Below, piece by piece: positions 1-64,000 of a DNA stretch of 64,000 bases (position 1 is its first letter; the number at the start of each line of letters is the position of its first letter). The notes beneath the pieces are model-generated. The model did no database searches. It had not been told where the DNA came from and saw nothing but the letters and a program-made list of their open reading frames with translations. The DNA lies in IMG/VR virus record IMGVR_UViG_3300033158_000302; one strand, written 5' to 3'. Position numbers and translations under genes: made by a program. This stretch comes from an uncultured virus (IMG/VR IMGVR_UViG_3300033158_000302). Lineage: Duplodnaviria > Heunggongvirae > Uroviricota > Caudoviricetes.

Positions 1-567
1 ATGACCGCCACCAGCGTGCCGGGCGCCGCGTTCGCCGCCCTCGCCCGTGACACGATCACCAAGCACACCACCTGGGACGCCCCTGCCCGGTTCCGCATCC
101 TGCACTGGGACGGGCATGAACTGCACACCAGCAGCGAACTGATCATCCCGCAAACCGTCCACCCCGACGAGTATCCCGGCCGCATGTTCACCGCCGCCGC
201 AGAGGCGATCGTTGGCCGCTCCCACGGCCTGCCCGACGGGTACCTGCTGGAAGCGGAGTTCTTCGGCGTCCCCGACCTGGACGAATCCGCGACCCCCGCA
301 CAGCGCGCCCAGCATCAACTCGACCGGCTGGCCCGCTCATTTCACCGCCGCCCCGACCGGATCGAACTCGCCAACGCCTGGGCCGTCGACCGGACCGGGC
401 AGCTATGGTCGGCCGGCAAACGCCGCGACCAGCCCGGCCACCTCGAAGAACACACCTACGCTCCCGACGACCCCCGGATGCCTGGCGGCCAGTTCATCGC
501 CGCGCTCCGGTCCCTCGCTGGCGCCACCGGCATGATCGCGGCAGGCACCACCCCCCGGCCGGTGTAG
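1..567 (+). CDS. Hypothetical phage protein
   Basis: 188-aa ORF with high GC3 codon bias. Confidence 0.7.
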   Translation: MTATSVPGAAFAALARDTITKHTTWDAPARFRILHWDGHELHTSSELIIPQTVHPDEYPGRMFTAAAEAIVGRSHGLPDGYLLEAEFFGVPDLDESATPAQRAQHQLDRLARSFHRRPDRIELANAWAVDRTGQLWSAGKRRDQPGHLEEHTYAPDDPRMPGGQFIAALRSLAGATGMIAAGTTPRPV

Positions 568-807
568 ACGTGGACTGGCTCGACCACAACGGCAACATCA
601 TGACCGGCCCATACTCAGACGAGCCAACGGGATGGGAAAAATACGCGGATCTAACCCACCGGCTGATGCGGCCCCAGCCGGGCCAGCTCATCCAGGCGAT
701 TTCCTGGTGCGGCCACCGGGTACACGAGGTGCCCGGCCACGGCCCGATCAACTGTCCCGAATGCCTGGCACGGATCGCGGAAGAAAATGCACGGGAAGGC
801 AACCGTC

Positions 808-924
808 ATGACTGAACCGCACATCGCCGTCACCGACGGCCCCGACGGCCCCATCGTCCAGACCACAGGCGGCAGCCTCTTCGAACTGGTCGAAGCCATC
901 TTCGAACCGGAGCCGGAAGCGTGA
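808..924 (+). CDS. Small hypothetical protein (MTEPHIAVTDGPDG...)
   Basis: GGAAGG RBS upstream; stop overlaps next start (GTGA); read manually, below ORF-track cutoff. Confidence 0.5.
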   Translation: MTEPHIAVTDGPDGPIVQTTGGSLFELVEAIFEPEPEA

Positions 925-1304
925 GCATCCTGGACGAGCACCCGGCGCTGGAAATGCTCCAGATCGCTGTGCCGCTGTGGATCATCGACATGCGGTCCTG
1001 GACCGAAGAGGCCCGGATAGCCCGCGCCCGCCTGGCCGGCCAGCACATCGCCTGCCACGGCGACGACCTCATGTACGCCTCGAAAGATGGCCGGTCCGCG
1101 GAAGCATTCAACCAGCTCGCCGCGGGGCTCGCCGCCGCCGCCTACGCCCCCGGCGGCGTGGTCTTCGCTGGCATGCACTTTTGCGCGAACCATGCCGTAT
1201 GCACCGGCGCCGCTCCCGAATCGCCGAAACAAGCCCGGCCGGCGAAAAAGACCCGGAAAGTCAGGAACCTGGCGCTGCCCGCCATGCCGGATGAGGAACC
1301 CTGA
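921..1304 (+). CDS. Hypothetical phage protein
   Basis: Coupled start/stop overlaps, codon bias. Confidence 0.7.
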   Translation: MSILDEHPALEMLQIAVPLWIIDMRSWTEEARIARARLAGQHIACHGDDLMYASKDGRSAEAFNQLAAGLAAAAYAPGGVVFAGMHFCANHAVCTGAAPESPKQARPAKKTRKVRNLALPAMPDEEP

Positions 1305-1756
1305 TGCGGCGGACCACCCTGCCAGCCGGTGTCCGTGAGCAAACCTGCTCCCGTTGCGGCCTGCCGGTATGGCGTGCCCGCACCGACCCGCGCTCGGCGG
1401 CCCGCGCCCGCTGGCGCAACCCCATCATCCTGCTCGCACCCCACCCGGATGAAGGCGGCAACATCACCCTCAACCGGGACGGGCTGGCCGTGTTCACCGG
1501 CCGGTTCCCCGGCGAATACGCCCGCCACCACTGCCCCGCCACCGTCAGCACCTGCAAATACTGTGACGAGCCGGTCCGGGTCCTCGCCCAGCCACCCGGC
1601 GCGACCGAAACCCTCGCCGTCGTCGACGCCGACCCCGACCCGGGCGGGCTGGTCGCCGTCAACCCGGCCGGGTATGCGCTTTTCGACCCGGGCCACACCA
1701 TCGACGGCGCCCGCTACCGCTGGCACACCAGCCACGAAAGGACCGGCGATGCCTGA
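1304..1756 (+). CDS. Hypothetical Zn-ribbon protein with two internal repeats (CSRC...HC / CKYC...H)
   Basis: CxxC motifs; TGATG coupling. Confidence 0.65.
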   Translation: MRRTTLPAGVREQTCSRCGLPVWRARTDPRSAARARWRNPIILLAPHPDEGGNITLNRDGLAVFTGRFPGEYARHHCPATVSTCKYCDEPVRVLAQPPGATETLAVVDADPDPGGLVAVNPAGYALFDPGHTIDGARYRWHTSHERTGDA

Positions 1757-2123
1757 AGACCCCCGGCTGACCGCTGCGCTACGCAACGCCGCCGAAAACA
1801 GCGAACGCCTCGACACCGGCCTCGCCGTCATCAACGGCCGCCTCGATGAGATCAGCGGGAAGCTGGCCGGCATCGAACAGCACCTGGCCACCGAGACAGC
1901 ACCCGGCCCTGTGCGGCTCCTGCGGCTGCAGGACCGGATCGCCGCTGCCCTGGACATCGCCAGCGCCGCCGCGTCCACCGACGGCGGCCACCACAAGCAG
2001 TGGCTGATCGACCAGATAGTGCGGGCACTGACCGGCTCGGGCCGCGACAGCGGAGAAACCGCCGCATACGCTGCGTTCACTGCAGCCAGCCCCGACGACT
2101 GGGACATCGGCGTCATCCCCTGA
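1749..2123 (+). CDS. Hypothetical phage protein (DGGHHKQWLIDQ motif)
   Basis: AAAGGA RBS, ATG at 1749, codon bias. Confidence 0.65.
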   Translation: MPEDPRLTAALRNAAENSERLDTGLAVINGRLDEISGKLAGIEQHLATETAPGPVRLLRLQDRIAAALDIASAAASTDGGHHKQWLIDQIVRALTGSGRDSGETAAYAAFTAASPDDWDIGVIP

Positions 2124-2159
2124 ACCGCACCACCAAACCCTGAAGGAGACCCAGCTCAG

Positions 2160-2576
2160 ATGACCACCACGAAAATGGCCGCCGCCCTGCCCAAAGGTGA
2201 CGGGAACGGCCTGAACGCGATCGCGCACCGGCTGCTCGCCGACCAGCTCACCCCCACCGCCGGGCAAGACGGACGGCCCCACCTGTACGCCGTCATCGCC
2301 CTCGTCGACTCCGGCGGTGTCGCCACCAAACCCGATGCGGAATGGACCGTCACCGCCCGGGTCCGCCGGGTAGAGGTGGTGCTGCCCGCCGACTGCCCCA
2401 CCGCGGAAAAACTGCTCCGCCGCGCGCTGGAAAACCGCACGGGCCTGGAAACCCTGCCTCTCGAACTGGAAGACGAACTCAACGCCGCGTTCGACAACAT
2501 CGACCTGACCACCGGGGAACTACGCCACCCCCCCGAGCAACCCCCAGCGAACCCCTCTGAACCCCCCGCCGAATGA
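2160..2576 (+). CDS. Hypothetical actinophage protein
   Basis: AAGGAG RBS; codon bias. Confidence 0.7.
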   Translation: MTTTKMAAALPKGDGNGLNAIAHRLLADQLTPTAGQDGRPHLYAVIALVDSGGVATKPDAEWTVTARVRRVEVVLPADCPTAEKLLRRALENRTGLETLPLELEDELNAAFDNIDLTTGELRHPPEQPPANPSEPPAE

Positions 2577-2587
2577 GGACCTAGCCG

Positions 2588-2908
2588 ATGCGCCGTGTCC
2601 CAGACATTACTTCCGAACAAGAGAACCGGCGGCTCGTGCCCCTCGCCGGGTTTCCCGGCTCCAGCGTGTTCACCTCCCGCGCCGACCCAATCGAGCCGGT
2701 CCCCGTCGGCACCTACGTCGCGATGGTATTCCGGGTCACCGGATACGACCCGGACTGTGACGGGTCCCTGATGGCACGCCTCGAAAACGTCGACGCCGAC
2801 GGGGACACCACCGGCTGGGAACCGGACCACCTCGGCCTGCATCACACCTGCACGTGGATCGTGGCCGGCCCCGCCGCCCTCGACGACGAAAGGGCAACCG
2901 CGCCATGA
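2588..2908 (+). CDS. Hypothetical protein
   Basis: GAGGA RBS; codon bias. Confidence 0.6.
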   Translation: MRRVPDITSEQENRRLVPLAGFPGSSVFTSRADPIEPVPVGTYVAMVFRVTGYDPDCDGSLMARLENVDADGDTTGWEPDHLGLHHTCTWIVAGPAALDDERATAP

Positions 2909-2944
2909 ACCCGCCCTGCTGCATGAGAAAGGAGATACCCCCCG

Positions 2945-3118
2945 ATGACGATGTGGCGCGACTGGTACAGCGACGCCGACCGCGACCGGATCAACGCCAA
3001 CCGGGCCGCCGACCTCGCCGAAGCCGACCAGGCCCACGCCGCCTACGCCGCCCGCCAGGCAGAGTTCGACACTGTCGTCGACGGCCTGGACCTGGAACCA
3101 CCCGAAGCCGGAGCATAA
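2945..3118 (+). CDS. Small hypothetical protein (MTMWRDWYSDAD...)
   Basis: AAAGGAG RBS; 57-aa ORF read manually. Confidence 0.6.
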   Translation: MTMWRDWYSDADRDRINANRAADLAEADQAHAAYAARQAEFDTVVDGLDLEPPEAGA

Positions 3119-3120
3119 CG

Positions 3121-3729
3121 ATGAACGCGCCTGCCCTGCTGCACACCGACCGGACCGAATGCACGCACACCGGCCGCCCGCAAGCCGAACCCGAAGACCC
3201 CGGCGGGCCGCTATGCCCCGCCGGGGTCCCGATCGGCTGGCTGCGTTACAACAGCGAACTGATCCCCATCGGCACCGCCTGGACATCGATAGGATCAGCG
3301 TCCCGTGCACTGTTCGGCATGATCAGCAGCTCCACCGTGTCCGCGTACGCGCGGATGTGCGCGCGGCTCGCCCCCGACCCTGCCATTCAGGCCCTCGCCG
3401 CCGCCGCTGAGGTCATCGAAGCTGCCCGCGCCGCCGAGGCCGCCGGGCAGCCACTGCCCTGGCCTGCCGTCACCCAGCCCGAACCCGAACCCGCCCCCGG
3501 CGAGGTGTGGATCATGCTGGTACAGGACCGGCACGGCGGCCCCGACGTCATCCCCTACGCCGACGGGGACACCGCCCTCACCGAAGCCCGCAACCGGGCC
3601 GGCCACGACGGTGTCACCCCCGAGGAAATGACCGACCGGATGCGCGCCGACGGCTGGGCACTGTCCCTGCCGATCAGCGAGGAAGGCGACTGGATCCGGG
3701 TCATCCGCCGCACCATCCGCACCCCCTGA
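3121..3729 (+). CDS. Hypothetical protein
   Basis: ATG directly after previous stop; codon bias. Confidence 0.65.
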   Translation: MNAPALLHTDRTECTHTGRPQAEPEDPGGPLCPAGVPIGWLRYNSELIPIGTAWTSIGSASRALFGMISSSTVSAYARMCARLAPDPAIQALAAAAEVIEAARAAEAAGQPLPWPAVTQPEPEPAPGEVWIMLVQDRHGGPDVIPYADGDTALTEARNRAGHDGVTPEEMTDRMRADGWALSLPISEEGDWIRVIRRTIRTP

Positions 3730-3739
3730 CAGGAACCCT

Positions 3740-4069
3740 GTGATGCTGGACGTCGCCGCCGCGCTGGAAGCCGAAGGACTGACCGGCGCCGTCATCACCG
3801 CGGTCACCAGCAACCTGGACATGACCGTGACCGGCATGCAAAACCGGATCAACGTCGCCGCGGTCGCCATGACCACCGTCGGGGTCCCCGGCCCGGTGCA
3901 ATCCCGGGTGATCATGCGGGCGTTCAACGTGGGAATCGGCGGAGGCGGCGGCGCAGGCGGCGGCGGCCCCGTGCGACGAGCATGCCCCTGGTGCGGCGGG
4001 ACCGGTTCGCACGGCGGCTGGTGCCCCGGCCCCTACCTGACCACCTGGCCGCCCGGGCCAGGCCCATGA
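3740..4069 (+). CDS. Hypothetical protein with C-terminal Gly run and CPWC
   Basis: ORF with AGGAA RBS. Confidence 0.55.
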   Translation: MMLDVAAALEAEGLTGAVITAVTSNLDMTVTGMQNRINVAAVAMTTVGVPGPVQSRVIMRAFNVGIGGGGGAGGGGPVRRACPWCGGTGSHGGWCPGPYLTTWPPGPGP

Positions 4070-4090
4070 CCGGGAAGGCGGGCCACCATT

Positions 4091-4864
4091 GTGATCACAC
4101 CCTACTACCAGGATGAACACGTACAGTTGTATGTCGGTGACTGCCGGGAACTTGTGCCTGCGCTCGGTGTCACCGCCGACTGCATCGTCACCGACCCGCC
4201 GTACGAAGCCACCAGCCTCAAATGGGACCGCTGGCCCGACGGATGGCTGGACATCGCCGCCGCCGCCACCCGGTCCATGTGGTGTTTCCTGCCGCTCCGC
4301 CAATTCGCCACCCCACCCTACCGCGGCATCGAATTCCACCAGGCAGGCTGGCGGCTCTCACAAGACATCGAAGCCGACCACGCCGTGTGGGAAAAACACA
4401 ACGGATCCGGCCTGCACGCCGACCGGTTCAAACGAGTCCACGAAATCGCCGCCCACTGGTACCGGGGCGACTGGGGCAGCATCTACCACGACGTGCCCAC
4501 CATCCCCGACGCAACCGCCCGCGCCGTCCGCCGCAAAGGACGCCCCCCGCACCTCGGCCACATCGGCGACGGCACCTACGTCAGCGACGACGGCGGACCC
4601 CGCCTCATGCGCTCGGTCCTGCACGTCCGCTCTATGCACGGCCGCGCCATCCACGAAACCGAAAAACCACCCGGCGTCCTCGAACCCATGATCACCTACG
4701 CCTGCCCGCCTGGCGGCCTGGTCATCGACCTGTTCGCCGGAAGCTGCGCCACCCTGGACGTAGCCCGGCAAACCGGCCGCCGCGCCATCGGCTTCGAACT
4801 ACGCGAAGCATGCGCGGAACGCGGCGCCAAACGCTTCGACCAAGGCGTACTGGACTGGCCCTGA
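4091..4864 (+). CDS. DNA N6-adenine/N4-cytosine methyltransferase (beta class)
   Basis: VTDPPY catalytic motif before HETEKP and DLFAGS SAM-binding motif. Confidence 0.9.
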   Translation: MITPYYQDEHVQLYVGDCRELVPALGVTADCIVTDPPYEATSLKWDRWPDGWLDIAAAATRSMWCFLPLRQFATPPYRGIEFHQAGWRLSQDIEADHAVWEKHNGSGLHADRFKRVHEIAAHWYRGDWGSIYHDVPTIPDATARAVRRKGRPPHLGHIGDGTYVSDDGGPRLMRSVLHVRSMHGRAIHETEKPPGVLEPMITYACPPGGLVIDLFAGSCATLDVARQTGRRAIGFELREACAERGAKRFDQGVLDWP

Positions 4865-4959
4865 CCAGCCCCGTCTGAACTGTGACCATTACCCGGAGCT
4901 AGCCTGATGACCGGCGCCGCCCGACAACCCCATGCGCCAAACCCGGAAACCGGCACCCC

Positions 4960-5589
4960 ATGAACCAGCCAGGCCGCTACTGCGAAGAACACCACCGCTA
5001 CGAGTGCACCAAGCGGCGGAAACGTGGCGGAGACTGCCACGGTTCCGCACTGCGCGGCCTTGACGCTTGCAGACTCCATGCCGGCAAAACCAGTGAAGAC
5101 GCCCGCCGGGACGGGCAAATCAACCTGGCCCGGCTGTACGGCACCGCCCTGGACGTCACCCCCATCGAAGCCCTCCTCGATCAGGTCCGCTGGTCCGCCG
5201 GGCATGTCGCCGCGCTCCGCCAGCTCCTGAACGTGATCGCCGACGGCGCCACCACCGACCCGCCCGCAGAATCCCTGTGGTGGGGGACCTCCCGCACCGT
5301 CACCCTGGCCGGCGGCGGGATAGAAACCACCGAGATCGCTGCCCCGCACATCATCCTGACCGCGTATGACAAGGAACGGGACCGCCTCGCCCGGCTGTGC
5401 CAGGCCGCGGTCGCCGCCGGAGCCCAGCAGCAAATGGTCGACCAGGCCCGCCGGATGGGCCAAATCTTCTCCCGCCTGCTCGACCTGCTGCTGCCCCGGC
5501 TGCAGCTCGCCCCGTGGCAGTTTGACCTGCTGCCTGAGGTGCTGCCGGAGGTGCTGCGGGAACTACCCGACGACGACACCACCGGCTGA
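4960..5589 (+). CDS. Putative terminase small subunit (HGGxSTG-like Zn finger plus helical domain)
   Basis: C-x9-C...CRLHAG motif, P.EALL..V..SAG and ERDRLAR segments typical of actinophage TerS-like proteins. Confidence 0.5.
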   Translation: MNQPGRYCEEHHRYECTKRRKRGGDCHGSALRGLDACRLHAGKTSEDARRDGQINLARLYGTALDVTPIEALLDQVRWSAGHVAALRQLLNVIADGATTDPPAESLWWGTSRTVTLAGGGIETTEIAAPHIILTAYDKERDRLARLCQAAVAAGAQQQMVDQARRMGQIFSRLLDLLLPRLQLAPWQFDLLPEVLPEVLRELPDDDTTG

Positions 5590-5722
5590 CCCAGACCGGG
5601 GCTACCGTCCCGGGCCGGCGCGTAGTTCACTTGGGTGACAGGTTCATTTCATGCACGGGACGCGCCCCCGTCGTTAAAGGCCCCGGACCCTGGCCTGAGC
5701 CCCCTGGGGAGACAGATCAACT

Positions 5723-6589
5723 GTGCCCACTGACGATCTGACGGATTTGTGCATTTCTGTCCGTGACCTGCTGCCCCGGCTGCGGGGCCTGCTGAGCGAA
5801 CCGGTCACCAGCAGCCCCGCTTACGCTTCCCGCGCGTCCGGGCCACCGCATTCGCGGGAACCGTGGAACACCTCCGCCGGCGCGACCTACATGACGATCT
5901 GGGAAGGCGCACCGCGGCTGGAAGCGTCCCTGCTGCAAGCAGTCACCGGGCGGCTCGGGCAACGCCGCGGCAGCTCACCCGGCAACGTCCGTGCCGCGCT
6001 CGCCCGCATCCCGAAACTGGCCGCCGCCTTGTCCCGCGGCGAGGCGGAACGGGCCGCGTGGATCGTGTCCGGCTGGGTAAACATCGCCAACTGTGTCGAC
6101 GGCATCGGTGAACCCCGGCACCGGTGGCGGTGGCTGCCCCGGGACGGCGGCGGCATGCCCCCGCAATGCCCCTACTGCGGCTGCTATCAGCTCAAAGCCG
6201 ACACAGACGCCGGAATTGTCACCTGTTTCGTGCAAGACTGCCAGGACAGCAACAATCATCACCCGGTTGCTGCGCTCACCACCGACCCGCATGGCGTACC
6301 CTGCCTGAGCTGGGCAGATGGCCGCACCCAGGTCATGCCGTCAATGAGAGGAACCTTAACCCCGAAGGAGACCGGAGCAGATGATCCGCGCCCTGCTAAC
6401 CCGCCTGACCCGCCTGCTAACCCGCCACCGGGCGGCCACCGCCAGCCCCGAGCCCGCACCGCCGCCACAGGACGGGGACGCGCTGCTGCGCGCGGTCCGC
6501 GCCTACACCGCAGCGGTGGCCGCCGGCGACATCGAACCCTACCCGCCCGCCCGGCGCACACCGGCACCGCCCTACGGGCGGTTCACTGA
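5723..6589 (+). CDS. Putative late-gene regulator with Zn ribbon (CPYC...C...C); true C-terminus uncertain
   Basis: SREPWN, RRGSS..N..AAL..I and CPYCG motifs; ORF overlaps next gene by about 200 nt. Confidence 0.5.
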   Translation: MPTDDLTDLCISVRDLLPRLRGLLSEPVTSSPAYASRASGPPHSREPWNTSAGATYMTIWEGAPRLEASLLQAVTGRLGQRRGSSPGNVRAALARIPKLAAALSRGEAERAAWIVSGWVNIANCVDGIGEPRHRWRWLPRDGGGMPPQCPYCGCYQLKADTDAGIVTCFVQDCQDSNNHHPVAALTTDPHGVPCLSWADGRTQVMPSMRGTLTPKETGADDPRPANPPDPPANPPPGGHRQPRARTAATGRGRAAARGPRLHRSGGRRRHRTLPARPAHTGTALRAVH

Positions 6590-6734
6590 CCCCGGTCCGG
6601 CCCCCGGCACCGACACGGACGCTGCCGAGGCGCTGGCCGCCTCCACCGCCCTGCTCGGCCAGCGGCAGCCACCCCCCGGCAAATGCCGCACCCACGGGAC
6701 CGAACGGTGCCGGATCTGCTGGGGCACCTCGTGA
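6381..6734 (+). CDS. Hypothetical protein, C-terminal CxxH...CxxC
   Basis: GGAG RBS; coupled to next gene. Confidence 0.55.
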   Translation: MIRALLTRLTRLLTRHRAATASPEPAPPPQDGDALLRAVRAYTAAVAAGDIEPYPPARRTPAPPYGRFTDPGPAPGTDTDAAEALAASTALLGQRQPPPGKCRTHGTERCRICWGTS

Positions 6735-6964
6735 CCGGCCCCACCCAGGTCTGCCACGACCCGGGCTCACCCGTCGCCGCCTACTGTGCCCCCGGCCTGG
6801 CCGGCTACGCCACTCGTCTCCTCGACACCAGCGGAGAAACTTACCGCGAAGTCATTGAGGACCCCTGGATGACTGGCCGCACCGACGTCATCCTCGCCAC
6901 CGCCCCGCCCGGGGACGGCTGGCCCGCAGGCACCCGCCTCCGCCTCTACCAGGATCCGCGATGA
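6731..6964 (+). CDS. Hypothetical protein
   Basis: GTGA/ATGA overlaps on both sides. Confidence 0.55.
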   Translation: MTGPTQVCHDPGSPVAAYCAPGLAGYATRLLDTSGETYREVIEDPWMTGRTDVILATAPPGDGWPAGTRLRLYQDPR

Positions 6965-7254
6965 CCGGCCCGCCCAGCGCCGCCCAGCGCCGCACCGCCC
7001 TGATAGAACAACACGGCCGGGCACGGGCCGCCAGCCCCGCCGAACACGACCAGGTCCTGTCCGCTTTGGGCCTGAAAGTCAGCCCCCGCGACGTGCTCGT
7101 GTTCTTCTACCGGGACCAGGCCGCCGCCGACGCCTACGCCGAATCCAACCGCACCTGGACCGGTGCAACCAGCCTCGGCACCATCCCCGCCGGGAACGAA
7201 ATCGCCGGGGTCCTGGACTTGCGGTCCCTGCTCCCCCATGACCAGCCCCACTGA
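6961..7254 (+). CDS. Hypothetical protein
   Basis: ATGA overlap; codon bias. Confidence 0.6.
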   Translation: MTGPPSAAQRRTALIEQHGRARAASPAEHDQVLSALGLKVSPRDVLVFFYRDQAAADAYAESNRTWTGATSLGTIPAGNEIAGVLDLRSLLPHDQPH

Positions 7255-7549
7255 CCCCGGCCCCGAGCCGCCGCGGGTCCTGGACGTGCCGCTGCTGCAC
7301 CTGGACTGGCCCCCGGCCGCCCACATCGTGTTCGGCGGCGCCCACCAGACCGAACCGGAAATCGTGTTCGCCCAGCGGGCCGACGCCGAACGGTACGCCA
7401 CCATGGGTGACCTGACGGTCCGCTCGTTCCCGATCGTCCCGGACTGGGAAACCGGCGAAGCCAGCCCCTCTGCCTGGGACGAAATCGACTACACCGCCCA
7501 ATACGCCGCCGAGGCCGCCCGGCTGCGCCGCACCCGGCACGGCCCCTGA
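7238..7549 (+). CDS. Hypothetical protein
   Basis: Codon bias; coupled to next gene. Confidence 0.55.
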   Translation: MTSPTDPGPEPPRVLDVPLLHLDWPPAAHIVFGGAHQTEPEIVFAQRADAERYATMGDLTVRSFPIVPDWETGEASPSAWDEIDYTAQYAAEAARLRRTRHGP

Positions 7550-7758
7550 TGATCACCATCACCGTCGACAGTGACAGCGACGAGGCCGCCGTCCGCGCCG
7601 CCCTCATGTCCGGTGCCCTATCGGATGCGCTCGGCCGCCGTTTCGTGATCCGCCGCGACGGTACCGCCATCGGCGGCGGCGGCATCACCACCGCCATCCA
7701 CTACACCGGAACCGGGCCACCCCCGCCAGCCGGTGGCGGCGGAGGCGGCAGTGACTGA
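7549..7758 (+). CDS. Small hypothetical protein
   Basis: TGATG coupling. Confidence 0.55.
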   Translation: MITITVDSDSDEAAVRAALMSGALSDALGRRFVIRRDGTAIGGGGITTAIHYTGTGPPPPAGGGGGGSD

Positions 7759-8191
7759 CCAATGGGCCGCCGAGCACATACCGCCCGACGGTGACTGGTT
7801 CATCATCGCCGGGCGGACCTGGCTGCGCGCCTACAGCGACGGCCGCTGGTGGATCGAACTGTCCCCCGGCCGGTGGCGGCCCGCCGTCGCCACCATCCCC
7901 CAGCCCGGCACCACCCAGCCGCTGCACTGGGGCACCGCCGCCAGCGGCCCGCACCCTTGCAGCCAATGCCACCTCGACACCGAAATGCCCGGCAACCTGT
8001 GCTGGTACTGCCAGCAGCTCGCCCAGCTCACCCCCACCAAAAGCCCGTTCGCCGCCGACCCCCACCCAGCCCTGCAAGTGTGGGCTGAACTCCGCAACGC
8101 CTTCCAGGCACTGCCCGTCGCCACCCGCGCGATCATACTGACCGCCTGCATGTTCCTGACACTCATCATGGTCACCGGCGCCATCCACTAA
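7751..8191 (+). CDS. Hypothetical protein with CxxC motifs and a C-terminal TM helix
   Basis: GGAGG RBS; hydrophobic C-terminus. Confidence 0.6.
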   Translation: MTDQWAAEHIPPDGDWFIIAGRTWLRAYSDGRWWIELSPGRWRPAVATIPQPGTTQPLHWGTAASGPHPCSQCHLDTEMPGNLCWYCQQLAQLTPTKSPFAADPHPALQVWAELRNAFQALPVATRAIILTACMFLTLIMVTGAIH

Positions 8192-8255
8192 CCCAGCCGG
8201 AACACCTGACACACGGGGAACGCGCCTCCCCCCCAGCCCGGAGGAGACCACGCCC

Positions 8256-8630
8256 ATGTCCCGCGCCATATTCGTCCACGCCGACGGCACCGACTGCCAC
8301 CACCAAGGACCCCCCTCCACCAGCCACCTGGAAAAACCACCCCACTGCCCCGGGCACCGTCCCATCACCGCCGTCCGGCTCAACAACAGCCCGCCCATCC
8401 AGCTCGCCCCGCTGATCACCAGCCTCAAAGCCGCCGCCGCCAACTTCGCCGCCGTCCTATCCGGCTACACCGACGCGATCAACGGCCTGACCAGCCTCGC
8501 CGGCATCCTCCCCCCAGACCTGGCCGCCGCCGCCGCGTTCACCGCCCGCTACAGCGACGACGGCCTCGGCCCTGCCGCTGACCCGTGCGGCGCCGGCCCG
8601 CTGCCCGCCCAGCCAGGCAGCGGACGGTGA
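8256..8630 (+). CDS. Hypothetical protein
   Basis: GGAGGAG RBS. Confidence 0.6.
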   Translation: MSRAIFVHADGTDCHHQGPPSTSHLEKPPHCPGHRPITAVRLNNSPPIQLAPLITSLKAAAANFAAVLSGYTDAINGLTSLAGILPPDLAAAAAFTARYSDDGLGPAADPCGAGPLPAQPGSGR

Positions 8631-8636
8631 CCGCCG

Positions 8637-9080
8637 ATGTGGTGCGACACCTTCGACGCCGACCTGCCCAAACTCGTCCCCGGCGCCCGCAGTGCCCTCG
8701 GCAGCCACGCCGACCTGAAACTCACCACCTACGCCCCCCTCTATGACGGGGCCATCAACCATCCCGCCTGCTGGCCCACCCCAACCGGCCGGTACGTCGC
8801 ATTCTTCTGGACCCGGTACGAACACCACCCGCACCCCGCCTGGTACACCACCGACCCCGAAACCCCCTGCACCCTATGGGAGGCGGTCCGCGACGAATGG
8901 ATCCACCACGCCGACATCACCGTCGACGGGGTCCTCATCTGGCATCCACCCATCCAGATAATGCACGCTCTGATGTGCGACGCCCGCCACGCCCAGCCGC
9001 TCGCCACCCTCGCCCGGGACCGGCTCCGCCGCGCCGTGGCCGCGTCCCTGGCCGTCGCCGCCTCGCTGATCCCCGGCTGA
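8637..9080 (+). CDS. Hypothetical protein
   Basis: Codon bias, Trp-rich. Confidence 0.6.
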   Translation: MWCDTFDADLPKLVPGARSALGSHADLKLTTYAPLYDGAINHPACWPTPTGRYVAFFWTRYEHHPHPAWYTTDPETPCTLWEAVRDEWIHHADITVDGVLIWHPPIQIMHALMCDARHAQPLATLARDRLRRAVAASLAVAASLIPG

Positions 9081-9631
9081 TGGCACACCGGCACGGCACC
9101 CTCATCCACCCCCGGCACCGGCAGCAAATCCTCGCGCTGCTGACCGGCCCGGCCGCCCCGCCACCAGACCTCGTCGACACCATACCGATCCCCGGCGGCC
9201 GGCGCTGCCCGCCGCCACCCTGGTGGCGGTCCCCGCTCACCATCACCGTCCTGGCCGTCACCTGCGCCAGTTCACTGACCGTCAACGTCTGGCAGGCATG
9301 GCTGCTGGCCACCCCGGACCCGGCCGCCACCGCCCTGGTTACGGACACCACACCGAACAAGCAAACAAGCCCGCTACCGGACTACACCATTGCTACCATC
9401 ACCAGCCATGGCCATGCCGTCATGGGCGCGTGCGCTCTACAGCGAATACCTCCGGGTAACCAGCACGCCCCCGGCGCCACCACCACCACCTCAGGCCCGG
9501 CCACCCGCACCCGCCATGACCAACCAGGCCCGCGAACACCGCTACCATGAACCGGGCGGCGGCCAGCCCCCCCGGACCCGGCTGACCGCCGCCCAGCAGC
9601 GGCGGATCCGCCACCACACCCGGCGCCGCCA

Positions 9632-9883
9632 GTGACAAACACGCCACCCGGGCCGCCGCTGCTGTGGACCGTCGACCAGGCCGCGGAATGGTTCGCTGAA
9701 TCCGGGCTGCCCTGGCCCGCCCACCGCATCCGGCTCGCGCTACGCGCCCTGCCCGGACTCCCGCCCGTCGGCCGCACCTCATCCGGTCCCGAGGGCGGCG
9801 TCGGCAAAGCAACTTATCCCGCTGCTGACTTGATGCGCCTTCATGGAGCTGTCGCGCCATGGCTACAGGACTGTCGTACCTAA
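9632..9883 (+). CDS. Helix-turn-helix DNA-binding protein
   Basis: LWTVDQAAEW...Y...DLMRLH pattern of MerR/excisionase-like HTH. Confidence 0.55.
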   Translation: MTNTPPGPPLLWTVDQAAEWFAESGLPWPAHRIRLALRALPGLPPVGRTSSGPEGGVGKATYPAADLMRLHGAVAPWLQDCRT

Positions 9884-9900
9884 CGTGTATGGTTCCCGCT

Positions 9901-10488
9901 ATGCCATCATTCAGCGCGAGACGCCGGGAACGCTACGCCACCGACCCGGAATACCGGGCGCGCATCAACAAGCAACACCGCGAGTACCGCGCTAAAAACC
10001 GGGACCGGATCAACGCGCAGAACCGCGCCAATCATGCCGCCAACCCGGAACGCCAGCGTGCGGTAAACCGCGCATGGCGAGAGGCTAACGCCGAGAAGGT
10101 CGCCGAGCAGCAGCGCCGCCGTGATGCCCGCCGTGATCGCGCCAAGGACCGGGTGACTCGGCTCTACAGCAAGCACGGCATCACGCCCGAGGAATGGGCG
10201 GCGCTATGGAAAACGCAGGAAGGGCGATGCTTCCTCTGCGCCGCCGAGCTGGCAGCCGAGCCCTGCCGAAACGCCGTCCTCGACCATGACCACAAGTGCT
10301 GCGGCCCGCAAAGGTCCTGTTCAATCTGCCGGCGAGGGATCGCCTGCCAGGCATGCAACATGATCATCGGCTGGGCTCGGGATGACCCGCCCAAACTCCT
10401 GCACATCGCCGAGAATCTGGTGGTCGCCAACGAGGCGGTCAGTGCCAGGATCGCCGCCGCGCCCGTCCAAGACAGATTGTTCGACTGA
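9901..10488 (+). CDS. Endonuclease VII-family nuclease
   Basis: HGIT.EE...L...QEGRCFLC, LDHDH.CC, RGIAC..CN..IG motifs after a basic helical N-terminus. Confidence 0.85.
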   Translation: MPSFSARRRERYATDPEYRARINKQHREYRAKNRDRINAQNRANHAANPERQRAVNRAWREANAEKVAEQQRRRDARRDRAKDRVTRLYSKHGITPEEWAALWKTQEGRCFLCAAELAAEPCRNAVLDHDHKCCGPQRSCSICRRGIACQACNMIIGWARDDPPKLLHIAENLVVANEAVSARIAAAPVQDRLFD

Positions 10489-10503
10489 AAGTCAGCGTCT
10501 GGC

Positions 10504-10560
10504 TTGCAAATAGGTTCGACGACCGTATCCTAGCCACAGGCAGCCGTATGCCCAGGCACA
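10504..10560 (+). promoter_or_regulatory. Candidate sigma-70-like (late) promoter
   Basis: TTGCAA-N16-TATCCT in an AT-richer intergenic gap, followed by GGCAGCCGTATGCCC. Confidence 0.4.
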
Positions 10561-10716
10561 CATCTGGTGTGCTCCGCGCCAGCAGACGGGACCAGCGCCA
10601 GCCGTCCCGCGCCCAGCCTGTATCCCCCCCCATACAGGAGAAACCGGCCGGTGAAACACCAAAGCCCGCGCCCTACCCCCGAGCCCGGGTCCCCGGGCAT
10701 ACGGCACCCACACCTC

Positions 10717-11007
10717 ATGACCACCGGTCCCCGCTACACCCAAGACCCGGCCGGGCTGGTCTGCGAAGACTGCGGCGTCCTGGTCTTGCGCCGCGCCACC
10801 CACACCCGGTTCCATTCGATCATGAGTAGCTGGGCGTGGACGCTGGCCGTCCTGAAAACCAGCCACCTCGCCGCGCACGTGCACGACCGGTACGACGTCA
10901 CCGAACGGATCGACCGGCGCCGGTTCGACAACTGGAGCGCGGACGCGCTCGCCGAGGTCACCGGCCAGCAGCCGCCTGGTCCTCCACCGGATCATCAGCC
11001 CGGATAA
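10717..11007 (+). CDS. Hypothetical protein (CEDC...H..FH Zn finger)
   Basis: Codon bias. Confidence 0.55.
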   Translation: MTTGPRYTQDPAGLVCEDCGVLVLRRATHTRFHSIMSSWAWTLAVLKTSHLAAHVHDRYDVTERIDRRRFDNWSADALAEVTGQQPPGPPPDHQPG

Positions 11008-11416
11008 CCGCGTACAGGCGACCGCCCGGACCGTGCTCGGGGAAAAACGGGCGCTGCCCGGCGACCTGGAAAAACTCGCACGCCTCATGGGTTTCCACGT
11101 CGATGATGCGGCGCAGCAGCCACTCCTGCCACCGCGGCGCCGCCCATTCGTGGATCGGCGGCACCCCGAACCGGTGACACACCACAATCTTGCGGCCCGG
11201 GTCCCCGCTGTCCGCCGTCAGGACACTGATGACCAGCCGCAACGGCTCAGCCAGCACAACCGCCCCCACCGATGACGTCACCGGCGCCGCCGGCAGCGTG
11301 GAGACGGCACCGCACGACGAGGTACCCGTCACCCCCGACTCAAGCCGGAACCCCCAGCCCGCCTTGTACACCACCTGGCCGACCACCACCGCCAGAGCAC
11401 CAAACCCGCACGTCAT
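10958..11416 (-). CDS. Hypothetical protein, paralog of 46659-47105
   Basis: Shared Y..GW.F.L and W..WLL....VE.HEACEFF...GQRPF.P.HGPG motifs. Confidence 0.75.
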   Translation of the reverse strand: MTCGFGALAVVVGQVVYKAGWGFRLESGVTGTSSCGAVSTLPAAPVTSSVGAVVLAEPLRLVISVLTADSGDPGRKIVVCHRFGVPPIHEWAAPRWQEWLLRRIIDVETHEACEFFQVAGQRPFFPEHGPGGRLYAVIRADDPVEDQAAAGR

Positions 11417-11447
11417 AACCCCCGAGCCTAAAAGAAAGACCCGCGCC

Positions 11448-11774
11448 GTGCCTGACGTCCCCCTGCTGCGCACCGTCACCGAATGGTACTGCCCCAACTG
11501 CTCAACCACCGACACCACGATGGACGCCCCGCTCGCGCCGGGACAGGCAGGCATGGCCCGCATGCACACCTGCCCCGGGCTGCATATGCTGACCGCGCCG
11601 CTGATCCGCGCCGGAACCCGGTGCAAAGTCGAAGCGAACCTCCGCGAGGACTATCAGGGCCGCGAAATCACCCAGGACGGCGACGACCGACGCCCCTACT
11701 CCTCGGTCGTCACCACCCGCGACGAAGGCACCGACTGTGCGGTGCTGGCACCCTGCGCCCAGCTCTACGGCTGA
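11448..11774 (+). CDS. Conserved actinophage Cys-rich protein (EWYCPNC...HTCP)
   Basis: GTG start, codon bias, Cys motifs. Confidence 0.65.
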   Translation: MPDVPLLRTVTEWYCPNCSTTDTTMDAPLAPGQAGMARMHTCPGLHMLTAPLIRAGTRCKVEANLREDYQGREITQDGDDRRPYSSVVTTRDEGTDCAVLAPCAQLYG

Positions 11775-12480
11775 CGCCCCAGCGGCTGATAAATCAGCGC
11801 ACCTGGGCCGCCACCTGGATACGGCACGGTGATCGCCCACCGGCACGGCGCCGCCGGGCACGACGGCGACCAGCATTCCCCCGCCGCCACCGAAACCCCG
11901 GGCGCTGGCCCCGGCCCGGTCAGCAGCCCCAGGCACACCGGGCAGCGGCCCTCCGCGGTGCAGGCCCGCTGATGGTCCGCCCACGAACGCCAATCCGCCG
12001 GCGCCGCGTCACCGGACACATGCCCGGCCGGGACGTCCATGTTCAGCCGCAGCCAGCGCGCCGCCAGGGTCGCCGCCGCCCAGTTCACGACGGCCCCGCC
12101 AAACTCAGCGGCAGGCACGGCTCATCAGCATCATCGAAACGGACATGGCCGCCATGGGCCACATACAGTTGCGTGCCCCGCGCCTGGCCGTGCATCATCA
12201 CCAGGGCCTCCGCGATACCCAGCTCGGTGATCGCGACCGTCAGCAACGCCGCCACCTGACCGGCGGTCAGCCCCGCCTCACCGATGTCAGCGATCCGCAC
12301 CCACCCGGCCGGGGCGCTCACCGGGCCGCCGCGATCACGTCCACAGCCCACGCCCCGGAAATCCGCCCGTTCCGCCCGCACACCGGGCAATAGAAGGCGT
12401 CCATGTCAACCGCGAGGTCCGCGATCCGCAGACATCCCGGATGCTGCACCCCCGTCTTCGGCTGCCCCGGCCCCGGGCAC
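11765..12480 (-). CDS. Cassette of about three small reverse-strand ORFs (two with CPVC)
   Basis: Coupled minus-strand ORFs ending at 11765, 12085 and 12318; starts uncertain. Confidence 0.35.
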
Positions 12481-12596
12481 ACTTTCCCGCCCGGCGGCAC
12501 CACCAGCACACATTCGGTGAGTTCCACCAGGTCAGTGAACCGAGCCCGGACCGTCACTTCACCCACGCAACCCAGCCTAACCAGGAGGCCCCGCCT

Positions 12597-12998
12597 ATGA
12601 GCGCTGATGCTGGCGGCGCCGCCCCGCAGCCACACATCGAAACTTTCGGCGACCCGCCGCCACCGGTCGCCCCCGAAGGCTACATTCTCGTCCCCATCCC
12701 CCGCCCCAGCCCGCAACAGCAGGTCGACGGGGCCATCGAGCACGCCTCCATGCTCCGCGGCATCGCTGATGCCGCCCAAGCCGACCTGGCGCGGATGCGG
12801 GAACATGCCGAAGGGCAGCTCGCCGCCCAGCAGCAAGGCGCCGAACGGTGCGCCGCGGAAGCTGACGCCGCCGAGCAGTGGGCACGGGACCTGGCCGGCC
12901 AGCACGGCATCGACGTGCCCGCCGAGCTTCCCCGGCACGCCACCTTCGCGTTCCTCGATGAGGGACAGACCGGACCGGCGCCGGGAGGTGACCTGTAA
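12597..12998 (+). CDS. Hypothetical coiled-coil protein
   Basis: AGGAGG RBS. Confidence 0.65.
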   Translation: MSADAGGAAPQPHIETFGDPPPPVAPEGYILVPIPRPSPQQQVDGAIEHASMLRGIADAAQADLARMREHAEGQLAAQQQGAERCAAEADAAEQWARDLAGQHGIDVPAELPRHATFAFLDEGQTGPAPGGDL

Positions 12999-13498
12999 TG
13001 GCCTTCGCGAACTCCGCGATCATGAACGTGCTCGCGGACATCTTGCTGTACCCGCGTGCCTCAAACAATGCGAAGGTCTACTCCACCACCCTCAAGGCGG
13101 CGCTGTTCAACAACAGCGTCGCCCCCGACAACACGGTGGTGGCCGCCTCCGCCGCGTTCAACGCCGGCACCTGGCTCACGACCAACGAAGTCACCGACGT
13201 CACCAACTGGGTGAGCGGCGGGCGCGCCATCGGCACCCCCAGCTCCCCGCCATCCGGCGGATACAGCGCGCAAAACTACGTGATGCTCGATGCCGCCGAC
13301 ACCGCCGGAGGCGGCAACGTCACCATCGCCAACGCCTACGGCGACTTCGTCTACGACCCGAGCACATCCAACCCGGTCACTGGCCTCGGCCTCTGCTACC
13401 ACTACTACGGGGGATCGGCTCAAGGGGTCACCGCAGGGACCTTCACCGTGGTCTGGAATGTGTCGGGGATAATGCGCTGGACTCATACTCCGGCATAG
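12998..13498 (+). CDS. Putative virion structural protein (fibre-anchoring type)
   Basis: LKAALFNNS..PD, NEV, DAAD, GTFTVVW pattern common upstream of phage fibre genes; GGAGG RBS. Confidence 0.65.
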   Translation: MAFANSAIMNVLADILLYPRASNNAKVYSTTLKAALFNNSVAPDNTVVAASAAFNAGTWLTTNEVTDVTNWVSGGRAIGTPSSPPSGGYSAQNYVMLDAADTAGGGNVTIANAYGDFVYDPSTSNPVTGLGLCYHYYGGSAQGVTAGTFTVVWNVSGIMRWTHTPA

Positions 13499-13548
13499 CC
13501 TTACCTGCGAAAATAGGTCCGGACCCGTGGTCGAAAGGAGACTAGGCT

Positions 13549-13908
13549 ATGAGCGCACCAGCCGGGCCGAGCCCGTCGCTGCCCCGCTCCGACCTGATCG
13601 TTGAATTTTACGACGGCATCATGAGCGATACCTGGACTAGCCCGTGGTTCGACTCAGCCGGCGTCGACGCTGTACGAGTCCTGGTGCAGGGGGTCACTTC
13701 CGGATGGGGAGGTGCGGTCGAAGAGGCACTGGGTGACGTGGTGAATAGCGCCCACATCGCCTACGAGCACCCGCTAGAGTTCACCACCTACGGTAGCTGG
13801 CAGATGGCCGCCGCCGAGGTCAGCCTGACGGCCCGTTACTTCCGCCTGACCGTTGGCGGCCCGGATGACGAGTCGTTCCTTGTCGTAGCCAGGACGGTCC
13901 CGCAATAG
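13549..13908 (+). CDS. Hypothetical protein (atypical codon usage)
   Basis: AAAGGAG RBS; more A/T-ending codons. Confidence 0.6.
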   Translation: MSAPAGPSPSLPRSDLIVEFYDGIMSDTWTSPWFDSAGVDAVRVLVQGVTSGWGGAVEEALGDVVNSAHIAYEHPLEFTTYGSWQMAAAEVSLTARYFRLTVGGPDDESFLVVARTVPQ

Positions 13909-13926
13909 TCCTGATCGCTACTGGAC

Positions 13927-14100
13927 TCACACCGCTGCGTGACCGCTGTGCCGGATGGGCGCGTCACCGTAAATCGCACCCAGATGCGGCGTGGCGCCGT
14001 GCCGGGCAGCCAGCACCGCCACCGCCAGCGCGACGAGCGCGAACAGCGCGGCGAGCAGCAGCACGACGGCCGGGGGCAGGCGCTTCAGGTAGATACGCAT
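13927..14100 (-). CDS. Small membrane protein
   Basis: AAGGAA upstream on the minus strand; single TM helix. Confidence 0.5.
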   Translation of the reverse strand: MRIYLKRLPPAVVLLLAALFALVALAVAVLAARHGATPHLGAIYGDAPIRHSGHAAV

Positions 14101-14385
14101 GGGGGCTCCGTTCCTTGTTGCGGCTAACCGGGGCACCATACCCGGCTAGAAGATCATGTGCTAGCAGCGGTGGCGTTATCCGCCAGGACCCCGCGCGAAA
14201 GAAGCCGTGCGATGGAAGCTCTCGTCGATGGCCAGCCCGGCCCCGATGAATGCTGGGAAGAACTAGCCGAGCACGCCCTCACCCACGACAACCTGCCGTC
14301 CGCTGCCATACCGGACACCCACCCGCTGGTGCCTGAGACACACAGTGATGAAATGCGTGCTGTCCGGCACCTGACCGGCTGAGAA

Positions 14386-15138
14386 ATGCCGCTCGTCGCT
14401 GTCTCAATCACCGGCGGGGCTGCCGGTGACCTTGTCGCTGGCAGCCTGGGTTTCACCGGCGGCACCGGGCACGGCGCGCCTCTGCTGCAAAACACCAACA
14501 GCACCACAACCATCACGCTGACGGGTGTCGCGGCCTCTAGTGTCATGGCCGCGTTCCTCGCGACCGGCTCCGGTCTCACCGCCTGCACCACCGGTGCCGG
14601 CCGGTATCTGGCTAACGTCTCCAGCAGCTACTACACCGGCAACAGTGCTGGCGCCACGAATACCGGCAGCGGGTCGGTTACCTGCGCCTGGTCCGGTGGC
14701 GGCACGACCTGCGCGATGCTGGCCGTCGAAGTCCTCAACGCCACCTTCGATGTCTGCCAGCCCGGGTCCAGCGGTGCCAGCAACTCCGGTTCGGCGAGCC
14801 TGAGCTGGACGCACACGCCCGGCGCCGGATTTAACAGCAGCGGCGGGGTCATCCTCGTCGGCGTCGACGTAGACGCCAGCAACGACAGCATCCTCAGTTG
14901 CGCTGTCACCTACGGTGGCACGCCCATGACCTCCCTGGGTAAGGAAGAAACCGGCAGCCCCAGCGGCTCCGGGTATCTGCAAGTCTTCTACCTGCTGGTG
15001 GCCGGCATAAATACGAGCCCGGCGTGGGCGGCCAGCCAGGACATCGCCGGTTCCGGCACCGGTTCCTGGACCAACCCGGGCAACGTGCTGACCGGCGGCG
15101 GGTCATCTGGCCCGTGGGCGACCTGGACCGCACCCTGA
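14386..15138 (+). CDS. Putative fibre/receptor-binding structural protein
   Basis: Gly/Ser/Thr-rich beta-strand composition. Confidence 0.6.
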   Translation: MPLVAVSITGGAAGDLVAGSLGFTGGTGHGAPLLQNTNSTTTITLTGVAASSVMAAFLATGSGLTACTTGAGRYLANVSSSYYTGNSAGATNTGSGSVTCAWSGGGTTCAMLAVEVLNATFDVCQPGSSGASNSGSASLSWTHTPGAGFNSSGGVILVGVDVDASNDSILSCAVTYGGTPMTSLGKEETGSPSGSGYLQVFYLLVAGINTSPAWAASQDIAGSGTGSWTNPGNVLTGGGSSGPWATWTAP

Positions 15139-15155
15139 CCTGGAAGGACCCCCTG

Positions 15156-15452
15156 ATGGCGATCGGTAACGACCCGGACCAGGAACAGCTCAACGTGTAT
15201 GCGGCCGTGGTTGCGCAGGCGTGGGCGGCGGTGGCCCGGCAGACTCTCGGCCTGCAAAACTATGTGTCGGTCAAGCTCGGGCAGTCCGGCCTGGTCGCGA
15301 AGGGGTTCACCGCCGACGACGCCAGCACCCTGATCACCATGTGCAACTACATGGGGACGCTGGCGGGAGTGTATGGGGGGACCGCAACCCAGCCCAGCCA
15401 GTTTGATTTCGCGGACGCGCTGGTCACGCTGACCGGCCCGTTCGTGACCTGA
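15156..15452 (+). CDS. Small helical protein, paralog of 63210-63503 (putative fibre chaperone)
   Basis: GAAGGA RBS; G...D...TL......L..VY.G.A.QP....D....LT pattern shared with 63210. Confidence 0.6.
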   Translation: MAIGNDPDQEQLNVYAAVVAQAWAAVARQTLGLQNYVSVKLGQSGLVAKGFTADDASTLITMCNYMGTLAGVYGGTATQPSQFDFADALVTLTGPFVT

Positions 15453-15463
15453 CCCTCCCTGGG

Positions 15464-15868
15464 TCAACCTCCGTACGCTGGCCCGTAATTGACCATCCAC
15501 GAGAACGCCAGATAGAACGTAGCCGCCAGTTCGGCATCTGTAACATTCTGGCCGCTGACGATAATCCCGTTACTACAGCCGAACTGGTCGGCTGGCGGTC
15601 CCCCGTCAATCTGAAACTTGCTAATGAGGAGAGAACCGTCACTTGGGGTCCAGCACTGGCTGGGCTGGGCCGGGACGGCGTTGGAACCGGGGACAGAGAA
15701 CGGCAGCATAATCGGGAAGTCCGTGAACGATTCATGGGCAGTAAAGGAAACGGACACGGGCACTGGGACGCTCGACCCTGGCGATCCCTGAAACTGTCCG
15801 ACCGCGAAGTAATTGAGGTTGGAGTAGGCCGTAAGCCAATCCGTATCGGTCATGGTGATAACAGGCAT
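15464..15868 (-). CDS. Hypothetical protein (lower-GC reverse-strand insert)
   Basis: ORF filling the gap between structural genes, with distinct composition. Confidence 0.55.
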   Translation of the reverse strand: MPVITMTDTDWLTAYSNLNYFAVGQFQGSPGSSVPVPVSVSFTAHESFTDFPIMLPFSVPGSNAVPAQPSQCWTPSDGSLLISKFQIDGGPPADQFGCSNGIIVSGQNVTDAELAATFYLAFSWMVNYGPAYGG

Positions 15869-15901
15869 GACTAGACGGTACCGGGAACAGGTGAGCACCC
15901 G

Positions 15902-18900
15902 GTGACTATTCAGTGCCGCGGCTGGAAAACGGCCACCAACTCGCACGGCTCCGCCACCTCGGTCGCGACCAGCTACGCGAGCATGAACGGCGGGACGGCC
16001 CCGCAAGCCGGTGACCTGATCGTCTGCGTGCTGCTGGTAACCGCCGCATCAGAAACGATCACCAAGTCGGCGGGTACCGGCACCTGGACGATCCCCGCCT
16101 CCACCAGCAACGCCGCCACCCAGCCGTTCACCTCAACGGTCGCCTACTCGCAGATGGCGGCCGGGGACACCGCCCCCACCTTCGCGTTCGCGTCCGCGTC
16201 CTACTCCTACATGCTGTTCTCCCTGTACTCCGACGCCGGCGGCAGCGTCACCTTCGACACCCAGGCCACCGTCAAAGTCGACACGACCGGGGCGACCAGC
16301 CACACCCCCAACACGGCGTCCGCGTCCACCGCCGCGGACGGCGCGATCGTCTGTAACGCCGCCCGGTACCAGACATCCGGGGCTTCAGCGATCACCGTCC
16401 CCACCCCGTGCTCGGGATATTCGGCGGTGTACTCGTCCGGCGGCATCGGCGGATATGCGGGCGCATCCGGCTATTACGCGAACTCGTGCAGCGCCTACAT
16501 CAAAAAACCGGTCGGCTCCGGCACCATAACCCCCGGCGCGGAATCATTCAACGAAACCGTCGCCAACAACGCCTACCTGGTGCTGGTCAAGGAAACCCTC
16601 CCGGAAACCTCCCCCGGCCTGGAAACATACGGGTTCCCGATCAGCGGGCCTGGCGCTGGCGACACGATCAACTCGGTCACCGTCTCGGTCACCGAACATC
16701 AGTCGAACGCCGCCCAGCAGCCCTGCTCGATCCAGTTGTGGGACGGGACCAGCGCCCAGATCGGTACCACCCAGACCGGCACCGCATCCACATCCACGTC
16801 GAATGTGAGCACGGCCACCTGGACCGGGGTCACCTACAGCCAGCTTGCAACGTTGCGGGTCCGGGTGTTCGGCACCGCCCTGGCCGGGTCCGGGTATGTC
16901 GAATCCGTCGACGGCGTGTCCGTCGTCGTCAACTACACCCCGGCCTCCGGCGGCGCCACAACGGTCACCCCGGGCTGCCCGGCCGGGGCTGGCACGGCGC
17001 CCGCACCCACCATCGCGACCGCTAAAACCGTCACCCCGGGCTGCGCAGCCGGAACCGGCGCCGCGGCAGCGCCCACGGCAGCGACCGGCAAAACAGCGAC
17101 CCCGGGCTGCCCGGCCGGGACCGGCAGCGCCCCGGCGCCCACCCTGACCACCGCCGCATCGGTCAGCGCCCCGTGCCCCGCCGGGACGGGGACCGCGAGC
17201 CCGGCAACAGCGGTGCCGGGCAGGACAGCGGTCCCCGGCTGCCCGGCCGGAACCGGCACTGCCCCGGCACCCACCGTGGCCACGCACGCCTCGGTCAGTG
17301 CCCCGCAAGCCACCGGGACCGGCAGCGCACCAGCCCCGGCCCGTGCGGTCACCGTGAACGCCGGGGCCGCCACCGGCGCCGGCACCGCCAGCGGCCCGAA
17401 AATCGTCGCCTACCGGGTCTACCAGTCCGGCGGCGGCGGGGCAGCCACCCAGGCGATGGCCGCCACCACCGCCGGCACCACCCTGATCGCCACCTCGACC
17501 AGCGCCAACGTGGTCGGCACCTGCACGGCAACCGACGGCACCCACACCTACACACTGTCCCAGGCGGTTTACACTGCCGGGCACGGCGGCGGCTACACCG
17601 GCGTGTACTTCCTGCCGAACTGCCCGGCGGGGCTGACCAGCGTCACCGTCGCCGGCGCCCAAACCGTGGGTTTCTATGAGGTCGGCGGCCTCGATCTGGT
17701 CACCCCGGTCGCCGGGGTCACCACCGGCGGCAGCGCCTCTACCACCTCGTTTTCGTGCGCGAGCGCGGCCACCGGCCCGAACCAGTTCTCCGTGTTCATG
17801 ATGTGCTACAGCGCATCCAACGGGGGAACCGCACGCACCACCGGCCTATCGGGCGACTTCATCACCTCCTGGTATGCGCAGGAGGCATACCGGATCGGCA
17901 CCACCGCCCCCTCAGGAACACTGTCCGGCACCGGCAGCTATGACTGCGCGATGGTGGCGTTCAACCCGGCCGGCACCACCGCCGGGGCCACTTGGGCCGG
18001 TATCCAGTTCGTCGCCAAACGCGGCGCCGCGAAAGTCACGGCCGCCGCCGCCAGCCTGCCGCTCAACCCGAACGGCACCATCGCCGCCGGCAACACCGCA
18101 TTCGCCTCGATCCACTTCGGCGCCTACGACATCGCCGGGGTCAAAGACACCGGCGGCAACGTCTGGCATGTCGACACCCGGTACGGTGGCGGCGCCATCT
18201 GCCACGCCTACCTCACCACCGCGCTCACCGCCGCCGACACGGTCACCGCGGTGCTGACCGGCGCCGCCACCGGCACCATCGAACTGCTGGAGTTCTCCGG
18301 CGTCAGCCAGTACGCGGCGCTCGATAACGACGCCCGCGGCTGGGCGACCGCCACCGCCACCAACATCACGCCCGGCACGTTCAACGGCACCACCGCCCCC
18401 AACATGCTGGTGCTCACGCACGGGGTCAGCTCCGCCGACATCAGCACCACCGTCACCTGGACGCCGCCGCCCGGCTGGATTGAGGAAACCACCGGCCTGT
18501 CTCCCGGCAACGTCACCGACTGCGCCTGGACGATCGCCTCTGTCGGCACCGGCCAGTTCTTCTCCCCGAAGTGGACGCAAGGCGCCGCGATCGTCATGAC
18601 CGGCATCACCTTGTGTTTCCTGCCGAAACAGGGGGTCACGCAGGCCAAGCAGACCCCCGCCACGGCCGGGGTGTACCGGGGGCCGTGCGGCATCTACGCC
18701 CAGGACGAGAAAGGATCCACCGCCGGCGGTGCCGCATCCGGGATCCTCGCCTACGAAAACTGGCTCGGCCACCACATCCAGTACCCGCTCGACTACATCG
18801 GCGACGCCCCTGCGAGCTGGTCCGACTTCGAAAACGGCATCCTCGGCCAGCCCATCGCCGGCTACACGTACCTGTCAAGCTGGGGCGGCACGTTCCTGTC

Positions 18901-21787
18901 CCGCTGGACCATGTGCCTGGCGCTGCCCGCCTGCGTCGGCATCTCCGCCGGGTCCGGCGGCGCCACCTGGGCCGCCGAGGCCGCCGGAACCAACGACGCG
19001 CACTGGACCGCGCTCGGCAACAACCTCATCGCCTGGGGATTCGGCAACGCCAACATCCGGCTCGGCCGTGAATGGAACGGCAACTGGTATCAGTGGTCAC
19101 CCGCCCTGACCGGTGACAGCGCCGCGAACTACATCGCCGGATACCAGCACATTGTCACCCTGCTGCGCAACTTGACCGGCGCCCATTTCACGTTCATGTG
19201 GAACCCGATCGAAGGCCAGGGCAGCATCGGCGCCGACGCGCAAACCTACTACCCCGGTGATGCCTACACCGACCAGATCGGCCTCGACGTCTACGACTGG
19301 GTCTACACCAACCAGACCAGCCCCCCGTACGGGTACCGGTCCGAAACAGACCGGCGGAACTGTTTCACCACCGCCGAAACCGCCACCGACGGCAACAACT
19401 CCTGGGTTCAGTTCGCCCGCAAGCACGGCAAACCACTCGCCTACCCCGAATGGGGCCTGGTGCAATGGCTGTCCGGCGGTTACAACGGCGGCGGCGACAA
19501 CCCCATCTTCATCAGCCAGATGCAGGAACTGGTCAGCTACTCGTTCCTGGAAGCATTCTGGGAAGACTCCGGCGCCGGCCTGTTCGACACCGACGGCGCC
19601 GCCTGCCGCACCGCAAACATCGAACGCCCCGACAACGCCAGGACCACATTCCTGACCTTGCAGGGCGCGGCATTCACCGCCGCCGGCGCCGGGGACGCCG
19701 AAGGCGCCGGCACCGCCCCGCCGTCGGCACCGGCCGCCGCCGCCACACCCAGCGCCCCGCAAGCATCCGGGACCGGCACCGCACCCGCCCCGACCATCGT
19801 CACCTCGTGTTCCCCGGCCCCGGCCTGCCCGGCCGGCACCGGCACCGCACCGGAACCGTCCCTGACGACTACCGCTGCCGTCAGCGCCCCGCAAGCGGCC
19901 GGGACCGGTACCGCACCGTCACCGTCGACCGCTGTCACCGTCAGTGCGCCCTGCCCGGCTGGGACCGGTGCCGCCAGCCCGGCAGCAGCCGCGACCGCTA
20001 AAGCAGCGACCGCACCGTGCCCCGCCGGGACCGGCACCGCCAGCCCGCCGGTGCCCGCGAGCGCCGCTGCCGTCAGCGTCGCCTGCCCGGCCGGGACCGG
20101 TACCGCACCGTCCGCGACGACCGCGACCGCTAAAACGGTCACCCCGCCATGCCCCGGCGGGGCCGGTGTAGCGAGCCCGGCGACCGCGGCCAGCGGCGTG
20201 GCCGCCCCGCAAGCGTCCGGTTCCGGGACCGCCAGCGCGGCCAGCATCACCACCGCGGCGGCACCGGCCGCGCCGCAAGCCACCGGAACCGGCACCGCCA
20301 GCCCGGCGACCGCCGCCAGCATCGCCACCATCACCGCGCCGCAAACTGCCGGGACAGGGACCGCCCCCGCCGCCAGCGCCGCGAGCGCCGCTGCCCCGGC
20401 CGCACCGCAAGCCGCGGGGACAGGGGCTGCCCCCGCACCCGGCATCAGCACCACCAGCAGCGGGCAAGCCTCCCCGCCGGCCGCCGCCGGCACCGGCACC
20501 AGCCCGCCGCCGGCGCTGACCACCACGGCCGCCGTGGCCGCCGGGGCTGCATCAGGCACAGGATCAGCACCCCAACCGGTCACCGGCACCGGGGCAGCAC
20601 CCGCTACCCCGGCCGGTGCGGCGACCGGTGCCGCCCCGTCCTCGGCAGGCACCGGCGCCGCACACCCCGCGCCACCCTGCCCGGCCGGGACCGGTACCGC
20701 ACCCGCCCCAACGATAACCACCGCCTGCACCCCCGCCGCGCCCGCCGCTGCCGGCACCGGAACAGCACCCCCACCCGCGCTGACCGCCACCGCAGCGGTC
20801 AGCGCCCCGCAAGCGATCGGCACCGGGACAGCCCCGGCAGCATCAGCCTCGACCATCGCACAGGGGCAGGCCAGCGCCGGGGCAGCCACCGGCACCGGGA
20901 CAGCCCCGGCCGTGACCGCCGCAGCGGCGTACAGTGCAACTGCGGGACTGGCTTCCGGAACCGGAACTACACCGCCCGCTACGACGGCGATCGCCGTGTC
21001 CCGGAACGCCGGCCCGTCCACCGGCACCGGCACCGCCCCGCCCGCCAGCATCACCACCACGGTCAGCGCCCTCGCCGGCCTGGCCGCCGGAACAGGCACC
21101 AGCCCGCCACCCGATACGGCCCGCACCGGCACCGCCAGCCCGGCCGCCGCCGCCGGAACCGGCACCGCGCCGCCCAGCTCGGCCTCCACCGTCCCCGTCA
21201 CCAGCGTCACCCCGGCATGCCCAGCCGGGACCGGTACCGCACCCGCGCCCGGCCTGGCCGCGAGCGCATCGGTCAGCGCCGGGCCAGCTACCGGGCAAGG
21301 CACCAGCCCGCACGCCACCGGCACCGGATACGCCGCCACCAGCGCCCAGCCCAATGTGGCCACCGGAACCGGCACCAGCCCGCCACCGTCAATCACCGCC
21401 AGCACCTCAGTGCATCCGCCCGCCGCCGCCGGAACCGGCACCAGCCCCCCACCAGTGGGGCAAGGCGCCCGCATCGCCACCCCGGCATGCCCCACCGGCC
21501 TCGGCACCGCGCCCGTCGCCGCGCTCGCCGCCGCCGCACAGGTGCAGGCGCTGGCCGCGCTCGGCCTCGGGACCGCCCCCGCCCCCGCAATCACCGCGCT
21601 AGGGTCAATTTCGTTGCTGTCGGGCCTGGCCGCCGGCGCACCCCACGGCCAATGGAGTACCGGGCCACCCCGAACGCAATGGTCCGCAGGCGCCCCGCAC
21701 ATCCGCTGGGCGACCGGGCCACCGCACAGCAAATGGGCAGCCGCTGGCCCGCACACACGCTGGACAGCCAGCTCACCCCATGGGTGA
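15902..21787 (+). CDS. Giant fibre/appendage protein with ~22-aa repeats and an internal GH26 glycoside hydrolase domain
   Basis: Repeats xVTPGCPAGTGTAPAP; GH26 motifs RLGREWNGNWY, YPGDAY.D.IGLDVYD, GKPLAYPEWG. Confidence 0.85.
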   Translation: MTIQCRGWKTATNSHGSATSVATSYASMNGGTAPQAGDLIVCVLLVTAASETITKSAGTGTWTIPASTSNAATQPFTSTVAYSQMAAGDTAPTFAFASASYSYMLFSLYSDAGGSVTFDTQATVKVDTTGATSHTPNTASASTAADGAIVCNAARYQTSGASAITVPTPCSGYSAVYSSGGIGGYAGASGYYANSCSAYIKKPVGSGTITPGAESFNETVANNAYLVLVKETLPETSPGLETYGFPISGPGAGDTINSVTVSVTEHQSNAAQQPCSIQLWDGTSAQIGTTQTGTASTSTSNVSTATWTGVTYSQLATLRVRVFGTALAGSGYVESVDGVSVVVNYTPASGGATTVTPGCPAGAGTAPAPTIATAKTVTPGCAAGTGAAAAPTAATGKTATPGCPAGTGSAPAPTLTTAASVSAPCPAGTGTASPATAVPGRTAVPGCPAGTGTAPAPTVATHASVSAPQATGTGSAPAPARAVTVNAGAATGAGTASGPKIVAYRVYQSGGGGAATQAMAATTAGTTLIATSTSANVVGTCTATDGTHTYTLSQAVYTAGHGGGYTGVYFLPNCPAGLTSVTVAGAQTVGFYEVGGLDLVTPVAGVTTGGSASTTSFSCASAATGPNQFSVFMMCYSASNGGTARTTGLSGDFITSWYAQEAYRIGTTAPSGTLSGTGSYDCAMVAFNPAGTTAGATWAGIQFVAKRGAAKVTAAAASLPLNPNGTIAAGNTAFASIHFGAYDIAGVKDTGGNVWHVDTRYGGGAICHAYLTTALTAADTVTAVLTGAATGTIELLEFSGVSQYAALDNDARGWATATATNITPGTFNGTTAPNMLVLTHGVSSADISTTVTWTPPPGWIEETTGLSPGNVTDCAWTIASVGTGQFFSPKWTQGAAIVMTGITLCFLPKQGVTQAKQTPATAGVYRGPCGIYAQDEKGSTAGGAASGILAYENWLGHHIQYPLDYIGDAPASWSDFENGILGQPIAGYTYLSSWGGTFLSRWTMCLALPACVGISAGSGGATWAAEAAGTNDAHWTALGNNLIAWGFGNANIRLGREWNGNWYQWSPALTGDSAANYIAGYQHIVTLLRNLTGAHFTFMWNPIEGQGSIGADAQTYYPGDAYTDQIGLDVYDWVYTNQTSPPYGYRSETDRRNCFTTAETATDGNNSWVQFARKHGKPLAYPEWGLVQWLSGGYNGGGDNPIFISQMQELVSYSFLEAFWEDSGAGLFDTDGAACRTANIERPDNARTTFLTLQGAAFTAAGAGDAEGAGTAPPSAPAAAATPSAPQASGTGTAPAPTIVTSCSPAPACPAGTGTAPEPSLTTTAAVSAPQAAGTGTAPSPSTAVTVSAPCPAGTGAASPAAAATAKAATAPCPAGTGTASPPVPASAAAVSVACPAGTGTAPSATTATAKTVTPPCPGGAGVASPATAASGVAAPQASGSGTASAASITTAAAPAAPQATGTGTASPATAASIATITAPQTAGTGTAPAASAASAAAPAAPQAAGTGAAPAPGISTTSSGQASPPAAAGTGTSPPPALTTTAAVAAGAASGTGSAPQPVTGTGAAPATPAGAATGAAPSSAGTGAAHPAPPCPAGTGTAPAPTITTACTPAAPAAAGTGTAPPPALTATAAVSAPQAIGTGTAPAASASTIAQGQASAGAATGTGTAPAVTAAAAYSATAGLASGTGTTPPATTAIAVSRNAGPSTGTGTAPPASITTTVSALAGLAAGTGTSPPPDTARTGTASPAAAAGTGTAPPSSASTVPVTSVTPACPAGTGTAPAPGLAASASVSAGPATGQGTSPHATGTGYAATSAQPNVATGTGTSPPPSITASTSVHPPAAAGTGTSPPPVGQGARIATPACPTGLGTAPVAALAAAAQVQALAALGLGTAPAPAITALGSISLLSGLAAGAPHGQWSTGPPRTQWSAGAPHIRWATGPPHSKWAAAGPHTRWTASSPHG
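16960..17400 (+). repeat. First block of ~66-nt/22-aa degenerate repeats
   Basis: TVTPGCPAGAGTAPAPTIATAK-type units. Confidence 0.8.
19690..21600 (+). repeat. Second, longer block of ~22-aa degenerate repeats
   Basis: Recurrent (C/Q)(P/A)AGTGTA(P/S)P units. Confidence 0.85.
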
Positions 21788-21837
21788 CGGAAACGTCACC
21801 CTCCGGAACACCCGGCCAGGCACGCGGAGCAGGCGCG

Positions 21838-21866
21838 GCCCCTGACTGCCTGGCCGGGGCTCTTTC
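21838..21866 (+). terminator. Possible intrinsic terminator
   Basis: GCCCC...GGGGC stem followed by TCTTTC after the giant gene. Confidence 0.35.
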
Positions 21867-22088
21867 CCCACGCCCCCATGAGGACAAGGAAACCGGCAGG
21901 TCATTACCGAATCCTTACCGGGAGGCTGTCATTATTCGCCTACCACAGGTAACCGTCAAACCCAGGCACAAACCCCGCGCATGGCCTAAACTCGCGAAGC
22001 GTATGCCGTGGGCGCCCAAGGGGCTGGCGAGAGCGGCAAAGCGAAACGCCGGAGGTAGCTGCCCGGCCCGCCAGCCCCACCCCATCCG

Positions 22089-22649
22089 GTGACCGCGCTA
22101 TGGGACGGCCCCGAGCACACCCGCCGCGCGATCGGCGGCCACGAATCAGCGCAAACCGGCACCGACTGCTGGCTCACCCCACCCGCGCTGATCACCGCGC
22201 TCGGACCGTTCGACCTGGACCCGTGCGCCGCCCCCGAACCGCGGCCCTGGCCAACCGCCGCCCGGCACATCACCCTCCCCGACGACGGGCTCACCGCCGC
22301 CTGGGACGGCCGGGTATTCCTTAACCCTCCGTACTCGGCCATCGACCGGTGGCTCGGGCGGCTCGCCGCACACGGCCACGGCACCGCGCTGATCTTCGCC
22401 CGCACCGAAACCGCCCGATTCACCCGCTACGTGTGGCGGGAAGCCACCGCCCTGCTGTTCCTATCCGGGCGGCTCACCTTCCACCGGCCCAACGGCAAAC
22501 CCGGGCCAGGCGACGCCGGCGCCCCCTCCGTCCTGGCCGCCTACGGGCAGCAGGACGCCGGCCGGCTGTACGCCAGCGGCCTGCCCGGCGCGTTCGTGCC
22601 CGCCTGGGCCATGCAGCCACCCGCACCCGACCAGGACCCCCTGTGGTAA
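22089..22649 (+). CDS. Phage DNA N6-adenine methyltransferase (Dam-like)
   Basis: WLTPP, FDLDPCA, VFLNPPYS, ARTET, GRL.F motifs. Confidence 0.9.
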   Translation: MTALWDGPEHTRRAIGGHESAQTGTDCWLTPPALITALGPFDLDPCAAPEPRPWPTAARHITLPDDGLTAAWDGRVFLNPPYSAIDRWLGRLAAHGHGTALIFARTETARFTRYVWREATALLFLSGRLTFHRPNGKPGPGDAGAPSVLAAYGQQDAGRLYASGLPGAFVPAWAMQPPAPDQDPLW

Positions 22650-22664
22650 GGAGGCGAGGCGCCC

Positions 22665-22964
22665 ATGATGGTGCTGGCCACCTCCCGGCCGTATGTGTTC
22701 ATCTCCGTCGACGGCCCCGGCGACGTCACCACCACCCTGCCCGAAATCGCCATCATCACCGACACCAGCGACGGCACCGAACCCGGCGACAGCGACTGGC
22801 ACGCCGCCTCCTGGATCAACGGGGAAGCTGCCCTGCTGATCGGCCCCGGCACCCCATGCGTCTACGCGGCCGGGCAATACATGGCCTACGTGCGGATCAC
22901 CGCCGGGTCCGAGCGGGTCGTCCTGCCATCCGGCCGGATCCGGGTCGGCGACACCCGCCCCTAA
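22665..22964 (+). CDS. Hypothetical protein (beta-rich, possibly structural)
   Basis: AGGAGG RBS; W..A.W, LIGPG, Y..YVRI motifs. Confidence 0.7.
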   Translation: MMVLATSRPYVFISVDGPGDVTTTLPEIAIITDTSDGTEPGDSDWHAASWINGEAALLIGPGTPCVYAAGQYMAYVRITAGSERVVLPSGRIRVGDTRP

Positions 22965-22971
22965 CCGCGCG

Positions 22972-25653
22972 ATGACCACCGCCTACCAGGACGCCGACTA
23001 CCGGCGTTACATCGCCCCCGCCTGCATGCCCCGGCGCCGCCGCTGGCGCACCCCCGGCGCCCTCGCGCGAGCACTGGAGCCGCGCACCCGCACCAGCCGC
23101 GCCCTGGCGCTCATCGACCGCGAACTAGCCGCCCTCGCCGACCACAAGAGCGGCGCCGACGCGCTCGCGATCGCGATGCCACCCCAGGAAGGAAAGCCGG
23201 TCTATGCTGGGGCAATGATCCTTATGGGGGACGGAAGCCGCAAACGCCTCAGAGACATAAAGGCTGGCGATACGGTCATAAGCCACCGGGGTGTCCCGTG
23301 CGTAGTCGAGGCGGTTCACGAGCAGGGTGACCTGCCGATCGTGAAAATTACGACTCACGCCGGCCGGGTGATCCGAGCGGCGGCTAGCCATCCGTTCCTG
23401 ACGCCTGACGGCTGGGTTGAGGCAGGCAAGCTGACCCCGGGTAACGGCGGTGGCCAGGGCACTGTCCGGGTTGATGGCGATGTGCTGGCCGTTGTCCGCG
23501 CTCCGCGACCAGAGTCCGATACTGCGCTGACCGCCGAGGCAGCCCGGCTGCTCGGCTATTTCATCGGCGACGGCAACACAACCGTCAGCACGCCCGGCCC
23601 GCGTGGCGGCTCGTTCAACGCGGCCATCAAGTGTGACGATGACACGGAGGGCGCTGACATCGAAGCATGCGCGGCTGCGCTCGGCTTCGGTATCACCGGA
23701 CGACCGGCCCCGCCGGTCGCAGAGGGTCGCTGGCCGCGCGCAGCGGCACTGTCCTTGTCCGGTGGTGTCCGTCCATGGCTTCGCCTGCATGGTCTAGCCG
23801 GCCGCACCTCCTACACCAAGCGAGTCCCCGCGGCGATCTTTACCTCACATCCCGAGATCGCCGCAGAGTTTATCGGTGCCTACTTTGCCTGCGACGGAAC
23901 CGTATCCCGGCGTGGCGGTGCCCGGCCCGACTGCCGCCTGGAGTTCAATTCGGTTAGCCGGGACCTGCTCGCTGACGTGCAGCACCTGCTCGTTCGCCTC
24001 GGGATCGCCTCGACGTTGCGACCGAAGTACACCACCTATGACGGCAAGCCCTACACCTCGTGGCGGCTGCTGATGCGGCGTCAGGATGACGCAGCCAGGT
24101 TCCGGCAGATCGTCCCGGTCCACCACCGCAAGGCGATCGTGCTCGGGGCGTGGGACTTGCACCGCACTGAGTTCGACACCGCATACATAGCCGACCCGGT
24201 TGTGGCGGTCGAACGGGAAGACCCAGCCGAATGCCGGTGCCTGACCGTCGCCGAGGACCACACATTCACCGTCGAAGACGTCGTGGTGCACAACAGCGAA
24301 CGGGTCTCCCGCCGGTTCCCCGCCTGGCTGCTCGCCCACAACCCGGCGCTGCGGATCGGCATCGTGTCCTACGAACTGGAAATGGCGGTCCGCTGGGGCC
24401 GGCAAATCAAACGGGACCTAGCCGCCGCCGACCCCCGCATCCTGAACGTCACCATCACCGAGGACTCCAAAGCCGCCGGGCGATGGGACACCCCCCAAGG
24501 CGGCGGCGTCTACTGTGTCGGCATCGGCGGCGCCCTCACCGGCCGGCCACTGGACGTGCTGCTCATCGACGACCCGGTCAAAGGCCGCGAGGAAGCCGAA
24601 TCGGAAACCTACCGGCGCCGCGCCTGGGACTGGTGGGAAAACGTCGCGATCTCCCGCCTCGCAACCGGCGGCATTGTGTGCCTAATTATGACTCGTTGGC
24701 ACGAAGATGACCTGGCCGGGCAGATCCTCGCCAAACCCGGCCCGCTGCAATGGCGGATCCTGACCCTGCCCGCGATCGCCGGCGAGAACGACCCGCTGCG
24801 CCGTGACCCCGGCGACGAGTTCCCCTCCGTCCGGGACCGGCCACCCGGCTACTTTTACCGGCTGCAAGCCACCCTGTCCCCGTATGTGTGGGCGTCGATC
24901 TACCAGCAGACCCCCACCGCCGCGGCCGGGAACTTCTTCCGCCGCGTCTCCTTCCGGTACTGGCGCACCGTCACCGGCCAGCCGCACCCCGCCACCCTGC
25001 TGGCCAGCTACCGGTACGCCGGCGTCTACATCGACCTGGACGGGCAGCAAACCGACCTCGCCGATGACGCCGTATGGCGGTTCGCCACCATCGACGTCGC
25101 CGCCAGCGAGAAAACCTCCGCCGACTGGACCGTCGTCGCCGTCTGGGCGATCAGCCGGCAAGGCGACCTGATCCTGCTCGACCGTGCCCGCGGCCACGCC
25201 GAAATGAGTGATCATTTCGCGATGGTCAAACCGCTGCGCGACCGCTGGCACTTCGACATCTGCTACGTGGAGCACCAGTTCTACTCCAAAACGCTGGTCA
25301 CCGACGCCCGCGAAGCCGGCATCCCCGTCGCCGAAGTCACCGCCGACAAAGACAAAATCACCCGCGCCATCCCCGCCGCCGGAAGGCTGCACGCCGGGAA
25401 AGTATGGTGGCCCGCCGACGCGCCCTGGCTGGCCGAATGGGAAAACGAGATCGCCTCATTCCCCCGCGCCGCCCACGACGACCAGGTCGACGTGTTCGCC
25501 TACGCCGCCCGCATCGCCGCCGCCCACTGGACCCCGGCACCACCACCGCCGCGCCCCCCGAAACTGCCCAGAGACCTCACCGAAATCGAGAATGCCTACG
25601 GGGCAGCCACCGGCAACGGCAACCAGGACGTCATGACGATGCCGCTCGGGTAA
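22972..25653 (+). CDS. terL: Terminase large subunit containing an intein
   Basis: Walker A MPPQEGK|S, Walker B LLIDDPVK, MTRWHEDDLAG, RNase H-like IDVA...D and HDDQVD. Confidence 0.95.
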   Translation: MTTAYQDADYRRYIAPACMPRRRRWRTPGALARALEPRTRTSRALALIDRELAALADHKSGADALAIAMPPQEGKPVYAGAMILMGDGSRKRLRDIKAGDTVISHRGVPCVVEAVHEQGDLPIVKITTHAGRVIRAAASHPFLTPDGWVEAGKLTPGNGGGQGTVRVDGDVLAVVRAPRPESDTALTAEAARLLGYFIGDGNTTVSTPGPRGGSFNAAIKCDDDTEGADIEACAAALGFGITGRPAPPVAEGRWPRAAALSLSGGVRPWLRLHGLAGRTSYTKRVPAAIFTSHPEIAAEFIGAYFACDGTVSRRGGARPDCRLEFNSVSRDLLADVQHLLVRLGIASTLRPKYTTYDGKPYTSWRLLMRRQDDAARFRQIVPVHHRKAIVLGAWDLHRTEFDTAYIADPVVAVEREDPAECRCLTVAEDHTFTVEDVVVHNSERVSRRFPAWLLAHNPALRIGIVSYELEMAVRWGRQIKRDLAAADPRILNVTITEDSKAAGRWDTPQGGGVYCVGIGGALTGRPLDVLLIDDPVKGREEAESETYRRRAWDWWENVAISRLATGGIVCLIMTRWHEDDLAGQILAKPGPLQWRILTLPAIAGENDPLRRDPGDEFPSVRDRPPGYFYRLQATLSPYVWASIYQQTPTAAAGNFFRRVSFRYWRTVTGQPHPATLLASYRYAGVYIDLDGQQTDLADDAVWRFATIDVAASEKTSADWTVVAVWAISRQGDLILLDRARGHAEMSDHFAMVKPLRDRWHFDICYVEHQFYSKTLVTDAREAGIPVAEVTADKDKITRAIPAAGRLHAGKVWWPADAPWLAEWENEIASFPRAAHDDQVDVFAYAARIAAAHWTPAPPPPRPPKLPRDLTEIENAYGAATGNGNQDVMTMPLG
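23197..24294 (+). mobile_element. 366-aa intein with LAGLIDADG homing endonuclease, Pro at position 1
   Basis: Begins PVYAGAMILMGDGS, block B ASHPFLT, LLGYFIGDG and FIGAYFACDG, block F CRCLTV, ends VVHN|S; removal restores GKS. Confidence 0.92.
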
Positions 25654-25979
25654 TACCGGGTCCGCCGCCCGGTACGCGGCAACCTCCGCGCGGCGCGCCC
25701 GCCGCTGGGCGTGCCGGCCACGCGGCCCCCACTCACACGCCGGCTGCAGCGCCTCCCACGCCGGCACGTACACGTCCCGCAACGGCCCCACCGCATCAGC
25801 TTCCACACCCTGCTGACGGTAGGCCCGGATATGCCGACCGGCCAGGCACGCGAGATACCGGGCCTCTTCCGGGGACAGCTCCACCCACATTCGGCATGCT
25901 CCCGCTCAGGTCCCGGCGCGGCCCCACCGCACAGCATCCACCCGCCCGCCGCACTCCCGCAGCCAGAAAGAACAGAACC

Positions 25980-26297
25980 ATGACCGGCCGCACCGAACTA
26001 CCCGGCGTCGGGAAGGCAACCACCTGCGAGGCAGCCGCCTACCACCGGCCCAAGCCGCTCCGGTACGTGTGGCACCACGTGCTGCCCGAAGCATGCGACG
26101 GCCCGACAACACCCGCCAACCTGGTTTCGCTCTGTGATGGATGCCATTACTCGTGCCACGTACTGATGTGGTGGCTCGCGAACGGCGGCCTCCCGCCCGG
26201 GCTCAAAGGCACCCGGAAACAGCTCGCGATCGCCTTCGACGGCTACACCCAGGCCCAAGACAACGGCACCATCGGCAAAATCCCCAAAGAAGCGTAA
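25980..26297 (+). CDS. HNH endonuclease (packaging-associated type)
   Basis: WHHVLP...G.....NLVSLCDGCH...H. Confidence 0.8.
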   Translation: MTGRTELPGVGKATTCEAAAYHRPKPLRYVWHHVLPEACDGPTTPANLVSLCDGCHYSCHVLMWWLANGGLPPGLKGTRKQLAIAFDGYTQAQDNGTIGKIPKEA

Positions 26298-26312
26298 ACC
26301 GGGGGTTTACAC

Positions 26313-26960
26313 TCAGGGACGGGGCAGATTCAGCCGGGCGGACTCGCCCCACCTGGCCAGGGCAGCCTCATCGTAGGCCCGGGCCGCGTCCTCTTCATCC
26401 GCGAACAGGCCCAGACTTCGGCCGGCGATGCGAGCCCGCCACCGGTTCGCAGTGTGCGGTGTCACGCCACGGAAACGCGACGGCCGCAACAGGGCACGGG
26501 CGGCCTTCTGGCGGGCGCTGGCCTGGACGTGATCGCAGGTCAGGCAGATCCGGTCCCCCATGCGCCAGCGACGCAGGACCAGGTTGCCGGGCACGAGCGC
26601 ATGCCGCTGCGGGCAATGGGTCTTGGCGGCGTTGATGGCGGCGACATTCGTGGCGCCGCGAAGCATGTTCTCCCGGTGCGTGACCGGTTCCAGGTGGCCG
26701 GGGTAGCAGCAGTCGGTCCAGATGCACCCCCAGTCTCTAACGTGGTCGAGTTCCCGTTTAGGAGGAATCGGGCCGACCAGCATCGTAAAGACAAGGCGGT
26801 GAACCCACCAGTCCTCGCCTTTCCAGGAGATTTGCCGGTATCCGTAGCGATTTGAGGGCTGGCCGTATAGATAGCGCCAGCAGCCACTTACCGGATCGAT
26901 CGTTACTCGCGCCCGGATGAGTTCAGGCAAATCAGCGAGGCACCAGATAGCCTCAGGCAT
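26313..26960 (-). CDS. HNH endonuclease with C-terminal AP2 domain (free-standing homing endonuclease)
   Basis: GCW, VHRL, ELDH...CCYPGHLEPVT..EN, THC..GH-like motif, SRFRGV...W.ARI...LG.F..EEDAARAYD; GGAGG RBS. Confidence 0.9.
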   Translation of the reverse strand: MPEAIWCLADLPELIRARVTIDPVSGCWRYLYGQPSNRYGYRQISWKGEDWWVHRLVFTMLVGPIPPKRELDHVRDWGCIWTDCCYPGHLEPVTHRENMLRGATNVAAINAAKTHCPQRHALVPGNLVLRRWRMGDRICLTCDHVQASARQKAARALLRPSRFRGVTPHTANRWRARIAGRSLGLFADEEDAARAYDEAALARWGESARLNLPRP

Positions 26961-27056
26961 GCGACCTCCGTACTAGGTCGTTGATGCCCGAGCCGCGCCA
27001 ACGGCCCGGGCATCACTACGTTCTGACCTGCGAGTTTACCCGAAGGGGGGTGATGG

Positions 27057-30000
27057 ATGATGCCGTCTGGTATGCACGTCGCCGCCTCCAATGGCCGCGG
27101 TTCCGCGCCTACCTCCCCGACTGGAAGACCTGATGTACTCTGGGGCCTTCCTGGTCAGGGCGGCCTGCTAACTGAGTGGGCTGAGACGGTGCCGTTAACC
27201 GGATTTGACGTGGCCCGAGAGCGTTCGGACTTATGGGCGGATGCGCCGCGACGCGCGGCTTACCGCGGTGCTGTCCGCCTACTTCCTGCCGCTGCTGCGT
27301 GCGACCTGGGCGGTTGACCCGGACGGCATTGACCGGGCTGAGGCTGTCGACCTGGTCGCATCGGATCTGGGCTTGCCGATCCTGGGGCAGAAAACCAAGC
27401 CGTCCGGCCCGGCGATCAGGGGGTTCAAATGGCATGACCATGCGCGGATTGCGCTGCTCAACCTCGTGTATGGGCATATGCCGTTCGAGGAATGGTTTGT
27501 GGAGCGGGATGGCCGCACGCATCTGGCTGGTATCGGGGAACGGCAGCCGCACACCATCGCGATCATCGACATCAACGATGACGGCACGGTCCGGCAGATC
27601 AGCCAGAACACCCAGAATGAGCCGGTCGCCGGGCGGAACTTGCTGTGGTATGTGAATCAGCGGGAGGGCGCTAACTGGGCCGGCGTCAGCATGCTGCGCT
27701 CGTGTTATACGCCATGGATCCTTAAACACGAAACAATGAGGGTCCACGCCACCAGCATCCGCCGGTTCGGGATGGGTGTGCCGTCCGTGTCCGCGCCGCC
27801 CGGCGGCACCCCCGGGCAGGTGCAGCAAGCCCAGCAGCTCGCCTCGCAAATGCGCGCCGGGGACACCGCCGGAGTCGGCCTGCCGTCGGGATTCCAGTAC
27901 GCGCTGACCGGCCTGACCGGGTCGGTGCCGGACGCGCTCGGGTTCCTGAAATACTGCAATCAGGAAATGACCACCAGCGCGCTCACCCAGCTCCTGGAAC
28001 TCGGCACCACCCAGACCGGCTCGCGCGCCGTCGGCGAGAACTTCCTCGACCTGTTCCTGCTGAGCCTGCAAGCATGCGCCGACGCGATCGGTGACACGGC
28101 CACCACCGGCCAGCCGGGCATGGCCGGCCTCGCCCGTGATCTGGTCGAATACAACTGGGGTGAAGGGGAACCGGTCCCCGCGATCCGGGCAACCGACGTC
28201 GGTGACCGGCACGAAATCACCGCCCTGTCCATTCAGCAGCTCATGGCGGGCGGCGCTATCCAGGCGGACCCGGCGCTGGAAGCCTACGTCCGCAACGCCT
28301 GGGGGCTGCCTGCCCGCAGCATCCCGTGGACCCCGCCGCCGCTCAAATCGGGGCAAACCCAGCCCGGCGGTCCTGGCCCGGCAGGGGGCGGCAGCGCACC
28401 GGCGAACCCGTCCCCTGCCGCACCATCACCGGCTGCCCCGGCGAACCCGCCCGCGCCCGCGCGGGGGCCTGTTCCACGTGAAACAGCACCGGCCGCCGCC
28501 GCCGACATGCGCCGCGCCCTCACCCCGACCGAAGCCGCCGCCGGCATGGACCCGCTCGCGATCGCCAGCGAATCAGCGTCCGCGGTGGACGCGCTGATGG
28601 CCCACTGGGAACCTGTCATGCGCGCCCAACGGCACGACCTGTCCGAACAGGTGACCGCCGCCGTCGATGACGGCAACCTCGCGCACCTGCCCGCCATCCG
28701 CCCCGACACCACCACCGCGACCCGGCTGCTCGGCGACGCCATGACCGCCATGGCGTGGACCGGTGCACAGCGGATGATCCGGGAAGCCGCCGCCCAGCAC
28801 GTCATCATCAACCCCTCAACCGTCGTCATCGACGACACGAAACTCCGGCAGGTCGCCGCCGCCCGCGCCGGGCTGATCGCCGCCCGGTACGCCGCCGAGG
28901 CCGCCAAAGGCGCCCTGTCCGTCGTCACCGCCAGCGCCGGCACCGACGCCGGCGACTACGTGTCGGTGCTGCTCGCCGGGCTGTCCCTGACCCCACTCGA
29001 AGACGACTTCCGCGCCGCGATGAACGCCGCCCAGAACACCGGCCGGGTCGCCGCCATCACCGCCGGCATCAACGCCGGGCACGACCCGGTCTGCTACGCG
29101 AGCGAAATCCTCGACCGCAACACCTGCCCGCCGTGTGCCAGCATCGACGGGCACCAGTTCGCCACCCCCGCCGAAGCTGAAGCCGCCTACGCCGGCGGCG
29201 CCTACGTGCGCTGCGAAGGACGGCTCCGCTGCCGCGGCACCATCATCACCCAATGGGAAGGCGGGGACAGTCCCCCTTTCGGCCTAGCCGCGGCCTGGGA
29301 TGAAGCCAGGCATCCGCGCGGCGTGCACGGCGAATGGGTGACGCTCGGCTACGACCAGCTCGATAAGCATCTGGCCGCCACCTTCCACCCCGCCCAGCTT
29401 GAGGCGGACCGGGCCAGGCACCCCCGGTCCGGGTACATGGTCGAAGTCGGCAAGGAACGCCGCGTCCACCAGCCGCCCGCATCCGCCGTGCACGACAGTA
29501 AGTCCCTCGGCCCCGAAGGCCCCGCCGTGTTCGACGTCATCGACCACGGCACCCTCGCCCAGGGTGAGAACCTGCTCGTCTACCCCAAGCACGCCGGCAC
29601 CGAACCGATCAAGCACGTGTACCGGGGGATGTCGGCCGCCGAATGGGACCAGGCCCAGGCACGCGGCCACATCGCCTCCGATGAGCGCGGCGCCATCAGC
29701 CCCCTGGAAGGCACCAACGCTGCCGCCGACCCCCGTGACGCGGTGTCCTATCTGCCCGGCTCCGGGGAAGGCTACGTCGCGAAAATCGCGGTCAACCCGG
29801 CTGACAAGTGGTTCACGATCCATGCTGACGACTACCTGCGGACAAGGAAGCCGATCCCCCTGGACCGGGTACAGAAAGTAGCCAGATTCCGGCGGACCGC
29901 AGACGGCCAGCTTGAAATCCCCCGCGACGCGCTAGCACCGGCCGCGGCCTGGGATGAAGCCAAGCATCCCCGCGGCTGGCATGGCCGGTTCGGGCACGGC

Positions 30001-30849
30001 ACCAAACCCGGCGGCGGCAAAACCAGCAGCCCCGGCGGGATCAGCGACGCCGCGTTCGAGGCCCGGCAGAAAATGGTCGCCAAAGAGATCGCCGCCGCCG
30101 CCGCGAAAAACACCGCGGTCACCGAGACCCTCGATGGGCACGGCGAAATCTACAGCCCAGCCCGCGCGAAAATCCACAACGAAATCGTCACCGCGATCAT
30201 GACAAAGGCCGCCACCGTCCCCGACCAGGGCAAGGCGATCCTCGGCGGCGGGCTGCCCGCATCGGGGAAAACCAGCGCAATGCGCGCCATCCCCGGCATG
30301 AACATGGACGACTACCTGTGGGTCGCCCAGGACGACATTCAGGAAGAACTCGCCAACCGCGGACTGATCCCCAAAGTGGACGGCCTATCCCCCATGGAAT
30401 GCGCCCCGCTGGTGGTCGAAGAATCCCGGCACGTCGCCAACATGGTCCTGGCCCGCTGCGCCGCCGAACACAAAAACGTGATCATCGAGCTGACGATGAA
30501 CCCGTCCGACAACATCGAGCAGCGCGTCGCCATCCTGCACCAAGAGGGATACACCGACGTCGAAGGCGTCTACATCGACATCCCGCTGGACACCTCCATC
30601 ACCCGGGCACTGAACCGGTACCGGACCGGCCTGGACGCCTGGCGGCACGGGCAAGGCAACGGCGCCCGCCGCATCTCCCCCGCCGACCTCACCGAAACGT
30701 GGGGGACCAGCGACCCGGACGTGTCACTGAACGAGGAAAACTTCACCCGCAACGAGCAAATCTTCGACGGCTGGTACAAGTTCGACAACTCCCAATACGG
30801 GCGCCCGCCGATGCTGGTCGACTCATCTATGCCGGCGCCGCCGTCATGA
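27057..30849 (+). CDS. Portal (DUF935-like)-MuF-cargo polyprotein; 27057-27194 joined to 27202-30849 by a putative 7-nt bypass
   Basis: Joined reading gives ETVP|DLTWPESVRTYGRMRRD; portal motifs SMLR..Y.PW..K, RFGMGVP, GSRAVG; MuF D.NTC..C...DG...C.G..RCRG; C-terminal zeta kinase. Confidence 0.85.
28500..29270 (+). other. MuF (phage Mu gpF-like minor head) domain
   Basis: AQNTGR, YASEILDRNTCPPCASIDG, CEGRLRCRG. Confidence 0.8.
30040..30849 (+). other. Zeta-toxin-like P-loop kinase domain
   Basis: R..IH..IV, GGLPASGKT, DDI.EEL, EES, NVII, GY..V...YID.P...S..RA..R, R.I, W..FDNS. Confidence 0.8.
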
Positions 30850-32621
30850 GCGCCGTCACCGCCATCCTCGCCCAGCTCGCCGACGGCACCCTGCAACTGG
30901 AGCAGGCCGCCGCCACGTTCGAGACCATGACCTGGCCGCAGCACCCGCCCGTCCCCGTGCTCGCGTTCCCGCCCGACCCGCCCGGATCATTCGCCGAAGT
31001 CGCCAACGCCTACGCGGCCGGGCAAATCACCGACGCCCAGTACGCGGCGCTCGCCGCTGCTGCAGCCAAAGCGATGACCGGCGCGCCCGCCGCGGCGTTC
31101 CGGGTTGATGAGCCACGCGACGAGCACGGCCGGTGGACCCGCATCGGTGAACTGAAAGCCCCCACCGCCCTGGACCCGCACTACAACGAAATCCCGGAAA
31201 CCAAAGGGATCAGCCGCACCAAAAGCACCTACGAGGAAGGCGGCGGCACCGGGCAGGCCCGGGAAGACCAGGCCCGCCGCGGCCCGGTCCGGGAAATCGC
31301 CGCACCGATCACCGCGAAAGAAGCACGCGGCAACAGCCGCCCCGTCACCGCCAGCCAATTCCAGGAACTGGCCCGCAAAGGACTCAATCAGCTCGGCGTC
31401 CTGCGATTCCAGCGGTCCCCGATCAGCGGCCTGGACAGGAACTGGGCCGCGATCAAACGGGACGCCTACACCGAGGCCCGCAAATCATGGGGCGGCCTGA
31501 CCGTCGACGCGCACACCGGCAAGCCGCTGGCCACCAACGCCGACAAATACGCTCTGTCGGTGAAAAAAGCCGGGCAGCTCACCGTCAGCGTCCCCGAGAA
31601 CGCCACCCGTGCACAGTTCGACCAGGCGATGGACCGGGCGCTCGCCCAGTTCCGCGGCGACCTGGAAGCCCAGCAATTCCACCTCGGCATCTTCCACGAC
31701 GACGACGAGCACCGCATCGACATAGACCCGGTGCTGGTGGTCGACACCCCCAGTGAGGTGGAAACGATCGGCGCTTATACGCACGCCATCGGCGGCGCTT
31801 ACCACTTCAGGACCGGCGACGGCTACTTCCCCCCGCACGTCGCCGAACCCGCCGATGTCGCCGCCGAAGCGGACGGGCAGCCGGTGCACTGGGCTGGCCC
31901 GGGCCAGTGGCGCACCAACGCGGACCGCACCCAGCCGCGCCTGTCCCCCGAGCAAGACACCGAAATCGAGCAGGCTGGCAAGCCTGGCCCGGCCGCCGCG
32001 TGGAACCCCGACGAGCTACGCGACCGGGCCGGCCGGTGGGCCAAAGACACCATCAGCCCGCTATCGGACCGGGACGCGCACGCCCTCGACGAATACACCA
32101 CCAACGTCGACGTCGCACCCGAGGTCACCAAAAACGGTTACCGGCAGCTCGCCTCATCGTTCCGGCTCATCCCGCCGCAGCTCCGCCCCAAACTCGCCGC
32201 CAACATCAGCCGCATCCACATCCACGGATCCCCCGAACTGTTCGAGATCCCCGGCGAAGGCACCGTATCGGTCGACGGCTACTACAACACCGAAACCGCT
32301 GAACTGACCGTCATGGCCAGCGCCGCCGGCGCCACCCGCGCCGCCGTCCACGAACTCATGCACGCCGCCGACCGCAAAGGCCACGGCGAAGGCCACTTCA
32401 GCGCCACCCCGCAGTTCACGGCCCTCGCCGACGCGATCCGCGGTTCCGGTGCCGTCATCGACGTCCACTACCAGCGGGACCCGGAAATGTTCGCGGAACT
32501 GGCCGCCTGCTACGCGCAGAAAGCCCCCTACGTCCTCACCGACGAGTTCAGTGTCTTCCCGGCTGACCTGCGTGACCAGCTCGACACCTACTTCCGCGCC
32601 ATCCTGGGGCCGCCGGTATGA
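30846..32621 (+). CDS. Polyprotein: zeta-partner-like domain, SAM-lyase-like domain and HEXXH zincin metallopeptidase
   Basis: ATGA coupling at 30846; two HPR-like tags; VHELMH and EMFAE zincin motifs. Confidence 0.75.
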   Translation: MSAVTAILAQLADGTLQLEQAAATFETMTWPQHPPVPVLAFPPDPPGSFAEVANAYAAGQITDAQYAALAAAAAKAMTGAPAAAFRVDEPRDEHGRWTRIGELKAPTALDPHYNEIPETKGISRTKSTYEEGGGTGQAREDQARRGPVREIAAPITAKEARGNSRPVTASQFQELARKGLNQLGVLRFQRSPISGLDRNWAAIKRDAYTEARKSWGGLTVDAHTGKPLATNADKYALSVKKAGQLTVSVPENATRAQFDQAMDRALAQFRGDLEAQQFHLGIFHDDDEHRIDIDPVLVVDTPSEVETIGAYTHAIGGAYHFRTGDGYFPPHVAEPADVAAEADGQPVHWAGPGQWRTNADRTQPRLSPEQDTEIEQAGKPGPAAAWNPDELRDRAGRWAKDTISPLSDRDAHALDEYTTNVDVAPEVTKNGYRQLASSFRLIPPQLRPKLAANISRIHIHGSPELFEIPGEGTVSVDGYYNTETAELTVMASAAGATRAAVHELMHAADRKGHGEGHFSATPQFTALADAIRGSGAVIDVHYQRDPEMFAELAACYAQKAPYVLTDEFSVFPADLRDQLDTYFRAILGPPV

Positions 32622-32791
32622 CCACACCCGCCGACCTGGAAAACGCAGCCTGCATCGCCGTCACCTACCCCGACGGCCGGCACGGCTACCTGACCGGCGC
32701 CCAGGCCGCCGGCGCCAAACCGGTCCCAGCATCGGGGCCAGACGAAGGGGAGGTCCCTGATGGTGACCGCCCCCAGCCGCCCATGGGATGA
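32618..32791 (+). CDS. Small protein coupled to the metallopeptidase gene
   Basis: ATGA overlap, 57 aa, read manually. Confidence 0.4.
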   Translation: MTTPADLENAACIAVTYPDGRHGYLTGAQAAGAKPVPASGPDEGEVPDGDRPQPPMG

Positions 32792-34415
32792 GACCAAGCA
32801 CCCACGCGACTGGCGCGGCGAGTTCGCCCGCGTCCCGGGAATCCGCAACCCGGCCGGGGCACTGACCGCCGGCACCCGGATGAGCATGCGGGACGTCCCC
32901 GACCATGACCCGCTGTGGGCCAAACTCGACACCCGCCTCGCCGCAGCCCGCACCGGCGTCCGCGGCCACCAAGGGGAACTGCGCCGCCCCGCCCTGCCGC
33001 CCTATGCCGAAGCGGTCACCCGCTGCGCGGACACCATCGTCGCGGCGATCGCCAAGCAAAACACCCTGGAGGCTGGCCGGGGCTGGTATCCCGCCGAACA
33101 CGCCCGCGCGCAGCGACGCGCCGTCGCCTACCACGTGCCGCTGGAACGGGCCGTCGCCGTCGAGTCAGCAACCAGCCCCCGCTGCTCCTACACCCGCAAC
33201 CAGAAAGTCACCAACGAAATCCTCGACGCCGCACCCCGGCTCGGCAAAACCGCCACCGAAATCAAAGACCTGTTCGGCGGCGGCATCTTGTCCCAGATAC
33301 GCGACCAGGGGATCGACCTCGCGCTCGGCGCCAGCATCGAGAAAACCCTCACCGGCCCGAAACGCCGCGCGTTCTACGACAACATCATGTGGCCGGGAAA
33401 AACCGACCAGGTCACGGTCGACACGTGGATGCTGACCGCGCTGACTGACGCGCTCGGTCTGACCCCTGAACAGTCCAAAGCCCTCGCCACTGAACGGCTC
33501 GGCCCCATCGACGGGATCGGGCTGATGCTGGCCGCTGACGCCAACCCAGCCGCCTGGGCGCTGGTGCAAGCCGACCCCCGCTACCGCGCGCTGCACCTGG
33601 ACCTGGCCACCGCCCAGCACGCCGCCCGCACCGGCACACCCCTGCCCGCATCAGCCGCGACCGGAGGTGACCCGGTGCCCTACAAGCTGCGCGGCGACTA
33701 CCCCGGCTGCGACGGCACCGCCGTCGTCAACGCCACCACCGGGAAACTGGTGCCCGGCGGCTGCCACCCCACCCGCGGCAAAGCCCTCGCCCACCTGCGT
33801 GCCCTGATAGCCAACGTCCCCGACGCGGCGGACCAGGACCTGGCGCTGACCCTGACCTTCCCCGATGCCCCCGGAGGAACCATGACCACCGGCGCCACCT
33901 GGAGCATCGACGCGCGCGAATGGCACGAAGAACTGCATCCCCGCGAACACGGCCGGTTCGTCAAGAAAGGCACCCCCACCAGCCCCGGCAAAAGCGCCCC
34001 TGCCACCCCCGGTAAAGCGCCTGCCGTGCCAGGCGTCGCCCACAAAGCACCCGGCGTGCTGAGCCCGGAACACATCACCGCGTTCGGCAACAGCGTCGAC
34101 CAGGCCGAAGCGGACCTGACCCGCGCCGAGCACGGCGCCGGGGTCAGCCCCGAAATACGCCGCGAAATGGAAGCGGTCATCGCCGAACTCCGCGCCGGGC
34201 AGCAGCGGATGCTCGCCGAAGAAAAAGCCAAGAAAGACGACGAAGAGAAAGCCAAGTCCCGGCGGAAACTCATCCACCACATAATCACCGTGATCGCCGC
34301 CGCCGTCCTCACCTTGCTCGCGACACAGATGGCTGCTGCGCCGCTGCTGCTGGTCCTGGCCTCACTCGGCCCCTTCGCCCTGCAAGAGGCCGCTGACTTC
34401 ATCAAGAAGGTCTGA
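32760..34415 (+). CDS. Polyprotein: DUF7178-like domain, GCH domain and TM-containing module
   Basis: GGAGG RBS; GWY...A..SP...N, GPK..AFYDNI, VTVD.W motifs; two HPR tags; C-terminal hydrophobic helices. Confidence 0.7.
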   Translation: MVTAPSRPWDETKHPRDWRGEFARVPGIRNPAGALTAGTRMSMRDVPDHDPLWAKLDTRLAAARTGVRGHQGELRRPALPPYAEAVTRCADTIVAAIAKQNTLEAGRGWYPAEHARAQRRAVAYHVPLERAVAVESATSPRCSYTRNQKVTNEILDAAPRLGKTATEIKDLFGGGILSQIRDQGIDLALGASIEKTLTGPKRRAFYDNIMWPGKTDQVTVDTWMLTALTDALGLTPEQSKALATERLGPIDGIGLMLAADANPAAWALVQADPRYRALHLDLATAQHAARTGTPLPASAATGGDPVPYKLRGDYPGCDGTAVVNATTGKLVPGGCHPTRGKALAHLRALIANVPDAADQDLALTLTFPDAPGGTMTTGATWSIDAREWHEELHPREHGRFVKKGTPTSPGKSAPATPGKAPAVPGVAHKAPGVLSPEHITAFGNSVDQAEADLTRAEHGAGVSPEIRREMEAVIAELRAGQQRMLAEEKAKKDDEEKAKSRRKLIHHIITVIAAAVLTLLATQMAAAPLLLVLASLGPFALQEAADFIKKV

Positions 34416-37210
34416 TGGCTGCCACCCCCAGCCCCGCCGACGTCCGCGGCCGGGCCATTGAACTGATCACCGGAGTGTTCACCGAAGCCGGGGTACCGGC
34501 CGCGGACGCGACCGCCGCCGCCGAAGACGCGGTCGCCGGAGCGGAGAAAATGCGTGCCGCCGGGTCCTTCGCCGAACCCGCCGAACCTGACACGGCTACA
34601 GGTGTCGGCGCGGCCGGGCTGGAACACGAAAAGGTCGGCCACACCGACCAGGGACTGTGGCATCACAAAGGACTCCAGCTCCCCGCCTACATCGAGCACA
34701 TCGCCAACGACCTCATCGACGAACGGGGAATGACCGAATCGGAGGCCATCGCCACCGCGATCAGCCGGTGCAAACTGTGGTGCGCCGGCGGCGGCGGCGT
34801 CACCGCCGAGACCCGGGCCAAAGCATGCGAGGCCATCGCCCAATGGGAAGCGCTGAAAACAGGCGCCGACCTGACGCCCGCACACGCCGCCGGACCGGCC
34901 CCGGCGCAACTGCCGGCGCTGGTCACCATCCCCGGCGTCGACCTGCTCGCCACCGGCACCTGGGAACTGTCCACCGGCCGGCAAACCTTCACCCGCGACG
35001 ACCTGACGCACGCCATCCAAGGCGCCCAATGCCCCGCCGTCGGCGACCCGGTCATCAAAATCGGGCACCTCGACGACCGGTTCACCCCCAACGCCGGCGG
35101 GGACGCGGCCAGCCCCCCGGCAAGCAAAACCCGCGACGGGGAACCCGCCATCGGCCGCGTCACCAACATGCGGCTGACCACCGGCGGCAACAAAATCACC
35201 GGCGACCTGGCCGGCATGCCCGGCTGGCTCGGCGCCATCACCCCCTCAGCGTTCCCGCGGCGGTCGGTGGAAGGCCGCTACAACTTCACCTGCCAGATCG
35301 GCCACACCCACCCGTTCGTGGTCACCGCGGTCGCCTTGCTCGGCGTCACCCCACCCGGTGTCGGTGTGCTGTCCGGCCTGGACGACATCGCGCGCCTGTA
35401 TGGGCTCACCGCCTCCGCGTCCGGTGGGCAGCCCTGGCGAACCCAGCCCACCGGCGACCAGGAGAACCCGATGCCCGCAACCAGCCCCGTCACCGAGGAA
35501 GATGTCCGCCGCGCCTTCTACAACGCCGGCACCCCGCAAACCCGGTGGATCACCGAACTGCAGATGGCCCCCGCCCAGCTCATCGTCGCTGACGAAGCCG
35601 ACGGGAAACTCTACCGGGTCCCGTTCCAGCTCGACGGCACCACCGTCACCTTCCAGCAGCCCCACGAAATCGCCGTCACCTACAGCGACGTCGCCGCGGC
35701 CCGCGGCACCGGCCCCGTCATCGTGTTCGCCTCCGCCGCCGAATCCCGGGCCGTCATCGAGGCAGGCACCCTCCCGCCAGGACTGGCCGCCTACGAGAAG
35801 AAAAAGAAAGCCCAGACCAGCAGCGACGGCGGCGGCGGCAGTAGCGGGGACAGCGGCGGCGGCGGCAGCGGGGACAGCGGTGGCGGCAGCAGCGGCGGCT
35901 ACCAGATCAAGGTCGGTGTCAAAGGCTGCTTCGGGCACGCCGTCGTCGACTCCGCCGGGAAACTCGTGCCCGGCGGCTGCCACCCCGACGAGGCCAGCGC
36001 CCAGCAGTTCCTGAACACCCTCACCAAAGGCGGCAAAAGCACGGCCGCCGCCGCGCTCGGCACCTGGGACGGAAACGCCGCCGTCCGCAACCTCGGCGAC
36101 AACCCGACCAGCACCCAGATCCACGCCCTGTTCGCGCTGCCCGGCGACACCAAAACCGACTCCAAACTCCCCCACCACAACGTGTCCTCCACCGGGGAAG
36201 TCGGCGCCCCCAACGGGCGGGCCTGCGTCGCCGCGATCGCCGCGATCAACGGCGCGCACGGCGGCCTGGCCGGCACCAGCCCGGCCGCCAAGAAAACCGC
36301 CTACAACCACCTCGCCGCCCACCTGCGGGACCTGAACCTCAACGTCCCGGACTTCGCCGGCAGCGCCGAACAATTCGACGCCGCCTTCGCGGGCCTGCTC
36401 GCCGCCGCTGAAACCGCCCTGGCCAGCCACGAATCCGCACCGGATGACGGGGAAACGGTCGCCGAACTGGACCTGGACGGCAACATCATCTTCGACGCCG
36501 ACGGGGACGCGCTCGCCGCCGCGAGCCACGGCGCCTGCGACACCACCCACAGCCACGCCCACCCGGCGATGGGCTCCCAGGGCGGCGACGCCACCCACAC
36601 CCACGAGCACTCCCACTCCGGGGACGCCTCCCACGACCACCAGCACGACACCTCCGCCGCCGCAGCGGCCAACACCGAAGGGAACCCCGCCAACATGGAG
36701 TTCACAACCGAACAGCAGGCCGCGATGAGGTCGCGGCTCGGGCTGAAAGACGGCGAACCGCTCACCCCCGAGCGGATCGCCGCCGCGTTCGGCGCACCGG
36801 CAGCCCCGGTCGCCGCCGCCTCCCCCGACGGCAACACCGAACTGCCGCCGATTTCCGACGGCACCTACCTGGTAGACGCCTCCATCCTGAAGGACTACCA
36901 GGCCCGCGCCGCCGCCGGCGACGCCGCCGCCCACCGGCTGCGCATCTCCGAACGCGACACGATCCTGGCCGCAGCCATCCAGGAAGGGAAATTCCCCCGC
37001 GCCCGCCTGGAGCACTACCAGAAGATGTGGGACGGCGATCCCGAAGGCGCCCGCAACCACGTCGCCGCCCTCGCCGCCGGGCTGGTCCCCATGGTCCCGA
37101 CCGGCCGCCCCGGCACCGACGCTGACATGCCCGGCGACTTCGAGGACCAGGCGGCGTACCGGGCGCTGTACCCCGACGAGTTCCCTGCTGCACGGACCGG
37201 AGGCCGCTGA
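34415..37210 (+). CDS. Prohead protease/scaffold fusion (Mu gpI-like) with accessory domains
   Basis: GTW, VIKIGH, GEPAIGRV, FPRRSVEG protease motifs; C-terminal AI.EGKF..AR..HY...W..DPEG scaffold. Confidence 0.8.
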   Translation: MAATPSPADVRGRAIELITGVFTEAGVPAADATAAAEDAVAGAEKMRAAGSFAEPAEPDTATGVGAAGLEHEKVGHTDQGLWHHKGLQLPAYIEHIANDLIDERGMTESEAIATAISRCKLWCAGGGGVTAETRAKACEAIAQWEALKTGADLTPAHAAGPAPAQLPALVTIPGVDLLATGTWELSTGRQTFTRDDLTHAIQGAQCPAVGDPVIKIGHLDDRFTPNAGGDAASPPASKTRDGEPAIGRVTNMRLTTGGNKITGDLAGMPGWLGAITPSAFPRRSVEGRYNFTCQIGHTHPFVVTAVALLGVTPPGVGVLSGLDDIARLYGLTASASGGQPWRTQPTGDQENPMPATSPVTEEDVRRAFYNAGTPQTRWITELQMAPAQLIVADEADGKLYRVPFQLDGTTVTFQQPHEIAVTYSDVAAARGTGPVIVFASAAESRAVIEAGTLPPGLAAYEKKKKAQTSSDGGGGSSGDSGGGGSGDSGGGSSGGYQIKVGVKGCFGHAVVDSAGKLVPGGCHPDEASAQQFLNTLTKGGKSTAAAALGTWDGNAAVRNLGDNPTSTQIHALFALPGDTKTDSKLPHHNVSSTGEVGAPNGRACVAAIAAINGAHGGLAGTSPAAKKTAYNHLAAHLRDLNLNVPDFAGSAEQFDAAFAGLLAAAETALASHESAPDDGETVAELDLDGNIIFDADGDALAAASHGACDTTHSHAHPAMGSQGGDATHTHEHSHSGDASHDHQHDTSAAAAANTEGNPANMEFTTEQQAAMRSRLGLKDGEPLTPERIAAAFGAPAAPVAAASPDGNTELPPISDGTYLVDASILKDYQARAAAGDAAAHRLRISERDTILAAAIQEGKFPRARLEHYQKMWDGDPEGARNHVAALAAGLVPMVPTGRPGTDADMPGDFEDQAAYRALYPDEFPAARTGGR

Positions 37211-37213
37211 GCT

Positions 37214-37594
37214 ATGGCTGACTACGCTCCCGTTTACGGCAAGCCGCAAGCGATGACCTTCACCGCCGGCGGCACCATCACCGGCGGCCAGGTCCTCGCG
37301 ATCGCCGCCGACGGCACCGTCTCCCCCGCCGGCGCCAACGCCGCCAACTTCATCGGCGTCTCCGCGCACGACGCCGCCACCGGCGCCGCCGTCACCGTCC
37401 TGATGGGCTCCGGCGTCGTCCACGAAACCAACGTCAACGCCTCCACCTCGGCCGGCGCCATGGTGTTCGCCGGCGCCGCCTCCACCGGCGAACTCGGCGC
37501 CGCCAACAGCTCCTACAGCGTCGCGATCGGGCTCGCGCTGAAGACCACGATGACCGCCCACACAACGCTGCGGTGGAAGTCGCTGGTCGGCTGA
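37214..37594 (+). CDS. Capsid cement/decoration protein (DUF2190-like)
   Basis: T.TA.G.ITGGQ, IGV.AHDAATG..VTV, IGLAL. Confidence 0.75.
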   Translation: MADYAPVYGKPQAMTFTAGGTITGGQVLAIAADGTVSPAGANAANFIGVSAHDAATGAAVTVLMGSGVVHETNVNASTSAGAMVFAGAASTGELGAANSSYSVAIGLALKTTMTAHTTLRWKSLVG

Positions 37595-37600
37595 GCGCCC

Positions 37601-38020
37601 ATGGCCGACTACTCCCCGGTCCTGCTGCCCGGCCTCACCATGACCTCGGTTGCCGCCGGCTCCATCACCGGCGGGGACCCGGTAGAAGTCGCCGGATCCG
37701 GCACCGTCCAGAAAACCACCCAAGGCCCATCCGCCGGGCTCGGCTCCGCCAAATGTATCGGGGTCGCCGCAAACGATGCGGTCACCGGAGCCCGGGTCAC
37801 TATCGTCGTCGACCGGGTCGTGCATGAAGGTGCCGCCGACGGCGCCGTCAACGCCGGCGACCAGCTCATGTCGTCCTCGATAGCCGGCCGCCAGGTCAAA
37901 AAGGTCCCCGACACGGGCGGGTCACCCGGCAAAGCCGACGTCGACCAGGCCCGCGTCATCATCGGTATCGCCCTGACCACCGCCGTCGACGGCGGCACCG
38001 TCCGGTGGATGCAGAAGTAA
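37601..38020 (+). CDS. Capsid cement/decoration protein (DUF2190-like), second paralog
   Basis: MADY.PV start and the same motifs as the upstream gene. Confidence 0.75.
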   Translation: MADYSPVLLPGLTMTSVAAGSITGGDPVEVAGSGTVQKTTQGPSAGLGSAKCIGVAANDAVTGARVTIVVDRVVHEGAADGAVNAGDQLMSSSIAGRQVKKVPDTGGSPGKADVDQARVIIGIALTTAVDGGTVRWMQK

Positions 38021-38209
38021 GGCCCCGGCGGGGCGGCAGCAACCTAGGTGGCCCGGGCGGGTTTCACACCCCGCGCCAGCCCGCGCCGCGGCCGTAAAGA
38101 TCAACGCGGCCGGCCTGGCAAGCCCTGATCCGGCTGCTCGGCTTGCTAGCGGCACACCCAATCAACCCCGCCGGAACACCCAGCGTACCGGCAGCAAGGA
38201 AGGCATCCG

Positions 38210-38545
38210 ATGGCAATCGACGACCTCGGCGAAGCCGCCATCGAACAGGAAATCCAGGCTAAGGGCCTGACCGCGCCACGACTGACCCCCGCCGGCCTGG
38301 ACGCGAAAATCACCGGCGAGCAATACCACGTGTTCCCCGGCACCACCCTGACCGTCTGCTGCCTGACCCTGGAAAACGGGTTCGCCGTCACCGGTGAATC
38401 AGCCGCCGCCAGCCCCGGCAACTTCGACGCCGAAACCGGCCGGAAAATCGCTCGCGCCGAGGCCCGCGACAAAATCTGGCAGCTCGAAGGCTATCTGCTC
38501 CGCCAGCGGCTGCACGAGGCCGAAACCAGCCAGCCTGCCACGTAG
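38210..38545 (+). CDS. Gp49 (N4 gp49/Sf6 gp66)-family protein, Acb4-like anti-CBASS sponge
   Basis: APRLTP...I, TLTVC.L.LENGF.VTGESA..SP.NFD.E.G.KIA...A.DKIW.LEGYLL. Confidence 0.85.
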   Translation: MAIDDLGEAAIEQEIQAKGLTAPRLTPAGLDAKITGEQYHVFPGTTLTVCCLTLENGFAVTGESAAASPGNFDAETGRKIARAEARDKIWQLEGYLLRQRLHEAETSQPAT

Positions 38546-38626
38546 CACGTCCCCGCACGCCCTGCCTGGCACTGCACGCCCCCACCGCGCCGGGGGGACC
38601 CGCCCATCACGAAAGGACCACGGGCA

Positions 38627-39583
38627 ATGCCCCACATCTACCCGCCGGCGCCCCCGTCCCTGTCCGGGGACATCCTCACCATCTCCCGGTTCCTCAACGC
38701 GCCGGCGCTGGTGCAGCGCCGCCTGCGCACCATCGCCGAAGCCCGCTTCATCGCCGACAGTATCCTTCAGGGCCGCTACGAAACGAGCGGCGGCGCGCTC
38801 CTGTATGAACAGACCGAATCCATCTACACCAGCAAGGCGCCGGAGGCCGTCAACGCCGGAGCCGAATACCCGAGGTCACCGGCCGCACCCGGCCCCGCCG
38901 CGCTCGCCGCCGTCACCAAATGGGGCCAGGACGTCCCCGTCACGGACGAACATATACACAGGTACGGACGCCGGGCTGTTGATATTGCCCTGCTCAAGAT
39001 CACAAACTACTTGGTCAAGCAGGTGGACTCCACCGCGATGACCCTGATCGGCGCCGCGGTGCCCGCAGCGAACCAGATCACACAGGTCGCCTCCTGGGCA
39101 ACGACCGCAAGTTCCAACATTCTCCTCGATTTGACGACAGCAGCCGCCAAGATCGCCAGTTATGATCAAGGCTACGAGGCGGACACCATCGTCACCACAG
39201 ACCTCGGCAAAGCCAGAATCATCGCAGATCGCAACATCATCGCTGGCCTGTCCCGTGAGTCCGGCGGCGGGATCGGCACCGCCACGGTCACCGCGACCGG
39301 CGACATCGAAACCGTCGCCGGCATGCGGATCTTCGCCACCAACAACATCCCGACGCTGGCCTCGTTCAACGCCTTCGTGCTGGACAGCAGCATGGTCGGC
39401 GGCCTCGCCTTCGAGAGGCTTGAGAGCCCTGAGTATGCCGGGGACCCTGCTAACGGTGTGGAGAGCTGGACCAGGCGTGACCCCGCAGCCAACGACCAGT
39501 GGCTGATCCGTGGGCGGCGTCCTGTGGTGCCTGTGATTCAGGAGCCCAACGCGATCGCGGCGATCAGCGGCACCACCGGCTGA
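38627..39583 (+). CDS. Major capsid protein (HK97 fold)
   Basis: Position after cement genes; PE.V..G.EYP, KWGQD..VTDE, P.IQEP.A; AAAGGA RBS. Confidence 0.85.
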   Translation: MPHIYPPAPPSLSGDILTISRFLNAPALVQRRLRTIAEARFIADSILQGRYETSGGALLYEQTESIYTSKAPEAVNAGAEYPRSPAAPGPAALAAVTKWGQDVPVTDEHIHRYGRRAVDIALLKITNYLVKQVDSTAMTLIGAAVPAANQITQVASWATTASSNILLDLTTAAAKIASYDQGYEADTIVTTDLGKARIIADRNIIAGLSRESGGGIGTATVTATGDIETVAGMRIFATNNIPTLASFNAFVLDSSMVGGLAFERLESPEYAGDPANGVESWTRRDPAANDQWLIRGRRPVVPVIQEPNAIAAISGTTG

Positions 39584-39636
39584 CCAGTCCCGTCACCCCC
39601 CACGAGCCAGCCCACTCCCCAGAACAGGAAGTCTCC

Positions 39637-40083
39637 ATGGGTACACAAGACCAGGTCGTGTGGCCGTCGGTGAACATCCCCGGCGCCACCTACCAGCGCG
39701 GCGCGCTGCTGCCGGACGCGGTCACCGACGAGGAAAGCGACTACCGGGCGCTGCTGCGGATCGGCGGGGCGCTGCGCGTCGTCGAAGTCGTCTACACCCC
39801 CGAAGAACTCGCGGCGATGGCCGGGGAACGCGCCGAGACGACCGCCGTCCGGGAAGCCGCCCTGAGCACCGACCCGGCCGCACCCAGCGGGGAAGCCACC
39901 GCCGGCGGTGCCAGTCCCGGGCGGCCGACCCTCGCCGAGCCGTCCGGTGCCCCCATCGTCGTCGGCTCCGAGGAAGACAAGGCCAGCCGCAGCCGGTCAT
40001 CCCGCAGCAGCGGCGGCGCCGGCGGCGGTGGCGGCACTGCCAGCGGAAGCGGCGGGGCCGGCAGCAAGACCACCGCCACCTGA
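39637..40083 (+). CDS. Head-associated protein, paralog of 45795-46133
   Basis: QV.W..V...Y.R...LP......R..L..GGALR.V.V. Confidence 0.65.
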   Translation: MGTQDQVVWPSVNIPGATYQRGALLPDAVTDEESDYRALLRIGGALRVVEVVYTPEELAAMAGERAETTAVREAALSTDPAAPSGEATAGGASPGRPTLAEPSGAPIVVGSEEDKASRSRSSRSSGGAGGGGGTASGSGGAGSKTTAT

Positions 40084-40407
40084 CCCGCCCGCCAGCGCGG
40101 TCCCGGTTTCGTGCTGGCAGTCACACCACGTCGGCGACGGCTCCGGCCGCCGGTCCCGGTGGGATCGCAGCACCTGGCCGCTGGCCTCGATCTGCGCGGC
40201 ACCGTACAGCGACAGGCACAGCCCGTGAGCGAACTGCGCCTGCTGAACGTCGCCGCGGGCGCTGGCTTCCCCGGCCAGACGGCACGGCGTGCAGATCACC
40301 AGGGGCCGCCTTCGGCGCTCGCGTCATCCATGTTCCCCACCGTACTGGCCACGCCAGCGGTGACCCCTCACTCCGGGCCGCGCCCGGCACCCGTAAAGGA
40401 GCCGTTT

Positions 40408-41067
40408 ATGCCGAATGAGGCTAAAGACGTCATGCTCGTGTTCCCGCACCCGGGAACCGTCGCCGCCGACTTCGCCCTGTCCCTGGTGTCCGTCACCCGC
40501 GACCCCACCCGGATCGCCGGCATCGCCGACCTGCGCACCGGGCCGTTCATGTCCGGCGCCCGCAACGACCTGGCCGGCCTGTTCCTCGCCTCCGGGCTGG
40601 AATGGCTGTGGATGGTAGACGCCGACATGGTGTTCAACGAGCACACCCTGCCCGCCATGCTGGCCTGGGCCGACCCGGAAGAGGTGCCGCTGCTCGGCGC
40701 CTACTGCTGGGCGATGACCCGCGACGGTGCCATGGTCGTCACCGCCTACCGGGCCGACAAAGACGACAACGGCCGGTTCGGCCTATCGTCGCTGATCGCC
40801 ACCGACCTGCCGGACAACAGCCTGGTCAAAGTGGAAGCGACCGGCGCCGCCTGCCTGCTCGCGCACCGCACCGTGTTCACCCGCATCAACACCCACACCG
40901 GAACCGACCAGCAATGGTTCAATGAGCAGACCATTGATGGGCGGCCGTTCGGGGAAGACCTGTCCTTCTGCCTGCGGGCCGGCGCCGCCGGCATCCCCCT
41001 CTACGTGCACACCGGCATCCAGGCCGGCCACATGCGGGACATGCAGCTCGGCCAGGTCCACCCGTGA
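40408..41067 (+). CDS. GT-A fold glycosyltransferase
   Basis: ARN, WMVDADM (DxD), TGAACLL.HR, GEDLSFC.R; AAAGGAG RBS. Confidence 0.85.
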   Translation: MPNEAKDVMLVFPHPGTVAADFALSLVSVTRDPTRIAGIADLRTGPFMSGARNDLAGLFLASGLEWLWMVDADMVFNEHTLPAMLAWADPEEVPLLGAYCWAMTRDGAMVVTAYRADKDDNGRFGLSSLIATDLPDNSLVKVEATGAACLLAHRTVFTRINTHTGTDQQWFNEQTIDGRPFGEDLSFCLRAGAAGIPLYVHTGIQAGHMRDMQLGQVHP

Positions 41068-41750
41068 ACATCGCCACCATCCCCGCCTGGTCCATCCTCA
41101 TCGCCACCTGCCCGGCCCGGGCAACCGCCCTCGCCGGGCTGCTGGACGCCCTGCGCCCCCAAGCCGAACGGGCCTGGCCGCGCGTCGAAATCGTCGCCTA
41201 CCGCAACCCCGGCGGCCTCGACCTGACCGCGCTCGGCCACGTCCGCCAGGCCCTCCTCCACGACGCCCGCGGCGAGTTCGTGTCCTTCATCGACGACGAC
41301 GACATGACCGAACCCGATTTCGTGCCGCTCGTGCTGGACGCCATCGACAGCAGCCCGCCACCGGACTACATCGCGTTCGGGCACCGGTTCACCGACACCA
41401 CCATCCCCGGCCAGTGGGGCCGGGTCAGCACCGGGCTGATGTTCGACGGCTGGTACGACACGGTCAAGGGCTACGTCCGGGACATCACCCACGTCAACCC
41501 GGTCCGCGCCAGCATCGCCCGCGGATGCGGCGGTTTCGCGCCCGGCACCGGTCCCGAAGACCAGCGGTACGCGGCCGGGCTCCGCGCCGCCCTCAAAGGC
41601 CACCGCGATGCCGCCATCCCCCGGCAGCTCTACCACTACCGCCGCAACCAGGCCAACTCCGTCCAGTTCGGCACCATCCCCGAAAGCGTCCCCGGGCCAC
41701 TGCCGCAACCACCCGGACCCTGGTTCCGCTGGCACCCCGACAGCACCTGA
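41064..41750 (+). CDS. Glycosyltransferase family 2
   Basis: SILIAT.P.R, GEFVSFIDDDD, PED, LYHYR. Confidence 0.85.
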   Translation: MNIATIPAWSILIATCPARATALAGLLDALRPQAERAWPRVEIVAYRNPGGLDLTALGHVRQALLHDARGEFVSFIDDDDMTEPDFVPLVLDAIDSSPPPDYIAFGHRFTDTTIPGQWGRVSTGLMFDGWYDTVKGYVRDITHVNPVRASIARGCGGFAPGTGPEDQRYAAGLRAALKGHRDAAIPRQLYHYRRNQANSVQFGTIPESVPGPLPQPPGPWFRWHPDST

Positions 41751-41773
41751 GACGACAGGAGGACCCCAACGTT

Positions 41774-42742
41774 ATGCGTGTGCTCTGCACCGGCGCCGGC
41801 GGATTCATCGGCGGGCACCTCGCCGCCGCCCTGCTGGCCCGCGGCGACGAGGTCACCTGCGCCGACATCAAACCAGTCAGCGGCTGGATACAAGTCCACG
41901 ACGCCGCCCGGAACCTGGACCGGTGCGACCTGTCCGACTACCGTTTCGCGGTGCGGGCCGCCGGCGGCGCCGACGTCATCTTCCACCTGGCCGCCCAGGC
42001 CGGCGGCATGGGCTTCATCTCCACCCACAAAGCCGACTGCACCCTCAACATCCTCGCTGATGCCAACATGATCCGCGCCGCCCACTACCACGGCGCCGCG
42101 ATCTGGTACGCCTCATCCGCCTGCATCTACCCGCTGTCCCTCCAGCAGGCCCCCGACGCCCCCGACCTGGCTGAAGACATGGCCTACCCGCCGGAACCCG
42201 AAGAGGCTTACGGCTGGGAGAAGCTCTTTGCCGAACGCATGTATCAGGCGTTCGCCGACGACTACGGTGTCCATGTGCGCATCGGCCGGTACCAGTCCGT
42301 CTACGGCCCGCTCGGCGTGTGGCGCGGCGGGCGGGAAAAAGCCCCCACCGCCATCTGCCGGAAAATCGCCACCGCCCAGCTCACCGGGGCTAGGGCGATC
42401 GAGGTGTGGGGGGACGGCACCGCGATCCGCACCTTCACCTACATCGACGACGCGGTCGCCGCCACCCTCGCCATCACCGCCTCCGGCTACAGCCAGCCAC
42501 TCAACGCCGGCGCTGATGAGACGATGAGCATCGAGCAGCTTGTGGCCACCGTCGAAGACATCGCCGGATACCCGGTCGAACGCCACTGGGTGCCCGGCCC
42601 CGTCGGTGTCCCCGGCCGCCGCGGCTGCGACACCACCCGGGTCCGTGAGCACGCCGGATGGAAAGCGGAAGTCAGCGCCCGCGAAGGGCTGCACCGCACC
42701 TACGCCTGGGTGCATGACCGGGTGCAGGCGGAACTGGCGTGA
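41774..42742 (+). CDS. NAD-dependent epimerase, GDP-mannose 3,5-epimerase-like
   Basis: TGAGGFIG, GGMGFI, ASSACIYP, YGWEK, GGREKAP.AICRK, VWGDG. Confidence 0.9.
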   Translation: MRVLCTGAGGFIGGHLAAALLARGDEVTCADIKPVSGWIQVHDAARNLDRCDLSDYRFAVRAAGGADVIFHLAAQAGGMGFISTHKADCTLNILADANMIRAAHYHGAAIWYASSACIYPLSLQQAPDAPDLAEDMAYPPEPEEAYGWEKLFAERMYQAFADDYGVHVRIGRYQSVYGPLGVWRGGREKAPTAICRKIATAQLTGARAIEVWGDGTAIRTFTYIDDAVAATLAITASGYSQPLNAGADETMSIEQLVATVEDIAGYPVERHWVPGPVGVPGRRGCDTTRVREHAGWKAEVSAREGLHRTYAWVHDRVQAELA

Positions 42743-43281
42743 CCGTGACCACGCTGCAAGCTGAGTACCGCCGCCGCGCCGGGATCAGCCACGACATACA
42801 GCGGCAAATGCCGGTGCTGTACGCCTGGGCGCGATACGCCACCCACATCATCGAGCTGGGAGTCCGGTCCGGGAACTCCACCGCCGCGTTCCTGGCCGGC
42901 CTCGAACACGGCGGCGGGGAACTGTGGTCGGTTGACATCACCGACCCCGACGTCCCTGCCGCCTGGCGGGACCTGCCTTTCTGGCATCTGCACACCGGCG
43001 ATGACACCAGCCCCGAGGCGATCAAATTCTGCCCCGATGAAGCCGACGTGCTGTTCATCGACACCAGCCACGCCTACGGGCACACCATGACCGAACTGGA
43101 GGTGTACGTGCCGAAACTGCGGCCCGGCGGGGTCGCGCTGCTGCACGACACCTGCGCTGGCCCCTACGGGTCCTGGCCGGACGTGCCCCGCGCCCTGGAC
43201 GACTGGACCCGCCAGGCCGGCCTGGAATGGTACAACCATCCCTGGTGGCATGGGCTCGGCGTCATCGAAATCCCGCAGTGA
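42739..43281 (+). CDS. Class I SAM-dependent methyltransferase (Methyltransf_24-like)
   Basis: IELGVRSGNST, LFIDTSH.Y, L.PGG..LLHD. Confidence 0.85.
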   Translation: MTVTTLQAEYRRRAGISHDIQRQMPVLYAWARYATHIIELGVRSGNSTAAFLAGLEHGGGELWSVDITDPDVPAAWRDLPFWHLHTGDDTSPEAIKFCPDEADVLFIDTSHAYGHTMTELEVYVPKLRPGGVALLHDTCAGPYGSWPDVPRALDDWTRQAGLEWYNHPWWHGLGVIEIPQ

Positions 43282-44138
43282 ACATGTCCCCGCCGCCGGT
43301 CACCGACGAGGACGGCGGCATGCCCGGCGTGCCCGGGAACCGGCTGCGTGAACTCACCACCGGCCTGGCCGCCGCCCGGGAACACGCACAAGGCGCCACC
43401 GCCCTCTACCTGGACCTGCTGACCCGGGTGCTGTGCGGCACCATCTACGAAGACCCGCCGATCCCGGTGCCGTGGCTGCCGCACACCGGCTACCGGTCAG
43501 CCACCCGCAACGCCGGCGTCGACTGGCCCAGCCAGGCACACACCATGATCGGCCCGATCCGGCTCGGCAACGTCCGCGGCTGCACCGAGCAAGTCATCGC
43601 CGACGGCATCCCCGGTGACCTGATGGAAGCCGGCATCTGGCGCGGCGGCACGGTCATCATGATGCGGGCCGTGCTGAAAGCGCACGGCATCACCAGCCGG
43701 GACGTGTGGGCCGCCGACTCCTTCGCCGGGCTGCCACCCGCCAGCACCTGGGACCCCGCCGACGGGCCACCCTGGGACCAGGCCGACGCGCTCGCCGTCA
43801 CCCAGACCGAAGTCAAACGGAACTTCGCCGCCTACGGGCTGCTCGACGAGCACGTGCGGTTCCTGCCCGGCTGGTTCGCCGACACCCTGCCCACCGCACC
43901 GGTCGGCGCGCTGGCGGTGCTGCGGATGGACGCCGACCTCAAAACCTCCACCGAAACCATCCTGCGGGAAATGGAACCGAAAGTGTCCCCCGGCGGATAC
44001 GTCATCGTCGATGACTACCAGCTCCCCGGCTGCCGCGAAGCTGTCGACGACTACCGCGCCGCCCACCGCATCATCGCACCCATCCAGCAGGTCCTCGGCC
44101 AGACAAGTTACACCGTGTTCTGGCGCAAGCAGGAGTAA
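43278..44138 (+). CDS. TylF/MycF/NovP-family sugar O-methyltransferase
   Basis: WPSQAHTMIG..RL, PGD.MEAGIWRGG, ADSF.GLP, GWF.DTLP, LRMD.D, GG.VIVDDY. Confidence 0.92.
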   Translation: MNMSPPPVTDEDGGMPGVPGNRLRELTTGLAAAREHAQGATALYLDLLTRVLCGTIYEDPPIPVPWLPHTGYRSATRNAGVDWPSQAHTMIGPIRLGNVRGCTEQVIADGIPGDLMEAGIWRGGTVIMMRAVLKAHGITSRDVWAADSFAGLPPASTWDPADGPPWDQADALAVTQTEVKRNFAAYGLLDEHVRFLPGWFADTLPTAPVGALAVLRMDADLKTSTETILREMEPKVSPGGYVIVDDYQLPGCREAVDDYRAAHRIIAPIQQVLGQTSYTVFWRKQE

Positions 44139-44140
44139 CC

Positions 44141-44458
44141 ATGGCCGTTTCAGTCGCTGATCAGTGCATCGCCAAATACGGATGCACCGTATCCACCGGC
44201 GGTTCCTCCGCCAGTTACGCCTACGGCGACGTGCTGCCTGCTGCTACCGCAGACGCTGATCTGGCCGTCCGGGCAACCCTCCGGCAGTGCGGGATGCTGC
44301 GTGCCGTCACCGCCTGCACCACCGCCGGTGATTTCAACACCGCCATGCTGGCCGCTGCTACCTGCGATGCCCTGCTCGAATCCGGGTCCACTTCCACAGC
44401 GCTGGCTAAACCGGTCGCGCCGGTCAGCGGATCCCTGCCTGTCGTCGCCAACTACTAG
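44141..44458 (+). CDS. Hypothetical protein
   Basis: AGGAG RBS. Confidence 0.6.
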   Translation: MAVSVADQCIAKYGCTVSTGGSSASYAYGDVLPAATADADLAVRATLRQCGMLRAVTACTTAGDFNTAMLAAATCDALLESGSTSTALAKPVAPVSGSLPVVANY

Positions 44459-45051
44459 GGCGGCCCGCATTGCCCGGCGGCGGCACCGAAATAGTCGGTA
44501 CCCGGCCGGGACGGCCCCGGCCCCGGCGGGTCACCAGGCTGAACCAGATGCTTACGGCACTGAATGAACGCCCGCGACACGGTCACCCACACCCAGCGGG
44601 CCGCCCGCCGCGCCGGCGGCGCATCCGGCGGGTCAGCCAGGTCCGGGTGCAGGCACACGGCCTGAGCAGGGGTTAGCAGCATGCCGCCGCCGTTGATGTG
44701 CAGCCCGATCACCTCGGCCCGGTCAATGATCAGCAAGCCAAGCTGATGGTGCTCAGCCAGGTTCGCGAGCGAATCCATCACCCCATTCCCCGGGTAATCA
44801 GGCCAGGCCAGCAGTTTCGGCCCCAGCACCTGCAAAAACCCGGCCGGGCCACGGCGGATCGCGCAATGCAATTCGCCGGCCCCGTTCGCGGTCGCCAGCG
44901 TAAACTCGGTCGCCGCGGCGGTGAACGCCTGCATCTGGCCGTTCAGGTGATCGAGCTTCTGGCTATCAGTGAACGCCGCCGCCTTGCTGGTGGTGCCGCA
45001 GGCTTCCTGCAGCCGGGCCTGGGCTGACGACGGCTCACTCGCGAGCACCAT
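44455..45051 (-). CDS. Hypothetical reverse-strand protein
   Basis: GGAG upstream of ATG at 45051; fills the gap within the glycosylation cassette. Confidence 0.5.
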   Translation of the reverse strand: MVLASEPSSAQARLQEACGTTSKAAAFTDSQKLDHLNGQMQAFTAAATEFTLATANGAGELHCAIRRGPAGFLQVLGPKLLAWPDYPGNGVMDSLANLAEHHQLGLLIIDRAEVIGLHINGGGMLLTPAQAVCLHPDLADPPDAPPARRAARWVWVTVSRAFIQCRKHLVQPGDPPGPGPSRPGTDYFGAAAGQCGPP

Positions 45052-45126
45052 ACCGGGTCTCCCTGTGGGCGCGGACACGGGAAACCCTGACCGTAACATG
45101 ACCGGCCAGCCCGGCAAAGGAGCCCC

Positions 45127-45804
45127 ATGCGACGGGACGTGCTGATCATCACCCCCACCCGGGAGCGCAGGGCCAACGCGGAACGGCTCGCGGAAACCAC
45201 CGCCGCCACCATCGGTGGCCGCACTGACCTGCTGCTGTGCATCGACGACGACGACCACAGCTACGACGGCGCCCAGCTCGGCAACGCCATAATCGTCCGC
45301 GGCCCCCGGCGGACCTGCATCGAATGGACCAACCGGATCGCCGCCGATTGCGCCAGCCAGTACCGGGCGGTCGCCTCCTTCGGTGACGATCACGAACCCG
45401 AAACCCCCGACTGGGACACGCGGTTCCTGGCCGCCCTGGACCGGCTCCCCGGACCCGGGATCGCCTACGGCGACGACACGGCGCAAGGAGCCCGGCTACC
45501 CACCGCCCCCGTCATCTCCGCCGAAATCCCGGTCACGCTCGGCTGGCTCATGTACCCCCGGCTGATCCACTACCGCGCTGATGACGTGTGGAAAGCACTC
45601 GGCCAGCCGAACCGGCTCAGCTACCAGCCCGGCGTCATCATCCGGCACCACCATTACGCCTTCGGCACCGCCGAAAAAGACGCCACCTACACCGCAGCGG
45701 AACCGGCCTGGGACCCCGACCTGGCCACCTACCGGCGATACGTCGCCGACCCTGGCGGCCTCGCCGCCGACCGGAAAAAAATCAGGGAGACCCGATGGCA
45801 CTAA
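45127..45804 (+). CDS. Glycosyltransferase family 2-like
   Basis: IITPTR.R, IDDDD, FGDDH, YGDD, HY..D, I.H.H; AAAGGAG RBS. Confidence 0.8.
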   Translation: MRRDVLIITPTRERRANAERLAETTAATIGGRTDLLLCIDDDDHSYDGAQLGNAIIVRGPRRTCIEWTNRIAADCASQYRAVASFGDDHEPETPDWDTRFLAALDRLPGPGIAYGDDTAQGARLPTAPVISAEIPVTLGWLMYPRLIHYRADDVWKALGQPNRLSYQPGVIIRHHHYAFGTAEKDATYTAAEPAWDPDLATYRRYVADPGGLAADRKKIRETRWH

Positions 45805-46133
45805 CCCAAGGCTGGCAGGTCGCCTGGGAAACCGTCACCATCACCACCAACGGCAGCCCGGTCACCCACTACCGCGACGAGATCCTGCCCGCCACCACCG
45901 ACGCCGGCGAACTCGCCCAGCGGGCCGCGCTGGTGACTGGCGGCGCGCTCCGCCTCGTCCAGGTCGCCACCACCCCTACCGACACCGAAGCCGCCGTCTA
46001 CGCGGACGCGACCGCCGCCGAAGCCGCGGAAACCAGCGAACTGGCCGCCGAAACCGGCACACCGGTCACCGGATCCCCGGTCCCCTCCATCGACACCCCC
46101 GGCGGCATCATCGCCGACACCGCCAGCGGCTAA
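45795..46133 (+). CDS. Head-associated protein, paralog of 39637-40083
   Basis: GGALRLVQV motif; GGGAG RBS. Confidence 0.65.
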   Translation: MALTQGWQVAWETVTITTNGSPVTHYRDEILPATTDAGELAQRAALVTGGALRLVQVATTPTDTEAAVYADATAAEAAETSELAAETGTPVTGSPVPSIDTPGGIIADTASG

Positions 46134-46147
46134 GGGGGGTACCTGCG

Positions 46148-46645
46148 ATGGCTGAAGCATGGGCGCCGACCCTCGACGACGTCGCCAGGCACATACCCAC
46201 CCGCACCCGTGACACCAAAACCCCCGGGTCCGCGGCCCTGCTCGGCACCTTCACCGCAAGCACCACCCCCACCGCCGACCAGGCCCAGGCACACATCGAC
46301 GCCGCAGTGCTCGGCATCTTGTCCCAAACCGGCACCCTCGACATCACCGACGCCGGGCTGCTCGCCCAGGCCCGCGTCGCCGCCGAATGGAGAAGCGCCG
46401 CAGACATCGAAATCGCCTACCCCAACCGGGACGCCGACGTCGCCGTCTACAGCCAGCTCGACGCCCGCGCCAAATACGAGCTGGCGATGCTGCTGCGCCG
46501 CCTGCAAGCCCAAGGCGAAGGGGAACCCGCCTCCGTCCCCTACTGGTCGGCACCTGACCCGCCGCCCTATGCCGACATGGACCCCGGCGACTACACCCTG
46601 CCGCTGGCCGTCTACTACGGCGGCATCGACCGGGGACCGCTCTAA
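46148..46645 (+). CDS. Head-to-tail adaptor
   Basis: W.PT.DDVA..I..RT, GTF...T.PT..QA...I pattern; position. Confidence 0.7.
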   Translation: MAEAWAPTLDDVARHIPTRTRDTKTPGSAALLGTFTASTTPTADQAQAHIDAAVLGILSQTGTLDITDAGLLAQARVAAEWRSAADIEIAYPNRDADVAVYSQLDARAKYELAMLLRRLQAQGEGEPASVPYWSAPDPPPYADMDPGDYTLPLAVYYGGIDRGPL

Positions 46646-46658
46646 AGGAGCACCTGCC

Positions 46659-47105
46659 ATGGACATCGAACCTGAACGGTTCTTCACCCAGGTCGCCCCC
46701 TACCCGCATGCGCTCGCCGGGCTGGTCGAAGACCTGCATTACCGGCCCGGCTGGCGGTTCGCCCTCACCGAGACCGACCGCGGCCAGGGCAGCGAAGGGC
46801 TCACCCTGGACATCATCACCAGCGGATACGACGCCTACCATCCCGGCCGCGGCGACGGCTACCGGGTGCGGCACTCCATGCCGGTGCCGCCCGCCGCCTA
46901 CGACACCCGGTCCTGGCGACGCTGGCTGCTCGAACAATGCCTGCTGGTCGAACGGCACGAAGCCTGCGAATTCTTCGCGATCGGCGGCCAGCGTCCTTTC
47001 GCGCCCAGCCATGGACCTGGAAATGATCCTTATCTGATCCGGGAACCGGACGGCACCGACCTGGACCGGCGCACCGCCTGGACCGGCGACGTCCATGACC
47101 ACTGA
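46659..47105 (+). CDS. Hypothetical protein, paralog of 10958-11416
   Basis: HEACEFF motif; AAGGAG RBS. Confidence 0.75.
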   Translation: MDIEPERFFTQVAPYPHALAGLVEDLHYRPGWRFALTETDRGQGSEGLTLDIITSGYDAYHPGRGDGYRVRHSMPVPPAAYDTRSWRRWLLEQCLLVERHEACEFFAIGGQRPFAPSHGPGNDPYLIREPDGTDLDRRTAWTGDVHDH

Positions 47106-47424
47106 GACCCTCGACCTCGGCCACGGGCACACACTGCGCTGGGCGACCGCCCCCGACGCCTACGCGGACCTGCCCGGCGCCGCACACTGCTCCGCGGTCA
47201 TCCGGCACCCGCTGCGCCCCACCGATGAGCTGTGCGCGGGCAAAGGCTACTGCGAAGGCGGCATCAACATCGACAACCCCGCCGGGCGCGCGGTCGCCGT
47301 CGGCGGCCACCACGTGTGGCAGCTCGTCAGCGACGACCCGCTCACCCTGGCCCCGTCGCTGCTCTGCCATGAAGGCTGCCGTGATCACGGCCACATCACC
47401 GGCGGCCGGTGGATACCGGCCTGA
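47095..47424 (+). CDS. Small Cys/His protein (DUF6527-like)
   Basis: W......LTL.PSLLC...C..HG.I..G.W. Confidence 0.6.
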   Translation: MTTETLDLGHGHTLRWATAPDAYADLPGAAHCSAVIRHPLRPTDELCAGKGYCEGGINIDNPAGRAVAVGGHHVWQLVSDDPLTLAPSLLCHEGCRDHGHITGGRWIPA

Positions 47425-47466
47425 ACAGCCACCCACCACCACCCGCACCACTACCCGGAGGACACG

Positions 47467-49212
47467 ATGGACACGAACATGACCCGCCGGAACCTGCTAC
47501 GGCTCGGCCTCGGCGCCGGCGGCGCGGTCATGCTGCTGCCGCACGGCGGCCGGGCGATAGCGGGTGAGGCAGCACGAGCCGCCGGTGCCACCCCCGGCCC
47601 GGTCCCCGGGCAGGGCGGCAAACTCGCCATGTTCGGGCGCATGTTCCCGGGCCTCCAGCCTTTCCGCCCGGACACCGACCCGAACGTGTCGATCGCGAAC
47701 CTGGCCGCCCTATCTGATGCGATGCTGCAGCCCGGTGGCGTCTTTGATTCGACGCACGGCGCTGCGTACACGTATTTTGGTCAATTCATTGACCATGACG
47801 TCACCCTCGATCTTCAGCCGCAGCCGGACGCCGATTTCAGTTTCGGCGGGAAATCTGGTGCCCGCGCGCCACTGCTTGACCCGGACGGCAATATCGTCTA
47901 CGACTTCGAATCGAAAAAGCTGGACCTGTCGCAGATTTACGGCGGCGGCCCGTCCGTCTCCCCGCAGCTCTACGCCAGCGACGGCCTGCATTTCCTCATC
48001 CCCAGAAATTCAAACGGCGTGGTGGACCTGCCCCGCAACCCGGACGGGACCGCCATTCTGGTCGAGCACAGGAACGACGAAAACCAGATTTTGTCCCAAC
48101 TGCATGTGGCATTCCTGTCGTTCCACAACAATGTGGTCGACGCGCTCGGCATCAAGCATTTCCCCAAAGCGATGCGGACCGTCATCCACTACTATCAGTG
48201 GGCGGTCCTGCATGATTTCATGCCGCTGTTCTTCGGGCAATCCACGATTGATGACATGCTGGCCGGCCGGCACCGCGTCTACGACCCCGGCGCCGACGTC
48301 GCAAAGCCCATCATGCCGATCGAATTCGCGGTCGCCGCCTACCGGTTCGGGCATTCCGTCGTGAGGAACGCTTATGCACCGAACCCGGTGATCAGCCCTA
48401 ACTCCAACTCCCGCAACAACCTGTTCGCCGGGACCGGCGGGGCGCTCGGCGGGCAGGGCGGCGCCGGGGTCCCCGGCAAATCCGCCGGTGACCTGCACGG
48501 CGGCTACCCCCTGACATTGGATCACCAAATCGACTGGCGGCAATGGCATGAGGACCTGTTCGACCCGGCCGTGCCCGGCCTGTCCCTGCAAGTGCTCAAG
48601 CAGCCCGGAGCCGACGGCCTCCACATGATCGGCCAGTCCCTGTTCGGGGTCGTGCCCGGCGCCCCGCTGGCCGGCAACGGCGCCGGGCTGCCGATCGGGA
48701 ACCAGCCAGGCGACGCGCAGCCGTCCGGGTCCACCAGCCTGCAATACCGCGATTTCGTGCGCGCGTTCCGTTACCAGATGCCGTCCGGGCAGGACGTCGC
48801 GAAAGCATACGGGCTGACCCCCCTCGACCCCGCCACCGTCATCGACCCGAACGTCGTCCCGGGCTTCACGTCCGGCACCCCGCTGTTCTTCTACGTCCTG
48901 TACGAGGCGGCTCAGAACAACAAGAACAGCCCCACCGTCAACGACTTCGACAACACCCTCACGAACAACAACTTTACTCAGGTGCAGCTCGGCCCGGTCG
49001 GGGCACGGATCTGCACCGACGTGCTGCTGCGGCTCATCATGCTGGACCCGCACGGCATCCTCGCGCCCGGCTCCGCGTTCTCCCCCGCCGCGCCGGTCGC
49101 CTCCACGCCCGGCAAATTCGGGATCGCCGACCTGCTCAGATTCGCCGGTGTCGTACCATCCGGCACCAGCCCGGCCCCGGCCCTCGGGCAGAACGCCGGC
49201 CCGCAGCCATAA
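47467..49212 (+). CDS. Tat-exported heme peroxidase (peroxidase-cyclooxygenase superfamily)
   Basis: TRRNLL signal; YTYFGQFIDHDVT, RNDEN..LSQLH, EFAVAAYRFGHS, PSGQDVA, TPL.FYVL.EA, LGPVG.RI. Confidence 0.9.
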   Translation: MDTNMTRRNLLRLGLGAGGAVMLLPHGGRAIAGEAARAAGATPGPVPGQGGKLAMFGRMFPGLQPFRPDTDPNVSIANLAALSDAMLQPGGVFDSTHGAAYTYFGQFIDHDVTLDLQPQPDADFSFGGKSGARAPLLDPDGNIVYDFESKKLDLSQIYGGGPSVSPQLYASDGLHFLIPRNSNGVVDLPRNPDGTAILVEHRNDENQILSQLHVAFLSFHNNVVDALGIKHFPKAMRTVIHYYQWAVLHDFMPLFFGQSTIDDMLAGRHRVYDPGADVAKPIMPIEFAVAAYRFGHSVVRNAYAPNPVISPNSNSRNNLFAGTGGALGGQGGAGVPGKSAGDLHGGYPLTLDHQIDWRQWHEDLFDPAVPGLSLQVLKQPGADGLHMIGQSLFGVVPGAPLAGNGAGLPIGNQPGDAQPSGSTSLQYRDFVRAFRYQMPSGQDVAKAYGLTPLDPATVIDPNVVPGFTSGTPLFFYVLYEAAQNNKNSPTVNDFDNTLTNNNFTQVQLGPVGARICTDVLLRLIMLDPHGILAPGSAFSPAAPVASTPGKFGIADLLRFAGVVPSGTSPAPALGQNAGPQP

Positions 49213-49217
49213 CCGCC

Positions 49218-49724
49218 TCACCGGCCGGCCGGCACCGGTTCCCGGCTGAGCGGCCACAGGAACCGCTGATCCACCCGCAGCCACGACTCCGCCCCGCCGG
49301 TACGCCGCCACTGCCCCACCTGCCTGGCCCGTTCCCCGTCAATCCACCCGGACAGCAGCACCACCCCCGCCGTCTTGGTGTCCGCGGTGATCGCCAGCAG
49401 GAACCGGCCATGCTGCTCGCCCTCGTTCAGCCGCAGCCCGCCACCCCGCCAGGAGGTGGCCCGGACCTGAAACCCGGCCACGTCATACCCGCGGCGCCGT
49501 TCGGCCGCCATCGGCACATCAGCCAGGGCATGACCGAACCAGCAGCACACCGCGGCCTCGGCTGCCATCCCGCAAATGTCGTCGTCTTCGCTGCGGGGCC
49601 GGCCCCGGATCACCCGCCGCGCCTGCTGGCCGCGGGCATACCGGGCACGGCCCACCCGCACCGCCCACCCCAGCGCGTCACCAGCGTCAGGTGCCGGGAA
49701 CTCCCGCAACCGGACAACGATCAT
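49218..49724 (-). CDS. Hypothetical protein, possibly PD-(D/E)xK-like
   Basis: G..AE.AV, YDV.GFQVR.T, L.GW motifs. Confidence 0.55.
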   Translation of the reverse strand: MIVVRLREFPAPDAGDALGWAVRVGRARYARGQQARRVIRGRPRSEDDDICGMAAEAAVCCWFGHALADVPMAAERRRGYDVAGFQVRATSWRGGGLRLNEGEQHGRFLLAITADTKTAGVVLLSGWIDGERARQVGQWRRTGGAESWLRVDQRFLWPLSREPVPAGR

Positions 49725-49734
49725 GGCAGGTAAT

Positions 49735-49977
49735 TTACCGGCCTGGCCAGGCCAGCCCGAGCGTAAACCCCGCAACCAGCGTCAGCGCCAGGCCCGCCGT
49801 CACCGGCCACGGAACCCCCCGCAACGGCCCCAGCACAATCCCGTTGACCACCGCCAGCGCCCACACCAGCCAGACCGCCCAGCGGGCCAGCAGCCGCCGC
49901 GGCAACGGCCGCGCCCGCGCGTCCCGCCACGCCGCCGCCCACGAACCGCCCGCGGACCGCGCATGCCGGCTGCTCAC
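49735..49977 (-). CDS. Small membrane protein
   Basis: Two hydrophobic helices; start uncertain. Confidence 0.4.
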   Translation of the reverse strand: MSSRHARSAGGSWAAAWRDARARPLPRRLLARWAVWLVWALAVVNGIVLGPLRGVPWPVTAGLALTLVAGFTLGLAWPGR

Positions 49978-50379
49978 CCGCGCAGCCCCCGCGACAAATA
50001 CCACAGCACGGCCACGTACACGATCGCGCCGCCCGCCAGCAGCGCGGCCACCGCGATCAGCGTGACAGCCCACCACGGCATCCGGCCTCTCCTCCTGCGA
50101 TGGCGGAGACCGCCGGCGTTACCGGCGCTCCGCTGCATTCCGCCCGTCACCCTTCCTCCGCGCATAGTGGCGAACCCCAGGCTAGACGCCGCCCAGGTGG
50201 CCACCTGATGCGGCGCCGGATGGAACCAGCGCACCACCGTCACGTTCCCTGCGCGCACGATGCGTGCCAGCCGGCGCGGCCCGCCGCAGACAGGTCCCTG
50301 CACTGACGGGTCCACCCACCCAGCCGGGCAGGCGGCCGGCGGCCTCCACCGCGACACCCTACACCTCCGGAGATCCGCC

Positions 50380-50814
50380 ATGGCCGAAATCATCATCAAC
50401 TGGGATCACACCGCCATCCGCGCCGCCATGACCTCTCCCGCCGGCCCGTTCGCCGCCGTCATGGCACGCATCGCCGAAGACGCCGTGCAGGAAATGAAAC
50501 GCCGCTGCCCCGTCTCCCCCGTCGGCCCCTACCACATCTCCGGCGAGCTGCGGGCCTCCATCACCGCGTTCCGCGAACCCGACGGGTCCTATCTGATCGG
50601 CCCCACCAAAACGGTCGAGGACGGGCACCTGCTCGGCGGCTACATCGAACTGGGCACCCGGCCGCACATCATCACCTCGCACGGGCCGTGGCCGCTGCGG
50701 AACCGGGAAACCGGCCAGGTGTTCGGCCGCGTCGTCCACCACCCCGGCACCAGCCCGCAGCCGTTCATCGAACCGACCGCCCGGGAAATCGGCCGCCGCA
50801 CCTACCACGGCTAA
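50380..50814 (+). CDS. HK97 gp10-like neck protein
   Basis: CPV...SG.LR.SI, YIELGTRPH.I, V.HPGT..QPF. Confidence 0.8.
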   Translation: MAEIIINWDHTAIRAAMTSPAGPFAAVMARIAEDAVQEMKRRCPVSPVGPYHISGELRASITAFREPDGSYLIGPTKTVEDGHLLGGYIELGTRPHIITSHGPWPLRNRETGQVFGRVVHHPGTSPQPFIEPTAREIGRRTYHG

Positions 50815-50827
50815 AGGAGACCCGCCC

Positions 50828-51490
50828 GTGCATGACCCGCTGGTGGTGGCGTTCGAAATCAGGCGGCCCTGGCCCACCCGCCGTGACTCCCGCGGCTGGC
50901 GGTACTGGCCGCCGCTGGTCACCGTCTGGCATCGCGAACCCGGCGGCGCCGACGCCCTGACCATCTGCCGGCATGACAGCCACTGGCGCTGGCATGCCGT
51001 CCACATCCGGTGGCAGGCACTGGACGTCGCCACCCACGACGTCGGCGGGACCGTCCATCACCGGATCCGGTATCCGGTCCTGGACGGCGGCTGGCGAATC
51101 CAGGTGCCGCCGCTGCAAGCCCTCCGGCGGAGGCTGCTGACCCGGTGCGCCTGGTGCGGCGGCCCGACCCGCAAAGGGGACCCGGTCAACGTCGCCCATT
51201 CCTGGGACGGGCCACGCGGCCACTGGTGGGCCGGGGAACCGGGCCTGCACCACCGCGACTGCTCATCGGTGGCCCGCGCCCATTCGCTGTGCCTGTGCAC
51301 TGACCCGCTGCTGCCCCCCGGCGGATACGGCACCTGCGCGCTGTGCGGCCGGTCCCGGGCCTGGCGGCAGCAACCCGACGACGCGGACCGGCTGCTCGCC
51401 GCGCTGCCCGCCGGGTCACGGATCAGCAGCGAACTGCGCCCCCAGATCGAAGCCGCCTGGGCCGCGCGGCGCCCGCGCGCCACCACCTGA
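50828..51490 (+). CDS. Hypothetical Cys/Trp-rich protein
   Basis: AAGGAG RBS; MHDP..VAF.I, TVWH.EP.G.D. Confidence 0.65.
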   Translation: MHDPLVVAFEIRRPWPTRRDSRGWRYWPPLVTVWHREPGGADALTICRHDSHWRWHAVHIRWQALDVATHDVGGTVHHRIRYPVLDGGWRIQVPPLQALRRRLLTRCAWCGGPTRKGDPVNVAHSWDGPRGHWWAGEPGLHHRDCSSVARAHSLCLCTDPLLPPGGYGTCALCGRSRAWRQQPDDADRLLAALPAGSRISSELRPQIEAAWAARRPRATT

Positions 51491-51505
51491 CCCCGGGAGG
51501 CTCGT

Positions 51506-51937
51506 GTGGCGATCCCCGCGGAAACCCCCATCTGCGCCTGGACCAACAGCCAGCCTGACCTGGCCGGCCCCGGCCAGCCACTCGAACTCGGCGCCTACAC
51601 CAAACTGCAGCGGTCCCCCGACATCGGCTGTTACGCGGTCATCGCCCGCACCCCCGGCGGCGGCGGCAGCCGCGACGTGGTCGCCGAGCAAGACGCCAAC
51701 ATCGACGTCGCCACCATCACCGCCACCATATTCGGCCCCACCCTGGACGCCGCCGAAAACGCCGCCGCCGCCTGGGCCACCGCCGCGCAGAACCTCACCG
51801 GCGACCCGGCCGCCTGCGGCGACACCGGCGTCACCATCCTCGCCGCCTACAACGTCATCGGCCCCTCGGCGCTGCCCGGCACCGGCGAAATCTACGCCTT
51901 CCTCGTCGTCGCCAACTTCATCCTCGCCACCCTCTAA
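51506..51937 (+). CDS. Putative tail terminator
   Basis: GGAGG RBS; position, size and R.PGGG motif. Confidence 0.55.
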   Translation: MAIPAETPICAWTNSQPDLAGPGQPLELGAYTKLQRSPDIGCYAVIARTPGGGGSRDVVAEQDANIDVATITATIFGPTLDAAENAAAAWATAAQNLTGDPAACGDTGVTILAAYNVIGPSALPGTGEIYAFLVVANFILATL

Positions 51938-51962
51938 CCCCCAACCAGAGGAGTCCCACGCA

Positions 51963-52322
51963 ATGGCAGCAATCGTCCCCGTGGTCGCCAGCCGCGCCGC
52001 CGGCGCCAACAACGCCACCGCTATGGCCGCCGCCAGCTCCGGCGGCGACACCTTCCCGGCCGGCAGCAACACCTACCTGCGGGTCAAAAACACCAACGCC
52101 TCCACCATCACCGTCACCGTGTCCCCGCCGACCGGCGGCGGCCCGCTCGGCACCACCGTGTCCCCCTACGTGCTGTCCCCCGTCGTCGAAGCCACCACCG
52201 GGGACCGCACCTACGGGCCGTTCCCCGCCAACCCGTTCGCCGACTCCAACGGCAACGTCAACTTCGTCTGCTCCCCGTACGCGAACGTCACCGTCGGCGC
52301 GTTCGTCTACCCGGCCGGCTGA
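51963..52322 (+). CDS. Putative structural protein
   Basis: GAGGAG RBS; GDTF, L.VKN, YGPFP motifs. Confidence 0.65.
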   Translation: MAAIVPVVASRAAGANNATAMAAASSGGDTFPAGSNTYLRVKNTNASTITVTVSPPTGGGPLGTTVSPYVLSPVVEATTGDRTYGPFPANPFADSNGNVNFVCSPYANVTVGAFVYPAG

Positions 52323-52330
52323 GCCCGGCC

Positions 52331-52621
52331 ATGCCCGACGACACCACACCCGAGCCGCCCGCCGCTGAGCCCGCCCGGCCCCGCCGTCCCCTCCGCGACG
52401 GCCCGGCACCGGCGCCGCCGGAAGACCCCGGGCCGCCACCGTTTTTCATCGCCGACCACCCGCTGATGGTTGGCGGCGCCGAAACCATGCCGGTCCGTGC
52501 GTTCAGCCCCGGCGACCACGTACCGCCCGAGCACGTCGAAACCCACCACTGGCAGCACCTCGTGCACGCCCCCGACCAATGGGCATCCGCGCCGCCCGCC
52601 ACCCCCACCCCGGAGGAGTAA
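52331..52621 (+). CDS. Hypothetical protein
   Basis: ORF between neck and tube genes. Confidence 0.55.
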   Translation: MPDDTTPEPPAAEPARPRRPLRDGPAPAPPEDPGPPPFFIADHPLMVGGAETMPVRAFSPGDHVPPEHVETHHWQHLVHAPDQWASAPPATPTPEE

Positions 52622-52627
52622 GCACCC

Positions 52628-53185
52628 ATGGCACGCGGATCCCCCACCGCCATCAGCCTCGGCCCCGGCTACCTGTATGTCGGCCCGCTCGGCACCACCG
52701 AACCCACCGACCTGTCCACCGCCTGGACCGCGGTTTCGGCCTCGTGGGGCACCATCGGCTACACAGAGTCAGGGTCTGAGTTCACCTACAACCCGGCGAC
52801 CGCCACCGTCGAAGTCGCCGAAGAACTCGACCCGGTCGCTGTCGTCACCACCGGCCGCGCCAGCTCCGTCAAATTCGCCATGTCTGAGGTCACCGCCACC
52901 CACCTCAAGACAGCGATGAACGGCGGCACCCTGACCACCGGCACCGGCATCGTCACCTACGAACCCCCCGACCTGGGCACCGAAGTGCGCTGCATGCTCG
53001 GCTTCGAATCCGAAGACCACACCGAACGCTGGGTGTACCGGCAGTGCTTCCAGACCGGCACCATCTCCATCGCCCGCGGCAAAGGCAACGCCAACGCCAA
53101 CATCGCCACCGAATTCACGCTGGAAAAACCAGCCACCGGCTCCCGCCTGTACAAGGCCATCTTCGCCGCCCCGCAACGGCAGTAA
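52628..53185 (+). CDS. Major tail tube protein
   Basis: LGPG.LY..P.GT.EP, W..IGYT..G.EF, E.DP; position. Confidence 0.8.
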   Translation: MARGSPTAISLGPGYLYVGPLGTTEPTDLSTAWTAVSASWGTIGYTESGSEFTYNPATATVEVAEELDPVAVVTTGRASSVKFAMSEVTATHLKTAMNGGTLTTGTGIVTYEPPDLGTEVRCMLGFESEDHTERWVYRQCFQTGTISIARGKGNANANIATEFTLEKPATGSRLYKAIFAAPQRQ

Positions 53186-53247
53186 CCCCGCCGGGCCGTA
53201 CAGCTACACGGCACACGATTCACGAATCGCGAATGAAGGACCGCGCC

Positions 53248-53883
53248 ATGCCCAAACGCAGCTACACGTCCACACCCGAGGCAGGCGGCGCCGAGCAGGA
53301 CGTCGCCTCCACCGAAGGGATCACCTTCGACCTGGACGGTATCGAGTTCACCTGCCACGGCCGGATCAGCATGTACGACATTTCCGCCGCTGCCGGGTCC
53401 CTCACCAGCGACGGCATCATCGACGACCCCGACGCGATCCCGGCGATCGCCGACCTGATCCGCGAAGTGCTCGGCGCCGACACCTACCGGGCGTTCACCC
53501 GGCACCGGCGCGCCCACCGGACCCCCGACATGGTGGTGCAGGACATCATCAACGGCGTCATCGAGGAAACGGGGGAACGCGCCACCGGGCGCCCTACCGT
53601 CAAGCCGCCTACCTCACCGGATGGGCCTACGCTCACCCCGGTCTCATCGGCGGCCACCGGGCAGCCTGCGGCAGGCAAGACCCCAGCGAACTGGACGATG
53701 ACCGGGCCGTCCCAGCAGCCCCCGGCCGCCGAGCAGACGATCCCGCCGGAAGTGGCCCGCGGCGGGGACATCCGGATGGTGCCGGAACCGGGCAGCCCGG
53801 AACCGGACCCGGCGTACAAGACGAAACGAGTGATCAACATCGGCGACGGCTCCCGCACCCGGGTCGAACCCGCCGTCTCCTGA
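53248..53883 (+). CDS. Tail assembly chaperone (frame-0 product)
   Basis: AAGGA RBS; F.LDG.EF.C, GRPT motif; lies between tube and TMP. Confidence 0.75.
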   Translation: MPKRSYTSTPEAGGAEQDVASTEGITFDLDGIEFTCHGRISMYDISAAAGSLTSDGIIDDPDAIPAIADLIREVLGADTYRAFTRHRRAHRTPDMVVQDIINGVIEETGERATGRPTVKPPTSPDGPTLTPVSSAATGQPAAGKTPANWTMTGPSQQPPAAEQTIPPEVARGGDIRMVPEPGSPEPDPAYKTKRVINIGDGSRTRVEPAVS

Positions 53884-54140
53884 CCGGCGGCCTGACCTGG
53901 GCGGGGCTGTGTGACATCGCCGAAGTCGTGCATGTGCGGGAAGCCCGGGACCGGATGAGCCTGCGGATGCTCGCCGTCTGCGCCCAGGCACTCGGCCTGG
54001 ACGGCGCCTACACCGAGCTGGAAGACCCCGCCGACCTGATCGCCGCCATCGGCACCAGCGACGACCCCACCACGCCCGCAACGGACCGGGCCAGCGAAAT
54101 CGCCGCATTCGTCGCCGCCACCGGCGGCGACACCAGCTAA
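53592..54140 (+). CDS. Tail assembly chaperone -1 frameshift extension
   Basis: -1 frame open from 53592 (PYRQAAYLTGWA...) to the stop at 54140. Confidence 0.65.
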   Translation, partial: PYRQAAYLTGWAYAHPGLIGGHRAACGRQDPSELDDDRAVPAAPGRRADDPAGSGPRRGHPDGAGTGQPGTGPGVQDETSDQHRRRLPHPGRTRRLLTGGLTWAGLCDIAEVVHVREARDRMSLRMLAVCAQALGLDGAYTELEDPADLIAAIGTSDDPTTPATDRASEIAAFVAATGGDTS

Positions 54141-54194
54141 CCCGCACAGGCCCAAACGCGGATACACAACCAGCGGAGGAGGGGGGGATGCGCG

Positions 54195-57100
54195 GTGGCG
54201 TTCGACGCCGGGGAAGTCCTCATGCACGCCGCGCTGATCTTCGACCAATCCGCGTCCGCCCGCTCCGTCCGCGACGCCATGGACAAAGGCGTCGCCCCCA
54301 CCGTCAAAAGCGCCGGCGCCAGCCACGGCAAAACCTACGCCGATGCGTTCGCGAAAGACGCCGACTTCTCCGCCCTCAAAACAAAAATCGCTGACCTCGG
54401 GAAAAACCTCCAGACCGCCCGGGCCAAAGTCGACGTCGACGACAAAGACGCCCGCGCGAAACTGGCCGCGTTCAACGTCATCTGGACGAAACTTTCCCGC
54501 GACACCGCCACCCCCCGCATCGACATGACCGGGTTCGCCAGCGCCGAGGCCCGCGCCCTGGCGCTGGACGCGGCCATGCACAAAGCCGGCACCGACACCG
54601 ATCAGGCCGGCGCATCCGCGAACCGGGCCGGGCTCAACTTCGTCGGCGCCTCCCGCGGCATGTACACGCTGATCGCGGTCGCCGCCGGGCTCGGCCCTGC
54701 CCTCATCCCCATCGGCGCATCCCTGGCCGCCATCGCCCTCGGCGCCGGGTCCGCGTTCGCCGCCGCGGCGGCACCCATCACCGTGTTCGGGCTCACCGTC
54801 AAAGCGCAGCTCAGCGGCATCGTCGACGGCTACAAGCAAATCCAGACGCTGCAAAAGCAGGCCGCCGCTGCCCCGCCCGGGTCCGCCGCCCAAGCCGACG
54901 CGCTCCGCAAACTCGCCCTCGCCCAAGCCGACTACACCAAAACGTTCGGCCCGGCCGCCGCCGGAATGAAAAACCTGCAAGACGCCTGGGACAAGTGGAA
55001 GGCATCCACCAGCGGCAGCACCCTGCCGCTGCTCGCCCAGGGCATGAACCTGCTCGCGGCTGCCCTGCCGAAACTGCGACCGCTGTTCGACACCGGCGCG
55101 CAGGCCGCCCAGCGGTTCCTGAACGCCATCCAGGGCTGGGTCAAAAGCGGCGGCCTGGACCAGGCCATCGCCCGGCTCAACACCCTGGCCCAGGCCGTCC
55201 TGCCGCATGTCGAATCCACTATCACCAACGTGATCCGCACCGCCGCCCCGTTCGCCCCCATGATGGCCGACCTCGGCATCAAAGTCGCCGCAGGCATCGA
55301 CAAGGCCACCGGGTCGATGGCCGCCTGGGCCGCCAGCAAAGGCCCCGGCGCGATGAACTCCTTCCTGGCCTACGTCCAGGCAAACGGCCCCAAAGTCTTC
55401 GGCCTGCTGGAAAACCTCGCCGTCGCCGCCGTGCAAATCGTCCGGGCACTGTCCCCGATGGCCCCCGTCTCCCTCGCCGTCGCCAACGCCCTGGCCAAAC
55501 TGATCGCCTCCTTGCCCCCCGGCGCCATCCAGGCCATCGTCGTCGCCGTCATCGCCTGGTCCGGGGCCATGAACGTCCTCGGGCTGGCCTCCGGCAACAC
55601 CGGCAAAGCCATCGCCTGGCTATCGCGGGTCAGCGGCCTCACCGGCGGGCTGAAGGCGCTCGGCACCGCACTGAAAGAAAGCGCCGCCGCCCAATGGCTG
55701 CTGAACGCCTCCATCCTGGGCTGCCCGGTCACCTGGATAATCGCCGCGATCGCCGCGCTCGGCGTTGGTTTCTACATCGCCTGGGAAAAATCCGCGCTGT
55801 TCCGCGACATCATGAAAGACATCGCGAAAGTGATGCTCAGCGTCGGTATCGTTTTCCTGCAAGCCGTCAAAGGAATGGTCGACGGATTCCTGTCATTCGT
55901 CGGGACCGTTATCAACGGCGCAGCGAAAGCATTCGGCTGGGTGCCCGGGCTCGGACCGAAACTGAAAGGCGCCGCGAAAGCGTTCAACGACATGCGGGAT
56001 GATGTCGACGGCGCCTTTAACCGGATGATCGGCAACCTGCAAGGCTGGCAGCGGGAACTGGACGGCAGCAAAACCAAATCCGGTGAAGCCGCCAAATCAA
56101 TCACCGCGGATTTCGGCAAACAGGCGAAAGCCGCCGCCGACGCCCGCTCCGACCTGGACGCCTTCAGCACCGCCATCACCAGGAACGGGCAATGGTCGTC
56201 CGCCGCGCAGGACGCCCGCAACAAACTGGCCAACGACCTGACCAAAGCCGGCGTGAACGCGACCACCGCGCAGGCCGACGTCGACCGGTACAGCGCCGCC
56301 GTCGCCGCCAACGGCGTCAAATCACAACAAGCCCAGCAGGCCCGGGAAATCCTCATCAAAGACATTCTCGACGCCAGCGGCAACGCCAAAGCCGGCCAGA
56401 CCGACATGACCAACCTCGCCGCCGCGATCCGCCTGCACGGCACCACCTCCAACCAGTACAACGGTGCCCGCGCCACCCTCATCATGGACCTGAAAAACAC
56501 CGGCATGAACGCCGCCGACGCAAACAAGCTCGTCGACGGGCTCACTAACAGCATCCGCAACGAAGGCGCCACCTCCGACTTCTACAAAGGATCCCGCGGC
56601 GCGCTCATCGGTGACCTGAAAGGCGCCGGCCTGAACAGCAAAGACGCCGCCACCCTGATCGACACCCTCACCAGGTCGGTGCAGAACCAGGGCACCACGT
56701 CGGACTCCTACAAGTTCGCCCGCGCCGTCCTGATCGCCGACCTGGAAAAATCGGGGAAAACCAGCCAGGAAGCCGCCAGCCTCGTCGACGGGCTGACCGG
56801 CGCGATCCAGGGCGTGCCCGGCAGCAAAAACGTCAACATCGTCATGAACGGCGACGGCTCCTACACCATCACCGGGCTCGGCCCCCGCGCCATCGCCGGC
56901 GGTCCCGCCCAGCTCGCCCCCCTTCCCCCCGGCAAAGCCGCCGGCGGGATGATCACCGGCGGCATCCGCGGCATGGACAGCGTCATCGGCCTGCTGATGC
57001 CCGGTGAGGTCGTAGTCCCCGAACCCCTGGTGCGGGCCGGCGCAGTCGACCACCTGCGCGGGATCCTGCCCGGGTTCGCCGGCGGCGGCCTGGTCAGCAC

Positions 57101-57914
57101 CGGCAACACCGCCATCCTGTCCGGGGCCGCCATCGACCCGATGTACCGGGACTGGGAAACCCAGTACACGCAGGCCATGGTCAACAAAATGCGGGCCGCG
57201 CTGGCCGCGTCAGAGGCAGCAGCAATCAAAACGGCCGCTGCAGCCGCCGCGGCTACCGCCAGTGCTGGTGCCACAGCGGCCGGCGTCCTGTCCAAACAGC
57301 AAATCGCCGGATACTGGACCGGCGCCGGCGGCCCCGGCGGCACGGTCGCGCAGATCGCCGCCGCCATCACCGGCGGCGAATCCGGGTTCAACCCCAACGC
57401 CATCCAGGCAGGGCAGCCACCCGGCCTCACTGGCTACGGCCTGTGGCAGATCACCCCCACCTCCGGCATCTGGCAAAACGGGGCGTTCGGGAACCTGCTC
57501 GCGCCCACCAACAACGCCCGCGCCGCCGTCTACCTCTACCATCAGGCCGGCGACAGCTTCCGGCCCTGGGTCGTCTACAACACCGGCGCGTACCTGAAAT
57601 ACATGAACGCCGGCGGGCTCGTCGGCGCCGGTTACGCCGCCGGCACCGGCAGCGCCGCCCCCGGCTGGGGCTGGGTCGGCGAGGAAGGCCCCGAACTGGT
57701 CCGGTTCCGCGGCGGCGAAACCATCTACGACGCCGCCACCTCCGCCGCCGCCGCGGCAGGCGGCGGAAACACCAGCGACAGCCTGCTCCGCGAAATCCGC
57801 GCACTGCACGCCACCCTGAACGACCTGCCCGCCCGGATCGCCGGGGGAGTCTCCAAAGCCGTCACCGCCCCCCAGCAAACCATGATCGCCGCCGCCCGCG
57901 CCGGTGCCCGCTAA
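54195..57914 (+). CDS. Tape measure protein with C-terminal lysozyme-like/transglycosylase domain
   Basis: 1239 aa, Ala-rich helical with TM segments; ESGFNPNA, GLWQI, NARAA..LY; WVGE.GPELV. Confidence 0.9.
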   Translation: MAFDAGEVLMHAALIFDQSASARSVRDAMDKGVAPTVKSAGASHGKTYADAFAKDADFSALKTKIADLGKNLQTARAKVDVDDKDARAKLAAFNVIWTKLSRDTATPRIDMTGFASAEARALALDAAMHKAGTDTDQAGASANRAGLNFVGASRGMYTLIAVAAGLGPALIPIGASLAAIALGAGSAFAAAAAPITVFGLTVKAQLSGIVDGYKQIQTLQKQAAAAPPGSAAQADALRKLALAQADYTKTFGPAAAGMKNLQDAWDKWKASTSGSTLPLLAQGMNLLAAALPKLRPLFDTGAQAAQRFLNAIQGWVKSGGLDQAIARLNTLAQAVLPHVESTITNVIRTAAPFAPMMADLGIKVAAGIDKATGSMAAWAASKGPGAMNSFLAYVQANGPKVFGLLENLAVAAVQIVRALSPMAPVSLAVANALAKLIASLPPGAIQAIVVAVIAWSGAMNVLGLASGNTGKAIAWLSRVSGLTGGLKALGTALKESAAAQWLLNASILGCPVTWIIAAIAALGVGFYIAWEKSALFRDIMKDIAKVMLSVGIVFLQAVKGMVDGFLSFVGTVINGAAKAFGWVPGLGPKLKGAAKAFNDMRDDVDGAFNRMIGNLQGWQRELDGSKTKSGEAAKSITADFGKQAKAAADARSDLDAFSTAITRNGQWSSAAQDARNKLANDLTKAGVNATTAQADVDRYSAAVAANGVKSQQAQQAREILIKDILDASGNAKAGQTDMTNLAAAIRLHGTTSNQYNGARATLIMDLKNTGMNAADANKLVDGLTNSIRNEGATSDFYKGSRGALIGDLKGAGLNSKDAATLIDTLTRSVQNQGTTSDSYKFARAVLIADLEKSGKTSQEAASLVDGLTGAIQGVPGSKNVNIVMNGDGSYTITGLGPRAIAGGPAQLAPLPPGKAAGGMITGGIRGMDSVIGLLMPGEVVVPEPLVRAGAVDHLRGILPGFAGGGLVSTGNTAILSGAAIDPMYRDWETQYTQAMVNKMRAALAASEAAAIKTAAAAAAATASAGATAAGVLSKQQIAGYWTGAGGPGGTVAQIAAAITGGESGFNPNAIQAGQPPGLTGYGLWQITPTSGIWQNGAFGNLLAPTNNARAAVYLYHQAGDSFRPWVVYNTGAYLKYMNAGGLVGAGYAAGTGSAAPGWGWVGEEGPELVRFRGGETIYDAATSAAAAAGGGNTSDSLLREIRALHATLNDLPARIAGGVSKAVTAPQQTMIAAARAGAR

Positions 57915-58019
57915 AGCACGCCCGGCCGCCATCCGCTCCTCCCAGGCTGCTCACCCCGCGCGCACCCCTCCCGCCCATCCCGGCCACCGGCCGCCACCGG
58001 AAAGGAGACCAAAGGCCAA

Positions 58020-61000
58020 GTGGCAGACTCCCTCATTCTCGGCAAGCTCATCGAACTGCTCGGCGGCGGCGTGCCCTCAGCGCTGCCCCGCTGCACCGGG
58101 GCCACCTTCCGGCTCGGCACGGCGTTCAGCCTCGGTGACCCGGTGCCGGTCATCGACATGGTAGCGGCGCTGCTCGGGGACGGCAGCCGCCCCAGCGGCT
58201 GGCGGATGGACAACCGCCCTGTCACCTTGCCGATAACCATCAGCGTCCCCGTCACCGCCGACAGCCAAGCTGACCGGCTGCTGCTCGCCGGCGCCCGCGA
58301 AACGCTCCTGCAAATCGTCACCACCGACCAGTTCCCGCTCGTGTGGGGGCCGGACGGCGCGAACGGCACCCGCAACCTGGTCTTCGACTGTTTCAAGGCC
58401 CGGGCCACCGTCACCACCTGGGACCTGATCGCCAACCAGCAGCGGATCAGCGAAGTCACCGTCACCTTCGACGCGATCCCCTACGGCCGTTCCGACACCC
58501 TCACCGACCTGATCTTCGACAGCCCCGTGCTGGGCACCCCTGCCCCCCCGGCGCCGCTGACCCTCGACGACTACTCCCTCGTCTCCACCAGCACCCAGCC
58601 CACCTGGTGGACGCAAAGCCCCGTCACCGCCGCCGGATCCTATTCGGCCCGCTGGCATCACGACATCACCGACATGAACTCGCCGCTGCGCTACAGCCAC
58701 GCCCTGTCCGACGCGGCCAGCTACGACTTCGAAACCGACATCGACCCGTGGTATGTGAGCGAAAACTGCACGATCGCCGCCAGCACCGCCCAGGCCCACG
58801 GCGGGACCGGTTCCCTGGCAATGACCTCAGTGGCAGCCGGCGAAATGATCGCCTCCGCCGAGGACGTCCTCGCCTGCGCTCCCACCGACCTGATCACCTG
58901 CACCGGCTGGTTCCGGGCCGGCACCGCCGGGCGGAGCTGCGCGCCCGGGGCCGTGTTCTTCGACGCCAACTACACCTACCTGACCGCGCTGTACCCTACC
59001 GCCGCCGCCGACAACAGCAGCGGATGGACGCAGGTTACCGGGACCGTCACCGCCCCCGCCGGCGCCGCCTGGTGCGCCCCCACCGTCCGGGTTTCCGGCA
59101 CCGGCGCGGCCGGCGAAGTGCACTACGCCGACGACGTGGAAATCAGCTACGGCTTCACCGCCGACCTGACCGGCCTGTCGAAGCTGTCGTTCTGGTTCGG
59201 GCTCGGCACCCCGTACTGGACCTACGGGTACTGGCACTGGCATCAAGGCAACGTCTCGTTCGTGCTCACCCTCACCGACGCAGACGCGCACATGCTCACC
59301 TTCGGGCTGCACCAGTACTGCTATTCCTCTGACAAGCCGGACTGGCCGCTGTGGCAGCAAATCACCGTCAACATCCCCCAGGGCGACCCCGACTTCGACT
59401 ACACGGCGCTGGCCGCCTACTCCATCACCGCCTGGAGCGAAACCCACACCTGGAATAACACCACCGAACTGGACACCACCGGTTACCTGGCCGGGTTGCG
59501 CGCCGTGCCCGTCACCAGCCCGAAACGGCCCGCATCGGTCCGCGGCGGCACCTACGTCCTGTACGGCATCGAAGGAACCGCCCCCGCCGAACTCAACGTG
59601 CACTGCCAGTTGTCCCCCCAGACGCTGGTCGCCTCCACCCAGACCATCACCCTGCCCGGCACCCCCGGCACCGTCAACAACTTCACCGCCCCCGGCGAAA
59701 ACCCCAACTCGCTGTCAACAGGATCAGCGGACTTCGAGGGCGGCGACACCGGCACCTGGACCGGCAGCGACGGGGCCGCCACCAACGCGGTCCTTTCTTC
59801 CAGCACCACCCAGGCCAACGGCGGGTCCACCTCGATGCGGATGACCCCCAGCAGCGGCGGCAGCAACATGACCGCCGCATCATGCACCGCCGCGAACATC
59901 ACCGCGCAAGGGATCACCTGCACCGCCGGGGACCGGATCGCGGTCCGCGCCTACGTCCGCGCCGGAACCACCTCCCGCACCGTCACGCTCGGTGTGCAGT
60001 TCTTCACCGCCGCCGGGGCGGCGATCAGCGTGGTATCCCTGACCGGGGTGGCCGACAGCAACAGCGCCTGGACAAAACTTGACGGCCGGGTCACCGCCCC
60101 CGCTACAGCCGCGTTCGGCCGCGCTGTCCTCACCGTGGCCACCCCCGCCGCCGGCGAATACCATTACATCGATGACGTGTACCTGGCGTATGCGGTGCAG
60201 GCCACCGTCATTTGTGTTGGCGGCGGCGGCGCCGCCGGATCCACCTGGGGATACGAGAGCGCCGCCGGCGGCGGCGGCGGCGGCGAAATCGCGTGGGAAA
60301 CCAGCCTGGACCTGACCCCGGGCGGCACCCACGCCTACTCCATCGGCGCGGGCGGGGTAGCCATCTGGTCCGGGACATGGGCACCGCAAGGCGGGCAGTC
60401 ATATTTCACCGGCATGACAACCACCGTCCGCGGCCACGGCGGCGGGGGGGGCGGCAACGCGGCCGGCGCGTATGAGTCCGCACCCGGGGCAGCAGCCGGC
60501 ACCGGCAGTTCCAACAGCCACCACTACAACGGCGGCACGGGGGCGGGCGGGCAATACTACAACGCCCGCGGCGGCGGATCCGGCGGGTCCGGTGGTGACG
60601 GCGGCGCCGGCGGCAACGCCGGAACCGGAAGCAACAATGCCCCCGGAACCCCTGGAGCGGCCGGGTCCCTCGGCGTCGGCGGCGGCTGGGGGGCCTGGGG
60701 ATACCCGGGGCCAGCCGGGCATGAAGGCCAGGGCAGCAACGGCGGGTACCCCGGCGGCGGCGGCTCCGGGTCAGCGAGCCTCAGCCACGCCCACCACGGC
60801 GGCAACGGCGCGAACGGGCTGATCAAGGTCATCCTCACCTCCTACCTGGTCGGTGAACGGTTCCCCGCCCTCATCGTGCACAAACCATCCCAGCGGTCCC
60901 CGCTGCTGGCCAAACCGGTCCTGTCCGTCGGCGACGGCGGCGCCGTCCCCGACGGCCGCGAATACATGATCGACCAGGTCGACCAGCAGAACGCCCGCTA

Positions 61001-61559
61001 CGACGGCACCTACACCGTGCTGCTGATCGCCGCGTCCCTGCACGGCACCACTGGCCGGAACGTCACCGTCACCATCCGGCAATACGAATCATCCGGTGGT
61101 GACTCCAGCACCGTCGCCGCCTCCGCCTACCTCGGCCCGGCCGAACTGGTCAACGGCATCATCAACCTCGGCGAAGTCACCCTCCCGGTGAAGGAAATGC
61201 CCCTCGAAAACACCGACAGCTACTATTCGATCGCGGTGACCAGCGACGACACTGCGGACAGGTTCCTGGACGTGGTTCTGATCGACTCGCAGGGATCAAC
61301 GTTCATCACCAGCATCAACGGCGCCGGCTACACCGACTACTGGTACGACGCGCCCAGCATCGACACCGGGGTGCCGCTGGTCATCGGATCGGTCGACGAC
61401 CGCTCCCAGGCCGTCTCGGTGATGGCCGACACCCTCATCTCCGGCCGGCCCATCCGCGTGCTGCCCGGCGACAACACCCTCACCGTCTACTCCCCATCCG
61501 GCATGCCAGCGCTTGAGGCGGAATACTGGCCGCACTGGTGGCATGAACGCCTATGGTGA
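58020..61559 (+). CDS. Distal/minor tail protein with two CBM-like domains and a Gly-rich domain
   Basis: Follows TMP; duplicated FE...W......ST.QA.GG..S..MT...W......TAPA.A...HY.DDV domains. Confidence 0.75.
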   Translation: MADSLILGKLIELLGGGVPSALPRCTGATFRLGTAFSLGDPVPVIDMVAALLGDGSRPSGWRMDNRPVTLPITISVPVTADSQADRLLLAGARETLLQIVTTDQFPLVWGPDGANGTRNLVFDCFKARATVTTWDLIANQQRISEVTVTFDAIPYGRSDTLTDLIFDSPVLGTPAPPAPLTLDDYSLVSTSTQPTWWTQSPVTAAGSYSARWHHDITDMNSPLRYSHALSDAASYDFETDIDPWYVSENCTIAASTAQAHGGTGSLAMTSVAAGEMIASAEDVLACAPTDLITCTGWFRAGTAGRSCAPGAVFFDANYTYLTALYPTAAADNSSGWTQVTGTVTAPAGAAWCAPTVRVSGTGAAGEVHYADDVEISYGFTADLTGLSKLSFWFGLGTPYWTYGYWHWHQGNVSFVLTLTDADAHMLTFGLHQYCYSSDKPDWPLWQQITVNIPQGDPDFDYTALAAYSITAWSETHTWNNTTELDTTGYLAGLRAVPVTSPKRPASVRGGTYVLYGIEGTAPAELNVHCQLSPQTLVASTQTITLPGTPGTVNNFTAPGENPNSLSTGSADFEGGDTGTWTGSDGAATNAVLSSSTTQANGGSTSMRMTPSSGGSNMTAASCTAANITAQGITCTAGDRIAVRAYVRAGTTSRTVTLGVQFFTAAGAAISVVSLTGVADSNSAWTKLDGRVTAPATAAFGRAVLTVATPAAGEYHYIDDVYLAYAVQATVICVGGGGAAGSTWGYESAAGGGGGGEIAWETSLDLTPGGTHAYSIGAGGVAIWSGTWAPQGGQSYFTGMTTTVRGHGGGGGGNAAGAYESAPGAAAGTGSSNSHHYNGGTGAGGQYYNARGGGSGGSGGDGGAGGNAGTGSNNAPGTPGAAGSLGVGGGWGAWGYPGPAGHEGQGSNGGYPGGGGSGSASLSHAHHGGNGANGLIKVILTSYLVGERFPALIVHKPSQRSPLLAKPVLSVGDGGAVPDGREYMIDQVDQQNARYDGTYTVLLIAASLHGTTGRNVTVTIRQYESSGGDSSTVAASAYLGPAELVNGIINLGEVTLPVKEMPLENTDSYYSIAVTSDDTADRFLDVVLIDSQGSTFITSINGAGYTDYWYDAPSIDTGVPLVIGSVDDRSQAVSVMADTLISGRPIRVLPGDNTLTVYSPSGMPALEAEYWPHWWHERLW

Positions 61560-62647
61560 GCCGGCTAGCCGACACCGGCCCCGCCACCCAACTGCTGACC
61601 ACCGCCCCCGACGGCAGCAGCGCCCGCTACCTCGGCCGCATCGGGCCTGTGGCCAACATCGTCTACGGCGACACCCTGGCCGGCGGCCCAGAACAGCTCA
61701 CCTGCACCGTCCAGGCCGACCCGTCCCGGCAAGATGACGCCCTGGCCCCCGGCCGGCTGGTCCGCGGCATCCGCGGCGCCTCCATCATCTGGGAAGGCAC
61801 CCTCGACCAGCCGGTGCCCGGCGACGACGGCTGGGAACTCACCGCCTCCGGCGCCGGCACCTGGGGCAGCAAATTCCGTGCCGTCTACACCTCATGGACC
61901 GGCGAAAACGTCATCGACACCGCCATCAGCAACGGGCTGCGGTGGATACGCGGCACCGTGTCCGGCGGTTACCTCGCCGAACCCCGCGACTCCGCCTCCA
62001 TCAGCGTCACCGAATTCCTCAACCTGATCACCTCACCCGGCTCCAAAACCTGGCACGTCACCCGCACCCCCGCCGGGCTGAAAGTCAACCTGATCGACAT
62101 CCCCACCACCCCCACCCGGATCCTGATCACCGACGTGCCCTCGGTCCGCACCCTCGCCGGCTACATCAACGTGCTCCGGGTCCGCTACCAGGCAACCGCC
62201 GACACCGGCTCGGTCCCCGCCACCTACGGGCTCGCGGTCGCCTACAACCCCGACGCCAAAACCAAATACGGGGTCAGCGAACAATACTGGGACCTGTCCC
62301 CGGCCGGGGTCATAACCTACAGCGCCGCCGGCGCCTACGGCGTCGCCGCCCTCAACAAATACACCGACGCCTTCTGGGGCAGCCCGCTGACCATCAGCCC
62401 CGGCCAGTACCTCACCATGGGCGGCGTCCCCGTCGACCTGGGATGCGAAAAAGCGGGGGAAGTGGCCCGGCTCGTCCTCGCCGACGGCCCCTACAGCGGC
62501 CAGCTATCCCCCACCCCCGTCACCTTCCCCGTCGGGAAAATCAGCTACAACAACAGCACCGGCACCGCCCAGGTCACCCCCTTCCAGTCGGTGGCCACCG
62601 ACTGGAGTTCGCTGCTGGACATCCTCGCGCCGAAGGCACCCGCATGA
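61553..62647 (+). CDS. Minor tail protein (hub-like)
   Basis: Position; IIWEG.L..P motif. Confidence 0.65.
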   Translation: MVSRLADTGPATQLLTTAPDGSSARYLGRIGPVANIVYGDTLAGGPEQLTCTVQADPSRQDDALAPGRLVRGIRGASIIWEGTLDQPVPGDDGWELTASGAGTWGSKFRAVYTSWTGENVIDTAISNGLRWIRGTVSGGYLAEPRDSASISVTEFLNLITSPGSKTWHVTRTPAGLKVNLIDIPTTPTRILITDVPSVRTLAGYINVLRVRYQATADTGSVPATYGLAVAYNPDAKTKYGVSEQYWDLSPAGVITYSAAGAYGVAALNKYTDAFWGSPLTISPGQYLTMGGVPVDLGCEKAGEVARLVLADGPYSGQLSPTPVTFPVGKISYNNSTGTAQVTPFQSVATDWSSLLDILAPKAPA

Positions 62648-63147
62648 GCAACCTGGCCACCGTCACCGCCAAAACACACCACCTCGCGCAACGGATCGAC
62701 GGCTACATCACCGCCGCCGCTGCCCGCTTCACCAGCGCAGAAACCCGGCTCACCAGCGCAGAAACCCGGCTCACCAACGATGAAGCCGGCATCGCCGGCG
62801 GCAGCTATGCGATCGTCACCAATTTCGCTAACTCATGGACGGTGTTCGCCAGCCGCAGCCTGGGCGTCAAAACAATCGAAGGCGGGCACGCCGCCCGCAT
62901 CACCGGGCAGCTCACCGCCGGCGGCACAGCCGACGGCACCACCGTCTGCGCACTGCCCAGCATGACGTATGCCCCCGGCCGGCTCGAAACGGTCCTTGTC
63001 GGATTCGCCGGCGGCACCCAGAACGCCGGCGCCATCCCTTACCTGGAAATCGACACCGGCGGGATCGTGAAAATATACGGGGCCGGTGGCGCCGCCGGCG
63101 GCCACTGGGTCGTCACCGGCACCTACCCGCTCGACACCACCAGCTAG
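62644..63147 (+). CDS. Minor tail protein
   Basis: Short coiled coil plus a beta domain (G.L.AG...GT.V..LP...P). Confidence 0.6.
   Translation: MSNLATVTAKTHHLAQRIDGYITAAAARFTSAETRLTSAETRLTNDEAGIAGGSYAIVTNFANSWTVFASRSLGVKTIEGGHAARITGQLTAGGTADGTTVCALPSMTYAPGRLETVLVGFAGGTQNAGAIPYLEIDTGGIVKIYGAGGAAGGHWVVTGTYPLDTTS
62731..62772 (+). repeat. Perfect 21-nt tandem duplication (TSAETRL x2)
   Basis: ACCAGCGCAGAAACCCGGCTC twice. Confidence 0.9.
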
Positions 63148-63209
63148 CCCGTAGCAGCAGCCCAAATGAGGCGCGCGCCGGCATCCGATCGACTGCAGAA
63201 GGAGCCCCG

Positions 63210-63503
63210 ATGGCGGGAATCACCGGCCCCTGGGACGCTGAACTGAACACCGCCGGAACGTACGTCGTCAACCTCATCCGCGCAGTCGCCGACCTTGAAC
63301 GCCACCACAACTGGCTGATCACCGTCGACGCCTCCGGGGAAGCGGACTGGAAAACCCAAGGCGCCGACGATCAGCAAATCGCCACCCTGCGCGGCGCCTT
63401 CGACCAGCTCCACCAGGCCGCCCAGGTCATCTATGGCAATGCGGCGCAACCGGACCCGCAAAGCCTGCTCGACTACGCCTGGCAGCTCACCAAAGGCCAG
63501 TAA
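63210..63503 (+). CDS. Small helical protein, paralog of 15156-15452
   Basis: AAGGAG RBS; shared C-terminal pattern. Confidence 0.65.
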   Translation: MAGITGPWDAELNTAGTYVVNLIRAVADLERHHNWLITVDASGEADWKTQGADDQQIATLRGAFDQLHQAAQVIYGNAAQPDPQSLLDYAWQLTKGQ

Positions 63504-63566
63504 GGACCGCGCCATGGCGGCGGCGCGGCCTGGGGGGGCAGAATCTGGCCAGAAAGAAGTCCCCTG

Positions 63567-63995
63567 ATGATGACATGGCCGGCGCTGCGGCAGCGGATAG
63601 GGCACCGCGGCGCGTTCCTGCTCTGCGTCGCCGCCTACGACCTGTTCTACGGCTGGTATCTGGCGATCGGCGGCGCCATCGAGCATGCGCCGCTCATCCC
63701 CGAACAGGTATGGGGTGGCCTGTGGCTCGCCGCCGCGCTGGTGCTGTTCGCCGGGGCGTTCTTCCGCCACGACGCGATCTTTTTCGCCGCCGGGATCCTC
63801 ATCAAAATGGTGTGGGCACTGGAATATTTCCGTCTCGACTTTCAGGCACACGTCCCCGGTGACTGGCTGCGCGGCTGCTACTGGCTGGCGCTGGCCGCCG
63901 CACTGGTCACGGTCGCCTTCTGGCCGGAACCAGCCAAACTAACCAAACCGCCCGGCCCGGACATTGACGTTGTGCAGCGGGCGAGGGACGCATGA
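63567..63995 (+). CDS. Four-TM membrane protein (probable start of lysis region)
   Basis: RIG.RGAFL start, four hydrophobic helices, position after tail genes. Confidence 0.65.
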   Translation: MMTWPALRQRIGHRGAFLLCVAAYDLFYGWYLAIGGAIEHAPLIPEQVWGGLWLAAALVLFAGAFFRHDAIFFAAGILIKMVWALEYFRLDFQAHVPGDWLRGCYWLALAAALVTVAFWPEPAKLTKPPGPDIDVVQRARDA

Positions 63996-64000
63996 CCTGG

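Follow-up and report, generated by a model that had tools for sequence, protein, structure and literature searches.

Features of the portal locus

The window (the whole stretch of DNA that was analysed, 64,000 nucleotides) contains a portal gene laid out in two reading frames, next to a gene for an HNH-AP2 homing-endonuclease-like protein that is transcribed divergently, away from the portal gene (Table 1). The source is an uncultured wetland phage, and the portal gene is an essential one. The long ORF as called runs from TTG 27205 to 30849 (1214 aa) and matches Pfam Portal_Mu (PF06074) over residues 8-367 (E 5e-37, 128 bits vs. a cut-off of 23.9) and Zeta_toxin over residues 1007-1161 (E 1.2e-10). 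The initial annotation had expected a MuF domain in the portal product, but Pfam gave no MuF match at E<=0.01. Upstream, a second ORF opens at ATG 27057, spans 27057..27317 (86 aa) and contributes the first 46 codons of the reconstructed gene.

Table 1. Features of the portal locus in the window, and TTA-led inserts of portal lineages (inserted nucleotides in square brackets).
Feature	Position	Strand	Basis or content
HNH-AP2 homing-endonuclease-like gene, 215 aa	26313..26960	-	Pfam HNH_3 E 2e-6, AP2 E 1.1e-4
Shine-Dalgarno-like GAAGGGGGGTGA	27042..27053	+	Direct reading; ahead of ATG 27057 and 27060
Portal N-terminal segment, frame 0, 46 codons	27057..27194	+	Translation; ends in take-off CCG 27192-94
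Recoded tract, first ~61 codons, many A/T-ending codons	27057..27246	+	GC3
Coding gap TTAACCG, 7 nt	27195..27201	+	In-frame rare UUA, +1-frame TAA and landing CCG
Remaining portal gene, +1 frame	27202..30849	+	Portal domain and C-terminal cargo with Zeta-toxin/AAA_33-like kinase domain
Window insert			CCG[TTAACCG]
L010/11 inserts			GGT[TTAACCAGGT] and TCC[TTAGTCC]
L016/17/53/245 inserts			GGC[TTAACCAGGT]; CTC[TT]ATC (re-pairing on CTT); CGA[TTACGC]
L031 inserts			TGG[TTAGCCGTCCTGG]; CTC[TT]ATC; CGA[TTACCGT]
L234 inserts			TGG[TTACTGG] and CGA[TTACCCGG]
L213 insert			GGT[TTACCGGGC]
L081 insert			GAT[TTAGGC]

Direct reading of the letters gives CCG TTA A CCG at 27192-27201. The take-off CCG (27192-94) shares the frame of ATG 27057; TTA (27195-97) stands directly 3' of it in the same frame, followed by A 27198, and a TAA of the portal (+1) frame lies inside the insert at 27196-98. 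The landing CCG (27199-201) is identical to the take-off codon and is followed by GAT TTG ACG TGG. The block TTAACCG shifts the frame, and with 27195-27201 removed the translation reads ETVP|DLTWPESVRTYGRMRRD. All these positions, and the end of the upstream ORF, stand as first annotated, and so does the remark that TTG 27205 has no ribosome-binding site, no Shine-Dalgarno sequence being found before it on direct reading.

The 7 nt are genuine DNA and no assembly slip, because contigs from two samples contain them with zero differences. Logan contigs of run X1, which may be the source run of the window (depth 17.5), covered 26200-27449, and those of run X2, from another sample and study (depth 6.3), covered 26936-28200, in both cases with 0 differences and 0 gaps relative to the window. 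The cover at the junction comes from the contigs of X1 and X2, those of X3 and X4 having none there; Logan contigs drop rare variants, and a minor gap-free allele could co-exist unseen. With 26900-28400 as a megablast query, the phage collection gave no match. The CCG-TTA-A-CCG pattern also exceeds chance, because TTA is nearly unused in the ORFs of the window (1 in 12,991 codons over 36 plus-strand coding-type ORFs) and does not occur in the 1217-codon portal ORF.

Uninterrupted homologs and selection on the N-terminus

The 7 nt are missing from all relatives aligned at the insert position, and the closest ones read ...WAETVPDLTWPES... without them. L004 and L006 encode an uninterrupted ETVPDLTWPES, exactly the gap-skipped reading of the window, which bears out the proposal that skipping 27195-27201 restores the usual portal N-terminus. 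L026 reads ESVPDLTWPES, L186 reads ETVPDLMWPEQ and L185 is a close variant. The homologs are contiguous precisely at VP|DL, as had been predicted for close relatives (L004, L006, L026 and L186), and the 46-codon segment of the window is homologous to the contiguous N-termini of these four and of L185. The start of the relatives lies at the homologous M(M/V)PSGM position. Clustering at 95% identity gave 97 lineages, 95 of them with a visible 5' end, and 88 of these 95 carry no insert. Gaps were equally absent from all prophage relatives in genomes (19/19), whose hosts are sporulating Streptosporangiales, e.g., Nonomuraea, Streptosporangium and Actinomadura.

Purifying selection on the reconstructed N-termini is strong. 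Over 52 aligned codons the window and L004 differ by 31 synonymous and 12 nonsynonymous changes, with a pN of 0.106 in the N-terminus against 0.198 in the body, and the 22 codons right before the window gap (counted by eye) contain 14 synonymous and 0 nonsynonymous differences. L010 and L012 differ in this segment by 27 synonymous and 4 nonsynonymous changes (pN 0.035 against 0.056 in the body).

Judged from the sequence, the ORF that opens at ATG 27057 would thus be the one that supplies the true portal N-terminus. The competing view, in which the portal lacks this segment and starts internally (at TTG 27205 or elsewhere), the 46-codon ORF being a small peptide or relic and the 7 nt a tolerated frameshift, agrees with the choice of TTG 27205 by gene callers, with a Portal_Mu match that opens only at residue 8 of that ORF and with L010, where the TGA of the unhopped frame overlaps a portal-frame TTG (TTGA) and could couple reinitiation. 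However, TTG 27205 lacks a Shine-Dalgarno sequence, frame 0 of the window continues to 27317, so that there is no stop-start coupling, and purifying selection on the upstream segments, read in their correct frames, remains strong. In L016 and L031 the only start codon after the gaps is the Met of the conserved GRMRHD motif, again without a Shine-Dalgarno sequence, and an internal start would give no account of the in-frame TTA (13/13) and matched landing codons (12/13) of the inserts described below. We regard it as improbable. If the upstream start is the true one, gene callers choose a false TTG for the portal and 46 codons are lost, and annotation pipelines for high-GC phages would overlook comparable genes in the same way.

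TTA-led inserts in other portal lineages

The initial annotation had predicted that relatives without a contiguous junction would carry other TTA-containing inserts with matched codons. We found 12 more in six lineages, nearly all matched, which together with that of the window makes 13 TTA-led inserts of 2–13 nt in 7 of the 95 portal lineages, all within the first ~60 codons (Table 1). An in-frame TTA opens every one of them, and in 12/13 the landing codon has the first two bases and the amino acid of the take-off codon; the lengths across lineages are 2, 6, 7, 8, 9, 10, and 13 nt. The exception is the 6-nt insert of L081, without a matching landing codon, which needs a Leu-Gly reading or some other handling. 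Up to three gaps lie within about 100 nt of one portal gene. When the gaps are skipped, the five frame-broken N-termini contain 0 stops in all. The gap that follows S-W-G is kept in L010 and L016 despite their differing bodies (pS 0.36), its take-off codon varying between GGT and GGC, which one tRNA reads.

These inserts also bear on the suspicion that the phage is defective, its portal gene being broken, or that the 7 nt are an artefact, which the metagenomic origin of the window, known from sequence alone, and the loss of rare variants from contigs might invite. Against this, the contigs of two samples are identical at depths of 17.5 and 6.3, and within each of the groups L010/L011 and L016/L017/L053/L245 the sequences come from independent assemblies of different samples. 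Moreover, the downstream frame of 1216 codons is intact, selection is purifying, and a random 7-nt indel would not open with TTA and close with the take-off codon. This explanation is barely credible.

Some other candidates were rejected. The footprint of a transposon, with its 3-bp duplication, would have no codon register and would not give the wobble pairs GGC/GGT, CGA/CGC/CGT and CTC/CTT. Generic scans for an in-frame TTA with a frame change (window and all loci, by GC3 phase and open-frame rules) were too noisy to use, antisense frames and control triplets scoring hits equally often. A TTA at 1391 of L009, in a window-like context (TTAACCGGA), was considered as a gap and turned out to be an ordinary Leu codon of a continuous terminase ORF.

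A candidate hop over UUA

Translation would initiate at ATG 27057 or 27060 and run for 46 codons, until the extremely rare UUA in the A site halts the ribosome, whose P site then holds peptidyl-tRNA-Pro paired to CCG 27192-94. The peptidyl-tRNA would then unpair, the mRNA would slide by 7 nt and the tRNA would re-pair on the identical CCG 27199-201, decoding restarting at GAT 27202. The portal made in this way would have its full length and the native junction ...ETVP-DLTWPES..., and the expected junction peptide is ETVPDLTWPESVR. That ribosomes most likely hop over the 7 nt is suggested by the contiguous homologs, the 12 other inserts with near-universal matched codons, the purifying selection and the anatomy of the phiHau3 case.

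A different way of passing the site would be +1 frameshifting or four-base decoding at UUA-A, giving ETVP-L-PDL... with one or two extra residues. Shifts by +1 classically occur at hungry codons, and the take-off codon is followed by UUAA or UUAG in the window, at both sites of L010, at site 1 of L016 and of L031, and in phiHau3 g7/8. According to passages of PMC10732093, a +1 shift could not be ruled out in advance. However, the P-site tRNA on CCG would have to re-pair on the non-cognate CGU, contrary to the classical prfB/Ty pattern. A single +1 step cannot repair the 2-nt and 8-nt inserts (each +2), and with the remaining inserts that shift the frame (7, 10, and 13 nt) a conserved segment would gain 2–4 residues. 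The landing match, in 12 of 13 inserts, would be left without a reason, and in phiHau3 mass spectrometry gave the hop junction and a +1-frame stop in the gap did no harm to recoding (passages of PMC10732093). Four-base decoding of TTAA/TTAG by itself was rejected, because it suits no more than some of the sites and leaves the matched codons out of account. We consider this group of explanations highly improbable.

As for stimulators, local RNA folding at the window site was not significant (z -0.0 and -0.43) and only a weak SD-like GGUG lies upstream, so stimulators of the phiHau3 type are not evident there. Hairpins abutting the take-off codon were found in L010 (z -2.05), L016 (z -1.34), and phiHau3 g7/8 (z -2.35). 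In three genomes with related prophages, the Leu tRNAs found with the Rfam tRNA model (on G001 only) and by BLAST with one Leu tRNA (on G001-G003) had the anticodons tag, gag and cag; taa and even the expected caa were not recovered, so that these searches were incomplete. The in-frame TTA of the L009 terminase encodes a conserved Leu; therefore related hosts can decode UUA, and hopping must compete with normal decoding. The efficiency of the hop could be low.

The adjoining endonuclease and the recoded tract

The HNH-AP2 endonuclease has homologs, positioned and oriented alike, in L010/L011, L016/L017/L053/L245, L031, L081 and L213. An HMM built from the six endonucleases matches only those of the window, L010/11, L016/245, L031, L081 and L213, in every case on the minus strand and adjoining the portal start. 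The gene lies directly upstream in 6/7 insert-bearing lineages vs. 0/85 insert-free ones. Counted over the 92 lineages with at least 585 nt of upstream sequence, TTA-led inserts are present in 6/6 endonuclease-positive and 1/86 endonuclease-negative lineages, a Fisher p of ~1e-8 if lineages are treated as independent, which phylogenetically they are not. There are two endonuclease types and perhaps 3–4 invasions. The search for endonucleases reached at most 1.7 kb upstream and took in proteins of the HNH-AP2 type; L234, which has two gaps, showed no endonuclease in its 850 nt upstream. Around other HNH-AP2 loci (flanks of 33 high-GC loci among 80 fetched) matched TTA sites numbered 1.01 per kb near the endonuclease vs. 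0.72 per kb far from it. These densities are uninformative, and the link is therefore not extended to other genes.

The first codons of these portal genes are also synonymously recoded. GC3 in the window is 0.66 over the first ~61 codons vs. 0.85 in the gene body, and the corresponding codons of L004, L006 and L026 have 0.92–0.94. More generally, GC3 over the first 52–61 codons is 0.62–0.75 in the window, L010, L016 and L031 vs. 0.86–0.96 in 11 intact relatives, and the tract ends sharply near codon 55–60. The difference between N-terminus and body has a median of -0.02 over 89 contiguous lineages, a few endonuclease-free lineages showing a drop of -0.15 to -0.19 too. Co-conversion from a low-GC donor was rejected as the origin of the tract, because the recoded tracts retain the protein sequence of the local clade (94–98% identity to L012).

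The gap of the window belongs to a family of TTA-led micro-gaps in the first ~60 portal codons, beside a divergent HNH-AP2 gene. The target of the endonuclease would be the conserved 5' portal sequence as it stands in phages that lack the enzyme. In the carrier, that sequence would be shielded in two ways, through dense synonymous recoding and through spacers that alter the DNA and leave the protein unchanged because ribosomes hop over them. Only hoppable inserts, with UUA and a cognate landing codon, would persist in an essential gene. A UUA-stalled CCG to CCG hop combined with this self-immunity by recoding and spacers is our best explanation of the sequence data, and we rate its chances as slightly better than even.

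The same stalled hop could instead serve regulation, as in the Smith/Antonov model for phiHau3, with portal made only when charged tRNA-Leu(UAA) is scarce and the endonuclease incidental. This is the rationale published for phiHau3 (passages of PMC10732093), and it agrees with the two gaps that L234 retains with no endonuclease nearby, with the prophage relatives in sporulating Streptosporangiales and with the avoidance of TTA elsewhere in the phage. However, it predicts neither the endonuclease association (6/6 vs. 1/86) nor the recoded tract, nor multiple gaps in ~100 nt, nor the in-frame 6- and 9-nt versions, and all 19 genome prophage relatives are gap-free. We think it unlikely. The initial annotation had put forward a hop between the two CCG codons, set off by a hungry UUA and acting as a developmental switch. 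The hop itself has strong comparative support; the developmental purpose would leave the endonuclease neighbourhood and the recoded tract unexplained.

Returning to self-immunity, it is possible, if somewhat short of an even chance, that endonuclease gene, recoded first ~60 portal codons and UUA-hop spacers form one mobile cassette in high-GC actinophages, in which bypass evolved independently for the reason that applies to T4 gene 60. Were this so, a cleavage-blocking spacer in a conserved essential gene would be possible only through bypass, with the protein unchanged, and bypassing would be a general by-product of homing-endonuclease arms races, to be searched for at the gene ends that flank endonucleases.

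Comparison with known systems

To our knowledge, natural translational bypassing is limited to very few systems, i.e., T4 gene 60 and its relatives, the yeast mitochondrial byps and three terminase genes. Experimental support for the three terminase cases is partial. In E. coli, Weiss in 1987 and also Gallant and Lindsley reportedly described short hops past codons that are hungry. There too the peptidyl-tRNA loses its pairing when the A-site codon is starved and pairs again with a cognate codon nearby, but in laboratory constructs or as an error, whereas here it would be a conserved feature of a natural gene.

The closest parallel is the large terminase gene of Streptomyces phage phiHau3, in which Smith et al. 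are said to have described a short UUA-mediated bypass in 2013. The phiHau3 gaps, compared here, are GGC[TTACTCCGGT]AAG and TCT[TTAACGGTCC]ACG. Both cases have an in-frame UUA after the take-off codon, a 7- or 10-nt block that ends in a codon of the same tRNA, homologs contiguous at the junction, and an essential virion-assembly gene of a high-GC actinophage. The passages of Antonov et al. (2023; PMC10732093) on this gene propose UUA-mediated bypass and report a junction peptide and full-length product; mass spectrometry gave the hop junction, and a +1-frame stop inside the gap left recoding undiminished. UUA bypass is also placed there in the large terminases of the StrepC.1 and S. catenulae prophages. 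The differences are that the gene here is a portal, with up to three gaps in ~100 nt and hops of 2, 6, 7, 8, 9, 10, and 13 nt, that an HNH-AP2 gene adjoins the gaps and a recoded tract surrounds them, that the hosts are probably Streptosporangiales-like and not Streptomyces, and that the window site is without a clear stem-loop. On sequence grounds, the portal case would be a new gene and a new variant of phiHau3-type bypass, a kind already known. Our literature search found no paper on UUA bypass in a portal gene. The catalogue of bypass would gain a second virion gene with 13 sites in 7 lineages, and the graded hop lengths (2–13 nt), together with the wobble variants that occur naturally at the landing codon, would provide a mutational series for the ribosome's choice of landing site.

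The 50-nt bypass of T4 gene 60 reportedly lies within a MobA homing-endonuclease element (Bonocora and colleagues, in 2011). Here too an HNH homing endonuclease adjoins an essential gene. Wherever it occurs, the homologous region is recoded and there is an untranslated gap, which leaves the protein unaltered; the distribution among close relatives is sporadic, one lineage retaining gaps with the endonuclease apparently lost. According to passages of Manning and Atkins (2022; bioRxiv 10.1101/2022.08.31.505936), the gene 60 gap guards against self-nicking by MobA, polymorphisms alone being insufficient. We infer that self-immunity of the carrier by means of a gap is the parallel between the two. 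Nevertheless, the gaps here have 2–13 nt instead of 50, the stall is at a rare sense codon and not at a stop, neither a nascent-peptide signal nor one from a take-off stem-loop was identified, the endonuclease carries an AP2 domain, and the element does not split the gene into two ORFs. The window portal is not a member of the gene 60 family, because its gap has 7 nt and the sense codon UUA follows the take-off codon; the likeness is one of logic only.

Another actinophage in which a rare UUA marks the point where the frame of a single functional protein changes is mycobacteriophage Bxb1, at its gp50/gp51 primase overlap, where the authors suspect frameshifting or bypass (passages of PMC12646305). 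In that case the gene is a replication gene and the mechanism undefined, and those passages contain no matched codon pair or endonuclease link. Our literature search found no paper that ties HNH-AP2 endonucleases to recoding, and their link to the TTA inserts of portal genes appears to be new here. Together with the recoded tract, this link would join the UUA hops of actinophages to the immunity idea developed for MobA and gene 60, and the question of why bypass would ever evolve would gain a testable answer.

A 7-nt gap splits the portal gene

The initial annotation had described the portal gene as split at a CCG-TTA-A-CCG element, and each of its coordinates was found correct when the sequence was read again (27183-27218 is ...GAG ACG GTG CCG TTA A CCG GAT TTG ACG TGG CCC GAG...). 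The long ORF matched Portal_Mu in Pfam (E 5e-37) and, near its C-terminus, a Zeta_toxin/AAA_33 domain; the MuF domain also claimed for it had no Pfam match at E≤0.01. The motif AAAWDEA(R/K)HPRG.HG appears twice in the C-terminal extension (29287 and 29941; residues 696 and 914 counted from 27202), its second copy just before the Zeta-toxin/AAA_33-like module.

Features around the start of the portal gene in the window
Feature	Position	Strand	Remarks
HNH-AP2 protein, 215 aa	26313-26960	opposite to portal	directly upstream of portal; HNH_3 and AP2 (Pfam)
GAAGGGGGGTGA	27042-53	+	precedes start ATG 27057
Upstream ORF (frame 0)	27057 to TGA 27315-17	+	86 aa
Take-off codon CCG	27192-94	+	in frame with ATG 27057
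TTA	27195-97	+	in frame with ATG 27057
TAA in long portal frame	27196-98	+	
Long portal frame	open 27199-30849	+	in ORF lists from TTG 27205, 1214 aa

The window comes from a wetland metagenome assembly. Two sets of Logan contigs span the 7 nt with 0 differences and 0 gaps: those of run X1, which may be the source, at depth 17.5 (26200-27449), and those of run X2 at depth 6.3 (26936-28200), a different sample from another study, with year and habitat the same; two other runs (X3 and X4) had no coverage at the gap. The 7-nt gap is therefore real, contig evidence of this kind being compatible with a minor gap-free allele.

In distant portals (Gordonia phage Sekhmet and Arthrobacter phage Elesar, ~37% identity) 28-33 residues precede the conserved EL.WP motif. 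The closest relative in IMG/VR (L004, 62% identity) reads through this region in a single frame as MRVAPGSVPTSPVGHPDVLWGLPGQGGLLTEWAETVPDLTWPESVRTYGRMRRD, and L006, L026, L185 and L186 have the same uninterrupted reading, as had been predicted for close relatives. The window is exactly 7 bases longer than all of them at this point, and the native junction reappears once 27195-27201 is skipped. Over the 22 codons before the gap, 14 differ between the window and L004, all 14 of them synonymously, and the whole reconstructed N-terminus has 31 synonymous and 12 nonsynonymous differences (pN 0.106 vs 0.198 in the gene body). This synonymous excess and low pN indicate that the segment starting at 27057 is the portal N-terminus, translated in frame 0 and constrained as a protein.

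TTA-led inserts recur across portal lineages

Portal relatives were collected from metagenomes (27 loci), genomes (19 loci) and IMG/VR, prophage relatives being found in Nonomuraea, Streptosporangium, Actinomadura, Spirillospora, Jiangellaceae and Jatrophihabitans. The 128 usable loci formed 96 clusters at 95% identity, which together with L031 make 97 lineages. The 5' end is visible in 95 of them and 88 of these are insert-free, while five lineages are frame-broken.

Inserts at the 5' end of the portal gene (insert in brackets, between take-off codon and following codon)
Lineage	Inserts	Reading frame
Window	CCG[TTAACCG]GAT	frame-broken
L010/L011	GGT[TTAACCAGGT]ACT; TCC[TTAGTCC]GAC	frame-broken
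L016/L017/L053/L245	GGC[TTAACCAGGT]ACC; CTC[TT]ATC; CGA[TTACGC]ATG	frame-broken
L031	TGG[TTAGCCGTCCTGG]GAA; CTC[TT]ATC; CGA[TTACCGT]ATG	frame-broken
L234	TGG[TTACTGG]GAG; CGA[TTACCCGG]ATG	frame-broken
L213	GGT[TTACCGGGC]ACA	in-frame
L081	GAT[TTAGGC]CCT	in-frame

A TTA in frame with the upstream reading opens all 13 inserts, and in 12 of the 13 the landing codon (the last three bases of the insert or, for the 2-nt insert, an overlapping CTT) keeps the first two bases and the amino acid of the take-off codon. By established wobble rules, a single tRNA normally suffices for each of the sets GGC/GGT, CTC/CTT and CGA/CGC/CGT; the imperfect cases are CGA/CGG, near-cognate only, and L081, which has no landing match. 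The expectation that other TTA-containing inserts with matched codons would exist was thus borne out by 12 further inserts in six further lineages, that of L081 being unmatched. Once the gaps are skipped, the five frame-broken N-termini have 0 stops and continue into the conserved YGRMR(H/R)D motif. TTA occurs once in 12,991 codons in the window (36 plus-strand coding-type ORFs), and among 89 contiguous lineages only L213 has it in frame within the N-terminal codons. This TTA-led, codon-matched pattern cannot be due to chance.

L010 and L016 share the insert following S-W-G despite the divergence of their portal bodies (pS 0.36), so this insert has been kept over evolutionary time. At the boundary between GR and M, the inserts are of 6, 7 and 8 nt in L016 (~3040), L031 (~955) and L234 (~995), respectively; the length varies, with TTA and a CGN landing codon kept (CGA TTACGC, CGA TTACCGT, CGA TTACCCGG).

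Association with an endonuclease gene

The HNH-AP2 gene next to the portal start of the window has the same arrangement in four further lineages (L010/L011, L016-type, L031 and L081; proteins 41-59% identical to one another), and L213 has a homolog with 46% identity to that of the window over 147 aa. An HMM of the six endonucleases, run against 2636 ORFs of at least 40 aa located up to 1.7 kb upstream of every portal, matched exclusively in the window and these lineages. Pfam detected no HNH or AP2 domain in the 92 ORFs of the terminase-portal gaps of 11 intact loci, and the terminase and portal genes are directly adjacent in most other loci. Among the 92 lineages with at least 585 nt upstream, TTA-led inserts were present in 6/6 endonuclease-positive vs 1/86 endonuclease-negative lineages (Fisher p ~1e-8, a value that overstates independence, given that the endonucleases are of two types and may stem from three or four invasions). 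A regulatory purpose of the UUA hop, as put forward in the initial annotation, does not predict this association, although it could coexist with a role in endonuclease immunity.

The single endonuclease-negative case, L234, has gaps of 7 and 8 nt (754-1063), no endonuclease detected in 850 nt upstream and a mild GC3 drop (0.82 vs 0.92). L234 may have lost the endonuclease and retained the gaps, or it may be a counter-example. L194 has an intact portal and an HNH_3 gene on the same strand, one gene away. L237, whose portal N-terminus is nearly the same as that of L213, has neither the 9-nt TTA insert nor the endonuclease. Its first 51 codons still have a GC3 difference of -0.15, and L237 could be either an ex-carrier or the natural target. 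The endonuclease segment of L016 (2331-2882) replaces a stretch of similar length in its endonuclease-free relative L012 (2398-2894), which is not a simple insertion, and homology is back at the portal start. Extension to other genes beside 33 high-GC HNH-AP2 loci was uninformative.

The large terminase gene of the window (22972-25653, +; Terminase_6N/6C in Pfam) contains an intein (Intein_splicing) whose endonuclease domain is of the LAGLIDADG type (LAGLIDADG_3, E 1.8e-18). Between it and the HNH-AP2 gene there is a second HNH-like ORF (25404-26297, +; PF01844, E 7.9e-4, weak and below the cut-off). With the intein-bearing terminase, the terminase-portal region has three selfish-element-like genes in a row. 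Farther upstream, the sole Pfam match of a 1961-aa ORF (15902-21787, +) is a weak one to glycosyl hydrolase family 26 (E 1.7e-5); its product may act in the tail or in host recognition.

A recoded tract at the portal 5' end

In endonuclease-positive lineages, codons ending in A or T are abundant in the first 52-61 portal codons. The N-terminal GC3 is 0.66 in the window, 0.75 in L010, 0.62 in L016 and 0.67 in L031, compared with 0.86-0.96 in the same codons of 11 intact relatives and 0.85-0.91 in the bodies of window, L010 and L016. A third-base map places an abrupt boundary at ~codon 55-60, most striking in L081. Synonymous divergence within the tract is saturated (pS 0.73-0.82 vs 0.29-0.50 in the body) with low pN. 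The intact control pair L012 and L024 has no N-terminal excess (0.34 vs 0.33), and two other intact pairs have a smaller one (L004/L006, 0.56 vs 0.33; L012/L028, 0.61 vs 0.44). Over 89 contiguous lineages the median GC3 difference between N-terminus and body is -0.02, reaching -0.15 to -0.19 in a few endonuclease-free lineages.

Proposed mechanism and comparison with known systems

The sequences show a real gap that recurs, starts with TTA and has matched codons; its flanking coding segments are constrained, and it co-occurs with an endonuclease and recoding. We consider the window portal, on its sequence, a well-supported candidate for programmed translational bypass. The UUA would stall the ribosome with the take-off tRNA in the P site, followed by a hop to the landing codon; the window site has no convincing stem-loop or SD. 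L009 has a TTA in frame at 1391-1393, within a continuous ORF of 551 aa that lies upstream of the portal and that motif and position suggest is the terminase; there it specifies the Leu of a conserved G-S-L-T-G-R motif. This TTA is an ordinary Leu codon, perhaps tRNA-limited, in a packaging gene, so that hopping would have to compete with decoding. More tentatively, the endonuclease would target the conserved sequence at the portal 5' end of naive phages, and the carrier might avoid cutting its own DNA through recoding and through spacers that leave the protein unaffected. The inserts lie at several positions over ~100 nt, which would fit, speculatively, HNH and AP2 modules that recognise the DNA separately, in a bipartite and spacing-sensitive way.

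UUA-linked bypass has precedents. Antonov et al. (2023; PMC10732093) describe, in 3/100 terminase genes, blocks following UUA: two of 10 nt in the phiHau3 large terminase and 7-nt ones in two prophage terminases. They also report a full-length product in S. coelicolor, the hop junction peptide in E. coli upon UUA->UAA change, and undiminished recoding with a +1-frame stop placed in the gap. For the Bxb1 primase, a UUA-linked bypass or frameshift is suspected (PMC12646305). The phiHau3 DNA reads GGC[TTACTCCGGT]AAG and TCT[TTAACGGTCC]ACG, a layout of take-off codon and TTA-led block identical to that of the portal sites, although in another gene, and the literature found by targeted searches describes no UUA bypass in a portal gene. 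This kind of decoding is thus known and has been tested in part, and the portal adds a new gene family to it. What is new is a testable link between UUA bypass and homing endonucleases. In phage T4 gene 60, nicking by its homing endonuclease MobA is blocked by the bypass insert and not by polymorphisms alone, according to a preprint (10.1101/2022.08.31.505936), and by analogy the same logic of self-protection may apply to the portal carriers. Some relatives of the gene 60 system are described as having lost the endonuclease, and L234 is possibly alike.
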